Source of the DNA: Promethearchaeota archaeon Loki_b31
Lineage (GTDB): Archaea > Asgardarchaeota > Lokiarchaeia > Sigyniarchaeales > SOKP01
Direction of reading: 5' to 3'
Length of the DNA stretch: 55,265 bases
NCBI GenBank assembly: GCA_005222975.1
Contig: NJBI01000017.1
Coordinates: 1 to 55,265, forward strand
Shown here: positions 1 through 55,265 of the stretch, in pieces
Layout of the letters: every line of letters begins with the position of its first letter
How positions within the stretch are numbered: position 1 is the first letter of the stretch
Program-made: the position numbers and the translations under genes
The notes under the pieces: generated by a model
Told to the model about the DNA's origin: nothing
Databases searched by the model: none
What the model saw: the letters and a program-made list of their open reading frames with translations, nothing else

Positions 1-121
1 CTACTAATATTTCATTAAAAAACAAATGCTTTTGTATCTTCTCTCTTCTGTTCTTAAATACATAGATGAAAGTTATAATTGAATAACCAATAAAAATCAA
101 AGAGGTTGGTAAATAGTACAT
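1..121 (-). CDS. 5' part of a membrane protein running off the window (possibly a paralog of 214..1320)
   Basis: ATG at 119-121 reads MYYLPTSLIFIGYSIITFIYVFKNRREKIQKHLFFNEILV, open to the window edge; hydrophobic N-terminus. Confidence 0.5.
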   Translation of the reverse strand, partial: MYYLPTSLIFIGYSIITFIYVFKNRREKIQKHLFFNEILV

Positions 122-213
122 TTTTAATCATTAAAGTCGAATAATTTAAATATTTTTACTTATTGTGTGAATTAATTAATCAGAAACCGTCCCGAAACTT
201 CTTTTCAAGGTCT

Positions 214-1320
214 TCAAATCCAAGTCAGAATAATTGTATAATAATCGAAATTAAAAAAAAACCTAATAAACAAATAGAAAAGGCTACTTCCAATAGGGAT
301 TAATAAATTATCGGATATATCAATTGGCTTATTAGTGAAAATATCAAAAAGTAAGAACGCAAAAGTAAAAATAAACGCCCAATAAAATCCAACAAAAAGA
401 AAGCATATTATAAAACATGCGATTATTCCGGCTATTGAACCTTGCCAAGATTTTTCTTTATTCCATCTAATTTTATTTTTCCCGAATCGTATTCCCACTT
501 GGCTCGTTGCTAAATCTGCAATAGAACTTATTCCTAAAATCGTTAAAAAAACCATAGGTGGAGTAAGTAAGGCAGCAACCATCTGACCAATTGCAAAATA
601 GAGATAGGTACCATAACCATTTTTCTCTTCTTCATTGAGTAAAATATTGCTGAGAAAGTTAAAGGGAAAAGCAAAGAATCTAACTTTTCGGGTTAATTCA
701 TTTGCTAAAATAATCAAGCAAAAACCATAGAAAAAGAAAAATATTAGGTAATAAAACCAACCTAAAGAAAATAAAACCTCACTAATACTATTTGGCTCGC
801 TCAATATTTTTAAGAACAAGCGAAACATATTGTTATCATCCGGAATCATCCCACTAATTGAGCCTGAAAGGTTTCTCACAAAATCAACACCTAAATACCA
901 TACCACAAACAAACCTACAAAAATTAAAACATGAGGGATTTTTCTGTATGTATCTCCCCTAAGTTTACTTCTCTTATTTGTCTTTTCCTCTAACGAATTC
1001 CAAAATTTCGATAAATCTTTGTTTTTAAAAACAAGCTTAAAAAAAAATAAAATACCCGTCGATATCAAAATTATCGCACCAATTATAAGCAAGGGGAGCC
1101 CTAACGCAAGAGAGAAGATTGGTATTGTATCTGAATAAAGCGTTACGTCTTGAAACATTAGTAATTCTATAATTATAATTATAGTAAAAGTCAAAAATAA
1201 GGCGCCAAAACCAAAAAAATTGCTAAAAACTTCCTTTTTATATGAAAAATGCATATAACAAAATAATACAAGAAAATAAGAAATTGAAATTAAGATAAAC
1301 CAATATAAAAAATCTGCCAT
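214..1320 (-). CDS. Polytopic membrane protein, CTP-dependent dolichol/phytol/diacylglycerol kinase (CTP_transf_1-like) family
   Basis: RKIPH motif, SIADLATSQVGIRFG, KSWQGSIAG and ISDNLLIP, typical of the Dgk1/Sec59/VTE5 family; many TM segments. Confidence 0.75.
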   Translation of the reverse strand: MADFLYWFILISISYFLVLFCYMHFSYKKEVFSNFFGFGALFLTFTIIIIIELLMFQDVTLYSDTIPIFSLALGLPLLIIGAIILISTGILFFFKLVFKNKDLSKFWNSLEEKTNKRSKLRGDTYRKIPHVLIFVGLFVVWYLGVDFVRNLSGSISGMIPDDNNMFRLFLKILSEPNSISEVLFSLGWFYYLIFFFFYGFCLIILANELTRKVRFFAFPFNFLSNILLNEEEKNGYGTYLYFAIGQMVAALLTPPMVFLTILGISSIADLATSQVGIRFGKNKIRWNKEKSWQGSIAGIIACFIICFLFVGFYWAFIFTFAFLLFDIFTNKPIDISDNLLIPIGSSLFYLFIRFFFNFDYYTIILTWI

Positions 1321-1404
1321 ATTTATTTCAAATTTAATAAATTAATTCCTAATATTAAATATAGGAGTTTTATTCTTTAATTAAGGTTATCTACATCAGT
1401 AAAA

Positions 1405-2007
1405 ATGAAAAAAATTATACTCGCATCAAAGTCTATCGATCGAAAAAAAACTTTCAACCGTTTAAACATTCCGTTTGAAACTATAATTACGGATATAGAC
1501 GAAGCATATTACAAAGGCATATTTTCAAATCCAGTTGAATTAGTTAAAGAAATAGCTAAAGCTAAGGCATTAAGAGCTAAAGATTTGTTAAAAAATAAAA
1601 AAATGGAAGCGATAATAATTGCTGCTGATACAATTGTGGAATTTAAGGGTAAAATCATAGGCAAAGCGAAAAATAAAGCTCAAGCATTTCAAATATTGAA
1701 ATCTTTAATAAATCGTTCTCATAACCTAATTACAGGCGTGGCAATAACGGAGTTAAACGACCCAAAAGTCGTGGTTGATTACGATTGTACTATCGTTACT
1801 TTTTTAGATATTTCTGATAATGAAATTCGGAATTACATTAATACCGAGGAATGGAAAGGTAGAGCGGGCGCATATTCCATTAGAGATCGGGCAAGCTTAT
1901 TTATCAAGGAAATTCGAGGGTCCCCCTCAAATGTTATAGGTTTGCCAATGCAAAAAATATTTGAAATTTTAAAAAAAGATTTTAGCTTGAATTTATTTGA
2001 TACTTAG
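1405..2007 (+). CDS. maf: Maf-family nucleoside triphosphate pyrophosphatase
   Basis: IILASKS..R, AADTIV, GRAGAYSI, SNVIGLP motifs. Confidence 0.9.
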   Translation: MKKIILASKSIDRKKTFNRLNIPFETIITDIDEAYYKGIFSNPVELVKEIAKAKALRAKDLLKNKKMEAIIIAADTIVEFKGKIIGKAKNKAQAFQILKSLINRSHNLITGVAITELNDPKVVVDYDCTIVTFLDISDNEIRNYINTEEWKGRAGAYSIRDRASLFIKEIRGSPSNVIGLPMQKIFEILKKDFSLNLFDT

Positions 2008-2044
2008 TTAAATTCGGGATGGATATAATAAAAAGATATACTTC

Positions 2045-2215
2045 TTAATTTTCTGAAATTTCTTTCCACATTTTTAAATTTTCATAGAATTTTAGCATTC
2101 TCTCAAGTCTACTAATCATTTCTTCATAGTAGTCACGATCAGCGTACTGATTTTTAACCAATTTCTCGGCTAAAGCTAAACTGTTTTTATATTGTAGTAT
2201 TTTATCCTCAATCAC
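2045..2215 (-). CDS. Small hypothetical helical protein (56 aa, below the ORF-track cutoff)
   Basis: GTG..TAA frame MIEDKILQYKNSLALAEKLVKNQYADRDYYEEMISRLERMLKFYENLKMWKEISEN fills the intergenic gap. Confidence 0.5.
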   Translation of the reverse strand: MIEDKILQYKNSLALAEKLVKNQYADRDYYEEMISRLERMLKFYENLKMWKEISEN

Positions 2216-2419
2216 ATAGTTTTTTCGAATGGCTTTTTATTTAAAACAAAAAAATATCTGTATATTATCACGGTAGTTTTGAATCTAAAAAAATAATGAA
2301 TAAATATCAAAAATCTACCTTAAATTAACGTAATTGATATTTTTGAAATGAAAATATTAAATGCTTTTATAGATTAATTTCTTTATAAAAAAATTACTAC
2401 TTTAAAAAATGATGTAAAA

Positions 2420-2764
2420 ATGACTAAACACTACAAAAATGAAGAAATAATGAAAATTTTAACGGTACTAGGAGCAATAGTAGGACTGGTATATATTATT
2501 AATGGTTTTGCTGGCTTAGCTGGAATGGGTTTTTTACCCATCATAGTCAACATCCAGCTTCTAGATGTAATAATCAGTTTAATTATTGGACTCATAATTG
2601 TTATTCTAACATTTCTAGTAGCTTTAAAACCAAATCAACCACTTCCGTTTCATTGGCTTGTATTAATAATCCTTGCGATATTGCTGGTGATTTTTAGTGC
2701 GGGAATTTGGGCTTGTGTACTTGTATTAATCGCTGCCATTATTGGTTTGATTGAAGAATTATAA
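2420..2764 (+). CDS. Small hydrophobic membrane protein
   Basis: 114 aa, about 4 TM-like segments. Confidence 0.7.
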   Translation: MTKHYKNEEIMKILTVLGAIVGLVYIINGFAGLAGMGFLPIIVNIQLLDVIISLIIGLIIVILTFLVALKPNQPLPFHWLVLIILAILLVIFSAGIWACVLVLIAAIIGLIEEL

Positions 2765-2804
2765 TTCCAAAACTAAACTCGAAAAATTTTTATTTTTTTC
2801 AAAA

Positions 2805-3674
2805 CTAGACTTTAGTATTTTCCAAAAAGTAGGATACGATTTCTTCTGCCAAATTGATTTCAGTCACTTTTTGAAGTGCTGTAAATCCTGGAATGGAATT
2901 TACTTCCAAAACTAATAAACCTTTTTCGCTTTCAACGATATCAACACCGGCAATTTCGGTTTTTGTAATTTTTGCTGCTTTTATTGCTAGAGTTTTTAAC
3001 TCTTCTGTGAGTTCTAATGGCTCCATTCTTGCGCCTGCATGAATATTAGTTTTCCAGTTATCACTTACTCTATACATTCCGGCTATAGCTTTATCACCTA
3101 AAACTAAAATTCGGATGTCTCGATTAAAATGTTCGATAAATTCTTGGAGATAAAATATTTCGTTTAATTGGCTTAAAGTATATATAACATTCTCTGCAAA
3201 GCCTTTATCGTTTATTCTGGTAATACCAACGCCTTTCGAACCATATAACGGTTTTAGTACAATATCCCCTCCAAGTTCCTCAAACGCCTCTATAGCGTCG
3301 TTGGGATTTTCGCAAATAATCGTTTTTGGAGTTGGAATTTTATACCTTTCTAAATAAATTGAAGTAAGAAATTTATCACTCGCTATTTCTAAGGATTCTC
3401 TTGAATTTATTAATTTAATTCCATATTCTTCAATTGCGCTTAACAAATCAAGCCTAAAAAATATTTTTTGAGTTGGAGCAGCCCCAAACCCTCTTACAAG
3501 AGCCGCAAATGGATCAAGTTCTTCAAATTGTTCTTGAAAATGACTTATTTTAATCTTTACTTTTATTGTTGATGGAACGAAATATTTAACATTATATCCT
3601 CTTTTTTCAAATTCTTTAGATAAAATTTGAACTTCAGGATCTTCCGGCTTTGGAGTAATTATCATAGAATACAC
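2805..3674 (-). CDS. RimK-family ATP-grasp alpha-L-glutamate ligase (MptN/CofF-like)
   Basis: VLKPLYGSKGVG, YLQEFI, DIR, WKTNIHAG, GVDIV, LEVNSIPGF motifs. Confidence 0.85.
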   Translation of the reverse strand: MYSMIITPKPEDPEVQILSKEFEKRGYNVKYFVPSTIKVKIKISHFQEQFEELDPFAALVRGFGAAPTQKIFFRLDLLSAIEEYGIKLINSRESLEIASDKFLTSIYLERYKIPTPKTIICENPNDAIEAFEELGGDIVLKPLYGSKGVGITRINDKGFAENVIYTLSQLNEIFYLQEFIEHFNRDIRILVLGDKAIAGMYRVSDNWKTNIHAGARMEPLELTEELKTLAIKAAKITKTEIAGVDIVESEKGLLVLEVNSIPGFTALQKVTEINLAEEIVSYFLENTKV

Positions 3675-3748
3675 ATTTTATTACCTCTTAAAAAATTACT
3701 TAAATCAACTGACACTAAATAAATAAATTTAAGTTCTTATATATATAT

Positions 3749-4360
3749 ATGAAGTCAATGGATTCTAAAGACGCAGAAAACGAAACGGAAAAATTAACAA
3801 AAGTACTTTCTATTGTTCAAAATCTTTACTATAAGAAGAAGGAACAATTAGACGATTTAAAATTAGAAATCTCTGAATTACACACCGTTTTAGATTATTT
3901 AAACTCATTGATTTCAAAGCAATCGTTTTCAAGTGCAGATGAAATTTATTCGAAGCTTTTAGATCGTGAAGAGAAATCGATTGATGATTATTTTAAAAAA
4001 GATATTTCTCAGGAAGATTTTGACGGAACTAAGATTAAAAGAAAAATTTTCTCGAGTCAAAATCAGAATGAAGAAAATTTATTATGTGTGCTTAACCTCT
4101 ACGACTTTAAAAGAGTTGAGATAAAATTTATTGATCCTGAAAAAAGGGAGATACAAGAAACTTCAGAGAATTTTATTAACGTTTTTCTCAAGGGAGCGCT
4201 TATTAAAATAAAAGAAAATAACCCTAATTTGAGCATTAATTACACTTTTTTCAAAAATTCCGATAAAGTTGAATATATTCACATATCTAATTTAAGTTCA
4301 ATTGAAGACTATGATTTGATAACGGACAAAATCCGCGAATTATTAGCGTGTGAAAAATAA
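3749..4360 (+). CDS. Hypothetical protein with N-terminal coiled coil; host gene of cassette copy 1
   Basis: 203-aa ORF; its last 90 nt recur in diverged form at 7591-7680. Confidence 0.75.
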   Translation: MKSMDSKDAENETEKLTKVLSIVQNLYYKKKEQLDDLKLEISELHTVLDYLNSLISKQSFSSADEIYSKLLDREEKSIDDYFKKDISQEDFDGTKIKRKIFSSQNQNEENLLCVLNLYDFKRVEIKFIDPEKREIQETSENFINVFLKGALIKIKENNPNLSINYTFFKNSDKVEYIHISNLSSIEDYDLITDKIRELLACEK

Positions 4361-4466
4361 GCTCTTTAAGAAACGTTGAATTGATAAAGTTTTCATTGCA
4401 AAAGTCTTGTTCTTGCTCTTTGCTGGAAATAAAAATCTAAAAACTCGAACACCTCATCATTTTTTG

Positions 4467-4500
4467 TTTAAATAAAACTGTATTAATTAGGTAGTAAAAG
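4467..4500 (+). promoter_or_regulatory. Conserved cassette leader TTTAAATA-N10-AATTAGGTAGTAAAAG (TATA box plus conserved 16-mer)
   Basis: Same motif with identical spacing upstream of all three cassette copies. Confidence 0.7.
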
Positions 4501-4517
4501 ATTTAAAATAACAAATT

Positions 4518-5129
4518 ATGACGGACTATATTGAAGATCCCTATATTGAATCAGAATATGATTATATTTTTAATGATTGGTATGAAATTGAGGGCGTAAG
4601 AAAAATAAAGGAACTTTCACGCCAACTCCGAACTTTTTTCAATTATAAGGCTGAAGTAATAAGATATCTATTTCGACCCAGTCCGAATCTTGCCGAAAAT
4701 GATACAAACACTAAATTTTTCAGTCGAAAGCAAGAAATTGAATCATTAACTCGTGAATTCATAATCTTTTTAAAAAAGTTTAAGGAAAATGGACAAACAA
4801 TTGAGCAAGGGATTCAATCTCTCTTTTTTGACAATAATAAAACACCATTGAATATACTCTCAGAGATCACTGAGAAATTGTCTATGTTGCTTCACTATTT
4901 TTCAGAGGAAAGCATTTACGATCATCCTAAATTTCTCAAATTTAATGTGATATTAGCACAAAATATATGTTTGGTGAAAAAATGCCTGAATGCACAATTT
5001 AGTGAATTTTTTGAGGAACTTGAAATAAATTACAATAATTTAGAAGGAGAACTTGAACATTTCTTTGAAATAATGTTAAATGAGCAGAAAAAATCGAAAA
5101 AACAACTTGAGGAGAGATTAGCTTCATGA
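4518..5129 (+). CDS. Cassette ORF-A, conserved unknown alpha-helical protein
   Basis: End-to-end homolog of 28712..29326 and 43216..43827 (WYEIEG.RKIKELSRQLRTFFNYK, HP.FLKF, CLVKKCL); stop overlaps ORF-B start (ATGA). Confidence 0.9.
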   Translation: MTDYIEDPYIESEYDYIFNDWYEIEGVRKIKELSRQLRTFFNYKAEVIRYLFRPSPNLAENDTNTKFFSRKQEIESLTREFIIFLKKFKENGQTIEQGIQSLFFDNNKTPLNILSEITEKLSMLLHYFSEESIYDHPKFLKFNVILAQNICLVKKCLNAQFSEFFEELEINYNNLEGELEHFFEIMLNEQKKSKKQLEERLAS

Positions 5130-7546
5130 AGGCATACACCAATGTGTCGCGGAAAGTCGTGGGGGAGGATCGCATTGCTATCTGCCCGCAATTCGGTTGC
5201 GATTATATGAAGCGGGTAAAACCGCTTAAATTTGGATTTCTCGGGTTTGAGAAGTATCCTAAATGCAAGACGCATCACTTACCCTTGGTGTATGTGGATG
5301 AGAGAATTGGAGAATTCGTGGATGGAGCATTGGCGTGCTTGTTTGACAAGGCGGGGCTCCCTCCAAGTGATCTACTGGAATTGGTCGCTTCACACTACCA
5401 CGATGAATTGGATCCATTCGTTCACGGATGGGTATACTGCGTCACGACTGGAAGGGGAGCACCTATCGTGTCTCGCTACTTGGATTCGATTTCGAAAGCG
5501 TACATGAAGAACCTCAATAGAAAGCAAGTCAAGGCGATCATGAAAGATGGGAACAAAAAAGATGTAGACAAATACCAAGCTGTCAAGAAGGGATTGAAAA
5601 AAATCACCGCACAGTACACCCGCCTCCTCAAACACCTCCGAGCACATTCGGAGGTTCTTGTGGATATTAAAAATCTTAAGTCGCTCTCAAGGAAACTTCG
5701 AAATGACTTGAATGAGTGGCAAGAGGGAATCATTCGTGATTATTTAGGGAAAAAATCTCAAGATAAATCTAACAGAATGACGATCGAGGAAGTAAAATAC
5801 TATTATGACCAGATTCTTAATGTGGGCACCTGTCGAAGCTTACTTGGAATGAAGACCGAATTCAAGAAAGTAAAGATAACCGCGTTTGATCGGTTTTCGG
5901 CTTATGTGGAGTTTTTTTCTGAAGGTATTACTGAAAAATATACAAAATCTGATATTAAAGGACTTTATTTAGATATTAAAATAAATCCAATTAAAAAGGA
6001 GTCAATAAAAAAAATGAAAACGAAAGAAAAATTTGAAGGAAATAAAGATCTAAAAACAATTAAAGAATATTTAAGAAATCTTGATTGGAAGAGTTTATCT
6101 AATAATTGGGTTGTATTACTTAGAGAACACCACACTAAACCTTATGAGAAAATCCTACTTGATCCTCATAAAGATCCTTCCAATGAAAATCCTTTATGGA
6201 AACATGAGATTTGGTTGAAGCGAGTATATGCTGATGAAAAATATGATTTTTCTGATAGTCTTATTTCTCGAATTACTGGTATTTCTCGGATTACAGTCAG
6301 AAAATACCGTTTGAAATTTAATATTAGCTATTCCTACTACAACATGACTCAAAAACCAATTCTTAGTAAAGAATTGATTGAGAAAAGGGAGAAGATTCGT
6401 AATTTTAATTGGAAAATAAATACTAATTGGATGATACCTGTCGGGGGACACGGTGATTTTTTAATCCTTAACCCAAGCGAATATTGCAGTCCTGAAAACC
6501 CTTTATACAAGCATAAGGTTTGGTTAAAAAGAGTTTATGAAGATGAAGAGCTTGATTTGAATGGAGTTGAGATTGCTAAAATATGCGGTCTAAAAGATCA
6601 GAAACCTATTAGTTATTGGAGAAAAAGATTAGGGATACATAAAAAAAGAAAAGGTGTTTATATAAATACACAAGGGCAAAAGGTGGTTCTCACTCCAAAT
6701 ACCTATACACACCCTCAGCGTGGTAGAGTTCATAAACGTGCTGAACATAAACTAATCATGGAAAGATATTTAAATAAAAGTCTATCAAGACACCAATTAG
6801 AAACACATCCAGATTTGATTCAGGGATTGTTAGGAGAAGAGGTGTATTTTTATATAAAGAAGAATTGTCATGTCCACCATATCAATTATGTAGGTACAGA
6901 CAATAGAATCGAGAATCTTTGGCTATTTTCTACTAATCGCGCACATGGATTAGTGGTTAATGAGCTACATCAATGCCTTTCAATTTTGATTAAGTTACAT
7001 CAAATTTTTTTTAAGGAGGGTAAATATTTTCTAAATCAAGATTTTGATTGTCGTCGGTTAGAAAGGGATGATATTCGAGGAAACTTAAATTTTGATAGTA
7101 TAATAAGTCATTATCTCTCCCGATTTTATAATAAGAGTAGAAATTCTTTTAGTGTAGCGATGCCTGCATCCTATAAAAATCCCTTTATTTCTCTAAAAAA
7201 AGGAATGGATTATGCTTATATATATGAACATAGGTATATCATCGAACAATATTATAGGACGCTTTTAAGAAAAAATACAAAATTACCAGAGGAACATAAT
7301 GATTATAAAAAAGCTAAAGAATTCATAAATCCTCAAGGATTTTTAAAACCCGATGCTCTCGTGCACCATGTAAATTTCGATTCTCGAGATAATCGGATAT
7401 CGAATTTATATGTGTGTAATATTTCTGAACATCGGCTTTGTCATGGATCAATATACCAATCAGTCGAAAGATTACTTGATATGGGATTGATTTATTTCTG
7501 TAACGGGAAATATTTTTTGGATAACACTTTAACTATTAAAATGTGA
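5126..7546 (+). CDS. Cassette ORF-B1: conserved Zn-finger head + two HTH repeats + tandem HNH_3 homing-endonuclease-like domains
   Basis: CPQFGC..CKTH head; NPL.KH..WLKRVY twice; VHHINYVGTDNRIENL and VHHVNFDSRDNRISNL, each preceded by EH[KR].I[MI]E.Y. Confidence 0.85.
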   Translation: MKAYTNVSRKVVGEDRIAICPQFGCDYMKRVKPLKFGFLGFEKYPKCKTHHLPLVYVDERIGEFVDGALACLFDKAGLPPSDLLELVASHYHDELDPFVHGWVYCVTTGRGAPIVSRYLDSISKAYMKNLNRKQVKAIMKDGNKKDVDKYQAVKKGLKKITAQYTRLLKHLRAHSEVLVDIKNLKSLSRKLRNDLNEWQEGIIRDYLGKKSQDKSNRMTIEEVKYYYDQILNVGTCRSLLGMKTEFKKVKITAFDRFSAYVEFFSEGITEKYTKSDIKGLYLDIKINPIKKESIKKMKTKEKFEGNKDLKTIKEYLRNLDWKSLSNNWVVLLREHHTKPYEKILLDPHKDPSNENPLWKHEIWLKRVYADEKYDFSDSLISRITGISRITVRKYRLKFNISYSYYNMTQKPILSKELIEKREKIRNFNWKINTNWMIPVGGHGDFLILNPSEYCSPENPLYKHKVWLKRVYEDEELDLNGVEIAKICGLKDQKPISYWRKRLGIHKKRKGVYINTQGQKVVLTPNTYTHPQRGRVHKRAEHKLIMERYLNKSLSRHQLETHPDLIQGLLGEEVYFYIKKNCHVHHINYVGTDNRIENLWLFSTNRAHGLVVNELHQCLSILIKLHQIFFKEGKYFLNQDFDCRRLERDDIRGNLNFDSIISHYLSRFYNKSRNSFSVAMPASYKNPFISLKKGMDYAYIYEHRYIIEQYYRTLLRKNTKLPEEHNDYKKAKEFINPQGFLKPDALVHHVNFDSRDNRISNLYVCNISEHRLCHGSIYQSVERLLDMGLIYFCNGKYFLDNTLTIKM

Positions 7547-7590
7547 TTTCTTATTTCTATCATCACATTGGATTAATACTTTAATTAATC

Positions 7591-7680
7591 GAATATATTA
7601 CTATTTCTAATTTAAGCGCTATCGAAGATTACGATTTAATAACCGCATAAATACGAGAATTATTAACTCGTGAGATGTAA
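7591..7680 (+). repeat. Displaced diverged copy of the 3' end of gene 3749..4360
   Basis: Gapless 67/90 nt match to 4271-4360; reads EYITISNLSAIEDYDLITA*IRELLTREM* versus EYIHISNLSSIEDYDLITDKIRELLACEK*. Confidence 0.9.
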
Positions 7681-7860
7681 TCCAACTATAAAATGCGGAT
7701 TAGATAAAGTTTGAATAGTATGTATTATATAAAGATATTATATTGATTCATTAAAAAACAAAGAATTAATTATTAGATTTGATTGATTAATTAAAATACA
7801 AAGAATTAATTATACAGAATTTTATATTATTTTTAATTAAAAATTTGGAGCGTATGAACA

Positions 7861-8676
7861 ATGGCTAAGAAGAAAAAATTTTTGATGATGCCTATAATTC
7901 ATTCAAAGTTTAACGATAAAAATCTAGAGGATACACTCATCAATAAATCGAGAGATCTTTTAACAAAAAAAAAAGGAATCGCTCCTTCATTTATCTTTCT
8001 CTCTGGAAGTTTTTTCGATGTAAAAGGTTTTGTATACACGGGGCTTCGAGCGTGGAAGGGTGCGGTAAAGCCTTCTAGTTCTGATGAGGGCAGAAGACCC
8101 TTATTGGAAGCTACATTTGCTTCTCTTTCAGTTTATCTAAGTTCATTACTTGCCCTGCAAGCAGATTTTTACTTCGCCCATGAAGAGATCAAAGACATAT
8201 TATTAGAAAAGAAAAGGGAAGATCTATGGACTATTGTCTCAGAAAAATTGCCTTTTATTTCGCTCCCTCCAAAAGAAATGTATGGAAGCCAAGTTTCGCC
8301 AATTTCTCCCTACTTTGTAATCGAACAAGATGATGACCTCATATTAGGGGAGATATATCCATCGGCTTATTTAACAAAAGTTATCTCTTCCATTAAGACC
8401 AGATTTTTCGTGTTTTTCCAGTATCAAGGATATTCCGCTTTTGGATTTTTCGATTCTTTACCTAAACACGCTAAGTTTGGTTTTGAGGAAAAAGCGAGAG
8501 AGTTTGAAAAAGAACCTACACCAGAAAACCTACAAAAGTATGCTGTTGATGCTAAAAATTTAAAAGAAGTTCTAATCGCGCTCATCGAAGCGCATAATAA
8601 TGCGTACTTAGGACAGTATTTAATTGAGGATTACGAACTCCTATTAAATAAACTACTAGAATCGGAGGAGCTATAA
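7861..8676 (+). CDS. Hypothetical protein, coupled to the downstream small GTPase
   Basis: 271-aa ORF, 1 nt before 8678. Confidence 0.75.
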   Translation: MAKKKKFLMMPIIHSKFNDKNLEDTLINKSRDLLTKKKGIAPSFIFLSGSFFDVKGFVYTGLRAWKGAVKPSSSDEGRRPLLEATFASLSVYLSSLLALQADFYFAHEEIKDILLEKKREDLWTIVSEKLPFISLPPKEMYGSQVSPISPYFVIEQDDDLILGEIYPSAYLTKVISSIKTRFFVFFQYQGYSAFGFFDSLPKHAKFGFEEKAREFEKEPTPENLQKYAVDAKNLKEVLIALIEAHNNAYLGQYLIEDYELLLNKLLESEEL

Positions 8677-8677
8677 A

Positions 8678-9313
8678 ATGGTGAATATTGGGCTTTTAGG
8701 TGATATCTCTGTCGGAAAAACTAGTATTCTCCGCCTATTCGTAAGATATTTAAAAGTTGGTGACATAGAAAAAGTTAAAGGAGGACAAAAATGTACGGTA
8801 ATAAAAACAGATTTTTCCGGTGAAGCTACGGTTCCAGGTGGAAGTAAAGAAGATTCTCTTAATCAAAAAGAAACTAAAACAATTCATCCAAATAGAATTG
8901 TATTTAGAGAAGATAAATCAGGAAAATCACATACAATCTTCGCACCAGGAGGAGATCGGCGAAGGGCAGTTGTTAAAATGGGAATAATTACTATCTCTCG
9001 TATAGCAACTCAGATTATAGCTGTATTTTCTTTGGATCGTAAACTTGAAAGACAATTTGAATTTTTCAATGATGTTCGATTTTTTCCTGATAAAATCTCT
9101 GTTTGTATTAATAAAATTGATTTACTTAAGGGAGACAGAGATAAAAGTTTAGAAGATATTAAAAGCAAGATTAATAACTTCTTCAATAAAAGAAAAATAT
9201 CGGTTTCTGACTATTTTATAACTTGCGGTGAAACTGTTTCTAATTTTGAAGAGGTTGAGGAATACAATAACCATGTTGCCGAGATGATTTTAGAGATAAC
9301 AACATCTCGTTAA
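8678..9313 (+). CDS. Small GTPase (Ras-superfamily-like) with atypical G3
   Basis: G1 GDISVGKTS, G4 NKID, G5-like TCG; G3 reads FAPGG rather than DxxG. Confidence 0.75.
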   Translation: MVNIGLLGDISVGKTSILRLFVRYLKVGDIEKVKGGQKCTVIKTDFSGEATVPGGSKEDSLNQKETKTIHPNRIVFREDKSGKSHTIFAPGGDRRRAVVKMGIITISRIATQIIAVFSLDRKLERQFEFFNDVRFFPDKISVCINKIDLLKGDRDKSLEDIKSKINNFFNKRKISVSDYFITCGETVSNFEEVEEYNNHVAEMILEITTSR

Positions 9314-9337
9314 AACAATAAATTTATGTTTTTTCTC

Positions 9338-9853
9338 TTATTCTTTTAATTTTAAGGCTAATTTTACAAACAATTTATGCATATCTAATTGATAGCCTAT
9401 TAAAGAAGTTAATTGCACATGGCCGCTATCTTTATCAATTAAAAGATATCCTTTTTTTTCTAACGCTTTTAAATCTTCAATTATATCTTTCTTGCGTCTT
9501 AATTTACTAACCTCAGGAATTGAAGAAACACCCGAATTTTTAAGGCATAAGGTTAAGGTACATAATAACGTTGCTGCCAAACTCGGCTTTCCTTCGAATG
9601 GATTAGCTGAAATTAATTCCGAGATTTCAGGATCATAATTTATAAACCAATGCGAATCTAATGGATTATACCTAATCTGAAAACCTAGTGGTTCAAGATA
9701 AGTTGATAGTCCAGTAATTAGGTTTTGGAAATAAATAAATTTGTTCTTATAATTCGCATTTAATTGTTCTAAAATCTCTTCTTTTGTAGCTCCTATTTGA
9801 TATAAACTTTTTTTTCTACTTAATAAATACATTAGGACTGAAATTTCATTCAT
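9338..9853 (-). CDS. Putative kite (ScpB/Nse1-3-like) tandem winged-helix SMC partner
   Basis: Two wHTH-like halves (LKALEKKGYL); third gene of the SMC operon. Confidence 0.55.
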   Translation of the reverse strand: MNEISVLMYLLSRKKSLYQIGATKEEILEQLNANYKNKFIYFQNLITGLSTYLEPLGFQIRYNPLDSHWFINYDPEISELISANPFEGKPSLAATLLCTLTLCLKNSGVSSIPEVSKLRRKKDIIEDLKALEKKGYLLIDKDSGHVQLTSLIGYQLDMHKLFVKLALKLKE

Positions 9854-9866
9854 TTTTTTTATAACC

Positions 9867-10517
9867 TCAAAGATATAAGGTGTTTGTTTCTTTTTGATAT
9901 TTTATCTTATTTAACTGTAAAAGATGCAATAAATATACAAAATTTTCGTAGACTATCATTTGATCAACCTCATCATCAAAGACATCTTCAAAATAACATG
10001 GGAGTTTTTCTTTAATTTTATTAAAGAACGATGTCATTTTTTCAGTAAATTTAAATTTTGGAATTTCTAATAAAAATTGGTCGTCTATTTTTCCTTTTTT
10101 CAAATGCTTAATCTCTAATTCAAATCTTCTTTCTTTACAAAAACGATCTGAAGCGTATTTCAAGAAACTTAGAGACATTCCATCTATGTAGAAAACTTTC
10201 CTCCAACATCCTTTAAAAATCTCGAATATCTCCTCATCCTCAGGATGAGCCTTCATAAATTCAAAGAACTTTTCATCAATATTTAAAGAACTGAGTAATT
10301 TCTTTAATTCCTCGAATTTTTCGTTGAGTAATTCGCACATATTTTTGTAGGTTAAGGAATAATTTTCGATGTTGAAAATACTAAGTGAATCTTTTAGTTC
10401 ATGAAATAGAGGATTCAATTCTAATTCTAACAAAGAAGTTTTACCTGAAAGAATGTCATCCTTAATAATTTCGATCTTTTTATTTAATTCCTCTGATAAA
10501 TCTATATTTTCTGTCAT
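9867..10517 (-). CDS. Putative kleisin (ScpA/Nse4-like)
   Basis: C-terminal ENFVYLLHLLQLNKI..Q matches the kleisin C-terminal wHTH; overlaps the SMC stop. Confidence 0.65.
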   Translation of the reverse strand: MTENIDLSEELNKKIEIIKDDILSGKTSLLELELNPLFHELKDSLSIFNIENYSLTYKNMCELLNEKFEELKKLLSSLNIDEKFFEFMKAHPEDEEIFEIFKGCWRKVFYIDGMSLSFLKYASDRFCKERRFELEIKHLKKGKIDDQFLLEIPKFKFTEKMTSFFNKIKEKLPCYFEDVFDDEVDQMIVYENFVYLLHLLQLNKIKYQKETNTLYL

Positions 10518-13500
10518 TTGCTTTCTTTCACAATTTTAGGATTGAAAATTGTCGATACTTCGTTTTTGCCAACTCTGGCGACTCCAATTAACTTATCGGC
10601 AAGTAAATATAATGGATTTGAAGATTTTGGTAGAAACATTAACATTTGAATAGCATTATGTTCAATCGTTGTTTTTATCATTTGATACGAAGCTTCGGAA
10701 TTCTTTTCGTCTAAAAACATTCCTGCCTCGTCAAACATACATAATGGCGAGGGTTTGATCTCTTGAAGCGATAAAATTAAGCTAATAGAAATCATCGAAA
10801 TTTGACCTCCACTTAACGCTGTACAAGATTTTAATTTATCCTTAGAGATGGCGGCTTTAATATCTATTCCCAATTCTTCAAAATTTCCTATTAAATCCAA
10901 AGTACAATATGCTTTAATGTTTGCGGAAATAAATTTTTGATTAATTTTTAAATTTAAGTCTTTTAATACTAATTTAAATTTGTTGTAATACGTTTCTTCT
11001 AGTTTATTTTCAGTTTTAATCGCAGCTTTTATATCTCTTTCTATATCTTTCTGATTTTTAGTGATTTCCTTTAACCCAGTTAAAATCTGTTCTTTTTCTA
11101 CTAAAATCGAATCATCAACATCTAAATAATTTAGCAGCTTTTTATCGATGATTAGAATGTCCTGGTTAATTTCCTCTATTGAGCGAATAGCCATTTTTTT
11201 TTCTGAAATTAAGGGACCTATTTCAGAATTGATGCGTTCTAAATCGTTTTTCTTCGCTCCCAATTCAAGCTTTATAGAAGATAGCTTAAAATTTTCTTGC
11301 TCCAAGCTTAATTTTAGTTGAATATGCATTTTATCGATTTCGCTCTTATCTTTTTGAAATTTAATTTTTTGGTCTTGTAAACTTAAGATATTAGCGTCAA
11401 CCTTGTTAATCTCATCATCAATAGCGTCTAATTTTCTATAAATTTCAAATGCTTTTTTATCCGAGTTTTTGAAATTTACTTTTTTTGAATCGAAATCTTT
11501 TTTTAATATTCTTAATTCGCTTTTATTGGGGTTTATCCTTACATCAATATCTTTTAGTGTTCCTAGATTGTCATCTAATTTCGTATCCCATTTTTTTAAA
11601 TCATTATTTAAATTGTTTAGTTCGATAGGAATTTCCTTTATCCTTTCGTTCCATTTAAAAAATTCGGGTTCTTTTTGTGATTCTAACTCGTTTATTTTTT
11701 TTACTATATCTTCAATTTTCTCGTTTGTCTCTGTAATATTTTGTTCTAGTGAATAAACTAAATTATAAAACTGATTTTTTTTTGAAGTCAGCCTTTCTTT
11801 TTGTTTGAAATTGTATAAAAGGTCGTTAAACGATTCTTTTTTCCTGAAAATCTCGCCTTGCAACTTATCTATCTGAGATTGTTTTACTTTTAACTCTAAA
11901 ATATTGTCGTTTAGCGATTTAATTTCTTTTTCCAAGAGGTTTGATTGTTCTTTTTGAGTTCCTGCACTTAATAACCCTTTAAGTCGTCTTATAAAAGGAC
12001 TTTCGTATGCGTATTTGTATGATATAATTTGTTTTCCTTTTAAAGTCACACACTTACCTTTGAAATTATGGATTCTATAAAGTTCTTTTGCAGAGTGGTA
12101 ATCCCTGACAACAATACAATTTTTAATTTTTGAATAAATGACTTTTTGGACGTCTAAATCGCCGCCAACAACTTTAATTAATTCCGCTAAATAGCCAATT
12201 ACGCCCTGCGCCATTATTTTTGGTAATGGAACAACTCTAACATCCTTAGGTATATATATGTTGCAATAAGCGTTATATTTCTTTTTTAATTTCTCTACTA
12301 AATTTAGAGTATCCCAATCGTTCGCAATAAAACTATTAAGTAACCTTTCTCCCAAAACTGATTCAATAGCATAGCTTAACTCGTCGTCGTATTTTAAATA
12401 TTCAATTATTGGTCCTTTAACTCTATCGTCTAGTTCTCTTTTCTTAATTTCCTCTTTAAGAACGTTAATATTAGCTGAAAGAATAATTTTACGTTCTCTT
12501 AACGCAGTTTGGAGTAACTTGAATTTTATAATTTTTTTTGTTTTTTCATATTCTAACTGTTCCACTTCAGATATTAATTTGAATAAGCTTACGGTTACTT
12601 TCTTAAGGTCTTTATCGAGTTGGGTCAACAAATCTTTTGTAGGATTTTCTAAAAACCACCTATTCTTTTCTAGTTTGTAATCTATGTCATTCAAACTCTG
12701 AAAAATATCATTGATGTCTCTTTTAATATTTTCAATATTGTTTTCATTGTCTTGGATTTTCCTGACATTATTTTCCTTTTCATAGGTTAACTGGTTATAT
12801 TTTTCTAAAAAATCTTGATTCTCTTTAATCTTTATCGTAATTTCATTTTGTTCTTTAATTAATTTATCAATTTTGCTTTTAATTGAAAGTTTCTTCTTTT
12901 TAACAATGTCGCTCTCACTTATTATGTTTTGCCTCTGCTTCTCTAGCTTATCTATTATTGTTTCATATTCAGAGATTTTTCCAGATAAGATGTCCAATTC
13001 TTGCTTTGCTCTTATTTTTTCATTCTGCCACGAATCTATTTTATTAACTAATTCTTTTTTTCTGTAATTTAGTTCTCCTACTTTTTTTGATGAACTAATA
13101 AGGTTGCTATCTATTTCAGAAATCTTTTTCTCTTTTTCTTTAATTAAATTTCGATACTTATCAATTTCATTGGTAAATATATTTATTTGATCTTGACTTT
13201 TTTTGACATTTAACTCGAGGACCTCAATTTCTTTCTGAAGCATGCTCTTATTTGCCCATAATAGTTCATCGTTATACTTTTTTCTAATTTCGAGTAATTT
13301 GTTTTTCTCATCTAATCGTTCTAATTTTGGCATTAAGAAGTCGAGGTTTATATTTAAAGAGTTTTTCCGGGTAATTAAAGATTTAAACTCTGTGTTTAAT
13401 GTAAATACGCTACTCTTTTGTTGTAAAATCTCCTCTCGTAAACTTTTAAGCCCCATTCCCTCTTCTAAAAAGGAACATAGTTCGATCGGTTTTAAGCTTT

Positions 13501-14018
13501 TAATAGTATCGATTTTGCCTTGACTTACAAATGCAAATTGATTATCAGGATTAATTTCTAACTTTGACACAAGTTTTTGAATTTCGATTGCGTGAACCTT
13601 TTTGAAATTCTTATCATTTTTTAACTGAATCTCAAAAGATGGAGATTTTCCTCTTATTACTGTTCTTCTTATTTTAACTACTTCATTATAGTATTGAATA
13701 TGAAGTTCCACCATAGCGTGATTTTGCCCATCTCTTATAAAATCAGACCATTTCTTATAACGCTCGTCTCTTTCGTTACTACCTAAAGCAAATTTAATTG
13801 CTTGAAAAATTGAGGTTTTCCCGCTCCAATTCGGACCAACTATTAAAATAAAGCGAGGAATATCTTGATTTTTCCGAACCAAGAAATTTACTTCGTCTCT
13901 TTGAAAAGATAAGAAATTCTCTAAAATAACTTTACGAATAAAAACACGATTTTTTATCGCTTGACTTTTATCGTTTTCCTTAACTTTTTTTATAGAAGAA
14001 ACAGCCGTTTTTTCTCAT
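10514..14018 (-). CDS. smc: SMC ATPase, Smc5/6-like; true N-terminus extends upstream of the annotated 13882 start
   Basis: Walker A GPNWSGKT, Q-loop FVSQG, long coiled coils, hinge GPIIEYL..YAIESVLG, LSGGQ, FDE..LD; upstream in-frame VFIRKVILENFLSF; nearest ATG (14016-14018) is out of frame by 1. Confidence 0.85.
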
Positions 14019-14025
14019 CCCTTAT

Positions 14026-15315
14026 TTATCGTTTTCCAAATGCTCGTTTTAAATTGTCAATACGCTTTTTAGCCTTTTCTAGATTAATTTGAGCCATCTT
14101 GGGACTATCGTTTAAAACGAAAGAATATTTAGCCAAAATCTTTCTATCATTATCTTCTAACGGTTCTTGCTTATTCAACTTGTCTATTATAAGTAAAAGC
14201 TCATTATAATTTTTAGAAGCGGCGCTTTCGTACAATTGACTTAATATGAAATCTGAAATTCTTTCTTCTTTTATCTGGGTTATAAAATTCTTGATGTCAT
14301 TGGTATTCATTATCTCATATCTTTCTTTCGTTGAAATTTTATTAATCAAATTTTGTCTGTCGTTAGTTCCTCCAAATAGAACTTCCCTTTCAGTAATTGT
14401 TTCGGGAAGTGAGGGAAAATATTCGCCAGATTCTATTAAATTAATTAAGACGTCTGTAATTTCGTTGCTTGATTCGTTTAACTCAGAATTAAGGAAGTGT
14501 TTAAATATACCTACTCTCAATAATCGGTTTAGATCTTTAACTTCCCAATTACTGGTGTATTCTACTAAGGTTTTGATATCAAAAACGATATTTGGATTTT
14601 TTTCTGAAAAGTTTCTTAAAATAGTCTCCCTTTCGATTTTATCTAACAAAGGGATTTTTATGAACAAATCAAAGGCTTCAAAAATCAATCTTGAATTTAC
14701 TTCGATTTCTCGAAATTTATTATTAATCCAGATTAAAATTAACCCCTCTTTTATTAGTGACTTCTTTCCTTTAAAAGAAACTATAAAGAGTTCTAATAGG
14801 TTTTTTTCTTTTAATAAAGCCTCAGAAAAATTATGTTGATTAATCACTAACAATCTTTTTATTTTGTTTTCTTCTGTTTTATATTCATTTATCTGGGGTA
14901 TTTTACCATTTTCGATTTCTTTTTTTTTCTTTATTTCCTTATTCTTAACAATATTTTCTAGAATGGATATAAAGTTGCTGAAAAAATCTTCAGGGGACTT
15001 AACGATTTCCTCTTGATTTAATTCAATAAAATCCAAATAATAGTTATTTGAAATTAATTTTAAATAATCAGTAATATCAGTTCCAGAATTTATGTTAATT
15101 AGAAGGGTGCCTTTTGGCTGTATAAATTTAGCATAACTCTGAACAATTGACTCCTCGTGGTTTGTCAACATTATTTTCAAATAATTAATGACGTCGTTAT
15201 ATTTATCGCGATAGAAAATATCGTCTCGATCAATATCAAATTCATTTGGCGTAATTAATCGATAGTATTTAGAGAATTTCAATTCGTTATCTGAACGTTC
15301 CATAGAGAATTTCAT
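14026..15315 (-). CDS. Degenerate (Walker A-less) AAA+ ATPase-like protein
   Basis: PKGTLLININSGT in place of KGxLLxGPPGTGKT; lid-like FDLFIKIPLLDKIERETIL...TSNWEVKDL. Confidence 0.55.
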   Translation of the reverse strand: MKFSMERSDNELKFSKYYRLITPNEFDIDRDDIFYRDKYNDVINYLKIMLTNHEESIVQSYAKFIQPKGTLLININSGTDITDYLKLISNNYYLDFIELNQEEIVKSPEDFFSNFISILENIVKNKEIKKKKEIENGKIPQINEYKTEENKIKRLLVINQHNFSEALLKEKNLLELFIVSFKGKKSLIKEGLILIWINNKFREIEVNSRLIFEAFDLFIKIPLLDKIERETILRNFSEKNPNIVFDIKTLVEYTSNWEVKDLNRLLRVGIFKHFLNSELNESSNEITDVLINLIESGEYFPSLPETITEREVLFGGTNDRQNLINKISTKERYEIMNTNDIKNFITQIKEERISDFILSQLYESAASKNYNELLLIIDKLNKQEPLEDNDRKILAKYSFVLNDSPKMAQINLEKAKKRIDNLKRAFGKR

Positions 15316-15563
15316 CTACTTGTTAATTAATTTTTTTGAACATTATTTTCATGACAATTATCACATATATATTTAGCGATAGCTCATCTCCCGACAAAAA
15401 TAGATACATTAAAATATACGATTTTAAAATACAAACTTCTTAGTTATTAAGTTCAACAAGGAAATATATTAAAATCAAATAGAGTAAAGGAATTTACAAT
15501 AATATTGATAATAAATAAAAGAATAATAAGTAAAATAATAGAAAATTTAATTTTTTAAGTGCT

Positions 15564-15818
15564 TTACTTCTTCCCTTCTATCCCATAGAAGCAAAAATAA
15601 CCGCCTTCTAATTCGTATTGTGAAAATAAGTCACAACCGAAACAGTTGCAGCCATGATCTTCAACTTCTGACATTGGTTTTTGTGTTTTTCCCCGTGCGC
15701 AGAAAAGGGCGTGTGGATCAAACTCATTTAACTTGTTCGGCTTAAATGACGGGCAAGGGCCACAGAAGCGTCTACAAACATTCATAGACTCTTCTGTATC
15801 CGGTACTGGTTTTGGCAT
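15564..15818 (-). CDS. Small Cys-rich protein, DUF2769-like
   Basis: CxxCPSF, LFCARGK, GCNCFGC, YFC..G pattern. Confidence 0.65.
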   Translation of the reverse strand: MPKPVPDTEESMNVCRRFCGPCPSFKPNKLNEFDPHALFCARGKTQKPMSEVEDHGCNCFGCDLFSQYELEGGYFCFYGIEGKK

Positions 15819-16017
15819 TTCTTCTAATTCACCTTATCGGTTAATATTTTTTATTAGTTTTTTAATATTCTTAATAAAGAGTTTAAACTCTCATTTTAAA
15901 TTGATTGTATTAGAAGTAGCCAATTAAACTTTTAAATATTGTATTTATAACTTATTAATTTTGGATAAGAATGACCATAACCTTAGGTTTTCATTATACA
16001 AAACATAGGAGGTTAAA

Positions 16018-16409
16018 TTAAACGACATGTAGTGCTTGGTTTAAAATATCTAAATTTTTAACAAATTCTTCCTTAAATAGATGATAATACGTAAATTTTT
16101 GTTTTTTATATCCTTGTATTAATCCGGCTACTACAAGCTTTCTTAAATGATGAGATATTGTCGATTGGGACTTATCTAGTATAGTTTCTAATTCGCATAC
16201 GCATCTATCTTGCTTCCTTAAGGCATTAATTATAATTAAACGCTCCTTAGATGATAATGCTAAAAAAATAATGTTAAATCATCTAGATCTTCATTTTTCA
16301 ATAATTCTCTTCCAAAATCTTGTAGATTCATGAAGTATTGATTCGATTCATTGCATTCCTTACAGGAACATAACATTTTCTTTACTTCTTGTACCCTTTT
16401 TTGTTTCAC
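16018..16409 (-). pseudogene. arsR: Second arsR copy, frameshifted in a homopolymer run (or a sequencing error)
   Basis: GTG MKQKRVQEVKKMLCSCKEC...LTLFF, 1-nt frameshift at the A7 run 16262-16268, then LALSSKERLIIINAL..RCVCELETILDKSQSTISHHLRKL, nearly identical to 24359..24751. Confidence 0.8.
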
Positions 16410-16446
16410 AAAAATCAATTTTCTGATATTTAGAGGATCCTTTAAA

Positions 16447-17232
16447 TCAATCTAAATCTAAATCAAACTCCTCTTTGACGTATTGGACTATATCTTTGAA
16501 GAAGATATCTAGCTTTTCTTGAATTTCTTCTTCAGACATACTACTTAAGGTATTAAATGTTAGAATAGTATTATTCATTTTATCATTGTATCTTAAAGTA
16601 CGGCTATTAGGAATGATAAAATATAATCCATCCAAGAAGCCAACGAATTGGTTTTCAATGTATTCTTTATCTCTTACTTCTACACCAAAATAATGTTGCA
16701 TTTCCTCTGATTTAAGAAGATCAACTGTAAATTTATGACAGTTATTTTTTCTGAGATTGAATAACTTGTTAATCATTCTTTTTAGTTTATCAAATTGTTT
16801 TTGTGCCTTTTTCTTTTCTCTTAACAAGTTTGATTCAGTATAACTTTTTCCAGCTATAATTGCGTAAAGTTCCTCTAAGAACGTTTGGAAATTATCATCC
16901 TGAAATTTTATTCCCCTATTTATTTTAATAATTGGTCTGACTTCATCTATATTTTTAAAAATAGGGATGATACCTTTTCCTTCTTGATAAGCAAAATCGA
17001 TTTCTGTCTTAACGGGTTGAGATTTCAATGAATAGGAAGAACTAATCACTAAAATAACATCACTTAATTGTATTTTTTGTTCCATGAAATCGAGAATGGA
17101 TTGACTGGAATCATTATCTCTTTCCCAGTAATAGACTTTATCAATATCAGGTTGAATTTCTAGGTAGTCTACTATTTCAGGAATATGAAATTCAGCTAAA
17201 TCTTCATTTGCATAACTAATAAACACTATCAT
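16447..17232 (-). CDS. TIR-domain protein
   Basis: VFISYA..D, catalytic-type VKTEIDFA, IIPIF. Confidence 0.8.
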   Translation of the reverse strand: MIVFISYANEDLAEFHIPEIVDYLEIQPDIDKVYYWERDNDSSQSILDFMEQKIQLSDVILVISSSYSLKSQPVKTEIDFAYQEGKGIIPIFKNIDEVRPIIKINRGIKFQDDNFQTFLEELYAIIAGKSYTESNLLREKKKAQKQFDKLKRMINKLFNLRKNNCHKFTVDLLKSEEMQHYFGVEVRDKEYIENQFVGFLDGLYFIIPNSRTLRYNDKMNNTILTFNTLSSMSEEEIQEKLDIFFKDIVQYVKEEFDLDLD

Positions 17233-17736
17233 TCTATCTTAAAGAAGTAATATTCAATATAAAAATGAGGTTATTAAACGGTTTATAATTCTTCATTGAT
17301 AAGTTCCTGATGTCCAACTTTCTCCATCTTATGATTTTAAAAATCTTGTCTTTTCATCAATTATTTCCATTATTGGAGGTATAGATGAAATTGCTTCTAA
17401 ACTCTAAAAATAGGATTATAAGAAAATGTGATAAAATCGCGAAAGAGAAACCAGATGGTAGATAGGACTTGTTTTCAAATTACAATTTTCAATAATCATA
17501 AAGAAATACTCAATAAAAAATTCTCATTATAACAAGTGAATCCATAATCAACTCAAATGAAATTTATCAGGTAGATATGAAGTCCATATTGATTGTATTA
17601 GATACTAATGCATATATGTATGCGAAAAATTTCACTCAGATACGAGAATCCATAATTTTTTTTAATATTTATATATCCCAAAATTGAGATAATGGACACA
17701 TTGGGATCGATTTTTGATCTAGACATTTAGAATGAG

Positions 17737-18582
17737 TTAAACTGTAAACATATCCCAAAATTCATCGGGAACTGTAGTACTTGCCGGAAAGAATTTAATT
17801 GTGTTAGTTCCAATATAGGGGAACTCATGGAATTTGTCTACTATTAATTTTAAGAACTGTTCAGAATATTTATGGAAAAAAGCACTGGGACTTATATTAA
17901 AAATCTTTCTAGTATACCATCTAAGTAAGTATACTACAAAATCAACAATTTGCACTCCATTATGAAGCTCTGAGCTTACAATGAAAGGAGAATTTATGAT
18001 ATTTTCAGGATATTCTTGCCATCCATGTCCTGTCCCTCTCTTCATAAATTCTATTATTTGATTACGTTTTTTAGAATCTGCTTCGATATCTACAGAATCC
18101 ATCACTAATAAACCACGTTCTTCAGTAACTCCATTTTGATATGTGCTTTTTTTAATAATATAACGATTAATCCTCTCTACTAGTAACTCAAAAGCCCACT
18201 TAGAAGGAGATCCATCAGGATAATCCTTATAAAAGTCTTCTTTAACGATAATTACCGCCATAATTTTCATATACAATCCAGAAATCATTTGACATATTTT
18301 TAAAACAACAGAATGCCATTTGTTGATATCGTTCCCTAAACACTTATAATGATTTCTTCTACCACATATATCATCCATATGAAGTTCAAATTTGTTTGGA
18401 ATATCACTTGAATCATCATCTGTCTTGATAAGAGTCCATATTTCTTGTTTAAGGTTATCACATTTTTTATTTAGGTGATTCAATCCCTTCTCTTGCATTA
18501 CTACAGTAGCAAGAACATAGAACTTATTATTTTTATCTTTAGGATCCGGATTTCCAGATTCATCAATAAATGCAAAATACAT
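17737..18582 (-). CDS. DUF3800-family (RNase H-fold) protein
   Basis: FIDESG N-terminus, ELH, QIVDFV near the C-terminus. Confidence 0.75.
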   Translation of the reverse strand: MYFAFIDESGNPDPKDKNNKFYVLATVVMQEKGLNHLNKKCDNLKQEIWTLIKTDDDSSDIPNKFELHMDDICGRRNHYKCLGNDINKWHSVVLKICQMISGLYMKIMAVIIVKEDFYKDYPDGSPSKWAFELLVERINRYIIKKSTYQNGVTEERGLLVMDSVDIEADSKKRNQIIEFMKRGTGHGWQEYPENIINSPFIVSSELHNGVQIVDFVVYLLRWYTRKIFNISPSAFFHKYSEQFLKLIVDKFHEFPYIGTNTIKFFPASTTVPDEFWDMFTV

Positions 18583-18905
18583 ATTATTTTTACCTGAGTT
18601 ACTCTTGCTTTATTTTCCTTATAGAATTGGTTTTTCCTTAAAAATAACTATGACGAATAGTTGTCTAAACCTTTTTAATACTATGGTACGAAATCTATTA
18701 TCTTTAAACAATATTAATGAAATCTATTCTATGGAGATTATATTAGCAGCTCTCAATATTCATTTAGTCTTGCAGAATAAAGGTTATTTTTTAAATAAAG
18801 ATCCGACAGTATGATGTGGGTGCTTTTGAATTAAATATTCGGGAGTAATTGATTTGAAATCGCAACTCTCTAACTCTATATAAAGAAAAAAAAATTGCTT
18901 TCTAT

Positions 18906-20549
18906 ATGGAAATTCAAAAATTTCAAGATCTTGATTTCATCCCTGATGACGAGTTTTGTGATATGATAGATGAAAACAATGGAGATTTAAACATGCTTAA
19001 ATTTTCTTCTGATGGAATGATTACTGTTATTCATCTCTTAGATTCCAGTAAATTAGAGTATTTCATTGATAGTATTAAACAAACATCTAATAAATTTCTG
19101 AAGCTAGCATATTTTGAATATATCAAAACAAGTCTTGTACAAGACTATCACAAGTTATTAAATCAATTTAATCTGATCCCCTTATATCATGAAGTTGCAT
19201 TGAATATTCTTATACAACAAAACACTCGATATGACCCGAGTTGGTTAATAATTGAGTTCATTAAGTTAGCTCATAGGGCTAAAATACCAAATCAAGAAAT
19301 GTTTGATAAAATTGGAGAAGTTCTAAGATTGGTTATAAATCAAGATAGAGATCCACGATGGATTTTAAAAAAAGTCATTAATTTAGAAGGAGGAATATTG
19401 AAAAGTGCTAAAATCCCAGATTCAGTGTATGAAGCGATTGATTATTGGGTGGATGAGAAATTTTATGGAAATATAACTGTGGATATACCATTTACAGATG
19501 ATATAATCGCATTTTATAAAAAAATGGGAATGAATAAACAAATTAAATCGAAAAAATCCATTTTTTGCAATAAATATTTGCATTTCTATCAAGCAAAAGT
19601 AGACAATGAAAAATGGAATGAAAAAAGAATGGATGCAATGATACAAAAACACCATTTTCTAATTTTTAAATTAGAAGTTATTCATAAATATAACCCAGAG
19701 AATTTAGATTTGTTAAATGAAGTCAAACTAGAATTAGGGCGCATTAGTAAATTAATCCCTAATTTAGATGAGGGAGGAGTTTTAATTTCAGGAGGGGGCA
19801 AAATTCCAGGAAGCAAAATTAATAATTTCCTTAATCATTTCAAAAATGATTCTTTAGAGGAAATAATAAATAAGACCATAAAATTTGATTATTTTCTACC
19901 AGAAATACCTCAGAATGTGAGTAGCTCAACTGGATGGTTGCCAACAACCTATTTCGCTGGGACATTTGTAAAAAAATATAGTGCTAGAGGACAATCAAAT
20001 GAAAGTGGATCGTCAGATATAATCTTAAAATCGGCAGGTTATGAAACTGAAAGGGATTTTAAATTATTTTTATTTCAAGAATTAACTAAAAAATTTGATA
20101 AAAAGGATCTTAAAAAAACAATTCTCGCTCCAATAAATAAATCGGTTATTGTAAATAAAGTTTCAAAAAAAATGTTTCAGGATGCTTTACAAGCTTATTT
20201 TGATGAAAATTATTTCACATCAATTCAGACTTGTATTTTTCAGATTGAAAGCATCCTAAGAGAAATTTGTTTAGAGAATTCAATCGAAATAATCGCTATT
20301 GATGATGATAAAGAACGTCAAAGAACCATAAAACCATTGATGCAAAAATTAAAAGAGATCGTGAATAAAAAAACACTTACATTTATCAATTGGTTATTAC
20401 TAAATGAAGGAGAAATGTTTCCAAAAAATTATAGAAATGAAATTGCTCATGGATTGGGTACATTAGATCAATATAGTGAGATTTATGTAAAAAAGAATGC
20501 GTTATCCTTGATATTAATATATCTTAGTCTTTCAAAATATGGAGATTAA
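18906..20549 (+). CDS. DUF4209-like protein with C-terminal HEPN-type motif
   Basis: QIESILR ... NYRNEIAHG (Rx4H). Confidence 0.6.
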   Translation: MEIQKFQDLDFIPDDEFCDMIDENNGDLNMLKFSSDGMITVIHLLDSSKLEYFIDSIKQTSNKFLKLAYFEYIKTSLVQDYHKLLNQFNLIPLYHEVALNILIQQNTRYDPSWLIIEFIKLAHRAKIPNQEMFDKIGEVLRLVINQDRDPRWILKKVINLEGGILKSAKIPDSVYEAIDYWVDEKFYGNITVDIPFTDDIIAFYKKMGMNKQIKSKKSIFCNKYLHFYQAKVDNEKWNEKRMDAMIQKHHFLIFKLEVIHKYNPENLDLLNEVKLELGRISKLIPNLDEGGVLISGGGKIPGSKINNFLNHFKNDSLEEIINKTIKFDYFLPEIPQNVSSSTGWLPTTYFAGTFVKKYSARGQSNESGSSDIILKSAGYETERDFKLFLFQELTKKFDKKDLKKTILAPINKSVIVNKVSKKMFQDALQAYFDENYFTSIQTCIFQIESILREICLENSIEIIAIDDDKERQRTIKPLMQKLKEIVNKKTLTFINWLLLNEGEMFPKNYRNEIAHGLGTLDQYSEIYVKKNALSLILIYLSLSKYGD

Positions 20550-20683
20550 TCTTTAGTAAAATTGTGTTTCTGGTAATTCACTATTTCATATCCACTTGGC
20601 GGTCTAATAGAACTCTCACTTCGGTAGAAACGAGACAGTGTATCTCTTTACTTCTGATCCTAATCTCGCATGGAAGGATTTAA

Positions 20684-22270
20684 CTAACGCCCTTGCCTTT
20701 CTTTCGATCCAAATTTCTCCGTAATCATTTTATTTTGAATTAAAAATTCTTTAAACTTCTTATCATAATAGTCATCAATGCGCTTGTTAACAAATCTTAA
20801 AGCCAATTTAAATGCTTTCATTGCATCTATATTTTCGATTACCCTTGCATTATGCATAAAATCATTTCTAAATTTTCTTAAACGTGAAAGTTCCCGAGTA
20901 TCATCTTCTCCTAAAATTCCCAAAAGTGAAAGTAGATTGATCTTCATATTTGCTGTATAATCTCTCCCTACATATTTTTTCTTTTTTTCTTTTGAGAGTT
21001 TCTTTTGATCTAAATATGATTCCCATATATGGTTCAAATATTGCTCTATTAACACCCAACTGAAAATAAATGATTGGTCAAATTCCAATCTTATGAGATG
21101 GGTATAAGAGTCAATTAACAATTTTAAATTATGTCGCATATTATCCATTTTAAAAAATTTTTTAAAATGTTTTAATACCAATTCTATATGTAATGGATGA
21201 ATTCGTGTCCTAACTGATTGGAATTGGCTTCTTGAAGGGATTTCATTTCTTAGTTCAAACATTTTTTTTGAATACCTTGAAAACCCAAAATTCTCCCTAA
21301 ATAAATTTGTTTTCAAATTATAATAGGTAAGAAAAAATTCAGCTTCATGAGTCGAAAAGACTTCAAAATAACCATCTACATTACAGATTAATAGCAGACT
21401 AAGGAAAAGATCAATCAATTTGTATGTTTCTTTCAATTCGGAATCCTCAAATTGACCATCAAAGTTAGTATTAATGCTTATCCCTAAAAAACCATCATTC
21501 ATTAAGATAATTCTTCTACCAAGAATTTCCATGTGTTTCACTGTTTTTATGTAAGTACTCAACGGTACTGTATAAAATCCTTCTTGGTCTGTAAAATATG
21601 GTGGAGCACCAATCCAAATTGGAGGACGGATATATCCTGCAAGAAAGGGCATCCTATATGTTTTCCTGCCCAAATCTGCTTGTTTTATAAAATCTTGGAT
21701 TTCATCTGGTAATTCTTCTATATTTGCTTTTTTTTGAATAAATATTCCTGGTCTATCTCTAAACATACATTCTAAAAGTGAATTTCTTTTTTCATCCTCT
21801 TCTTGTTGGAAAAACTCTAAGATTGCTGATTGAGTGGAATCGAATAAGTTTCCGAGGAAGATTAGATAATAATATTCTTTTCCAACAAAACCACCTTTAA
21901 TAACATCATTATTCCGTCCTTTTTTCAAATAGGGAATGTTCTTTCTAATCAAAATTTTAAGATCAGCTTTAATAACATTACTATTATCGAGGAGGGATTG
22001 AAACAATTTCCCCTTGTAAATATCTGCTCCTAAATCATTCAACACATCCCTTTTAGAGGCTTGATATGGTCCTAAGACATCAAAAGTCTTGTCAGAGAAA
22101 CCTTCATCATGATTGAATAGCAAAAATTGAATTTCATTTTTTATACTTTTAAACCGTATAACTGCGATTTGCAGGGGGGATTTGAGTTCAGAGTGTTCAG
22201 GATCTTGGAGTTTATTCCGAATTGAATCAACCAATTTAGTCAAGGTAGGTATATAATCTTCATTCGTCAT
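20684..22270 (-). CDS. HEPN-domain (ApeA-like) protein
   Basis: SFIFSWVLIE ... LRKFRNDFMH (Rx4H). Confidence 0.6.
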   Translation of the reverse strand: MTNEDYIPTLTKLVDSIRNKLQDPEHSELKSPLQIAVIRFKSIKNEIQFLLFNHDEGFSDKTFDVLGPYQASKRDVLNDLGADIYKGKLFQSLLDNSNVIKADLKILIRKNIPYLKKGRNNDVIKGGFVGKEYYYLIFLGNLFDSTQSAILEFFQQEEDEKRNSLLECMFRDRPGIFIQKKANIEELPDEIQDFIKQADLGRKTYRMPFLAGYIRPPIWIGAPPYFTDQEGFYTVPLSTYIKTVKHMEILGRRIILMNDGFLGISINTNFDGQFEDSELKETYKLIDLFLSLLLICNVDGYFEVFSTHEAEFFLTYYNLKTNLFRENFGFSRYSKKMFELRNEIPSRSQFQSVRTRIHPLHIELVLKHFKKFFKMDNMRHNLKLLIDSYTHLIRLEFDQSFIFSWVLIEQYLNHIWESYLDQKKLSKEKKKKYVGRDYTANMKINLLSLLGILGEDDTRELSRLRKFRNDFMHNARVIENIDAMKAFKLALRFVNKRIDDYYDKKFKEFLIQNKMITEKFGSKERQGR

Positions 22271-22478
22271 ATATTAAATTATCATTCTAGACTTTAAAAA
22301 GCTTTTAAAAGATTGAGAACATGTCTAAGACTAAAGTAAACTTATTTATTTCTTCTTGATTATCGCTTAGGTCATTTCCAAGAATAAATATTTTGATTTA
22401 TCTTCTATTTTTTGAAAAAGAAAATAAGTAAAAATTTTTATATTAATACTTGTCCGGTATATATAACAAATTTTTGAT

Positions 22479-23753
22479 TTGATTTCCATTTTGAAAGAAG
22501 ATAAGATAATATCCCTGTTAAATCTGTTGATACAAGAACAAGAATTTCTCGAGTTAAATGAGGTACTGCAGGAAAATTTTAATATATTTCAATTATTGGA
22601 CATTGAAACGAAAGAAGTTCATTATTCAAAGGTATTAAGTAAGTTCCTTGATCCATTAGGAAATCATGGACTTGGAGACCAGTTTTTAAAGCTCCTTTTG
22701 AAAACTTTAATTAGAGATCCAAGTCGTCATACCAAGTTTAATGATTTGGCAATAGAGTATATCGATATTGATTGTTCTTCGATGGATGATGTGTTTGTGA
22801 ATGTAGAACAAACTATCTTATCAAAAAGACGAATAGATATCTTCATCCAAATTAATTTTGAAAGAGAAACTTGGATTATTGTCATCGAAAATAAATTGTT
22901 TGCAAAAGAAAGTCCAGATCAAACCACAGATTATGCAAGGGAATTAGCAAAAAAGTATCCTGAACACAAATATAAGAAAATCTGCATATATCTCACTCCA
23001 AATGGAGATCATCCTGTAAGTAATGAATTTATCCCCTGTTCTTGGGAAGAAATTTATCAAATTATTACTACGCTTCTTAAAAGTCCTGACTTGAGAGAAG
23101 CCGTGAGAATGTTTTTAACTCATTTTTCCAACTCAATTAAGGTGTTTATTGTGGATAATCCAAAATTAGATGAATTATGTGAAAAACTGTTTAACAAATA
23201 TCCTGAAGTTTTAGATTTTCTATTAGAAAAATATGCAAAATTTAAAAGCTCCCCTGTAACTGAGCGCATAAAATTTTTAGAGAGCCAATTAAAGAAATTA
23301 TATCAAAAAGACTGGGAATTTTTTATGGGATATAATTGGATAAATTTTTTCAAGAAAGATTGGAAGGAACTACAAGATCGATATAGCTGGGTGGAAAAAA
23401 AGACGCAATATTTTAGTTTGGTTACCTTTCAACTACAAATTACCGATAAAAATGATCTGAGACTATATTTTTATTCATATGGCTATGAACGAGATTCTAT
23501 GAGGAGAGCATTCAAGGGCAACTTTATTGATGATGTAGAAAAAACCCATTCTATGTATAACCAATATCTTAATACCAATTTAAATACAAACAATATGTTC
23601 CATTATATTATTGCCCATGAGCAAGACCAAAAAGATGATATTATTATCTTGAAGTTACTTCAAGATGAATTGGGTAAAATTCTTAAAGAGTATGAACCAA
23701 TTTTAGAAAAAAATATTCGGGAGCTTACAAAAGTTGACACATCCCATTGGTAA
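22479..23753 (+). CDS. PD-(D/E)XK nuclease family protein (PDDEXK_4-like)
   Basis: E..YS..L..FLDP.GNHGLG..FL, RIDI, VIENK..A.E..DQ..DY, IYLTP.G. Confidence 0.8.
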   Translation: MISILKEDKIISLLNLLIQEQEFLELNEVLQENFNIFQLLDIETKEVHYSKVLSKFLDPLGNHGLGDQFLKLLLKTLIRDPSRHTKFNDLAIEYIDIDCSSMDDVFVNVEQTILSKRRIDIFIQINFERETWIIVIENKLFAKESPDQTTDYARELAKKYPEHKYKKICIYLTPNGDHPVSNEFIPCSWEEIYQIITTLLKSPDLREAVRMFLTHFSNSIKVFIVDNPKLDELCEKLFNKYPEVLDFLLEKYAKFKSSPVTERIKFLESQLKKLYQKDWEFFMGYNWINFFKKDWKELQDRYSWVEKKTQYFSLVTFQLQITDKNDLRLYFYSYGYERDSMRRAFKGNFIDDVEKTHSMYNQYLNTNLNTNNMFHYIIAHEQDQKDDIIILKLLQDELGKILKEYEPILEKNIRELTKVDTSHW

Positions 23754-24358
23754 TGTTCTTCCCATCAACACTTGAATATTAGAAAATTCTGATGTCTATT
23801 CTTTGCTTTTTTTGATAATTTCAAAGTGTCAATCTTTAATCATTTCTGTTTTGTATCAAATTTTTCCATATTAGAGATTTTTTGAGTATTTTACTTTCAA
23901 CAGGAATATATTTTTTTTCGTAAGAATCTCTATATCGTGGATCTGGGTTATCATATCTGATATGAATTTTCATATCATTTTGATTATCAGCACCAAACTG
24001 TATCCTCAATGGATTGTCATTAAGGTCTAAAAAAAAAAACCCCTATTCCAAAATACGTTAGAAATGACTTTGTTAGTATATTAGCTGTATCTATTTGTGC
24101 TCTATCATAAGATCTATTTCTAAAACTGTAATAAGTGCCTATACATAAAGTTTTTAATTTCAAACCTTTGAAATGACTGGTAGCATATTTGAAGAGTATT
24201 TGATAAAATGCTCTCGCGATTATATTCCCTTGTCGTATCCCTTTAAGATATTTAAGTTCGATACCCATCGGACTTAATACCTGATAATTAGATTTGAAAA
24301 TTATTAAATCAATGCTCATAACCTTAGGCTTTCATTATATAAAACATAGGAGGCTAAA

Positions 24359-24751
24359 TTAATTAACATATAATGCTTGGTTTAAAACATCTAAATTTTT
24401 AGCAAGTTCTTCCTTAAATAGATGGTAATATGTAAATTTTTGTTTTTTATATCCTTGTATTAAACCTGCTACTACAAGCTTTCTTAAATGATGAGATATT
24501 GTCGATTGGGACTTATCTAATATAGTTTCTAATTCGCATACACATCTATCTTGTTCTTTTAAAGCGTTAATAATGATCAACCTTTCTTTTGACGCTAAAG
24601 CTAAAGTGAATTTCTCAATCGCTTCAAATGTTTTATTTTCTTCTAATTCCTTCCCCAATTTTAGCAAATTATTAAAGAAACCATTTGAGTTAGAGCATTC
24701 TTTACAAGCACATAGCATTATCTTAATTTCTGATTCGCGTTTTTCTTTCAT
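24359..24751 (-). CDS. arsR: ArsR/SmtB-family metalloregulator
   Basis: ALA...RL.I, RCVCEL metal site, SQSTISHHLRKL HTH; divergent from acr3. Confidence 0.9.
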   Translation of the reverse strand: MKEKRESEIKIMLCACKECSNSNGFFNNLLKLGKELEENKTFEAIEKFTLALASKERLIIINALKEQDRCVCELETILDKSQSTISHHLRKLVVAGLIQGYKKQKFTYYHLFKEELAKNLDVLNQALYVN

Positions 24752-24806
24752 AAACTAAACCCTTTTTATATTTTTTTACAAAATACTTTTATCTTATATA
24801 TAAAAG

Positions 24807-24881
24807 TAAATCGATAAATATAAATTTATAACATTTCAGCTTTTCTTTATGCTCAAATCGACAACCTTAAATTTGAAGTAC
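24807..24881 (+). promoter_or_regulatory. Putative ArsR operator/promoter, repeated at 29388-29462
   Basis: Two conserved blocks (29/32 nt and an identical 20-mer TCAAATCGACAACCTTAAAT) around a variable 14-nt spacer. Confidence 0.6.
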
Positions 24882-24929
24882 AACTTTTAGTAAATGATAA
24901 TTATTCAATCTTAAAAGAATGAAGTAGAA

Positions 24930-26013
24930 ATGAAATCAGAAGAACCAAAAGTAGAATCAAAAAAAATTAATTATTTTGAAAAACTTCTTCCGTTATGGGT
25001 CGCATTATGTATAATTGCAGGTATTATTCTTTCTCAGCTTATCCCTGAAATAAGCGAAGCTATTAATTCTTTACAAATAGGAGGAATTTCTATTCCCATT
25101 GGAATCTGTTTATTCCTGATGATGTATCCCGCTATGTTGAATCTTCAATTTTCTGAGTTGAAAAAATTAGGTAAAAACCCAAAACCAATTATATTAACGC
25201 TTATCTCTAATTGGGTAGTCGCTCCTTTCATAGGGTTAGCAATGGCAAACATTTTTTTACCTGGATATGAACAACTAATAGTTGCAATTATTCTTCTAAG
25301 TTCAAGCCCATGTACTGCTATGGTCCTAATTTGGGGTTGGATGGCAAGAGGGAATCAAGAACAAAACGTAATTAATACTAGTTTAAATACAATAACTATC
25401 ATATTCGGTTATGTCCCTTTAGTCGCATTATTAACCGGCATTAAAAACATTCCTATAGATATCTTTCTTTTGTTAATTTCTTTGGTGGTTTTCATAGGAA
25501 TACCACTATTATTGGGTATAGTTAGTAAAAAAATTATTATTTCAACCAAAGGAGATGCTTGGTTTAACGATGTCTATAGACCAATTGTAGGAAAAATTTC
25601 GATTGGTGCACTATTAACGACTTTAATTGTTCTTTTTTCACTTAATGGAACCGTCTTGATAAATAATCCCGATCTACTGCTGATAATCTCTATACCTCTT
25701 TTAGTGGGATTTGTAATTGTTGTTGGTTTTAATTTATTAATTACAAAACTCTTTAAGTTGAGATATGAGGAAGCAGTTATTACGGTTATAATAGGATCTT
25801 CAAGTCATTTTGAAATAGCTATTGCTACTGCAATTGCTATGTATGGAATTGGCTCTATTGCTGCATTAGGGACTACCATGGGACTATACGATTCTTAGTT
25901 TTCCTATGAAAGGGTCATTCTGGGAAGTTCCAGTAATGCTGTCAATAGTCTACTTCGGAAGATTTCTAAAGAAAAGAGGTTTTTGGGAGAATTCAGGAGA
26001 TAGGACAGATTAA
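24930..26013 (+). CDS. acr3: Acr3 arsenite efflux permease, join(24930..25887,25919..26013), 350 aa if the 31-nt insert is spliced out
   Basis: LMMYP, NWVVAP, SPCTAMV, SSHFEIAIA motifs; removing the insert gives AALGTTMGL-FWEVPVMLSIVY with the spacing of the Acr3 consensus ATVVGPLIEVPVML. Confidence 0.85.
25888..25918 (+). other. Candidate 31-nt bulge-helix-bulge (BHB) intron in acr3 mRNA
   Basis: Central helix GACU(25882-85)/GGUC(25913-16), bulges AUA(25886-88) and AUU(25917-19), closing pairs G25881-C25920 and C25889-G25912, internal hairpin UUC-U-UAG/CUA-U-GAA; cleavage after the 2nd nt of each bulge restores the frame. Confidence 0.7.
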
Positions 26014-26105
26014 AGAATCCAAATTTTAAATTTTTTTTTTTATAAAATTACAAGAATCTATTATTAATCAAGCTTAAATCGGTAAAAGAATAGAAAAAAG
26101 GATTA

Positions 26106-28715
26106 TTACAGAAATCTTATTATATCACCATAAGTTTGTCTTAGCTTGTCGATTTGTTTAAGATCTCTCCAATTACAATGGGGAATATTTCTAAGACGAT
26201 AATTATTTATTTTAAATAATTTCCTTACTTGTTGCTCAAACTCGGAAATTATGAATTTTAGATAGTTATCACGTCGTATTGTATGATCAACTATGATATA
26301 AATATCGATAAATCCATTGTTTTTTAGGTTTTGTTTAAAATTATCACTAGATTTTAAATGCTGATAATCATTGACGAGAGATCCATTTCGAGGAGTTCTA
26401 TGCTTGAATCTATCAACATATTCTTCTAAAGATGAATGTTCACGATCCCAATATTCCCCTGCGACACTTAGCACTCCTATCTTTATACTAATATAAGCAA
26501 AAGCGTCAAAATGCATTCGCTTATAACTCCTTAATGTTTTATAATCGCTAGGCACTAAATTATCAACCTTATCAAAAGGAAGAATTTCATATAATGATGT
26601 TGGTTTTTCACCAAAATTTTTATGAAATAATCTTGAAAGTAAATAGCGCATTATCCGTTCGTTTGTTATTTTTCCTCCCGAACATATTTCACAAGATTTT
26701 AGATCTAAATTAAACTCATCAGGTTTAGATTTAAATCTAAAACTTGGATGATATTTACAAGACCATAGATAAACTTCTCTGGATGGCTGTTTTAATTTCT
26801 CAATATAACTCAACGGGGTTTCCAGATTAAAATTATATTTATCACCTCGAGTGATAATTTGTTCACTCGTTAATCTATGACTATCGTGATAACATTCAGC
26901 ACACCAGTTATCATAATCTTTAATGCGCTCCATACTAATATAAAATTCCCCGTGTCTGTTACAAATAAATGGGAATAATATTTCAGAGACTTTTTGCTGT
27001 TTATCACGAGATTTTTTTAACTCCTGATTTATTCGAGCTATAAATTCAGTTTCAGTAAATTTAAATCTTGCATTCCTCAACTCCGCTTCTCTAACAAAAT
27101 CCTGATATGAATGGGACTTTTTAATTCTTGAACATAGAGGGCATACAGCGCGATATAAATGTTTGTAAACTACACTAAATTTTTCATGGTTGGAACACTT
27201 ACAAGAAAGTTCAAATGATAAGTTTTCTATAAGAGTCCCTGTTAGCACAGATTCTAAATAATCAAATACATTCGTCTCCATATTAAGTCCTAAAGAATTG
27301 ATTTTACTACAATAGGAATTCCATTTCTTCACTAAGCTAAAAACACGTTTTTCAGCACATATTAATTTGTAATCGAGTATTAAATTAAAAAAAACAATAT
27401 AATTACTTGAAAACTCTTGTTTTAGATTAAAAAACCAATTATCTAAAATATTTTCATCTATTAAAGAGTTAGGTCTTTTATATTTATTAGACTTTAAAGT
27501 AGCGAAAGCTAAAACTTCAGAACCATTAGATGTACCATAAAGCATCTCGGCAATTCTATTATCTGGCAGAACTCCTTGACATGATTTAATTTGTTTTACT
27601 AGATTCTCAAGAAAACCCTTTGATATGAATTTGGTATTCTTTGCATTTGAAAAATGAATCTCAATAAATTCTTTATAATGTTCTAGAGCTATCATATCGA
27701 TTTTTTTAATTTCTCTTGGTTGCCCTTCTCTTTGTTTCATGGAATTTACGAACTCATTTTTTAATTCATTATTGAAAGATTCCCTGTATTCTTCATTAAT
27801 TTTAAGTGTTTCAAAGTTTTCAGATTTTTCGTCCATGTCTTTCTGATAATTGTTATTCATTCTCAGTAAGTTAAAAACATCAGATTTAGTAAATTTTGAA
27901 GTTAAATCTTCCTTAAAGAATTCATGATATGCGGAAAACCTGTCGAAGGCAGATACCTTTGCTTTCTTATTTCCTTTAGTTTCAGGATTTAATCCGAGAA
28001 GACAGCGACACGTACCAATGTTTAGGATTTGATCATAACTATGCTTCATCTCTTTTAACCCCATTTCACGATTGTTTTCTGACATAATTAATAACTCGTT
28101 ACTCTTCAACATGTTCTTTTGCCATTCATTCAAATATTTTTGAAGATGTTTTGAAAGTGGTTTAAGATTTTCAGGTTTAGAAAGGATTTCGGAATGAGCT
28201 CTCAGATGCTTGAGAATTCTTGTATATTGGATAGTTATTTCATCCATTCCATCCTTAATTGCTTTATTCACGAGATTTGATTTAGAATTATCTCCTTTTT
28301 TTATTGCTTTAATTTGTTTCTTGGTTAATTGCTTGAGATAAGCATTAGAAATTGTATCCATATAACGTGAAACTATGGGTACTCCCCTTCCAACTGTTAT
28401 GCAATATACCCATCCTTCTACAAATGAGGTCATTTCATCAAGGAATCTTGATTTCACGCTTTCAATTAATTCACGGGGAGGTAGTCCAGCTTTATCAAAC
28501 AAGCATGATAATGCAGCATCCACGAAATCACCGATCCTTTGATCGACATAAACTAAAGGAATGTGATGTTTTTTGCATTTAGGATACTTCCCAAAACCAA
28601 AAAATCTCAATTTAAGAGGTTTAACTCTTGTCATAAACTCACACCCGAAGTTTGGGCAGATTGCTATGCGGTCTTCTCCCACGGTTTTTCGTGACACGTT
28701 GGTGTATGCTTTCAT
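26106..28715 (-). CDS. Cassette ORF-B2: conserved head + three Zn-ribbon repeats + C-terminal PD-(D/E)XK/Vsr-like endonuclease
   Basis: Head homologous to B1/B3; CSNH..CPLC, CNRH..CAEC, CKYH..CEIC; ERIMRYLL...HFDAF...AGEYWDREH...D..KQ. Confidence 0.8.
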   Translation of the reverse strand: MKAYTNVSRKTVGEDRIAICPNFGCEFMTRVKPLKLRFFGFGKYPKCKKHHIPLVYVDQRIGDFVDAALSCLFDKAGLPPRELIESVKSRFLDEMTSFVEGWVYCITVGRGVPIVSRYMDTISNAYLKQLTKKQIKAIKKGDNSKSNLVNKAIKDGMDEITIQYTRILKHLRAHSEILSKPENLKPLSKHLQKYLNEWQKNMLKSNELLIMSENNREMGLKEMKHSYDQILNIGTCRCLLGLNPETKGNKKAKVSAFDRFSAYHEFFKEDLTSKFTKSDVFNLLRMNNNYQKDMDEKSENFETLKINEEYRESFNNELKNEFVNSMKQREGQPREIKKIDMIALEHYKEFIEIHFSNAKNTKFISKGFLENLVKQIKSCQGVLPDNRIAEMLYGTSNGSEVLAFATLKSNKYKRPNSLIDENILDNWFFNLKQEFSSNYIVFFNLILDYKLICAEKRVFSLVKKWNSYCSKINSLGLNMETNVFDYLESVLTGTLIENLSFELSCKCSNHEKFSVVYKHLYRAVCPLCSRIKKSHSYQDFVREAELRNARFKFTETEFIARINQELKKSRDKQQKVSEILFPFICNRHGEFYISMERIKDYDNWCAECYHDSHRLTSEQIITRGDKYNFNLETPLSYIEKLKQPSREVYLWSCKYHPSFRFKSKPDEFNLDLKSCEICSGGKITNERIMRYLLSRLFHKNFGEKPTSLYEILPFDKVDNLVPSDYKTLRSYKRMHFDAFAYISIKIGVLSVAGEYWDREHSSLEEYVDRFKHRTPRNGSLVNDYQHLKSSDNFKQNLKNNGFIDIYIIVDHTIRRDNYLKFIISEFEQQVRKLFKINNYRLRNIPHCNWRDLKQIDKLRQTYGDIIRFL

Positions 28716-29326
28716 GTGGTTAATCGCTCCTCGAGTTGTTTTATTGATTTTTTAATCTTATCTCTTGGCGTTGGTTCTAATAGGTTATCCAGCTCTCCTT
28801 CTAAACCATGATAGTTTATTTCAAGTTCTTTATAAAATTCGCGGAATTTTGCATATAGGCATTTTTTCACTAAACAAATGTTTTTTGCTAGCACAACAAC
28901 GAATTTAAGGAATCTTGGATGATCATGAATATTCACCTCTGAAAAAATATGAATTAAAATGGACAGTTTCTCCGTTATGGCTGATAGTTTATCAATTTGT
29001 GTTTTGTTATTTTCATAATAAAGAGATTGAATCCCCTCCTCAAGTGAATGTCCTTGTTTCTTAATTTTTTTTAACAAGGTTATAAATTCATGAGATAATG
29101 ATTCAACCTTTTGTTTTCGGGTAAGAAATTTTGTGGTTGATTTATTATCAAGTGAAATCAAGTTAGAACGAAATCGATATCTTATAACTTCAGTCTTGTA
29201 GTTAAAAAAAGTTCGGAGCTGGCGTGAAAGTTCTTTAATTTTTCTTGCGCCCTCAATTTCATACCAATCATTAAAAATTTCATCATATTCTGTTCCAAAA
29301 TCAGAATCGTCAATATAATCTGTCAT
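28712..29326 (-). CDS. Cassette ORF-A, copy 2
   Basis: Homolog of 4518..5129; ATGA overlap with ORF-B2. Confidence 0.9.
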   Translation of the reverse strand: MTDYIDDSDFGTEYDEIFNDWYEIEGARKIKELSRQLRTFFNYKTEVIRYRFRSNLISLDNKSTTKFLTRKQKVESLSHEFITLLKKIKKQGHSLEEGIQSLYYENNKTQIDKLSAITEKLSILIHIFSEVNIHDHPRFLKFVVVLAKNICLVKKCLYAKFREFYKELEINYHGLEGELDNLLEPTPRDKIKKSIKQLEERLTT

Positions 29327-29336
29327 AATTTATTAT

Positions 29337-29370
29337 CTTTTACTACCCAATTATCACAGTTGTATTTAAA
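29337..29370 (-). promoter_or_regulatory. Conserved cassette leader TTTAAATA-N10-AATTGGGTAGTAAAAG
   Basis: Reverse complement matches the leaders of copies 1 and 3 with the same 10-nt spacing. Confidence 0.7.
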
Positions 29371-29387
29371 TAAAAAAGTGAGCGAAA

Positions 29388-29462
29388 TAAATCTATAAAT
29401 ATAAATCTATAATATTTCAAACTGTAAGTTGAGTCAAATCGACAACCTTAAATGTGAAATAC
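29388..29462 (+). promoter_or_regulatory. Second copy of the putative ArsR operator/promoter, upstream of the methyltransferase-hgcA fusion
   Basis: Gapless match to 24807-24881. Confidence 0.6.
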
Positions 29463-29514
29463 TATTTTTTATTTTGAGACTTCATAATATAAAAAATTAA
29501 TTTGAAAAATTTGA

Positions 29515-31188
29515 TTGAAATTGGCAGTAGTATATATGAAAAAATTGGAGGAAGAACCGGAGACTTACGATTCGAAGTTTACTTCACTTACAAAAGGAAT
29601 AAATGTTAAAGTTCATAGTTGGGTATTGGATCAAATTCAATCAGATCAATCAATTTTAGAAATAGGGTCTGGGACGGGTTCATTAGCTTCAAAAATGGTT
29701 TCAAAAGGAAATATTGTTGTTGCAATTGATAATAACATTCAAATGATTAATTATGCTAAGCAGAAATACTCAGATACTTTAGAAAAAGGTACGCTATTGT
29801 ATCGATTAGGTTCATTTACGGATTTACCCGTTGAAAAGAGATCGTTAGATTTAATTGTCAGCACATTTCTATTATCAGAACTTCGCCCGTTAGAGCAACA
29901 AATATTTCTTAGAAACGCTTGGAAAGCATTAAAACCAAATAGTCGCTTGATAATAGCAGCAGAGTTTGTTCCATCAGGGTTTTGGAAGGTGGGTTTTAAA
30001 ATAAAAAGGTGGTGGTTCAAAAAAAAACTGCATCGTCTTCGTTTAAAAAGTACCTTTTTAGTTAAATGGTTTTTCAATTACATTGAACTAATAGGTTTTA
30101 AGATCGGAAACCAAAAGAAGTGGAAGCACGGTTCAATTCAAGCAATTGAATTGTTAAAAATTAACGATAACGGAGAAGATGAACCCGATTATTATCGTCC
30201 TAAAACAAAGAAGTTTAAAGGACTTATTTCGCAATTAAGAATTTATCGATGTCTTTTTACCGGACAGATAGATAGAGTTCCAATAGAACCAGGAATATAT
30301 AAATCTGGTAATCCCAATAGCAATTCTCCTATTATCGTAACGGCTAATTACGAGTATACCTACATAAAATTAATGCGCGATTTACAAAGTATTGATGCGT
30401 GGGTTTTATGTTTGGATTCTAATGGAATTAATGTATGGTGCGCTGCTCGAGGAGATGATTTTGGCAATAAACAATTACTAGAAGCCCTTGAAGCAACAGA
30501 TATTCGAGTAGTTTCCGAGAAAAAGACTTTAATTCTTCCCCAACTTTCAGCAGGAGGGGTTGCTATACCTCAATTACCAGAAAAATTTCCTTTCAAAGTA
30601 AAATACGGTCCTATTTGGTCAAAAGATTTAAAGCAATTTTTATCCGAGCGACCAGTCCGAAAACCAGATTCTATGAAACTTGCCAAATTTACTTTGTCTC
30701 ATCGTGTTCGTGCTGGAATCACGCATACTACGTTTTTATTCCGAAAAATCTTTTTAATTCCGATAATTGCAATTTTACTTTCGTTTATCATCTTGAATAA
30801 TATCGCTATCATATGGTGGCTTGGAGAATTAGTAATATGGATCATTCTCTCAAATGTAATAATATCAATCTTCTTTCCACTCTCTAAATTTACTCGCAAA
30901 TTTATTGTTAAAGCTGTATTTTTTGGATGTTTTAGCATATTTTTTATAGGGGCAATTTCTTGGATATTTCATAGTTCATATCTGTATTTACTCCTGAACT
31001 TTACAATATATTTCTGGATAACATTCTTTTCCACGATGTCTTTTAGCGGATACACGATGTCAACCAGTCCGAAAGAAATTCAAGCAGAATATCCTGTTTT
31101 TAGAAAAATAAATCTTACTCTAATAATTTTAGTCGTAATTCAATTAGGAATAAATATAATATTTTTTATGTTAAATATAATAAATTAA
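29515..31188 (+). CDS. hgcA: Class I SAM methyltransferase fused to HgcA-like corrinoid protein with TM domain
   Basis: LEIGSGTG SAM motif; EPGIY..GNP...SPIIVTANY, DSNGINVWCAARG cap helix, LILPQL, YGP, C-terminal TMs with FSGYT..TS. Confidence 0.8.
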   Translation: MKLAVVYMKKLEEEPETYDSKFTSLTKGINVKVHSWVLDQIQSDQSILEIGSGTGSLASKMVSKGNIVVAIDNNIQMINYAKQKYSDTLEKGTLLYRLGSFTDLPVEKRSLDLIVSTFLLSELRPLEQQIFLRNAWKALKPNSRLIIAAEFVPSGFWKVGFKIKRWWFKKKLHRLRLKSTFLVKWFFNYIELIGFKIGNQKKWKHGSIQAIELLKINDNGEDEPDYYRPKTKKFKGLISQLRIYRCLFTGQIDRVPIEPGIYKSGNPNSNSPIIVTANYEYTYIKLMRDLQSIDAWVLCLDSNGINVWCAARGDDFGNKQLLEALEATDIRVVSEKKTLILPQLSAGGVAIPQLPEKFPFKVKYGPIWSKDLKQFLSERPVRKPDSMKLAKFTLSHRVRAGITHTTFLFRKIFLIPIIAILLSFIILNNIAIIWWLGELVIWIILSNVIISIFFPLSKFTRKFIVKAVFFGCFSIFFIGAISWIFHSSYLYLLLNFTIYFWITFFSTMSFSGYTMSTSPKEIQAEYPVFRKINLTLIILVVIQLGINIIFFMLNIIN

Positions 31189-31218
31189 AAAAAAATTCAT
31201 AAATCTGATGAAAATAAA

Positions 31219-31548
31219 ATGACAGAATCAAATCAAAATTCATGTTGTAGTGATGGTACTGATGTGGTACAAAATATCTTAAATGTTCTTGATATTAAAA
31301 TTCTTATTAACGAACCATTATGTACTGGTTGTGGGCTATGTGGCGAAATATGCCCTATTGGTTTACCTAAACCAATTGATAATGGAATTTATGAAATAAA
31401 AAATCCAGAACTTTGTACTGAATGTAGTGCTTGTCAAAGAAACTGTCCTACTAGTGCTATTATTATGCGAGAGCATGTAGGATGCGGATGTTTGTGGGAC
31501 GCGCGACAACGAGTAAAAAGCAAAGGAAACAGTTGTAATTGCTCATAA
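31219..31548 (+). CDS. hgcB: HgcB-like 2[4Fe-4S] ferredoxin
   Basis: CTGCGLCGEICP and CTECSACQRNCP, followed by VGCGC and a Cys-rich tail; directly downstream of the hgcA-like gene. Confidence 0.75.
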   Translation: MTESNQNSCCSDGTDVVQNILNVLDIKILINEPLCTGCGLCGEICPIGLPKPIDNGIYEIKNPELCTECSACQRNCPTSAIIMREHVGCGCLWDARQRVKSKGNSCNCS

Positions 31549-31579
31549 AAACAAATCTAAAGTTCAAATTAGATTAAAT

Positions 31580-31870
31580 TTGATGAGAACTATGACGCAA
31601 CAACACGATAATAAATTAAAAGTAGATATTTACGTTCCTTTAGACGCATGTGCGTGTGTATGGGACGATTTTATTAATCGGATGTTTGAAGTGCTTAATC
31701 CCTATATAAAAAATATTGACTATAATACAAAAAACTTGAACTCCGAAGAAGCTCGCAAATTAAGACTACACGGGAATTGCGTCGTTATTGACGGAAAAAA
31801 GAAATTTAATGCTTCCTATTTACTTAAAAAAGAATTGCCAAATTTACTTAAGGAAAAAAATTTAATGTAG
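31580..31870 (+). CDS. Small thioredoxin-fold-like protein (CAC motif)
   Basis: VDIYVP...CAC ... CVVIDGK pattern. Confidence 0.5.
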   Translation: MMRTMTQQHDNKLKVDIYVPLDACACVWDDFINRMFEVLNPYIKNIDYNTKNLNSEEARKLRLHGNCVVIDGKKKFNASYLLKKELPNLLKEKNLM

Positions 31871-31893
31871 ATATTTATTTTGAAATAAATTTT

Positions 31894-32379
31894 GTGGAGG
31901 TTAAAAAAATTAAAAAAATCAATTTTGAAATAAGCATACCAACTAAGGGACTACAACAAGGAAAAAAGTACACCGTTTATGTTAAAGATAACGCTTCATT
32001 TATCGAAGCCTTAGCGATGGTTGATAAAATAGAGATGGAAACTCCTAAAGAATCTATATTCCCTATAAATGAGGGGTACATTCACAATTATCTACAACTG
32101 TTTGTAAATTTCGAAGAGAATTCTATATATGATGATGTAGGAATTTATGCTTATGGTCCTGATGAAAATGGAATTATGCGTAGATTTAACCCAATTCAAG
32201 AAAACATAGAATTTAACTTGTATGAAAATAGTGTAATCCAACTACAACCAGATGTTGGGTGTTGATGAGAAAAAGTGAAAAATAGACTTGATATCGGAAA
32301 TTTTAAGACATTTATTCGTAAAAAATACGGAAAAAATAACGAGTATTTCGCCCATTACTTTAAGAAATACGAATCTTAA
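31894..32379 (+). CDS. Hypothetical beta-grasp-like protein; candidate selenoprotein (ends at 32265 without readthrough, 32379 if both UGAs are decoded)
   Basis: ...QLQPDVGC-TGA-TGA, then 36 open codons to TAA 32377-79, immediately followed by a SECIS-like hairpin. Confidence 0.55.
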
Positions 32380-32432
32380 TTTCTTGGATGAAGTCTTTCA
32401 ATAAATGGTAGTGAAAGATGGACAATAGGAAT
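32379..32432 (+). promoter_or_regulatory. Eukaryote/Loki-type SECIS element candidate
   Basis: Helix I AUUUCU/AGGAAU, core A-UGAA/GGAC (tandem G.A), helix II GUCUUUCA/UGAAAGAU, apical loop region AUAAAUGGUAG containing AA. Confidence 0.65.
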
Positions 32433-32501
32433 GCCTCCTAATATTCTACAATAAAAACATGAAATTTATCAATAAGAACGTGAAAATAAGCTAAATTAAG
32501 A

Positions 32502-32957
32502 GTGAAGAAGGGAGATGATGTAAGTTTGAATAAAACTAAATTAATTGTTCTTTGTACGGGAAATTCAGCACGCAGTCAAATGGCAGAAGCTTTTTTAAGG
32601 AGATATGCGAGCAAGCGTTTTGACATCTATAGTGCGGGATTTGTGCCTAAAGGAGTTAACCCTTACACAATTAAAGTTATGGAGGAAATTGGCTATGATA
32701 TGAGTAGCCATTACTCAAAATCGTTAAATCAATATTTAGATAAAATACATTTTAAAATTGTAATCACAGTCTGTCAAAAAGCTGAAGAAATGTGCCCTAT
32801 CATTCCCGGTGTGGAAATTAAATTATATTGGCCTTTTGAAGACCCGGCTTCGATTGAGGGCACAGAGAAAGAAAAACTTATCAAATTCAGAGAAATTAGA
32901 GATAAAATGCGTAAACATGTTAAATCATGGTTAAAAGAAAGAGGAATTGTAAATTAA
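32502..32957 (+). CDS. arsC: Arsenate reductase, LMW-PTP type
   Basis: CTGNSARSQMAEA, ITVC, CP, WPFEDP, FREIRD. Confidence 0.9.
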   Translation: MKKGDDVSLNKTKLIVLCTGNSARSQMAEAFLRRYASKRFDIYSAGFVPKGVNPYTIKVMEEIGYDMSSHYSKSLNQYLDKIHFKIVITVCQKAEEMCPIIPGVEIKLYWPFEDPASIEGTEKEKLIKFREIRDKMRKHVKSWLKERGIVN

Positions 32958-33014
32958 TAATTTTTAAAATATGAAATTTAAAAAACTGATTTTAATTTTA
33001 TAACTTGATATTAA

Positions 33015-33971
33015 ATGGATTTCTTCTCTCATTTTTTAATTGGAATATTAATTAGCATTTTCACTCTGAATAAATTGAGTTTTAGTATTGTCTTATATGC
33101 TGGTGTGATGTCTGTTTTAGCTGACTTCGACATCATTTTAGAACCATTACAATTAATAAAAAAATCAAATCTTTTAGCACATAAAGGGATTTCACATTCT
33201 TTTTTCTACGCGGCAATTGTTACCGCGATTACAGGAAGTATATTTTCAATAATTACAGGAGAACAGTTCTTTCTAGCATGGCTAATCGGATTTTTATTTT
33301 ATAGTATGCACAATATACTCGATTTTCTTACAACCTCCAAGATTCCGCTATTTTACCCACTTTCAAAAAAAAGATATCGATTTTTTATCGATAGGGCAAT
33401 AAATATTTTCTTAGCAACAATATCTGGAAGTATTATATTATTTTACTTCACTATTTTCTTCCTCTGGCCAGAGTTATATTTTTCAAACTTGGTAAATTAT
33501 TTTTTAGGTTTTTATGTCGTGTATTTTACTTATCGAATTTTAACCAAAATATGGGTCCAATTCAGATTACCTAAAAATATGCAATACATTCCAGGTATTT
33601 TTCCTTTCACTTATTTAGTTTACGAAAATAAGAAATCAGAGGAAAATATATCATTCAAACTGATTAAAAAATTCCAATTTCGTTCGAAGAATTCTAAATT
33701 AATAGAATCTGAAATAAAAATGTTCTCTAATGAAATGAAATTGTTTGAAAAAGCAGTTTTGGTGAGCAAGAAATATTCTTTTTTTTCCAAATGGGAATTT
33801 ATTATACCGGTTATCAAGAAAGACGAAAAAAACGTCATTGTGATATTATTTTTAGCTGAAAGTTTCACATCAGGTCGTGTGTACTCTCTTAAAGTTGTAT
33901 TTGATTTAGCTAAAAATAAACTAGTTAACGAGGTCGAAAGTTTCAACTATAGAATAAAATCTAACAGCTAG
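33015..33971 (+). CDS. YdjM-like membrane-bound metal-dependent hydrolase
   Basis: MDFFSH, ADFD, HKGISHS, HNILD, LFYP. Confidence 0.75.
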   Translation: MDFFSHFLIGILISIFTLNKLSFSIVLYAGVMSVLADFDIILEPLQLIKKSNLLAHKGISHSFFYAAIVTAITGSIFSIITGEQFFLAWLIGFLFYSMHNILDFLTTSKIPLFYPLSKKRYRFFIDRAINIFLATISGSIILFYFTIFFLWPELYFSNLVNYFLGFYVVYFTYRILTKIWVQFRLPKNMQYIPGIFPFTYLVYENKKSEENISFKLIKKFQFRSKNSKLIESEIKMFSNEMKLFEKAVLVSKKYSFFSKWEFIIPVIKKDEKNVIVILFLAESFTSGRVYSLKVVFDLAKNKLVNEVESFNYRIKSNS

Positions 33972-34074
33972 TTATACGGAATAAGACTTACATTTTAGCA
34001 CGATGGCTTCAATTCGATATAAATTAACTAAATTATTCATATTATTAAATTAAAAAAAAAAAGTTAAGATTTTT

Positions 34075-35595
34075 TTAAGTTGGAGGAGTAGGTGGATTCA
34101 ATGCCCAGGTTGGATACTTAACGTTTTGCATACCAACAAGCTCATAAGTATATGGAGCTGATTTACCTAGAATTGTAGCCCAGATACCACTGGGATATAT
34201 TCCAATACCCGGAACTAGCTTTTTAGCTTCATTATGCCATTGTATAGCAAGAGCAGTTCCATAAGGCCAGCCTTCAACGATACAATGCCTTGTTTTATCA
34301 TTTGGTGGAGTGTCTGCATTATCATATGCACCAAAAGCAGACATTCCTTCCACAGGATTAGTAGTCGTCATGGATTCCAAAGTTAACACAATGGTATCGG
34401 AATTTAAGGATTGTGAAGTATTAATTGCCCAAGCATATTGTGAGACCGCATCAAAGCCTCCCACTGCGGTATAAATCGGCATATCGCCCCATTTAGCTAC
34501 ATAATCGTCCCATATGTCTATGGTATAGGATGTTTTATTTGTACGTATAACCGATTCTAATGTAATGCCATACTCACATCTTCCAGCTGTTTGCTCCCAG
34601 TAAGTAGCATCCTGAGACATTACATTTATTCCTATAGGTATCATACCCGGTTCATTATCTCCATAGGAATTGCTAAATATTAATCCTGCTTCACCAGATA
34701 TGATTGGAATAACAATCTGAGTGTTAGCAGCATCAAGCGTAGCCCAGTGGGCATCCATTTCGGTTGGTCCTATATCTTGAGGGATTTCTATATCCACATC
34801 AGTATAATACATAACCATATATGGATTCGCTCCACTTGAATTAGTTAAATAAGCTGTTATTGCCTGAGCAAATCCTTCCGTCCATTCTAAACTCTCTCTT
34901 ACAAAAGAAAATCTTACTACCGGATAGTCATATCCACCATACGCAGCAGGAAGAGAACTTGCAACAATTGAAGAAGTTAATATCAATGCAATCAATTCCT
35001 TTGCCAAATCAGTGCCTTTAATGGGGGTAAGCTGGAAAAAGTATTTGTATTGCTCATAATTGTTAAGTACATCTTCGGTAAACGAATCTGTTGCAGAACC
35101 AATGTTAATGAATGGGATCTTATTATCCATAAAGACATCTCGATAAGCTAACAAAGATTCGGTTCTAAACCCTCCGGCAGCAAATTGCACATTTTTATAG
35201 GATACAAGTCTGTCTGCCGCTGCTTTACCTTTTGTAGTATCTAAAATGGGGTTTGCCTCGTCAGTGTCTTCAGAAGTTATACCAATGTAATACCGTTTCC
35301 CACCGATTAAGATACCTCCGCCAGGATATTGCGATCCTATCGATCCTGTTCCTGTATTAATTTGATATGCAGCGAGCCAAGCTCCATGAACTTGTCCCTC
35401 TCCATGTATACGTTTCGTATCTCCCGCTATACCAATTTTTATTATTTGGTCTTCAGTTATGCCAGCAGGTGCACCAGGACAATCCGTAGCACTCCAGCCA
35501 TAAGGTGCTACGAAAAACCATACAGTAACCCCAACTCCAACTCCGATAATTGCAATTATGACGATGGCTAAAATTCTTTTTGTTAATTTTTCCAT
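34075..35595 (-). CDS. livK: Liv-type ABC substrate-binding protein, membrane-anchored
   Basis: N-terminal TM, IKIGIAG, LAAYQIN..GG, GGFRTE; divergent from livHMGF. Confidence 0.75.
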   Translation of the reverse strand: MEKLTKRILAIVIIAIIGVGVGVTVWFFVAPYGWSATDCPGAPAGITEDQIIKIGIAGDTKRIHGEGQVHGAWLAAYQINTGTGSIGSQYPGGGILIGGKRYYIGITSEDTDEANPILDTTKGKAAADRLVSYKNVQFAAGGFRTESLLAYRDVFMDNKIPFINIGSATDSFTEDVLNNYEQYKYFFQLTPIKGTDLAKELIALILTSSIVASSLPAAYGGYDYPVVRFSFVRESLEWTEGFAQAITAYLTNSSGANPYMVMYYTDVDIEIPQDIGPTEMDAHWATLDAANTQIVIPIISGEAGLIFSNSYGDNEPGMIPIGINVMSQDATYWEQTAGRCEYGITLESVIRTNKTSYTIDIWDDYVAKWGDMPIYTAVGGFDAVSQYAWAINTSQSLNSDTIVLTLESMTTTNPVEGMSAFGAYDNADTPPNDKTRHCIVEGWPYGTALAIQWHNEAKKLVPGIGIYPSGIWATILGKSAPYTYELVGMQNVKYPTWALNPPTPPT

Positions 35596-35836
35596 TTTGT
35601 TTTATCACTTTTTTATATTTAAATTTGAATATATTTTAGACAAACTAATATATAAAGATTTACATTATTACGAAAATTAGTTAAAAATCAAATTAATTCC
35701 ACCTTAATTGGAATTGGCAGAAAGTAACCTTTTTATAGAATGTAATCTAAATACATTTTAATATTGAAAGATTTTTAAGTAAGACCAATTTGCTCGGATC
35801 TTATTGTTTTGATAAAACTGATAAGGTATAATTGAA

Positions 35837-36706
35837 TTGATTGTAGAATTTTTAATATACGGTCTTGTCCAAAGCTCTATATATGGTTTACTAGCTATCG
35901 GTTATTCGTTAGTTTATGGAGTAGGAAGAATTTTGAATTTAGCTCATGGAGCGTTTTATCTGTTATCCGCTTATATCTTTTACTTTACTTGGTCAAGTTT
36001 AATAACTGTTCCGGGTGATTTTGGATTTTTATTTGGGATGTTCATAACATTGATCTTAATTGTAATTATCGGAATGTTATTGTATCTACTATTAATTAAA
36101 CCGCTGCAGGATAATGAAGTAGGTGTTATGATTGGTACGTTCGCCTTTGGTTTTTTTGCCGAACAATTGGTTAATGTATATGAACCCCGGACACAATCGA
36201 TTTCTTCAATCTGGAACGAAAATTTTGTTATTCTGGGTGTTCAAGTTCAATTACATCAAATAATCGTAATAGTTGCTTCACTTCTAATAATTTTCATCTT
36301 GATGACCTTTATAAATAAAACACGATTGGGAAAATCTATCAGAGCCGTCTCTCAGGATCGAGAGGCTGCTAGTTTAATGGGTATAAATGTTAATAGAGTA
36401 GTGATGTATACTTTAATGATCTCAGCTTTTTTAGCTGGTTTAGCAGCAGTTTTTTATGTACCACTCGATAGGGTTGCCCCTTATCTTGGTTGGATGGTAT
36501 TGACTGATTCTATAGCAATAGTCATTCTTGGTGGTATGGGTAGCCTAAAAGGAAGTTTAATTGGAGCGTTCATTTTGGGTTATGTTAGAATTTACACAGC
36601 GTATTTTATCCATCCCCTCATATCATCCCTCATGCCTATAATTGTGTTGATATTCATTTTATTATTAAGACCAAGAGGTCTGTTCGGTAAAAAAGAAATT
36701 GATTAA
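35837..36706 (+). CDS. livH: Liv ABC permease
   Basis: LNLAHG, TRLGKSIRAVSQDREAASLMGIN, LGGMGS, RPRGLFG. Confidence 0.9.
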   Translation: MIVEFLIYGLVQSSIYGLLAIGYSLVYGVGRILNLAHGAFYLLSAYIFYFTWSSLITVPGDFGFLFGMFITLILIVIIGMLLYLLLIKPLQDNEVGVMIGTFAFGFFAEQLVNVYEPRTQSISSIWNENFVILGVQVQLHQIIVIVASLLIIFILMTFINKTRLGKSIRAVSQDREAASLMGINVNRVVMYTLMISAFLAGLAAVFYVPLDRVAPYLGWMVLTDSIAIVILGGMGSLKGSLIGAFILGYVRIYTAYFIHPLISSLMPIIVLIFILLLRPRGLFGKKEID

Positions 36707-36756
36707 CAATTCATTAAAATATCAAATATAAATATAACTAAAAGAGTGAGTTATGA

Positions 36757-37764
36757 ATGCCAAATAAAACTCAAAGGTTTCGAGAAAAAGTGCTTGGATT
36801 TCCAAACTACTTTAAACATTGGATTAGAGACTTTAAAGGAAGTCTCACGGTATTATGTATTCTTGGTTTGCTTTCTTTCCCTTTACTAACGACTAACTCG
36901 TACTTTTTAGGAATATTCATACTTGCCATGATTTATTCAATTTATGCCGCAAGTTGGGATTTACTTACTGGATTTACGGGTAAAGTAAGTTTCGGGCATG
37001 CCATTTTCTTAGGGATCGCGGGATATGTAACCGCCGAATTACTTAAGTTTTATAATTTCCATTGGTTAAGTGCATTGTTTTTTGGTGTTCTTGCCGCAGG
37101 ATTGATCGGTCTTGGACTTGGTTATATTACCTTAAGATTAAAGGGACCTTACCTTGCTCTAGGTACTCTGGTTATAGGGATAATATGTCAAAATATATTT
37201 GCATTAAATCCTTTAAAACCTATTTTACATGGGGATGAAGGAATATCAGGTCTTCCTGCACTGTCTTCTAGTACTGTTGTGATCTATTATATAGTTTTAA
37301 TTTTCATGATTATAACTCTTATAGTTTTAATTCGAATAACAAAACTCAATATTGGTACATTATTTAAATCAATACGAGATGATGAGACCGGATCAGAGGC
37401 AGCAGGAATAAATATAACTAAATATAAAATTATTGCATTTATGATCAGTGGTTTATTTGCAGGTTTGGCGGGTGGATTATTTGCGATGTTTAATAGATCA
37501 GTAAGTCCGTTGATATTTCAACCGTTATACTCTTTTTATGCAATAATCATAGCCGCATTAGGAGGATTGGCTACGATATCTGGTTCTGCACTTGGTGCTT
37601 TCCTTTTCGTATTTTTGACCGCAATTTTTGTAGATTTTGCTGAAATCAGCCTCCTTATTTTTTCAATTATTCTTATAATTATTATTCGATTTGCCTCGGG
37701 GGGAGTGTTAAAACCCGCATTAGAACGATTAAAAGATTTGTGGGACATCTTATTGGGAAGATGA
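36757..37764 (+). CDS. livM: Liv ABC permease
   Basis: GFTGKVSFGHA, LRLKGPYLAL, IRDDE..S.AAGIN. Confidence 0.9.
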   Translation: MPNKTQRFREKVLGFPNYFKHWIRDFKGSLTVLCILGLLSFPLLTTNSYFLGIFILAMIYSIYAASWDLLTGFTGKVSFGHAIFLGIAGYVTAELLKFYNFHWLSALFFGVLAAGLIGLGLGYITLRLKGPYLALGTLVIGIICQNIFALNPLKPILHGDEGISGLPALSSSTVVIYYIVLIFMIITLIVLIRITKLNIGTLFKSIRDDETGSEAAGINITKYKIIAFMISGLFAGLAGGLFAMFNRSVSPLIFQPLYSFYAIIIAALGGLATISGSALGAFLFVFLTAIFVDFAEISLLIFSIILIIIIRFASGGVLKPALERLKDLWDILLGR

Positions 37765-37803
37765 ATTATCTTAAATTAATATATTGAGTGTGAAATAAAA
37801 AAA

Positions 37804-38547
37804 ATGGGAACGATCTTAGAAGTTAAGAATTTAACCAAAAAATATAGTGGTTTAACAGCTGTTAACGATTTTAGTTTTGAAGTAAGACGGGGAGAATTTA
37901 CAGGCTTAATAGGTCCTAATGGCGCTGGAAAAACTACATTATTTAACTTAATTTCAGGATTAGAGAAACCCAATTCGGGGACGGTTAGGTTTGATGGTCG
38001 TGATATAACAGGTATGAAACCATATAAAATAGTAAATTTAGGTATTGCGAGAACATTCCAACTTGTTCGATCATTTCGATTTATGACACTCCTTGATAAT
38101 ATATCAGTCTCTTGCCTTTCACCAAGAGGTAAAAAAGTAGCTAAACAATATGGTATAGACGAATACGCGAGTTCTATTTTAGCTGCAGTTGGTCTTGTTG
38201 ACAAAGCTAGAATACCTCCCATAATATTACCTCATGGCGATTTGAGAAAATTGCAAATAGGAAAAGCGTTAGGCACTAATCCTCAATTACTTCTTTTAGA
38301 CGAGCCATTTAGCGGACTGTCTCGCGAAGAACAAGAGGGTATAACAGATTTGATAATAAAATTGCATGATGATGGAGTAACTGTATTTATGACCGGACAT
38401 GTTTTACGAGAACTAATGCACCTCGTACCTAGAGTAGTTGCTATGCACCAAGGTAAATATATAACCGAAGGCCCTCCACAAGAGGTTGCAAACAACAAAA
38501 TTGTATTAGAAGCGTATTTAGGAAGAGGAAGTGAACACCTTGCTTGA
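37804..38547 (+). CDS. livG: Liv ABC ATPase
   Basis: GPNGAGKTT, GIARTFQ, LLLLDEP, EAYLG. Confidence 0.9.
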   Translation: MGTILEVKNLTKKYSGLTAVNDFSFEVRRGEFTGLIGPNGAGKTTLFNLISGLEKPNSGTVRFDGRDITGMKPYKIVNLGIARTFQLVRSFRFMTLLDNISVSCLSPRGKKVAKQYGIDEYASSILAAVGLVDKARIPPIILPHGDLRKLQIGKALGTNPQLLLLDEPFSGLSREEQEGITDLIIKLHDDGVTVFMTGHVLRELMHLVPRVVAMHQGKYITEGPPQEVANNKIVLEAYLGRGSEHLA

Positions 38548-39244
38548 AATGAGAAAAATATATCATTATTATGGAAAAGCTAGAGCTCTCGAAGAAATCA
38601 ATTTAACGGTAGAAGATAGAGCTCTGGATGCCGTTATCGGTCCTAACGGAGCGGGAAAATCAACTCTTCTAAGAGTTATATCAGGATTAGAAGAACCAGA
38701 TAGAGGGAAAATTGAATTTTTGGGAGAAAGAATTGACGGCTTAAAAGCTCATAAAATCGCCAAAAAAGGAATAGCTCATTGTCCAGAGCGTCGGCGCTTA
38801 TTTTATGATATGAGCGTAATGGAAAACTTGGAACTAGGGGCATATGTTTTAAAGGATAGAAAAAGATTTCACGAGTTATTAGATTTTGTATTTGAAGTTT
38901 TCCCTCGCCTTAAAGAAAGGAAAAAACAAAGAGCAGGAACGTTGAGTGGAGGCGAACAACAGATGCTCGCAATCGGTCGTGCAATTATGGCAAATCCAAA
39001 ATTACTTTTGTTAGATGAACCTTCATTGGGTTTAGCTCCTAAAATAAAGGATAGAATATTTGAAGCAGTAAATAAGATTAAAAAAGAGGGGACTACAACT
39101 TTACTAGTTGAACAAGATGCTGTATTAGCAATGGAAGTTGGTGAAACCATACATCTATTGGAAGAAGGCAAAATAGAAATGAGGGGCACAAAAGAACAGT
39201 TAGAAAAAGAACCTCGAATTAAAAAAGTCTATCTAGGAATATAG
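38531..39244 (+). CDS. livF: Liv ABC ATPase
   Basis: GPNGAGKST, PERRRLF, LSGGEQQMLAI, DEPSLGLAP. Confidence 0.9.
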   Translation: MNTLLEMRKIYHYYGKARALEEINLTVEDRALDAVIGPNGAGKSTLLRVISGLEEPDRGKIEFLGERIDGLKAHKIAKKGIAHCPERRRLFYDMSVMENLELGAYVLKDRKRFHELLDFVFEVFPRLKERKKQRAGTLSGGEQQMLAIGRAIMANPKLLLLDEPSLGLAPKIKDRIFEAVNKIKKEGTTTLLVEQDAVLAMEVGETIHLLEEGKIEMRGTKEQLEKEPRIKKVYLGI

Positions 39245-39255
39245 GGTGATAAAGA

Positions 39256-49706: not shown

Positions 49707-49810
49707 AACTTCCAAAATATATTCTACAAATTAATTTTTTTTTTTTTTCTAATATACTTATTATTTAAAGTATTAACGCTCATTTTTCTATAAATTTGTA
49801 AAAAGGAGGG

Positions 49811-50152
49811 ATGTTCTTGAATATTATTATTAGGTTTACTACAGAGAAAGACATACCTCAGGTTTTAAGGATAGAAAACGATAATTTTGCAGAACCATGG
49901 ACTAAAGAAATGTTTAATATTATGTTAAGAAAGGAATTTCTTCAAAATGTTGAAGAGTCACATAATTTTTATGTTTGTGAAAATAACAGTAAAATTATAG
50001 GGTACATCATCTGGGAAAATGAATATTTCTTTAATAAAGACGAGGGATTCTTGTATTATATTGGGTATGTTATGAACTTTGCAGTAGTCCAAGAAGAGAG
50101 AAGTAAAATAATTATAGACTTTTATGATAAAATAAGAGAAGAAATAATGTAG
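49811..50152 (+). pseudogene. RimI-like GNAT acetyltransferase truncated after motif A start and fused to an HD-gene 3' end
   Basis: IR..T.KDI..V..IE...F.EPW, KIIGY, YVMNFAV, then EERSKIIIDFYDKIREEIM from the repeat. Confidence 0.7.
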
Positions 50153-50174
50153 ATTTACTTGAGTTTCAATATCA
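50092..50174 (+). repeat. 83-bp direct repeat, right copy
   Basis: 78/83 identical to 47321-47403; spans the stops of both convergent genes. Confidence 0.9.
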
Positions 50175-51396
50175 TGCTCAAAAGAATTGGAAATTTCTCT
50201 TCTGTGCCCCAGATGACATAAATTTTATCGTCAATAGGAATCGCGACATGTTTAGCAAGAGTAATCCAACCACTTCCAACATTCTTAGCCGCATCACTTC
50301 CCGCTTTAAATTTTAAATACATAATGGCTCCTAAGTAATCTTGGATTTCTATGTCTTCAACTTTGATATCTTCTAAATCTTGAATAATATATTCTTTATT
50401 TCCTTTATCTGGTTGTAAACTATTCCAAATTTTCTCGTACGATAATTGTAAAGCTGCCCGAATCACAATCTTATTTTCTATAGCTCTATCGTATTCCAAA
50501 ATTATAAGACCGCAATCTTTATCTACACCTCTTATTCCAAGCGTGTTAAAGTCGTACGATTTTTCTTCATATGCCTGAAAGTCTTTTTTAGCTTCAACAA
50601 TATCAATCCACCCATTTTCAAGATCCTCACCCATTATATACCGAAAACTTTTTAATATATTTAATTCCTCCTCTTTATCTTGAATAATCTCATCGATTAA
50701 AGCATTTAGTGGCCTTGCAACATATATTTGTATGCCACTTGGAGTTCTTGATACCTTTTCTACCCAATAATTTTTAACTAAACGATCAATTATTCGATAT
50801 ATTGTAGTTCTTTTGATTTCCAGTTCTTTATTTATATTTCCAATTTTATCTCCTTTCTCTCCTTTTTTCAACAAAGTTAAATAAACTCTAGCCTCTTCTA
50901 AGCTTAAACCTGCTTTTAGTAAACCTAATCTTTGCAAATTTTGGGTTTCATCGAGCAAAACTTTTGGAGTGGCCCACTTTATTTCCTCGACTTTTCCTAA
51001 AGGAGTGTCAGGTTCTAAATAAGGTTTTTTAGACCTAAGTTTTCCCAAAGTTCTTGATGCTTCCATTAATCCTAGGTGAATTTGTCCTTCAGGTTCAATT
51101 TTACAAATAATTTTCCGTTCTTCTTCTTTAAACCCAATAACGCTTCCCTTCTTATCTAAAGTACTAGCAACAAGCCTTTCAGTAGAGATTTGAAGAATTA
51201 TATACTTAATTCCAGAAATAGTAATATATCTTTCATCTAAATTTCGCCAGGTCGTGTTTATGTTTTCTATATCGTTACTAATATCCCAATTATCTGACGA
51301 ATATACAATCTTATTTTCATCTTCAATAATAGCTGTTGATATTATTTTAGAGTCGGGTTTTATATATTTATTAAGAACAGATATGTATTTTTCCAT
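50155..51396 (-). CDS. Loki-profilin-like domain fused to TrmB-type HTH and an unknown C-terminal domain
   Basis: AIIE...IVYSSDNWDISND...ITISGIKYIILQ...ERLVAS...KGSVIG (profilin-like); GLSLEEARVYLTLL...I.RTTIYRIIDRL...WV (TrmB HTH). Confidence 0.7.
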   Translation of the reverse strand: MEKYISVLNKYIKPDSKIISTAIIEDENKIVYSSDNWDISNDIENINTTWRNLDERYITISGIKYIILQISTERLVASTLDKKGSVIGFKEEERKIICKIEPEGQIHLGLMEASRTLGKLRSKKPYLEPDTPLGKVEEIKWATPKVLLDETQNLQRLGLLKAGLSLEEARVYLTLLKKGEKGDKIGNINKELEIKRTTIYRIIDRLVKNYWVEKVSRTPSGIQIYVARPLNALIDEIIQDKEEELNILKSFRYIMGEDLENGWIDIVEAKKDFQAYEEKSYDFNTLGIRGVDKDCGLIILEYDRAIENKIVIRAALQLSYEKIWNSLQPDKGNKEYIIQDLEDIKVEDIEIQDYLGAIMYLKFKAGSDAAKNVGSGWITLAKHVAIPIDDKIYVIWGTEEKFPILLSMILKLK

Positions 51397-51488
51397 TATT
51401 TTATTACCACCCCTTACTTCTTCATTTATTTGTATTAGTATTATAGTTAATATTATTAAAAAAAAAAATTTAATTAGGTTTTAAAAGT

Positions 51489-52049
51489 TTAAAAACATCG
51501 ATGGATTACCCCTGGTCCAATTTCTTTGTATTCACGGCGAGTTATCCACATTCTACGAAATGTTTTCAGAGAACTTAATATTGAACCGCCAATCCAAACA
51601 GAATACATTCTTTCAGGAGGAGAAAGTATCCTTACATCGATCGATTCTGGAACCAATTCTTTTATTTCTTTTGTTAAACGCTCTTTAATACCAGGAAACA
51701 TAGTAGATCCTCCTGAGAGAACGATGTTACTGTAAAGATCTCGCCTTAGATCTACATCACATTCAGAAATGGCATCTACTAGGATATTGTCTAAAGGATC
51801 TAATTCTTTTCCTAATACCGACGGATTAAAAAAGCTTTCTGGTGCTAAAAATCTTTTAATTCCTACATTGATAACCTCTCCATCGGGTAACATAAAACTT
51901 TTTTCCATTCCAGAAACTTTCTTTGAGAGAATCATTTCTTTTTCTGGATCAGTAGCTACATAGCATAGCTTCTCCTTGACATCTCTTACTATTTCTTTTT
52001 CTGCGGAAGATGTAAAGGAATATCCCTTTTGCCTTAATAATCTCTGCAT
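51489..52049 (-). pseudogene. C-terminal half of an Asgard actin (Lokiactin-like); N-terminal half missing
   Basis: GYSFTSSAEKEIVRDVKEKLCYVA, LPDG, RF.APE..F.PS, DLRRDLYSNIVLSGGSTMFPGI.ERL, ERMYSVWIGGSIL.SL, IHRCF. Confidence 0.85.
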
Positions 52050-52164
52050 TATCTTCAGGCTTATTTAGAATTTCAGTTAAAGCAAAAAATCGAACTGAAG
52101 GATTATTTTCTTCTAAAAGCCAATCTATAGGGTCCTCATTTAACAAGGATTTCCAATCATTCAT
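52027..52164 (-). pseudogene. N-terminal fragment of a prenyltransferase/squalene-cyclase-like repeat protein fused onto the actin fragment
   Basis: W...L..DPIDWLLEENNPSVRFFALTEIL start; frame runs out inside the actin sequence. Confidence 0.55.
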
Positions 52165-52251
52165 TTTTTTTCGCTCTTAATTAAAAATTTACTTTCATAT
52201 TTAAAAATTATTCTCATTAATTTTTAATTCTGATAAACATTCATTAAAACC

Positions 52252-52989
52252 ATGTCAAATGAAATACCACAAAATGAAAATGATGAGAGTGATAAACCGC
52301 TTCCTCTTTGGACAATAGCGCTCATCCCAGTATACATTTCTGTCTTATTTATAATCATATTTTTCCCCCTTGCTCAAGATTGGTCATGGATTGAAGCTTG
52401 GTTATTCATCATATCATTTGTTATTAACCTGACAATCAGTTTCTATCTCATAAACAAGAAGAATCCGCGAGTTCTTCGGAACCGGATGAAGGTGAAAAAA
52501 GTCGGTGTCACAGAGAAAACAAAAAGTTCCGCAGGATCAGATAAATTTGTATTGCCGATTCTTGCTATCGGATTTATTGGTGCAATAATATTACCAGTAT
52601 TCGATTACCGCAATCAATGGTCTACAATTCCTTTCACGGTGGAGATTATAAGTCTTGTAGTTACGAATATTGGTCTAATAATCATGGATATCGCAATGGT
52701 ACAAAATGCATACGCATCAAAACTACTGGATATAAACAAAGACCAAAAACTCATCGATACAGGGTTATACAGTCATGTTCGCCATCCACTCTACTCGGGA
52801 GCAGTTTTAATGATACTTGGTATGCCCATTGCGTTAGGATCGTGGATATCATTAATTCCCGCTGCAATCGGAGTATTATCTTTAATAATCCGGATAAAAT
52901 TCGAAGAGGAAATGCTCATTAAGGGAATGGACGGCTATATTGAATATCGAACTCGAGTAAAATACAAAATAATACCAAAAATCTACTGA
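52252..52989 (+). CDS. Isoprenylcysteine carboxyl methyltransferase (ICMT/PEMT) family membrane protein
   Basis: LIDTGLYSHVRHPLYSG, RIKFEEEML, Y..RV.Y.IIP. Confidence 0.85.
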   Translation: MSNEIPQNENDESDKPLPLWTIALIPVYISVLFIIIFFPLAQDWSWIEAWLFIISFVINLTISFYLINKKNPRVLRNRMKVKKVGVTEKTKSSAGSDKFVLPILAIGFIGAIILPVFDYRNQWSTIPFTVEIISLVVTNIGLIIMDIAMVQNAYASKLLDINKDQKLIDTGLYSHVRHPLYSGAVLMILGMPIALGSWISLIPAAIGVLSLIIRIKFEEEMLIKGMDGYIEYRTRVKYKIIPKIY

Positions 52990-53282
52990 CATAATGCTAA
53001 AATTTGATCCATAGTATGGTCATCGATATTTAACACGTTTAAAGATTATCCATATAAGATTTTCAATTTAATAGCAAACTTTTATTAACGATTTTTTGCT
53101 AAGTTTTTTTACGATATTGAGTAAAATATTTCATATTTAAACCTAACCATAAAAAAAATAATATTCCTAAATTAATTTAGGAATCCATTTTGGAACTTTC
53201 TTCTTATATTCTTGGTATTTTTATATAAAAATTTATATTTAGTTCAATTATTATTTTCTTTAAAAATCAATAATTTTTAAGT

Positions 53283-54098
53283 TTATTTCTTCATTGATAG
53301 AATCTCTTTTTTTATAAAAGGTTTTAAATTCTTTCCTTTTTTCCAATACCATTCAAATAACTCTGTTGTCCAATTTATGAAGGATTCATTATTATCAATT
53401 AAACATTGGCTATAATCGATTTGTCCAACTTTACTTAAAAAAAGAATCGCACCTTTATCAGAAGCTATAAGGGAAAAGTTAATTTTTTTTAATATTCGAA
53501 TATTTTGATATATTTGTAATTTTTTATAAAATACAATTGGATCCTGAAATTTTTGAGACCATTCACTAGGAATCTTGTAAGATTTTAATAGACTTTTATC
53601 TACTAATGCCTTTATCTTAATTGATTGGTCTTTGATTTTTTTTTCTATAATCGGTAGAAGTGAATTCTGAAATTGATCTGAGATCGCATAGATAAAATTC
53701 TCTGAATTTTTAACTAAGTTTGACCATAATTCAACATTTTCTAAAGTCTTATTGCTAACTTCAATAGATTTTAATTTTCCTAATTGTAATATTAAGTGTA
53801 CGGGTATAGCGGTGATTTCATGTGTGTTTAAGAAATCTTTATGATACAAAGACACTTCAAAGATATTCATTATTTGTAAGAAGATTTTTCCAATATTTGT
53901 TACCTCATAAATGTTATTAGCGCTCTTACTGATTAAATTCTTTTTAAATAATCTTTTTAGATGACGCGAAATTTCAGATCCAGGAATATTCAATTCCTTT
54001 TCGAGTTGACTATGACGCTTGTCTTTATTATATAAACTTTTAAATACATTATACCGTTCTTTATTGGAAAATTCAAATAATACTTCATTTAAATCCAA
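53283..54098 (-). CDS. Archaeal wHTH transcriptional regulator with C-terminal DUF1724/FilR1-like domain
   Basis: LFEFSN..R, EISRHLKRL, Y.VT.IG, W..ELFEWYW. Confidence 0.7.
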   Translation of the reverse strand: MDLNEVLFEFSNKERYNVFKSLYNKDKRHSQLEKELNIPGSEISRHLKRLFKKNLISKSANNIYEVTNIGKIFLQIMNIFEVSLYHKDFLNTHEITAIPVHLILQLGKLKSIEVSNKTLENVELWSNLVKNSENFIYAISDQFQNSLLPIIEKKIKDQSIKIKALVDKSLLKSYKIPSEWSQKFQDPIVFYKKLQIYQNIRILKKINFSLIASDKGAILFLSKVGQIDYSQCLIDNNESFINWTTELFEWYWKKGKNLKPFIKKEILSMKK

Positions 54099-54351
54099 AA
54101 TCTTTCACTTTTTATTCTAATTATTTTTAACTTCAATCAATTAGGTTTAAACTCCTAAAATAAAGATTATTTAAATTAATATAAAATTGTTCGTATTGTT
54201 TCAATTTATTTAAGATTTATTAAATTTGCTTATAATTAGTTTAGAAACGTTCTAAGTTTTATTTTTTAAGTTTATTGGAATAGATTTACTTAATATTAAA
54301 TTATTAAAATTAAAAATTTTTTTTATTTAAAAAGAAAAAAGGTGTATCAAT

Positions 54352-54648
54352 TTGTATGAAGAATTAGAATTAAGAGCGCTCAAATTATTAGCAAAAAGTT
54401 TTGAATATAATCAAGCTTTACATATGGAAGCGGATCAGATGGCAACTTTACTTGGAGTGAAGAAAAAAGATATTCAACCAGTTTTAAAGACTTTAGGAGA
54501 AGCTAAACTTGCTAGCCTTTATATAGAGCGTGAAAAAGTAAAATTAGCAAAAATTTCATGGCAAGGACTCAATGAAATTGGAGATGTTAATTTGAAATTT
54601 GGTATGGGAAAAGATGCATATGCAAATTATAAAAAGGAGGGGCTCTAA
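54352..54648 (+). CDS. Small wHTH-like hypothetical protein
   Basis: MATLLGVKKKDIQPVLKTL...KISWQGL. Confidence 0.6.
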   Translation: MYEELELRALKLLAKSFEYNQALHMEADQMATLLGVKKKDIQPVLKTLGEAKLASLYIEREKVKLAKISWQGLNEIGDVNLKFGMGKDAYANYKKEGL

Positions 54649-54653
54649 TAAAG

Positions 54654-55265
54654 ATGATAGATTACATGCCATGGTGGACAGAGAAGAATAAAAAATTTGC
54701 TGATGAGTGTGAAAATTTCATTGATACTGAACTCCAACCACGGGCTATAAAACTATTGGAGCAAAATTTGGATCCAATGGAAATCCAATGGGAAGCTTCC
54801 AAATTATGCATTGATAAAGGTTTCCATCCTTTAATGATATTGGCAGAAGAAGAGTTCGGTGGGCTTGATCAAGGTTATGCTGGATATACCATACTAAATG
54901 AAGAAGTCGGTCGATCCATGATTAATATAAACCCTTTACTTACAAGCGTTTTTGGGGCGGGCCCTATTCATCTTTTCGGTACCCAAGCCCAAAAAGAGAA
55001 GTTCATGATACCACTTATTAAAGGGGAAAAATGGGCTTCAATTACAGTTACAGAGCCTGATGTGGGTAATGACGCCGCGGGAATTCAATTAAGCGCTGTC
55101 CAAGATGGAGATGAATGGGTATTAAATGGTTGGAAGCGATTCATCACGCTAGGAGCCATTTCAGATTATCACATGTTGTATGCCAATTCAGACCCCGATG
55201 CTCGAAGAATTTATAGGCATTTAACTGCCTTCTACCTATCAGCTGACTTACCGGGGATAACTTAT
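54654..55265 (+). CDS. Acyl-CoA dehydrogenase, partial (runs off the window)
   Basis: ATG 54654; FGGL, FGTQAQKEKF, TEPDVGND, DEWVLNGWKRFIT. Confidence 0.85.
   Translation, partial: MIDYMPWWTEKNKKFADECENFIDTELQPRAIKLLEQNLDPMEIQWEASKLCIDKGFHPLMILAEEEFGGLDQGYAGYTILNEEVGRSMININPLLTSVFGAGPIHLFGTQAQKEKFMIPLIKGEKWASITVTEPDVGNDAAGIQLSAVQDGDEWVLNGWKRFITLGAISDYHMLYANSDPDARRIYRHLTAFYLSADLPGITY

Follow-up and report, generated by a model that had tools for sequence, protein, structure and literature searches.

Homing without an intron or an intein is known from yeasts (PMC7282813), and similar cases occur in fungal mitochondria (PMC4019555). In the WHO elements of Torulaspora and Lachancea, an endonuclease gene directly follows an intact host gene and is itself followed by a diverged 3' fragment of the latter, which may be interrupted by stop codons, and WHO10 copies bear fragments of earlier host sites (PMC7282813; bioRxiv 10.64898/2026.08.13.744650). 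Intronless homing has also been described for MobE and Seg, free-standing homing endonucleases of T-even phages (PMC2790892). Mobile endonuclease ORFs of fungal mitochondria come with alternative C-termini, as at Allomyces macrogynus atp6, Ophiostoma rps3, and Phlebia atp6 and cox2 (PMC4019555). Our literature search found no paper on WHO-type homing in Asgard chromosomes. Here we describe a two-gene cassette of Promethearchaeota archaeon Loki_b31 that is arranged like a WHO element: an intact host gene ends directly upstream, and a piece of that gene's 3' end follows downstream. Coordinates refer to the window, the 55,265 nt of contig NJBI01000017.1 that were analysed, and clades Y (to which Loki_b31 belongs) and X1 are two lineages of its relatives. 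The locus is laid out as follows.

3749..4360, + strand: host gene; its 203-aa product has no assigned Pfam or NCBIfam family
4271..4392, + strand: upstream copy, the lineage's own last 30 codons and 32 nt of flank; left junction GATAAAGTTT at 4383-4392
4393..4517, + strand: cassette left arm, its 3' part common to other cassette copies
4518..5129, + strand: gene A, encoding an all-helical protein of 203 aa predicted to bind the B head; its end overlaps the first bases of gene B
5126..5980, + strand: conserved head of gene B, ~285 aa, with a Cys/His cluster (C20, C25, C47, H50) and a helical domain
5981..7546, + strand: locus-linked tail of gene B; its two HNH_3 motifs begin at aa 584 and aa 747
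7547..7590, + strand: cassette right arm, with 3-4 nt of microhomology (AATC, 7587-7590) to the donor-clade gene at its end
7587..7773, + strand: foreign tract matching an empty clade X1 allele: last 30 codons, stop, and intergenic DNA that runs through the insertion site, here unoccupied
7591..7680, + strand: downstream copy of the gene end, with private changes relative to X1 alleles at 7618, 7648 (stop), 7666 and 7674
7737..7813, + strand: 37-nt tandem duplication, spacing 40 nt, marking an out-of-register switch from foreign to resident DNA
7861..8676, + strand: neighbouring gene on the 3' side (271 aa), of the resident clade Y type; in empty alleles it directly adjoins the end of the host gene

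The likeness to WHO elements is closer still at two sister cassettes of the same genome, beside an HD-domain gene and an MFS gene, which have the complete WHO anatomy. A chimeric working gene with an imported 3' end, seen at both of those loci, is however absent at 3749..4360, where the working end is resident, the fragment is foreign, and cleavage is putative. The Loki_b31 element also resides in an archaeal chromosome, has two genes and uses many host genes, whereas WHO elements target FBA1; and where WHO is an intein-like LAGLIDADG protein with a C-terminal zinc finger, B carries HNH_3 only and belongs to a family spanning several nuclease types. With MobE and Seg the cassette shares an intergenic HNH gene beside a conserved gene and a patchy presence in relatives, and the fragment-free cassettes of G041 and L159 look much like them, but the Loki_b31 cassette duplicates host gene ends. 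MobE, moreover, consists of one gene only and has its HNH domain at the N-terminus (PMC2790892), whereas the HNH of B is C-terminal, behind a conserved head, and B has a partner protein. The mitochondrial ORFs likewise have a short gene-end duplicate on either side, one copy being foreign; they differ in being organellar single ORFs of LAGLIDADG or GIY-YIG type, and in A. macrogynus it is the foreign copy that functions. Integrase-driven elements, such as E. coli e14 in icd, restore the 3' end of their target gene. Such elements too have a diverged gene-end copy on their far side, but the present cassette has no detected recombinase or fixed att core and its junctions are variable.

Results

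Ungapped alignment of the two gene ends (4271-4360 against 7591-7680) gives 67/90 identical nt and 17 differing codons, the former reproducing the value in the initial annotation; outside this locus, no ungapped match to the 90-mer in the 3.5-Mb genome exceeds 50/90, which is background. The likeness extends beyond the gene, to 122 nt at 71% (4271-4392 against 7591-7712; blastn E=9e-18 within 11 kb), and GATAAAGTTT terminates both copies. The differences had been described as mostly synonymous or conservative, which holds (pN=0.12 against a saturated pS=0.84), and the downstream copy does contain an internal TAA, at codon 20 (7648-7650). The dN/dS comparison proposed for the two ends gave the low ratio that these values imply; it is uninformative, because pS is saturated and the working genes of clades Y and X1 give an equally low ratio.

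The initial annotation had proposed that the resident end was pushed downstream by an imported one, and predicted that cassette-free orthologs would continue into the 7591-7680 version. The opposite was found: G021, the closest cassette-free relative and the sole cassette-free Y genome known, carries the 4271-4360 version (89/90; 125/126 over 4267-4392), although its empty allele could be an excision product. The upstream end, the 5' part of the gene and rpoA' all cluster with clade Y, and over 12 kb of downstream sequence identity to Y is 93-95% and identity to X 72-76%. The host gene, present in 37 of the 42 genomes of the genus, shows vertical inheritance over its full length. The downstream tract, by contrast, matches the empty alleles of six X1 genomes at 148-150/163 over 7587-7749 (92%), whereas the X1 host gene is only ~75% identical and rpoA' ~80% identical between the two clades. 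Three of the four private changes in the downstream copy are non-synonymous, one of them a stop, in what looks like neutral decay. An AU test on 75 nt, too short for power, did not reject a grouping of the fragments with Y ends (p=0.245), so the X1 assignment of the fragments rests on identity. By these sequence comparisons the upstream copy is the resident clade Y end and the downstream copy is foreign, of clade X1. Because the copies come from different clades, they do not form a target-site duplication with both copies resident-derived, and to this extent the earlier statement that no ordinary duplication is involved was borne out, as was the view of the two ends as alleles of separate lineages. 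The foreign tract spans an unoccupied insertion site (GATAAAGTTT at 7703-7712) and must therefore derive from an empty allele. In G050, the fragment is identical (90/90) to the working gene end of G047, so that the family records recent DNA exchange among uncultured Lokiarchaeia 20% apart at rpoA'.

The insertion site is occupied in G000, G017, G049, G050, G041, L158 and L159 and empty in G021 and most others. Transfer of the cassette between clades is evident from L159, in which a fragment-free cassette occupies the same site in an X1-type host; its identity to the Loki_b31 cassette (91% for A, 93% for the B head) exceeds the ~80% found between the clades at rpoA'. In G000, G050, L159 and G041 the left junction lies at one motif and the DNA preceding it is resident; in G017 the junction is displaced further right. 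Right junctions vary among same-site cassettes: nothing is duplicated in G041 and L159, the junction is just past the stop in L160, and it is at -94 in G000, G017, G049 and G050, with an additional join at the resident stop in G049, the two halves of which are on different contigs. Since they differ among G000, G049, G041, L159 and L160, a fixed identical core at both junctions is absent. Two candidate nuclease targets were considered and rejected. The X1-type sequence at -94 adjoins an intact B in occupied L159, and occupied alleles that bear the fragment retain an unbroken insertion site, and with it a target spanning GATAAAGTTT; as each occurs in some occupied allele, neither can be put forward as the cut site. 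Among the alleles compared, no X1 chromosome bore both cassette and fragment, the intermediate that would be expected. The first ~360 nt of the gene downstream in L159 are not X1-like and the remainder is mostly 90-100% X1, a mosaicism that may reflect co-conversion of flanking DNA or have other causes. The whole left arm is common to G050, L158 and the donor-clade cassette L159; a ~60-nt piece of it, checked as a fossil of another site, matched within the genus in G050 only.

The homing-type nuclease domain of B, an intergenic gene encoding 806 aa, sits outside any intron or intein. Its tail has two HNH_3 stretches (35.3 bits; cut-off 24.8) with conserved motifs, which are intact in all six same-site cassettes examined, and the tail has a dN/dS of 0.24-0.40. 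A sequence search of the tail against PDB found no match, and the exact B protein was absent from the contig index. Gene A and the B head are predicted to bind each other, with a score of 0.79 against 0.01 for the best of 3 controls; 58 of 80 solved complexes score at or above the mark used, as do 2 of 110 mismatched pairs, the runs share at least 75% of contacts, and the partner pLDDT is at least 78. Neither A nor the B head matched an integrase, transposase or HUH protein in Pfam, NCBIfam or fold searches, the best fold hits (Z 6.2 and 8.5) being unrelated helical bundles; ESM Atlas feature searches were empty, and nothing significant came from fold searches with Foldseek, VIA-align and the atlas. 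IS91 was considered as a fold relative and rejected (TM 0.29). The A-B head family is compact (103 clusters, no known fold) and patchy, occurring in 20 of 42 genomes with at most 9 copies each. Relatives with the same B head bear LAGLIDADG, GIY-YIG or HNH tails (among 70 family members, LAGLIDADG_3 in 10, HNH_3 in 6 and GIY-YIG in 6), and the insertion locus mostly predicts the tail type.

Two sister cassettes lie in the same window.

26106..29326, - strand: sister cassette with a different tail and an 85-nt flank duplication; its neighbours are an ArsR gene and an SBF-family transporter
42470..47381, + strand: sister cassette at the HD-domain gene; opposite polarity, with the foreign 3' end in the working gene

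At the HD locus the resident end is stranded at about 47208-47381, and the cassette at the MFS gene (contig C72) shows an allele swap as well. The swap proposed initially for the 3749..4360 gene, where the polarity proved to be reversed, is thus what is seen at these two loci. There, the foreign upstream ends start at the same point as the stranded fragment, which fits break repair. For the SBF/ArsR locus, no empty clade-Y allele was found from which to read polarity.

Discussion

We consider it probable, on sequence grounds, that 4393-7590 is a WHO-like intronless homing cassette of Lokiarchaeia (a resemblance to intronless homing was already suspected in the initial annotation), and that the fragment behind it is a hitchhiker from an earlier host. 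The B tail would be a site-specific HNH nuclease that cuts empty alleles of the locus, the cassette being copied in during repair, and A and the B head would form a complex that, as a guess, restrains the nuclease; cleavage, its site, the role of A and the order of events we infer. The left end would be repaired by homology, ending always at GATAAAGTTT or slightly beyond, while the right end would often be joined by microhomology at a variable point, leaving part of the recipient stranded behind the cassette. Such an event in an empty clade X1 chromosome may have stranded the last 30 codons of X1 with their intergenic DNA, as in a WHO element. The swap seen at the sister loci probably also made the 7591-7680 fragment, in an earlier host. 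The cassette would then have entered clade Y with its X1 piece, behind the intact resident gene, where the piece is now apparently decaying neutrally, probably as a passive relic; it appears to have been replaced once by another X1 allele.

A longer route would account for the purely Y-type left side up to the junction: a Y cassette homed into an empty X1 allele, brought in the Y end and displaced the X1 end, and the product returned to Y by recombination within the 126 nt of left arm that are of Y type. This agrees with the WHO model (PMC7282813) and with the HD and MFS loci, and the two X1 alleles among the fragments already demand repeated X1-Y exchange. However, a Y-type end on an X1 gene was seen in none of 7 X1-type ends, the X1-type host L159 retains its X1 end, and two inter-clade crossings are needed, so we regard this route as unlikely. 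Slightly less likely again is integration at a fixed point, GATAAAGTTT, through staggered nicks or an imprecisely excised circle, with variable target duplications of ~27, 40 and 126 nt, the fragment being an old X1 duplication carried as 3' flank and A with the B head acting as recombinase. The constant left motif beside variable right junctions would be expected, and the right flank of G049 carries the allele found in the left flank of G050, the outcome predicted for one crossover with a circle; but A and the B head lack any recombinase match, the displaced left junction of G017 does not fit, and the coinciding starts of foreign end and fragment at HD and MFS point to break repair.

It is very improbable that 4271-4360 is an imported, resistant allele and that the lineage's own end was displaced to 7591-7680. 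Such swaps are seen at sister loci, and G021 might have dropped its cassette yet retained the imported end; the upstream end, however, is placed with clade Y as in the species tree, and the 92% identity of the downstream copy to X1, against 75% for the X1 gene, is too high for vertical descent. A strain-chimeric assembly or chance likeness has a negligible probability despite MAG contamination of 6%, since the cassette and both copies also share a single contig in independent assemblies, G017 (L031) and JABUBN010000286.1 (L158), the right half is the same in G049 and G050, and chance matches reach only the background level.

Under the homing reading, the cassette family would extend WHO-type homing to several unrelated genes, with both polarities within one genome. 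More tentatively, and with somewhat less than even confidence, the A-B heterodimer may be a control or delivery platform for exchangeable HNH, LAGLIDADG and GIY-YIG nucleases, that is, an archaeal gene-drive class which crosses species of ~80% identity and rewrites host 3' ends, the stranded ends serving as landing pads refreshed by foreign DNA. The natural candidate sensitive and resistant alleles lend themselves to an easy cleavage assay. Our results also carry a warning, as the downstream copy in duplications of this kind can be assigned as resident only when empty alleles are at hand.

Results

In the 3.5-Mb MAG G000, of which the window is contig C46, a two-gene cassette (4393-7590) lies behind a host gene, in this order:

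3749-4360, host gene, 203 aa
4518-5129, gene A, 203 aa
5126-7546, gene B, 806 aa, Pfam HNH_3 in two stretches
7861-8676, downstream neighbour gene, 271 aa

Of these four, only B has a Pfam match. The duplicated gene end described in the initial annotation is real: the last 30 codons of the host gene (4271-4360) and the fragment behind the cassette (7591-7680) are identical at 67/90 nt against a background of 50/90, the likeness extends over 122 nt (71%) when flank is included, and the downstream copy contains a single internal TAA (7648-7650). The same arrangement is found on single contigs of G017 and JABUBN010000286.1.

The host gene is present in 37 of the 42 genomes of the genus, among which rpoA' distinguishes clade Y (G000, G017, G050, G021, and G005; 94-97% identical), clade X1 (G047, G051, G008, G004, G011, G056, and G002; 80-81%), and clade X2 (81-83%). 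Both the 5' part and the working 3' end of the gene match the species tree. In G021, whose locus lacks the cassette, the host gene adjoins the 271-aa gene and ends in the upstream version (89/90 nt; 125/126 with flank). The 12 kb of DNA downstream in G000 are 93-95% identical to Y genomes. The downstream copy shares 82-84 of 90 nt with X1 working ends, and 7587-7749 shares 148-150 of 163 nt with six X1 genomes, while the X1 host gene overall is only about 75% identical to that of G000. Because the G021 end is of the upstream type, the gene fits the species tree, and the downstream tract is X1-like, the upstream end is, by these identities, the resident one and the downstream end foreign; the other grouping survived an AU test over 75 nt (p = 0.245). 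The earlier proposal that the downstream copy is the host's own displaced end is thus wrong at this locus. The fragment differs from all X1 alleles by four private changes, three of them non-synonymous including the stop, and from G047 with pN = 0.060 and pS = 0.057, small numbers that are compatible with neutral decay.

The same site is occupied in G000, L158, G017, G049, and G050 (clade Y or very near), in sequence record L159, and in the distant G041; the cassette of L160 also appears to be there, judging from its last 20 bases only. Because the G041 and L159 cassettes have no fragment, it is not required for occupying the site. G000, G050, L159, and G041 share GATAAAGTTT as their left junction; the G049 contig breaks exactly at this position, and the junction in G017 is further right. 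The right junction is not constant among same-site cassettes; in G000, G017, G049, and G050 the right arm (7547-7590) meets the X1 gene via AATC at a point 94 nt short of the gene's end. Since the foreign tract (7587-7773) crosses the unoccupied insertion site, its source was an empty X1 allele. Its return to Y DNA is out of register and left a tandem repeat at 7737-7813; in G049 the return is instead at the resident stop codon. The G050 fragment is intact and equals the G047 gene end (90/90), and that of G000 and G017 carries two states of other X1 alleles; such allele differences despite shared junctions suggest that fresh X1 DNA has replaced the fragment at least once. Among clade Y genomes the 271-aa gene is mosaic in its 5' part (7861-8100; 75-88% identity to G017 and G021 in nt 60-240, 95-100% in the first 60 nt), which suggests repeated gene conversion near the cassette. 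Coupled to this gene is a small GTPase-like gene (8678-9313) with an atypical G3 (FAPGG).

G000 carries eight A-B cassettes. Of the 42 genomes of the genus, 20 carry the conserved B head (~285 aa; at most nine copies), as do 31 of 400 of the phylum, nearly all of one family, and the head has 103 clusters in a 50% library; records of relatives with cassettes of this family are mostly titled Promethearchaeota or Promethearchaeia (= Lokiarchaeia). Two records with the B head, L213 and L253, bear bacterial titles (Deferrimicrobium, Nanopelagicaceae) that are probably wrong; L253 coordinates match G011:C133 of this archaeal genus. B tails are exchangeable (LAGLIDADG_3 in 10, HNH_3 in 6, and GIY-YIG in 6 of 70), and some others are putatively PD-(D/E)XK-like by eye. 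Tail type mostly tracks locus (e.g., fucose-isomerase, SBF, and HD genes), with exceptions, and heads are swapped between loci: the G017 same-site head is 67% and its tail 89% identical to those of G000. A dN/dS of 0.24-0.40, with both HNH motifs kept, indicates purifying selection on the B tail.

A and the B head are predicted to be helical (pLDDT 83 and 81), and a search for structural matches to either returned none that was significant. Their predicted complex scored 0.79 (best control, 0.01); the score mark was reached by 58/80 solved complexes and 2/110 mismatched pairs. Runs shared at least 75% of contacts with partner pLDDT of at least 78, so the model supports binding of A to the B head. 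Its interface holds residues conserved in both alignments.

In several cassettes (L067 = G021:C160, L055, L047) B is interrupted by a stop or frameshift, either behind the head or inside the tail, a pattern expected of homing genes in decay. G017 has a headless, free-standing HNH gene (797 aa, L031:9172-11565) 1.9 kb past its cassette, related to the B tail and with an acidic N-terminus; a homolog lies at the same place in L158 (7526-8956), and G000 lacks the gene. On G000:C87, left of gene A and about 1275-864 nt before the B start, lies a 414-nt stretch that is a degenerate copy (64%) of the nuclease tail of the same B; it probably remains from an earlier cassette at that site. A 709-aa gene without a Pfam match travels with the cassette as cargo on G000:C72 (L153:1583-3709) and in L037; the C72 cassette region, 87% identical to G004:C94 over 5.2 kb with different right-hand neighbours, may have relocated.

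Discussion

The element is most likely a free-standing homing cassette. After cutting, the left side would be repaired by homology and the right side by homology or microhomology, and joining of an untrimmed right end would strand the recipient's gene end behind the cassette, as has been described for WHO elements (PMC7282813). We favour, with reasonable confidence, stranding in an X1 chromosome, after which the cassette moved into clade Y still carrying the stranded piece. L159 has an X1-type host, the left arm (4393-4517) common to G000, and A and B head 91% and 93% identical to those of G000, which shows transfer between clades. A round trip from Y to X1 and back seems improbable, and insertion at a fixed site with long duplications or circles slightly more so. 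For each obvious cut-site candidate there are occupied alleles that contain it, which makes control of B by A a possibility.

WHO elements work similarly, but the cassette does not belong to them: their protein architecture is absent here, as is, at this locus, an imported working end. T4 MobE (PMC2790892) and fungal mitochondrial endonuclease ORFs (PMC4019555) also work alike, but this cassette is a member of neither. Our literature search, which included work on Asgard mobile elements, turned up no publication on cassettes of this kind from Asgard archaea.

About seven different host loci show diverged flank duplications, and many cassettes have none. The end swap proposed in the initial annotation, which fails at the present locus, holds at two of these, where the stranded copy is of resident type and the working end foreign. 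At the HD gene (42470-43069), where G050 and G049 have no cassette, their identity to G000 in 50-nt bins is 86-100% within the first 400 nt but falls to 64-78% in the final 150 nt, the switch coincides with the fragment start, and the G050 end is 92% identical to G000's stranded copy. For the MFS gene (C72), the stranded copy is 93-96% identical to working ends of Y relatives, and the G000 working end 93% identical to the X2 genome G043.

A third copy of the HD gene end (50092-50174, 94% identical to the second at 47321-47403) closes a 113-aa acetyltransferase-like ORF (49811-50152), which together with a 692-aa membrane gene looks like a second insert nested there; G021 is without it. The HD gene of G005 (L120, G005:C47), which has no cassette, is chimeric, with about 13 imported-type codons and then the resident end, possibly a product of excision or short conversion. 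The SBF transporter beside cassette copy 2 (24930-25898) seems to stop early when compared with the duplicated end in G017, and two copies of the ArsR region (15970-16264 and 24311-24605), 88% identical, lie 8.3 kb apart.

What the first reader, a model, noticed from the sequence alone, without database searches (positions are those of the whole stretch)
25881..25922. Candidate BHB intron in a protein-coding gene (acr3)
Seen: acr3 is cut short by a 31-nt insert carrying an in-frame TAG, and the missing last helix (FWEVPVML...) follows in another frame. The junctions fold as G[GACU](AU^A)C...G[GGUC](AU^U)C, a 4-bp helix flanked by two 3-nt bulges, with an internal hairpin. Cutting after the second nucleotide of each bulge, the canonical EndA position, removes exactly 25888-25918. 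This gives a 350-aa Acr3 with consensus spacing and the conserved EVP glutamate. Established: archaeal BHB introns are mostly in tRNA and rRNA, with cbf5 the classic mRNA case. Inference: an mRNA intron in an Asgard arsenic transporter. A competing hairpin (GAUUCUU/AAGGGUC) could make splicing conditional. The outer exon helix is weak (G-C, G.U, U.G).
Basis: partly seen in the sequence, partly recalled or inferred. Interest (0 to 1): 0.9.

Follow-up and report, generated by a model that had tools for sequence, protein, structure and literature searches.

The report
tRNA-type mini-intron in Asgard acr3
The arsenite-pump gene acr3 of this Loki-type Asgard archaeon is split by a 31-base insert shaped like an archaeal tRNA intron; comparison with relatives indicates the mRNA is cut and rejoined, and the insert travels between genomes with a neighbouring selfish gene.

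Summary
acr3 (24930..) stops at a TAG inside a 31-nt insert (25888-25918). Its last helix, FWEVPVML..., continues in the +1 frame to 26013, and removing the insert gives a 350-aa Acr3.

The same insert sits at the same codon in about 24 loci (17 distinct junction sequences) from Promethearchaeota (Loki-type) assemblies. About 89 close orthologues read GL|FWEVP without a break.

The RNA shape is a canonical bulge-helix-bulge with compensatory changes. The outer stem is 11 bp, not 3. Exon 2 of insert-bearing genes is under the same purifying selection as uninterrupted genes (pN/pS 0.18 against 0.21). The genome encodes two EndA paralogues and RtcB.

Best reading (0.75): a BHB pre-mRNA intron. 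No RNA data were available, so splicing is inferred.

The insert is patchy on the exon-1 tree, needing at least 8 changes. It is tightly linked to a downstream two-gene module (204-aa and 869-aa ORFs): 20 insert-bearing loci have it, against 0 of 54 insert-less loci. Paralogues of the module carry HNH domains. This suggests spread like phage collaborative homing.

In the papers I could search, BHB introns inside coding sequence are reported only for crenarchaeal cbf5. Earlier notes of this scan report the same pairing on other DNA, in at least 21 genomes.

The parts
24359..24751 (-). arsR-family repressor gene, divergent from acr3
   Evidence: Pfam HTH_5 (arsR family), E = 4e-17.
24930..25887 (+). 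acr3 exon 1: 319 codons plus the first base of the junction codon
   Evidence: Pfam SBF, E = 2.3e-37. It is 59-96% identical to full-length Acr3 genes of relatives.
25869..25881 (+). 5' strand of the outer exon-exon stem (h), within exon 1
   Evidence: RNAalifold and pair counts. Its third-codon positions pair only in insert-bearing alleles.
25882..25885 (+). Central 4-bp helix, exon strand (GACU)
   Evidence: Paired with 25913-25916 in 17 of 17 sequences; two compensatory pairs.
25886..25888 (+). 5' bulge AU^A; inferred cut between 25887 and 25888
   Evidence: Read from the sequence. The cut position is inferred from canonical BHB geometry and the exon junction.
25888..25918 (+). 31-nt BHB mini-intron, carrying the in-frame TAG 25896-25898
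   Evidence: Absent from the 89 insert-less loci examined and present at the same codon in about 24 loci. Unique in its own genome.
25889..25912 (+). Inner hairpin (h') of the intron
   Evidence: 86% of cells are paired. The U.U mismatch becomes A-U, U-A or G.U in variants. L085, L093 and L070 have a continuous 9-bp helix.
25913..25916 (+). Central 4-bp helix, intron strand (GGUC)
25917..25919 (+). 3' bulge AU^U; inferred cut between 25918 and 25919
   Evidence: Read from the sequence, plus geometry.
25919..26013 (+). acr3 exon 2: last transmembrane helix with the EVP glutamate, the tail, and the stop at 26011-26013
   Evidence: Open in all 24 insert-bearing loci. pN/pS is 0.18 in this frame and about 1 in the other two.
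25920..25931 (+). 3' strand of the outer exon-exon stem (h), within exon 2
26106..28715 (-). 869-aa ORF of the linked module: conserved 290-aa N-domain, three Cys/His finger-like repeats, and a C-terminal domain of unknown fold
   Evidence: A homologue lies downstream of acr3 in 20 insert-bearing loci and in 0 of 54 insert-less loci that have room for it. No Pfam or PDB match. Paralogues carry HNH.
28712..29326 (-). 204-aa ORF, first gene of the module; overlaps the 869-aa ORF by 4 nt
   Evidence: Paired with the large ORF in all 8 module copies of the genome.
29385..29470 (.). Copy of the arsR-acr3 intergenic (promoter-like) sequence at the far end of the inserted block, upstream of the next host gene
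   Evidence: The insert-less locus L073 has no second copy.

Best explanation
The 31 nt at 25888-25918 are a bulge-helix-bulge (hBHBh') intron in the acr3 pre-mRNA.

Structure (shown): exon 1 and exon 2 pair over an 11-bp outer stem. A 4-bp helix is formed by exon GACU and intron GGUC, and it is flanked by two 3-nt bulges. The rest of the intron forms a hairpin.

Processing (inferred): the tRNA-splicing endonuclease EndA cuts after the second nucleotide of each bulge. Two paralogues are present here, which suggests the broad-specificity alpha-beta type. RtcB then joins the exons. This restores GGA CUA U|UC UGG (G-L-F-W) and a 350-aa Acr3 arsenite exporter. The unspliced RNA would give a 322-aa protein that lacks the last helix and the essential EVP glutamate.

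DNA level (linkage and lateral spread shown, mechanism inferred): the intron, about 50 nt of exon 1, all of exon 2 and the adjacent two-gene module (204-aa and 869-aa ORFs) form a block that has moved between diverged acr3 genes of Loki-type Asgard archaea. The likely route is that the module's large protein breaks intron-less acr3 alleles near the insertion site, and repair then copies the block. This would be collaborative homing. The intron keeps the invaded gene working and may destroy the target site.
For: - Junction and spacing.
- Occurrence: the same insert sits at the same codon in about 24 loci with 17 distinct junctions.
- Structure: the central helix is paired in 17 of 17 sequences, with two compensatory changes and two wobble changes. 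The whole structure is 94% paired, 4 pairs have compensatory change, and its covariation exceeds all 500 shuffles.
- Independent prediction: RNAalifold recovers the central helix, the inner hairpin and the distal stem on its own.
- Outer stem: the three synonymous sites pair in 100/94/81% of 16 insert-bearing alleles, against 38/40/35% of 63 insert-less alleles.
- Exon 2 selection: pN/pS is 0.18 among insert-bearing alleles, 0.21 among insert-less ones and about 1 in the other frames.
- Exon 1 is intact in all insert-bearing loci, apart from a second mini-insert in some.
- Enzymes: EndA x2 and RtcB.
- Same genome: other protein genes carry canonical 30-32-nt BHB inserts, at C12:13924-13955 and C45:8619-8648.
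- Mobility: the insert needs at least 8 state changes on the exon-1 tree. It is 86% identical between alleles whose exon-1 body is 69% identical, and identical in L139 at 71% exon identity.
- Transferred block: G005 differs from G000 by about 10% up to 25835 and is then near-identical through the module.
- Module linkage: 20 insert-bearing loci against 0 of 54 insert-less loci.
- Paralogous modules carry HNH_3 above Pfam's cut-off, and one has a weak LAGLIDADG_3 match.
Against: - No transcript, circular intron or cleavage assay was available, so splicing is inferred.
- In the window's own allele the inner helix next to the 5' bulge is only 1 bp before a 2x1 internal loop. This is a relaxed form; G017-type and L085-type alleles are tighter.
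- The single-sequence minimum-free-energy fold is not the BHB and has z = 0.
- Each compensatory change rests on one sequence.
- Insert-bearing flanks may share ancestry through co-transfer, which inflates the contrast in outer-stem pairing.
- The 869-aa protein has no recognisable nuclease domain. Its AlphaFold model is poor (pLDDT 56). The Atlas lead to DUF2726 is weak.
- Four insert-bearing loci lack the module.
- The near-identity between G005 and G000 could partly be an artefact of metagenome assembly.
Confidence: 0.75

Rival explanations
1. Split gene with stop-start coupling. The insert is not removed. It supplies a stop (TAG 25896) for a 322-aa Acr3 core and a start (ATG 25906) for a 35-aa peptide that carries the last helix, and the two chains assemble in the membrane.
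For: An ORF at 25906..26013 begins with ATG seven bases after the TAG. This ATG is present in 14 of 17 distinct alleles. Purifying selection on exon 2 fits this reading as well as it fits splicing.
Against: Three alleles (L061, L079, L093) have no ATG, GTG or TTG in the exon-2 frame, yet they keep exon 2 intact. L085 and L126 have no in-frame stop inside the insert. This reading does not explain the compensatory changes between exon and insert, or the selection on synonymous sites of the outer stem. The ATG lies in the 3' strand of the inner hairpin, so structure alone can account for it.
Confidence: 0.08
2. Dead gene. The insert is a scar or hitch-hiking piece of the neighbouring mobile module, acr3 is a pseudogene, and the apparent structure is incidental.
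For: The insert always comes with signs of a mobile block, which is often decaying: the large ORF is truncated in L068, L126, L085 and L070. The single-sequence fold is unremarkable.
Against: There are no further frameshifts or stops in exon 1 or exon 2 across alleles whose exon 1 is only 67-96% identical to the window's protein. Exon 2 has pN/pS 0.18, the same as in intact genes. The insert is more conserved than the coding body. Covariation is present. The genome holds no second acr3-like match that could replace it (a single match in G000).
Confidence: 0.05
3. The insert is removed or skipped by something other than EndA, for example ribosomal bypassing as in phage T4 gene 60, or another RNA-processing activity.
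For: A stop codon lies shortly after the take-off region, and a hairpin lies in the gap, superficially like gene 60.
Against: There are no matching take-off and landing codons: CUA at 25884-25886 against UCA at 25915-25917, read from the sequence. The conserved features are exactly those of a BHB (4-bp helix, two 3-nt bulges, flanking helices), and they covary. Insert lengths of 31, 32 and 34 nt all keep the BHB register.
Confidence: 0.04

Closest known systems
BHB intron in the cbf5 (pseudouridine synthase) pre-mRNA of Desulfurococcales and Sulfolobales (Watanabe 2002; Yokobori 2009, PMC2738675)
   Same: A short ORF-less intron inside a protein-coding sequence. It has bulge-helix-bulge junctions and is removed by the tRNA-splicing endonuclease and ligase. 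It is present in some lineages and absent in close relatives.
   Different: The gene is different (a membrane transporter, not an RNA-modification enzyme), and so is the phylum (Loki-type Asgard, not Crenarchaeota). Here the intron is linked to a neighbouring mobile gene module and has clearly spread laterally. Splicing has not been shown experimentally.
BHB intron in the 5' UTR of HVO_1309 mRNA of Haloferax volcanii (PMC7714728)
   Same: An mRNA substrate of EndA; that one was confirmed by circRNA-seq and in vitro cleavage.
   Different: That intron lies in an untranslated leader and does not interrupt a reading frame. This one must be removed for the protein to be made.
Archaeal tRNA introns with hBHBh' motifs, abundant in Asgard tRNA genes (bioRxiv 10.64898/2026.10.13.758758)
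   Same: The same motif geometry, size range and presumed enzymes. Most of the Asgard genomes in that study have two EndA paralogues, as this genome does.
   Different: The host RNA is an mRNA. The outer helix is built from codons (Gly-Thr...Val-Pro) rather than from a tRNA stem.
Collaborative or trans homing in phages: free-standing F-CphI beside the ORF-less psbA group I intron of cyanophage S-PM2 (PMC6083498), and T4 mobE with the I-TevIII intron (PMC2790892)
   Same: An intron without its own endonuclease gene sits next to a free-standing selfish gene, and the two are inherited and transferred together with flanking exon sequence.
   Different: The intron here is not a self-splicing ribozyme but a host-enzyme-dependent BHB intron. 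The host is an archaeon. Nuclease activity and the cut site of the 869-aa protein are unproven, and its nuclease domain is unidentified.

Membership tests
Archaeal BHB (hBHBh') intron | [quoted passage not shown] | tested here: met
   GACU/GGUC with bulges AUA and AUU. The helix is paired in 17 of 17 distinct sequences.
Archaeal BHB (hBHBh') intron | Flanking helices h (exon-exon) and h' (within the intron) | tested here: met
   An 11-bp outer stem, 25869-25881 with 25920-25931, 98% paired. An inner hairpin, 86% paired on an unfitted alignment. In the window's own allele h' is relaxed next to the bulge.
Archaeal BHB (hBHBh') intron | Cuts at the symmetric bulge positions give a functional mature RNA | tested here: met
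   Removing 25888-25918 restores GL|FWEVP with the spacing of the 89 uninterrupted loci examined. The cut position within the bulge comes from established knowledge of tRNA BHB geometry.
Archaeal BHB (hBHBh') intron | Base pairs kept by compensatory change | tested here: met
   Four pairs show changes on both sides, and covariation exceeds all 500 shuffles. Each event rests on one to three sequences.
Archaeal BHB (hBHBh') intron | Splicing endonuclease and RtcB ligase encoded in the genome | tested here: met
   Two PF01974 matches, on C13 and C79. One PF01139 match, on C84.
Archaeal BHB (hBHBh') intron | Cleavage by EndA, exon ligation and release of the intron, observed in RNA | not testable with these tools
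   No transcript data. No spliced-type protein was found among the listed database cluster members.
Collaborative homing unit (free-standing endonuclease plus ORF-less intron) | Selfish gene adjacent to the intron-bearing gene and co-inherited with the intron | tested here: met
   20 insert-bearing loci have the 869-aa homologue, against 0 of 54 insert-less loci. A shared block starts at 25836 in G005. The insert is patchy on the exon-1 tree.
Collaborative homing unit (free-standing endonuclease plus ORF-less intron) | The adjacent protein is a site-specific DNA endonuclease | tested here: inconclusive
   No nuclease domain was found in the 869-aa protein. Paralogues that share its N-domain carry HNH_3 (35.3 bits against a cut-off of 24.8), a weak HNH match, or a weak LAGLIDADG_3 match.
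Collaborative homing unit (free-standing endonuclease plus ORF-less intron) | The enzyme cuts intron-less alleles at or near the intron insertion site, and intron-bearing alleles are immune | not testable with these tools
   Needs an in vitro cleavage assay.
ACR3 arsenite efflux permease | SBF/ACR3 fold with the conserved Cys (PCTAM) and Glu (EVP) motifs, in an ars context | tested here: met
   Pfam SBF, E = 2.3e-37. PCTAMV is in exon 1 and FWEVP in exon 2. arsR lies divergently upstream. Relatives are named ACR3 by their sources. Transport was not tested.
IS or MITE excision footprint | Terminal inverted repeats or a target duplication, and related copies elsewhere in the genome | tested here: not met
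   No other copy in G000. Only a 2-nt AU repeat, which is part of both bulges.
Programmed translational bypass (T4 gene 60 type) | Matching take-off and landing codons flanking the gap | tested here: not met
   CUA against UCA, read from the sequence.

The most novel reading that the evidence does not exclude
Loki-type Asgard archaea carry a mobile system in which a free-standing nuclease-type gene module and an ORF-less, EndA-dependent mini-intron invade protein-coding genes together. The intron both protects the allele and keeps the gene functional. On this reading, host-spliced introns are being seeded into mRNAs by a DNA-level homing process in the closest prokaryotic relatives of eukaryotes. 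acr3 would be one target, and some alleles carry two such introns.
Probability: 0.5. Interest if true: 0.85.

Novelty: new variant of a known kind. Interest (0 to 1): 0.8.

Why it matters
In the papers I could search, introns of the tRNA type inside archaeal coding sequences are documented for a single gene, cbf5 in Crenarchaeota (PMC2738675, PMC7714728).

This case is a well-supported example in a transporter gene of an Asgard archaeon, with a structure under selection. At least two more protein genes of the same genome are interrupted in the same way. Together these suggest that mRNA splicing by EndA and RtcB is a regular part of gene expression in this lineage.

Gene callers cannot read such genes and truncate them; here acr3 is recorded as a 322-aa protein.

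The tight linkage to a mobile gene module offers a concrete, testable route by which spliceable introns enter protein genes. That bears on how intron-rich genes could arise in the lineage nearest to eukaryotes.

Tried and rejected
1. Genome-wide scan of G000 for inserts of 15-60 nt whose removal merges two ORFs and which meet BHB geometry. There was no enrichment over a parallel-pairing control. The background of adjacent operon genes swamps the signal, so I dropped it as a statistic. Restricted to module neighbourhoods, it did recover two clear cases.

2. blastn-short of the insert against the genome. Only chance 12-17-mers turned up, so the insert is not a repeated element.

3. Minimum-free-energy fold of the single sequence. 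It did not give the BHB and had z = 0, so it was uninformative.

4. Co-conversion test on exon flanks. Insert-bearing pairs are only 4-7 points more alike near the junction than insert-less pairs. This is weak, because the region is conserved anyway.

5. Nuclease domain in the 869-aa protein: Pfam, PHROGs, a PDB profile search, AlphaFold2 (pLDDT 56) and the Atlas. There was no secure assignment. I did not run a fold search on the poor model.

6. Search for a spliced-type protein in public protein sets. The only 350-aa cluster member is an ordinary insert-less allele.

7. Rfam search: no match.

8. Search for a second copy of exon 2 in the window, i.e. a displaced original gene end: none.

10. 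L054, a 34-nt insert in a more distant acr3-like gene: not resolved.

Full report
**Observation**

The window's acr3 gene (Pfam SBF, E = 2.3e-37) lies divergently from an arsR-family gene. It reads from 24930 and stops at TAG 25896-25898. The conserved last helix, FWEVPVML..., follows in the +1 frame and runs to the stop at 26011-26013.

Twenty orthologous loci of the same genus and order were aligned at this point. Seventeen read ...TTMGL|FWEVPVML... without interruption. Three (G000, G005 and G017) carry 31 extra bases between GGACTAT and TCTGG. An AT repeat makes deletion starts at 25886, 25887 and 25888 equivalent. Removing 25888-25918 gives 319 + 1 + 30 = 350 codons. Within the 42 genomes held for the genus, only those three carry the insert.

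**More copies**

I scanned the metagenome and genome collections with a pattern anchored on the flanking codons (sorted). This found the same insert at the same codon in about 20 further contigs. Nearly all bear Promethearchaeota (Loki-type Asgard) titles. Lengths are 31 nt in most, 32 nt in L093 and 34 nt in L070. The 65-nt pattern matches were uninterrupted genes caught through an upstream ATGGG.

In all, 24 loci carry the insert and give 17 distinct junction sequences (alignment A1). Of the loci examined, 89 are insert-less.

**Structure**

- The central 4-bp helix (25882-25885 with 25913-25916) is paired in 17 of 17 sequences.
  - C-G becomes U-A in L132.
  - A-U becomes G-C in L093.
  - U.G becomes U-A in L085 and L070.
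- The two bulges are AU(A/G) and AUU.
- The U.U mismatch of the inner hairpin becomes A-U, U-A or G.U in variants. L085, L093 and L070 have a continuous 9-bp helix that starts right after the bulge.
- RNAalifold, given no constraint, recovers the central helix, the hairpin and a distal exon-exon helix GGRACU/AGUUCC.
- For the whole structure, 94% of cells pair and 4 pairs show compensatory change. The covariation score exceeds all 500 shuffles, and sliding the partners by one column drops pairing to 53-61%.
- Three positions of the outer stem are synonymous third-codon sites. They pair in 100, 94 and 81% of 16 insert-bearing alleles, but in only 38, 40 and 35% of 63 insert-less alleles, which is about the random expectation. 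Shared ancestry of the flanks may inflate this contrast. The U-A double change in L070 is an independent event.
- Random positions of the window meet the basic geometry at a rate of 0.05%.
- The single-sequence minimum-free-energy fold is uninformative.
- Between G000 and G017 only 2 differences fall in 25872-25931, which lies within the structured element. Exon 2 beyond 25932 differs heavily.

**Is the gene alive?**

Exon 2 is open to a stop in all 24 insert-bearing loci and encodes the conserved helix. Among the 16 distinct insert-bearing exon-2 sequences, pN/pS is 0.18 in the Acr3 frame. It is 0.84 and 1.38 in the other two frames, and 0.21 for 61 insert-less alleles. Exon 1 has no stops or frameshifts in any insert-bearing locus, apart from a second mini-insert described below. 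The genome has only this one acr3-like match. A decaying pseudogene is therefore very unlikely.

**Rival: a stop-start split gene**

The insert holds an ATG at 25906, in the exon-2 frame.

- Three of the 17 alleles (L061, L079 and L093) have no ATG, GTG or TTG there.
- L085 and L126 have no in-frame stop inside the insert.
- This reading does not explain the covariation between exon and insert.

Ribosomal bypassing lacks matched take-off and landing codons.

**Enzymes and context**

G000 encodes two EndA catalytic-domain paralogues and RtcB. A recent preprint reports two paralogues, consistent with the alpha-beta architecture, in most of the Asgard genomes it examined, together with heavily interrupted tRNA genes (bioRxiv 10.64898/2026.10.13.758758). 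It does not treat mRNAs.

In G000 I re-found two other protein genes with canonical BHB inserts:

- a Mg-chelatase/VWA gene split at GSMNPEE|GELRPQ by 32 nt (C12:13924-13955);
- an AAA_5 gene split by 30 nt (C45:8619-8648).

**Mobility**

On a tree of exon 1, with the last 90 nt left out, the insert state needs at least 8 changes, of which 7 are forced by well-supported branches. The insert is on average 86% identical between alleles whose exon-1 body is 69% identical, and it is identical in L139 at 71% exon identity. Insert-bearing alleles also share a distinctive exon-2 tail, GFWE(T/S)SE.R.E.

G005 differs from G000 at about 10% of sites up to 25835 and is then near-identical for more than 1.5 kb, through the insert, exon 2 and the next gene. 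This fits a recently transferred block, although an assembly chimera cannot be excluded.

Compared with the insert-less locus L073, the window has exactly two additions here. One is the 31-nt insert. The other is 3.5 kb (25986-29491) that replaces 37 nt after acr3.

**The linked module**

The 3.5 kb encodes a 204-aa ORF and an 869-aa ORF on the minus strand.

- A homologue of the 869-aa protein lies downstream of acr3 in 20 insert-bearing loci, and in none of the 54 insert-less loci that have at least 1.5 kb of room.
- It is truncated in L068, L126, L085 and L070 and absent from L139, L141, L120 and L093. This is as expected if a selfish gene decays after it becomes fixed.
- The module family has 8 copies in G000, three of them in this window.
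- The copies share the small ORF and a 290-aa N-domain, but their C-terminal parts differ.
  - One has two HNH_3 domains above Pfam's cut-off.
  - One has a weak HNH match.
  - One has a weak LAGLIDADG_3 match.
- The acr3-linked protein has three Cys/His finger-like repeats and a conserved C-terminal domain for which I found no family, no solved relative and no confident model.
- Three of the eight modules (C12, C45 and this one) lie within 200-600 nt of a BHB mini-intron in the neighbouring gene.

**Interpretation**

Shown:
- a conserved, covarying hBHBh' element whose canonical cut sites restore the reading frame;
- a gene under selection on both sides of it;
- the enzymes for its removal;
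- lateral spread together with a gene module.

Inferred:
- cleavage by EndA and ligation by RtcB;
- nuclease activity of the module's large protein on intron-less acr3.

The closest published analogues are the cbf5 pre-mRNA intron (PMC2738675), the HVO_1309 leader intron (PMC7714728) and, for the DNA-level behaviour, collaborative or trans homing in phages (PMC6083498, PMC2790892). Earlier notes of this scan describe the same pairing in this genome and in at least 21 others. I used them as leads and re-tested only the C12 case.

**Verdict**

In relation to the literature I could search, this is a new variant of a known kind of intron. It lacks RNA-level proof.

Noticed in passing
L139:2872-2945, L100:3324-3400, L052 and L110 (minus strand); the equivalent window site is 25343/25344: Some insert-bearing acr3 alleles carry a second insert of 33 nt, in frame and with stop codons, at VWG|WMAKG next to the conserved PCTAMV motif. 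It has BHB geometry (GGGG-AU^A ... CCCU-AU^G), and removing it restores the consensus. It is absent from the window.
   Followed up: partly
window 4518-7546 (+), 26106-29326 (-), 43216-47204 (+); also G000 C12, C38, C45, C72, C87: A family of two-gene modules: a ~203-aa ORF overlapping a 718-1126-aa ORF. The copies share a 290-aa N-domain (MKAYTNVSRK.VGEDR.AICP.FGC...) and differ in their C-terminal parts (double HNH_3, weak HNH, weak LAGLIDADG, or unknown). There are 8 copies in the genome. The copy at 4460-7546 is an insertion relative to L073.
   Followed up: partly
G000:C12:13924-13955 (L146) and G000:C45:8619-8648 (L147): Two AAA+ genes (a Mg-chelatase/VWA type and an AAA_5 type) are split by canonical 32- and 30-nt BHB inserts at their NPxx...LxDRF motifs. 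Each lies just downstream of a module of the family above.
   Followed up: partly
window 29385-29470 against 24804-24888: The far end of the inserted block carries a close copy of the arsR-acr3 intergenic sequence, directly upstream of the next host gene (557 aa, 29515..31188). In the insert-less locus L073 that gene follows acr3 after 37 nt. The block may bring a replacement promoter or operator for the gene it cuts off from acr3.
   Followed up: partly
window 15970-16264 and 24311-24605: A direct repeat, 88% identical over 295 nt and covering the arsR region, brackets about 8.3 kb (five ORFs of 261-547 aa) that L073 lacks. This is another insertion or duplication next to the ars locus.
   Followed up: no
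L054:271-349: A more distant acr3-like gene has about 34 extra bases at the same GL|(F/C)WEVP site, with no obvious match to this intron family and no clear BHB register. It could be an independent insert.
   Followed up: no
L139 (record title Candidatus Odinarchaeota archaeon H3M.118): This contig carries an insert identical to the window's, although its exon 1 is only 71% identical in DNA. Either the block crossed between distant lineages, or the bin is mislabelled.
   Followed up: no

Follow-up and report, generated by a model that had tools for sequence, protein, structure and literature searches.

A Lokiarchaeia protein family with two adjacent in-frame UGA codons, very probably decoded as selenocysteine, and a downstream lokiSECIS element

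The window, i.e. the whole 55,265-nucleotide stretch of DNA analysed here, is contig C46 of a 3.5 Mb genome with a G+C content of 31.5%. On its plus strand, six genes follow each other in an operon-like order: those of a CpaM/HgcA-like fusion protein, an HgcB-like ferredoxin, a thioredoxin-fold protein (orf96), a putative selenoprotein, an ArsC-like protein and a YdjM-like protein. The features of this region are given below, with the support for each in brackets (fractions of 62 and 63 are counts of family loci).

29515–31188, plus strand: CpaM-like SAM methyltransferase fused to an HgcA-like corrinoid domain and a membrane tail (Pfam, NCBIfam, translation; 30/62 loci)
31219–31548, plus strand: HgcB-like ferredoxin with two [4Fe-4S] motifs and a Cys-rich C-terminus (30/62 loci)
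31580–31870, plus strand: orf96, a thioredoxin-fold protein with an invariant CxC motif (50/62 loci, most often directly upstream of the selenoprotein gene)
31894–32379, plus strand: full ORF of the putative selenoprotein, 161 codons and TAA (translation, full-length conservation in 63 loci, AlphaFold2 model with a confidently placed tail)
32260–32268, plus strand: TGT-TGA-TGA, putatively Cys123-Sec124-Sec125 (both TGAs in 63/63 loci)
32269–32376, plus strand: 36-codon extension, translated only if both UGAs are decoded (dN/dS, codon-position divergence, no conserved start codon, continuous non-Sec homologues)
32388–32423, plus strand: lokiSECIS core made up of AUGA, a 9-position stem, an 11-nt loop AUAAAUGGUAG and GAC (pattern scans, covariation, RNAalifold, covariance model R1 at 83 bits)
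32426–32440, plus strand: side hairpin UAGGA-AUGCC-UCCUA, 3′ of the SECIS core (88% of cells paired, centroid fold)
32502–32957, plus strand: ArsC-like low-molecular-weight phosphatase of the thioredoxin-coupled arsenate reductase type (12/62 loci)
33015–33971, plus strand: YdjM-like membrane metal-dependent hydrolase (30/62 loci)

The selenoprotein ORF starts with GTG at 31894 and runs to ...QPDVGC, where the Cys codon TGT (32260–32262) is followed in frame by a TGA at 32263–32265 and by a second one at 32266–32268. Past the TGAs, the frame remains open for 36 codons (EKVKNRLDIG...KKYES) up to a TAA at 32377–32379. An initial annotation, made from the letters alone, had described an ORF ending in GC-TGA-TGA with 36 open codons behind it, and its coordinates are borne out. 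Among the 1793 long ORFs of the genome, TAA accounts for 75% of the stops, TAG for 14% and TGA for 11% (195 ORFs). Only two of these 195 TGA stops are followed by another TGA, and at least 36 open codons are found behind only 9% of the TGA stops. By these stop statistics and the pattern scan described below, the combination of a tandem TGA, an open frame and a hairpin is beyond chance.

A word-indexed protein search returned 118 relatives. Most database homologues end at Gly-Cys, having been produced by standard gene callers, while about a dozen are called through the site as ...GC-W-W-EKVKNRLDIG..., presumably due to gene callers choosing translation table 4. The DNA of the family was examined in a scan with one genome per species, which gave 66 loci with 45–94% identity in Promethearchaeota (Lokiarchaeia-type) MAGs; 63 of them reach the TGA site and form the basis of the codon counts. 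Both positions are occupied by TGA in all 63 loci, and TAA, TAG or a Cys codon is found in none. The Cys codon ahead of the TGAs is TGT in 59 loci and TGC in four. The true stop of the family genes varies (TAA, TAG or TGA), and several species thus use TGA as the real stop of the same gene. The initial annotation had stated that homologues with TAA or TAG after Gly-Cys would speak against a selenoprotein, and no such homologue is present in this set. When 301 genomes sampled from the phylum were searched, 54 gave a family match; nearly all of the matches have two in-frame TGAs, one has three, and one weak partial match has a single TGA. The family has been found in more than 60 species-level genomes.

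The tandem TGA could be a genuine stop, in which case the gene would encode a 123-residue protein and the downstream segment would be a small peptide gene or a conserved non-coding RNA. This is how standard callers treat most database homologues; tandem stops do occur, and a conserved RNA structure is located directly downstream. However, the sequence that follows the TGAs looks coding. Over the 31 ungapped aligned codons of the extension, the sequences diverge on average, in pairwise comparison, by 0.25, 0.16 and 0.44 at the first, second and third codon position, respectively; the upstream coding part shows the same order (3 > 1 > 2). The dN/dS of the extension is 0.13, compared to 0.20 for the 30 codons preceding the TGA site. 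The tail, the conservation of which had been named at the outset as a point to check, is kept across homologues. The only codon within it that could serve as a start, the GTG of E-K-V, is replaced by GTA, TTT or ATT in several species. A separate small ORF beginning at this codon was rejected, since the codon is not kept as a start in other species, and the tail is therefore not a separate gene. Moreover, a genuine stop would be expected to drift to TAA, the most common stop of this genome, yet no locus departs from TGA. Two homologues, which carry V-S or I-T at the site, are continuous across it, and in the AlphaFold2 model the tail packs on the domain with pLDDT values above 90. Termination at the tandem TGA is thus a scarcely tenable account of this locus.

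The family is small in protein databases. A profile search of 1.84 billion representative proteins found only 36 members, and these display several variants of the site. A distant subfamily reads C-W-W, and its DNA carries TGA-TGA. The V-S and I-T forms mentioned above are two of the 36 proteins, and their reading frames are uninterrupted. One more form reads A-W-G-W-W, and the DNA of a relative of this form has TGA-GGG-TGA-TGA, i.e. U-G-U-U. In a tandem paralogue, the site reads ...HAD-U-U-A..., with Asp in place of Cys. Taking into account these variants, including HAD-U-U and U-G-U-U, the constant core of the motif is the U-U pair and not the Cys. A homologue with a Cys aligned to the Sec is the usual bioinformatic criterion for a selenoprotein, and a comparison of homologues for Cys at the UGA positions had been proposed for this gene. 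It gave nothing: no Cys-for-Sec homologue was found in the 63 loci or among the 36 proteins from the 1.84 billion representatives, where only the V-S and I-T variants depart from the pair.

The structured RNA begins 8 nt past the TAA, about 125 nt from the first UGA, with AUGA at 32388–32391. The main stem, in which 32392–32400 pairs with 32412–32420, consists of eight base pairs (GUCUUUCA/UGAAAGAU) and an A.G position. It is capped by an 11-nt, A-rich apical loop, AUAAAUGGUAG (32401–32411), which ends in AG, and is followed by GAC at 32421–32423. In an alignment of 54 distinct family elements, the UGA of AUGA does not vary and the A ahead of it hardly does. The AAA columns and the last G of the loop are invariant as well, the loop is 11 nt long (12 nt in a few elements), and either GAC or AAC is located 3′ of the stem. 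Single loci, such as L047 and L066, have 8-bp outer stems. The pattern lies 113–143 nt from the first UGA in 53 loci.

The stem is strongly supported by covariation. Across the 54 elements, 95% of the cells of the main stem are paired, and compensatory changes are found in seven of its nine pairs. For the main stem and the side hairpin taken together, 92.5% of cells are paired with both-side changes in 10 of 15 pairs. The observed values are not matched in any of 500 shuffles, and structures slid by 1–3 columns have only 45–51% of cells paired. RNAalifold predicts both the main stem and the side hairpin; the latter shows compensatory changes in three of six pairs and is also present in the single-sequence centroid fold. 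The folding energy of the region is unremarkable (z = 0.26), so the case for the structure rests on covariation and not on folding energy. The hairpin with an AUGA...GA core and an 8-bp helix that had been drawn from the single sequence is thus present, conserved and covarying in homologues. The same drawing contained a helix I (AUUUCU/AGGAAU), which did not hold up. It can be drawn for this locus, but it is 49% paired across the 54 homologues, i.e. at the level of the slid controls, and it was rejected; its AGGA pairs with the downstream UCCU in the covarying side hairpin. A fixed-register outer closing helix, which would make a three-way junction, is likewise unsupported (47% paired in the alignment).

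The published features of the lokiSECIS are an AUGA, a 9-bp stem, an 11-nt loop that is A-rich at its start and has a final G usually preceded by A, and GA or AA (PMC4989117). The element described here meets every one of them, including the location just 3′ of the coding sequence. A strict scan pattern, which requires ATGA, nine stem positions of which at least eight are paired, an A-rich loop of 11–12 nt with a final G, and GA or AA, has 14 matches in the genome versus one in a shuffled copy. At least five of the genome matches are located behind known selenoprotein genes, namely four hdrA-vhuD pairs and vhuU, and the pattern also follows two small multi-UGA genes. Where the family gene occurs as tandem paralogues, the SECIS is found only after the second gene; the two paralogues share this one downstream element, an arrangement that has been published for hdrA-vhuD. 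An Rfam scan of positions 30000–34000 at E ≤ 10 found no SECIS family, including SECIS_1. This miss is expected, since no existing archaeal, bacterial or eukaryotic SECIS-finding tool is reported to have detected lokiSECIS elements (Mariotti et al. 2016, PMC4989117). A covariance model of the 82-position family element (R1) recognizes only its own locus (83 bits; the next best match has 24 bits). It links no families, and the link between this family and the other selenoprotein genes rests on the pattern scan.

The presence of Sec machinery in the genome had been named as a further check on the selenoprotein, and the outcome is favourable. SepSecS is found with a score of 383 bits. SelD is encoded twice, and both of its genes contain an in-frame TGA and have a type II SECIS-like 3′ structure of their own. 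The other components score below curated thresholds. They are a PSTK-like kinase gene (140 bits, below the curated cut-off) and, next to SepSecS on contig C59, the gene of an EFSec-like GTPase (227 bits, narrowly missing the cut-off for bacterial SelB) and a candidate tRNA-Sec whose anticodon is UCA (28 bits, below the Rfam threshold). When introns are allowed, aragorn reports a tRNA-SeC on the SepSecS contig that differs from the Rfam candidate; when they are not, it finds only 12 tRNAs. SepSecS is present in 53 of the 54 family-bearing genomes, and no family match was found in those families of the phylum that lack SepSecS (301-genome sample). Related genomes are not independent, so this co-occurrence is a matter of consistency and not a statistical test.

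The UGAs could also be read through without Sec, either by near-cognate insertion of Trp, Cys or Arg or as lineage-wide sense codons. About a dozen database entries called W-W can be cited in favour of such a reading, as can the lack of direct selenium evidence. A genome-wide code with TGA as a sense codon was nevertheless rejected, since TGA terminates 195 of the 1793 long ORFs, and TGA is the real stop of the family gene itself in several species. Non-Sec read-through is also at odds with the canonical, covarying lokiSECIS that follows the gene and with the near confinement of the family to SepSecS genomes (53 of 54). Furthermore, two near-cognate read-through events in a row would be very inefficient. 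Such a mechanism appears highly unlikely here.

It is very likely that the two adjacent UGAs are decoded as Sec-Sec, although this is inferred from sequence comparison and no experimental selenium evidence is available. The ribosome would decode the UGAs at 32263–32268 as selenocysteine, directed by a Lokiarchaeia-type SECIS located past the true stop. A caveat, which counts against this reading, is that no archaeon has been shown to decode two UGAs in a row efficiently. Overall, a 161-residue selenoprotein, in which UGA-UGA is read under a Lokiarchaeia-type SECIS, is the best explanation of the data and one that we hold with considerable confidence.

The decoding system is a known one in Lokiarchaeia, where lokiSECIS elements serve the genes of PrxL, VhuU and HdrA-VhuD (Mariotti et al. 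2016, PMC4989117) and have been classified as Asgard eSECIS-like type I (Huang et al. 2024, PMC11227280). The new gene resembles these in having the same signal just past its stop, the same Sec machinery, several Sec per gene and one SECIS per tandem pair. Unlike the known lokiSECIS families, it encodes a different protein, its Sec codons are directly adjacent, and no Cys homologues have been found. Consecutive Sec residues encoded by adjacent UGAs occur in the algal PDI_e, which has a GUGUU motif (Jiang et al. 2020, PMC7539508), and one subfamily of the present proteins has the comparable U-G-U-U. PDI_e, however, is a eukaryotic thioredoxin-fold protein disulfide isomerase with no sequence or fold relationship to the family. 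In the literature searched, PDI_e is the only case of consecutive Sec, and no archaeal case was found. The family is absent from the seven Asgard selenoprotein families of Huang et al. 2024 (PMC11227280) and from the 11 archaeal selenoprotein families of a 2026 review, and full-text literature searches found no description of it. The protein family is thus undescribed in the searched literature. Its unusual traits are the adjacent UGAs, the lack of a Cys homologue, the beta-grasp-like fold and the HgcAB-like linkage.

Pfam and NCBIfam searches with the protein, both with and without its tail, returned no family. The AlphaFold2 model (29-row alignment; pLDDT 87, pTM 0.86) consists of a five-stranded sheet, one long helix, a C-U-U loop with a pLDDT of about 69, and confidently predicted tail helices. 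In the proposed arrangement, the last strand would run into an exposed Gly-Cys-Sec-Sec segment, and the helical tail of about 36 residues would pack back on the domain. A fold search with this model returns only beta-grasp domains, with an rmsd of about 3 Å over 81–92 residues: the transcobalamin beta domain (Z 7.4), SAMP1 (Z 7.2), CysO (Z 6.9) and MoaD (Z 6.1). Foldseek TM-scores are 0.25–0.35. A beta-grasp-like fold had already been guessed from the sequence; the fold search agrees with this guess, but with only modest Z-scores of 6–7.4. Such middling values are also reached by common arrangements, and the predicted fold is best called beta-grasp-like without implying membership of the matched families. 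In its predicted fold, the protein may resemble the beta-grasp sulfur carriers and modifiers (MoaD, ThiS, CysO, SAMP1) and the transcobalamin beta domain, but it has no detectable sequence similarity to them. In the beta-grasp sulfur carriers, a Gly-Gly tail follows the last strand at the same place where C-U-U is located here. Unlike these proteins, which use a C-terminal Gly-Gly in (thio)carboxylate chemistry, the selenoprotein has no such end and instead continues as D-V-G-C-U-U plus 36 residues.

The most constant neighbour of the gene in the 62 loci is orf96. Among enzymatic neighbours, the HgcAB-like/CpaM cluster is found most often, with its HgcAB-like genes missing from half of the loci. 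C24 and C26 of orf96 are invariant; its AlphaFold2 model has a pLDDT of 84 and matches thioredoxins and glutaredoxins with TM-scores of 0.5–0.66. The product of 29515–31188 does not meet the HgcA equivalog (172 bits versus a cut-off of 275). The cap-helix motif of its HgcA-like domain is NVWCAARG, compared to N(V/I)WCA(A/G)GK in HgcA, and its N-terminal domain reaches 137 bits in the CpaM model, for which the cut-off is 180. The ArsC-like gene scores 131 bits versus a cut-off of 174. The hgc/ars operon of the initial annotation is therefore supported in part only: HgcAB-like/CpaM and ArsC-like neighbours are indeed present, but HgcA, HgcB and ArsC scores are below curated equivalog cut-offs, so that "hgc/ars-like" is the accurate wording.

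A related use of selenium is known from bacteria. A CU motif is present in most bacterial HgcA proteins, and Sec is found in some HgcB proteins; both are read as heavy-metal ligands (Haft and Gwadz, bioRxiv 10.1101/2022.07.06.499078), and CU motifs are found in the HgcA and HgcB selenoproteins and in the SAO system (bioRxiv 10.1101/2022.07.06.499078; PMC13188914). The present protein is similar to these in that Cys-Sec is located on a flexible segment in a corrinoid-dependent organometallic setting, with a pair of HgcA-like and HgcB-like genes adjoining. Unlike in bacterial HgcA, C-U-U is found on a separate beta-grasp-like protein and the host is an archaeon. The SECIS is located past the stop here and within the coding sequence there, and the neighbouring HgcA-like protein, which is below the HgcA cut-off, is fused to a CpaM-like methyltransferase.

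Thiol or metal chemistry is suggested both by synteny and by the thioredoxin fold of orf96. With its Cys-Sec-Sec claw, the selenoprotein would either bind a soft metal(loid) or pass it on, or else perform redox reactions involving two electrons, and its partner would be the thioredoxin-fold CxC protein orf96. In about half of the genomes, it would serve the HgcAB-like/CpaM corrinoid methyltransferase and might thus be a trans-acting counterpart of the CU motif of bacterial HgcA. A role as a metal(loid) carrier is plausible, but it is inferred without any metal-binding data and must be regarded as tentative.

A serious rival of the carrier role is a redox relay, in which the tail would cycle through a diselenide or a selenenylsulfide with orf96 and could, for example, act as an electron donor for ArsC-type reductases or for the corrinoid enzyme. 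A Cys-Sec tail is known to serve as a redox centre in thioredoxin reductase. The constancy of orf96 (50 of 62 loci), its thioredoxin fold and invariant CxC, and the ArsC of the thioredoxin-coupled type that is adjacent in 12 loci all fit such a relay. In contrast, the commonest enzymatic neighbour is the HgcAB-like/CpaM cluster, and the CC and CU motifs of HgcA, HgcB and MerA-type proteins are taken as metal ligands. The Asp that replaces Cys in the tandem paralogue means that a Cys-Sec selenenylsulfide is not universal, although a Sec-Sec diselenide is still possible. The relay is no more than a possibility, and the data do not separate it from the carrier role.

In a more specific and equally speculative form of the carrier role, the selenoprotein would be the substrate-presenting arm of the Asgard HgcAB-like and CpaM system. 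A soft metal(loid), for instance Hg(II), As(III) or a Se or Te species, would be held on the selenolate claw and presented to the methyl-corrinoid, and the CxC partner would reset the claw. If true, the absence of a Cys version would mean that the chemistry strictly needs selenium. By virtue of the adjacent UGAs, the ratio of the full-length to the Gly-Cys-ended protein would then be a built-in sensor of selenium supply.

The family enlarges the archaeal selenoproteome by a widespread and conserved member, which was missed by homology-based surveys (those of 2016 and 2024 and the 2026 review) since relatives with Cys, or ones known from earlier work, are lacking. It also presents an annotation problem, as its genes are either truncated at Gly-Cys or mistranslated as W-W. 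Two adjacent UGAs are under selection in archaea, and it is inferred that the Asgard machinery, similar to that of eukaryotes, decodes them as Sec-Sec. Finally, the family ties selenium to Asgard HgcAB-like corrinoid systems, the substrate of which is unknown, and a small soluble partner would make this question approachable.

Genes for the Sec machinery lie on two further contigs of the Loki_b31 genome, C59 and C34:

C59, 27894-33515: Sec machinery cluster
C59, 27894-28778, minus strand: EFSec-like GTPase
C59, about 32015-32131: tRNA-Sec candidate, the T arm of which carries a 31-nt insertion
C59, 32358-33515: SepSecS
C34, 55676-58070, minus strand: a pair of adjacent SelD genes

Aragorn, in contrast, places tRNA-SeC elsewhere on C59, as an intron-containing gene on the complementary strand (34501-34681). 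Downstream of each SelD gene, which contains a Sec codon, is a SECIS-like structure of type II that consists of a UGA...AAAA(A)...UGA core, a closing stem and an extra hairpin.

The Lokiarchaeia-type SECIS (lokiSECIS) that follows the Cys-Sec-Sec gene of the window is also found next to other small genes of this genome. On contig C28, it is located at about 15767-15802 (+), immediately 3' of an open frame of ~87 codons. This frame contains a small gene whose product resembles a zinc ribbon (CPxC...CxxC) and which has four or five UGAs in frame. In the related locus L043, the Cys-Sec-Sec gene has a homologue of this multi-UGA gene (L043:2160-2420) as its immediate downstream neighbour. On the minus strand of C34, a lokiSECIS (reverse-strand offset 44673) lies 12 nt past the stop of a small membrane peptide, the C-terminal part of which reads ...GGIUPC... 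A perfect lokiSECIS pattern (9/9 pairs, loop AAAAAUAUUAG, GAC) is present at about 31031-31066 (+) of contig C87. No convincing coding frame was found in the 1.8 kb upstream of it, where the sole long frame contains 14 TGAs. This stretch may conceal a very small selenoprotein gene.

In the window, the Cys-Sec-Sec gene is preceded by orf96 (31580-31870), which has no family match in Pfam or NCBIfam and accompanies the selenoprotein gene in 50 of the 62 loci. Its predicted thioredoxin fold carries an invariant CxC where helix 1 begins. In the product of the gene at 29515-31188, a CpaM-like SAM methyltransferase is fused to a corrinoid and membrane protein that is HgcA-like. CpaM counts in NCBIfam as a stand-alone partner to HgcAB-like fusions; here CpaM is the fused part and HgcB is separate.

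Public predictions of the Cys-Sec-Sec family either read the two UGAs as W-W (P0002, P0004-P0008, P0010-P0012, P0015, P0020 and P0073), presumably because, for short contigs, the gene caller picked a table in which TGA=Trp, or, in the majority of the remaining entries, end early at Gly-Cys. Two contigs that carry the Asgard gene are assigned to a Nanopelagicaceae bacterium MAG (L065, DATKTW010000027.1) and a Bathyarchaeota MAG (L077, JAENXI010000157.1), both of which are probably binning errors.

The family also includes a tandem paralogue of the Cys-Sec-Sec gene, found in three loci:

L049:4474-4960
L065:4447-4940
L085:1884-2370

Its motif is His-Ala-Asp-Sec-Sec-Ala, in which Asp replaces Cys. 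Because only the second gene of each pair is followed by a SECIS, this single element probably serves four UGAs across both genes. A subfamily (L091:727-760, from genome G183, contig C101) contains three Sec residues, encoded by TGA-GGG-TGA-TGA (U-G-U-U), and the UGA within its SECIS AUGA appears to serve as the in-frame stop. The U-G-U-U motif has the same core as the GUGUU of algal PDI_e.
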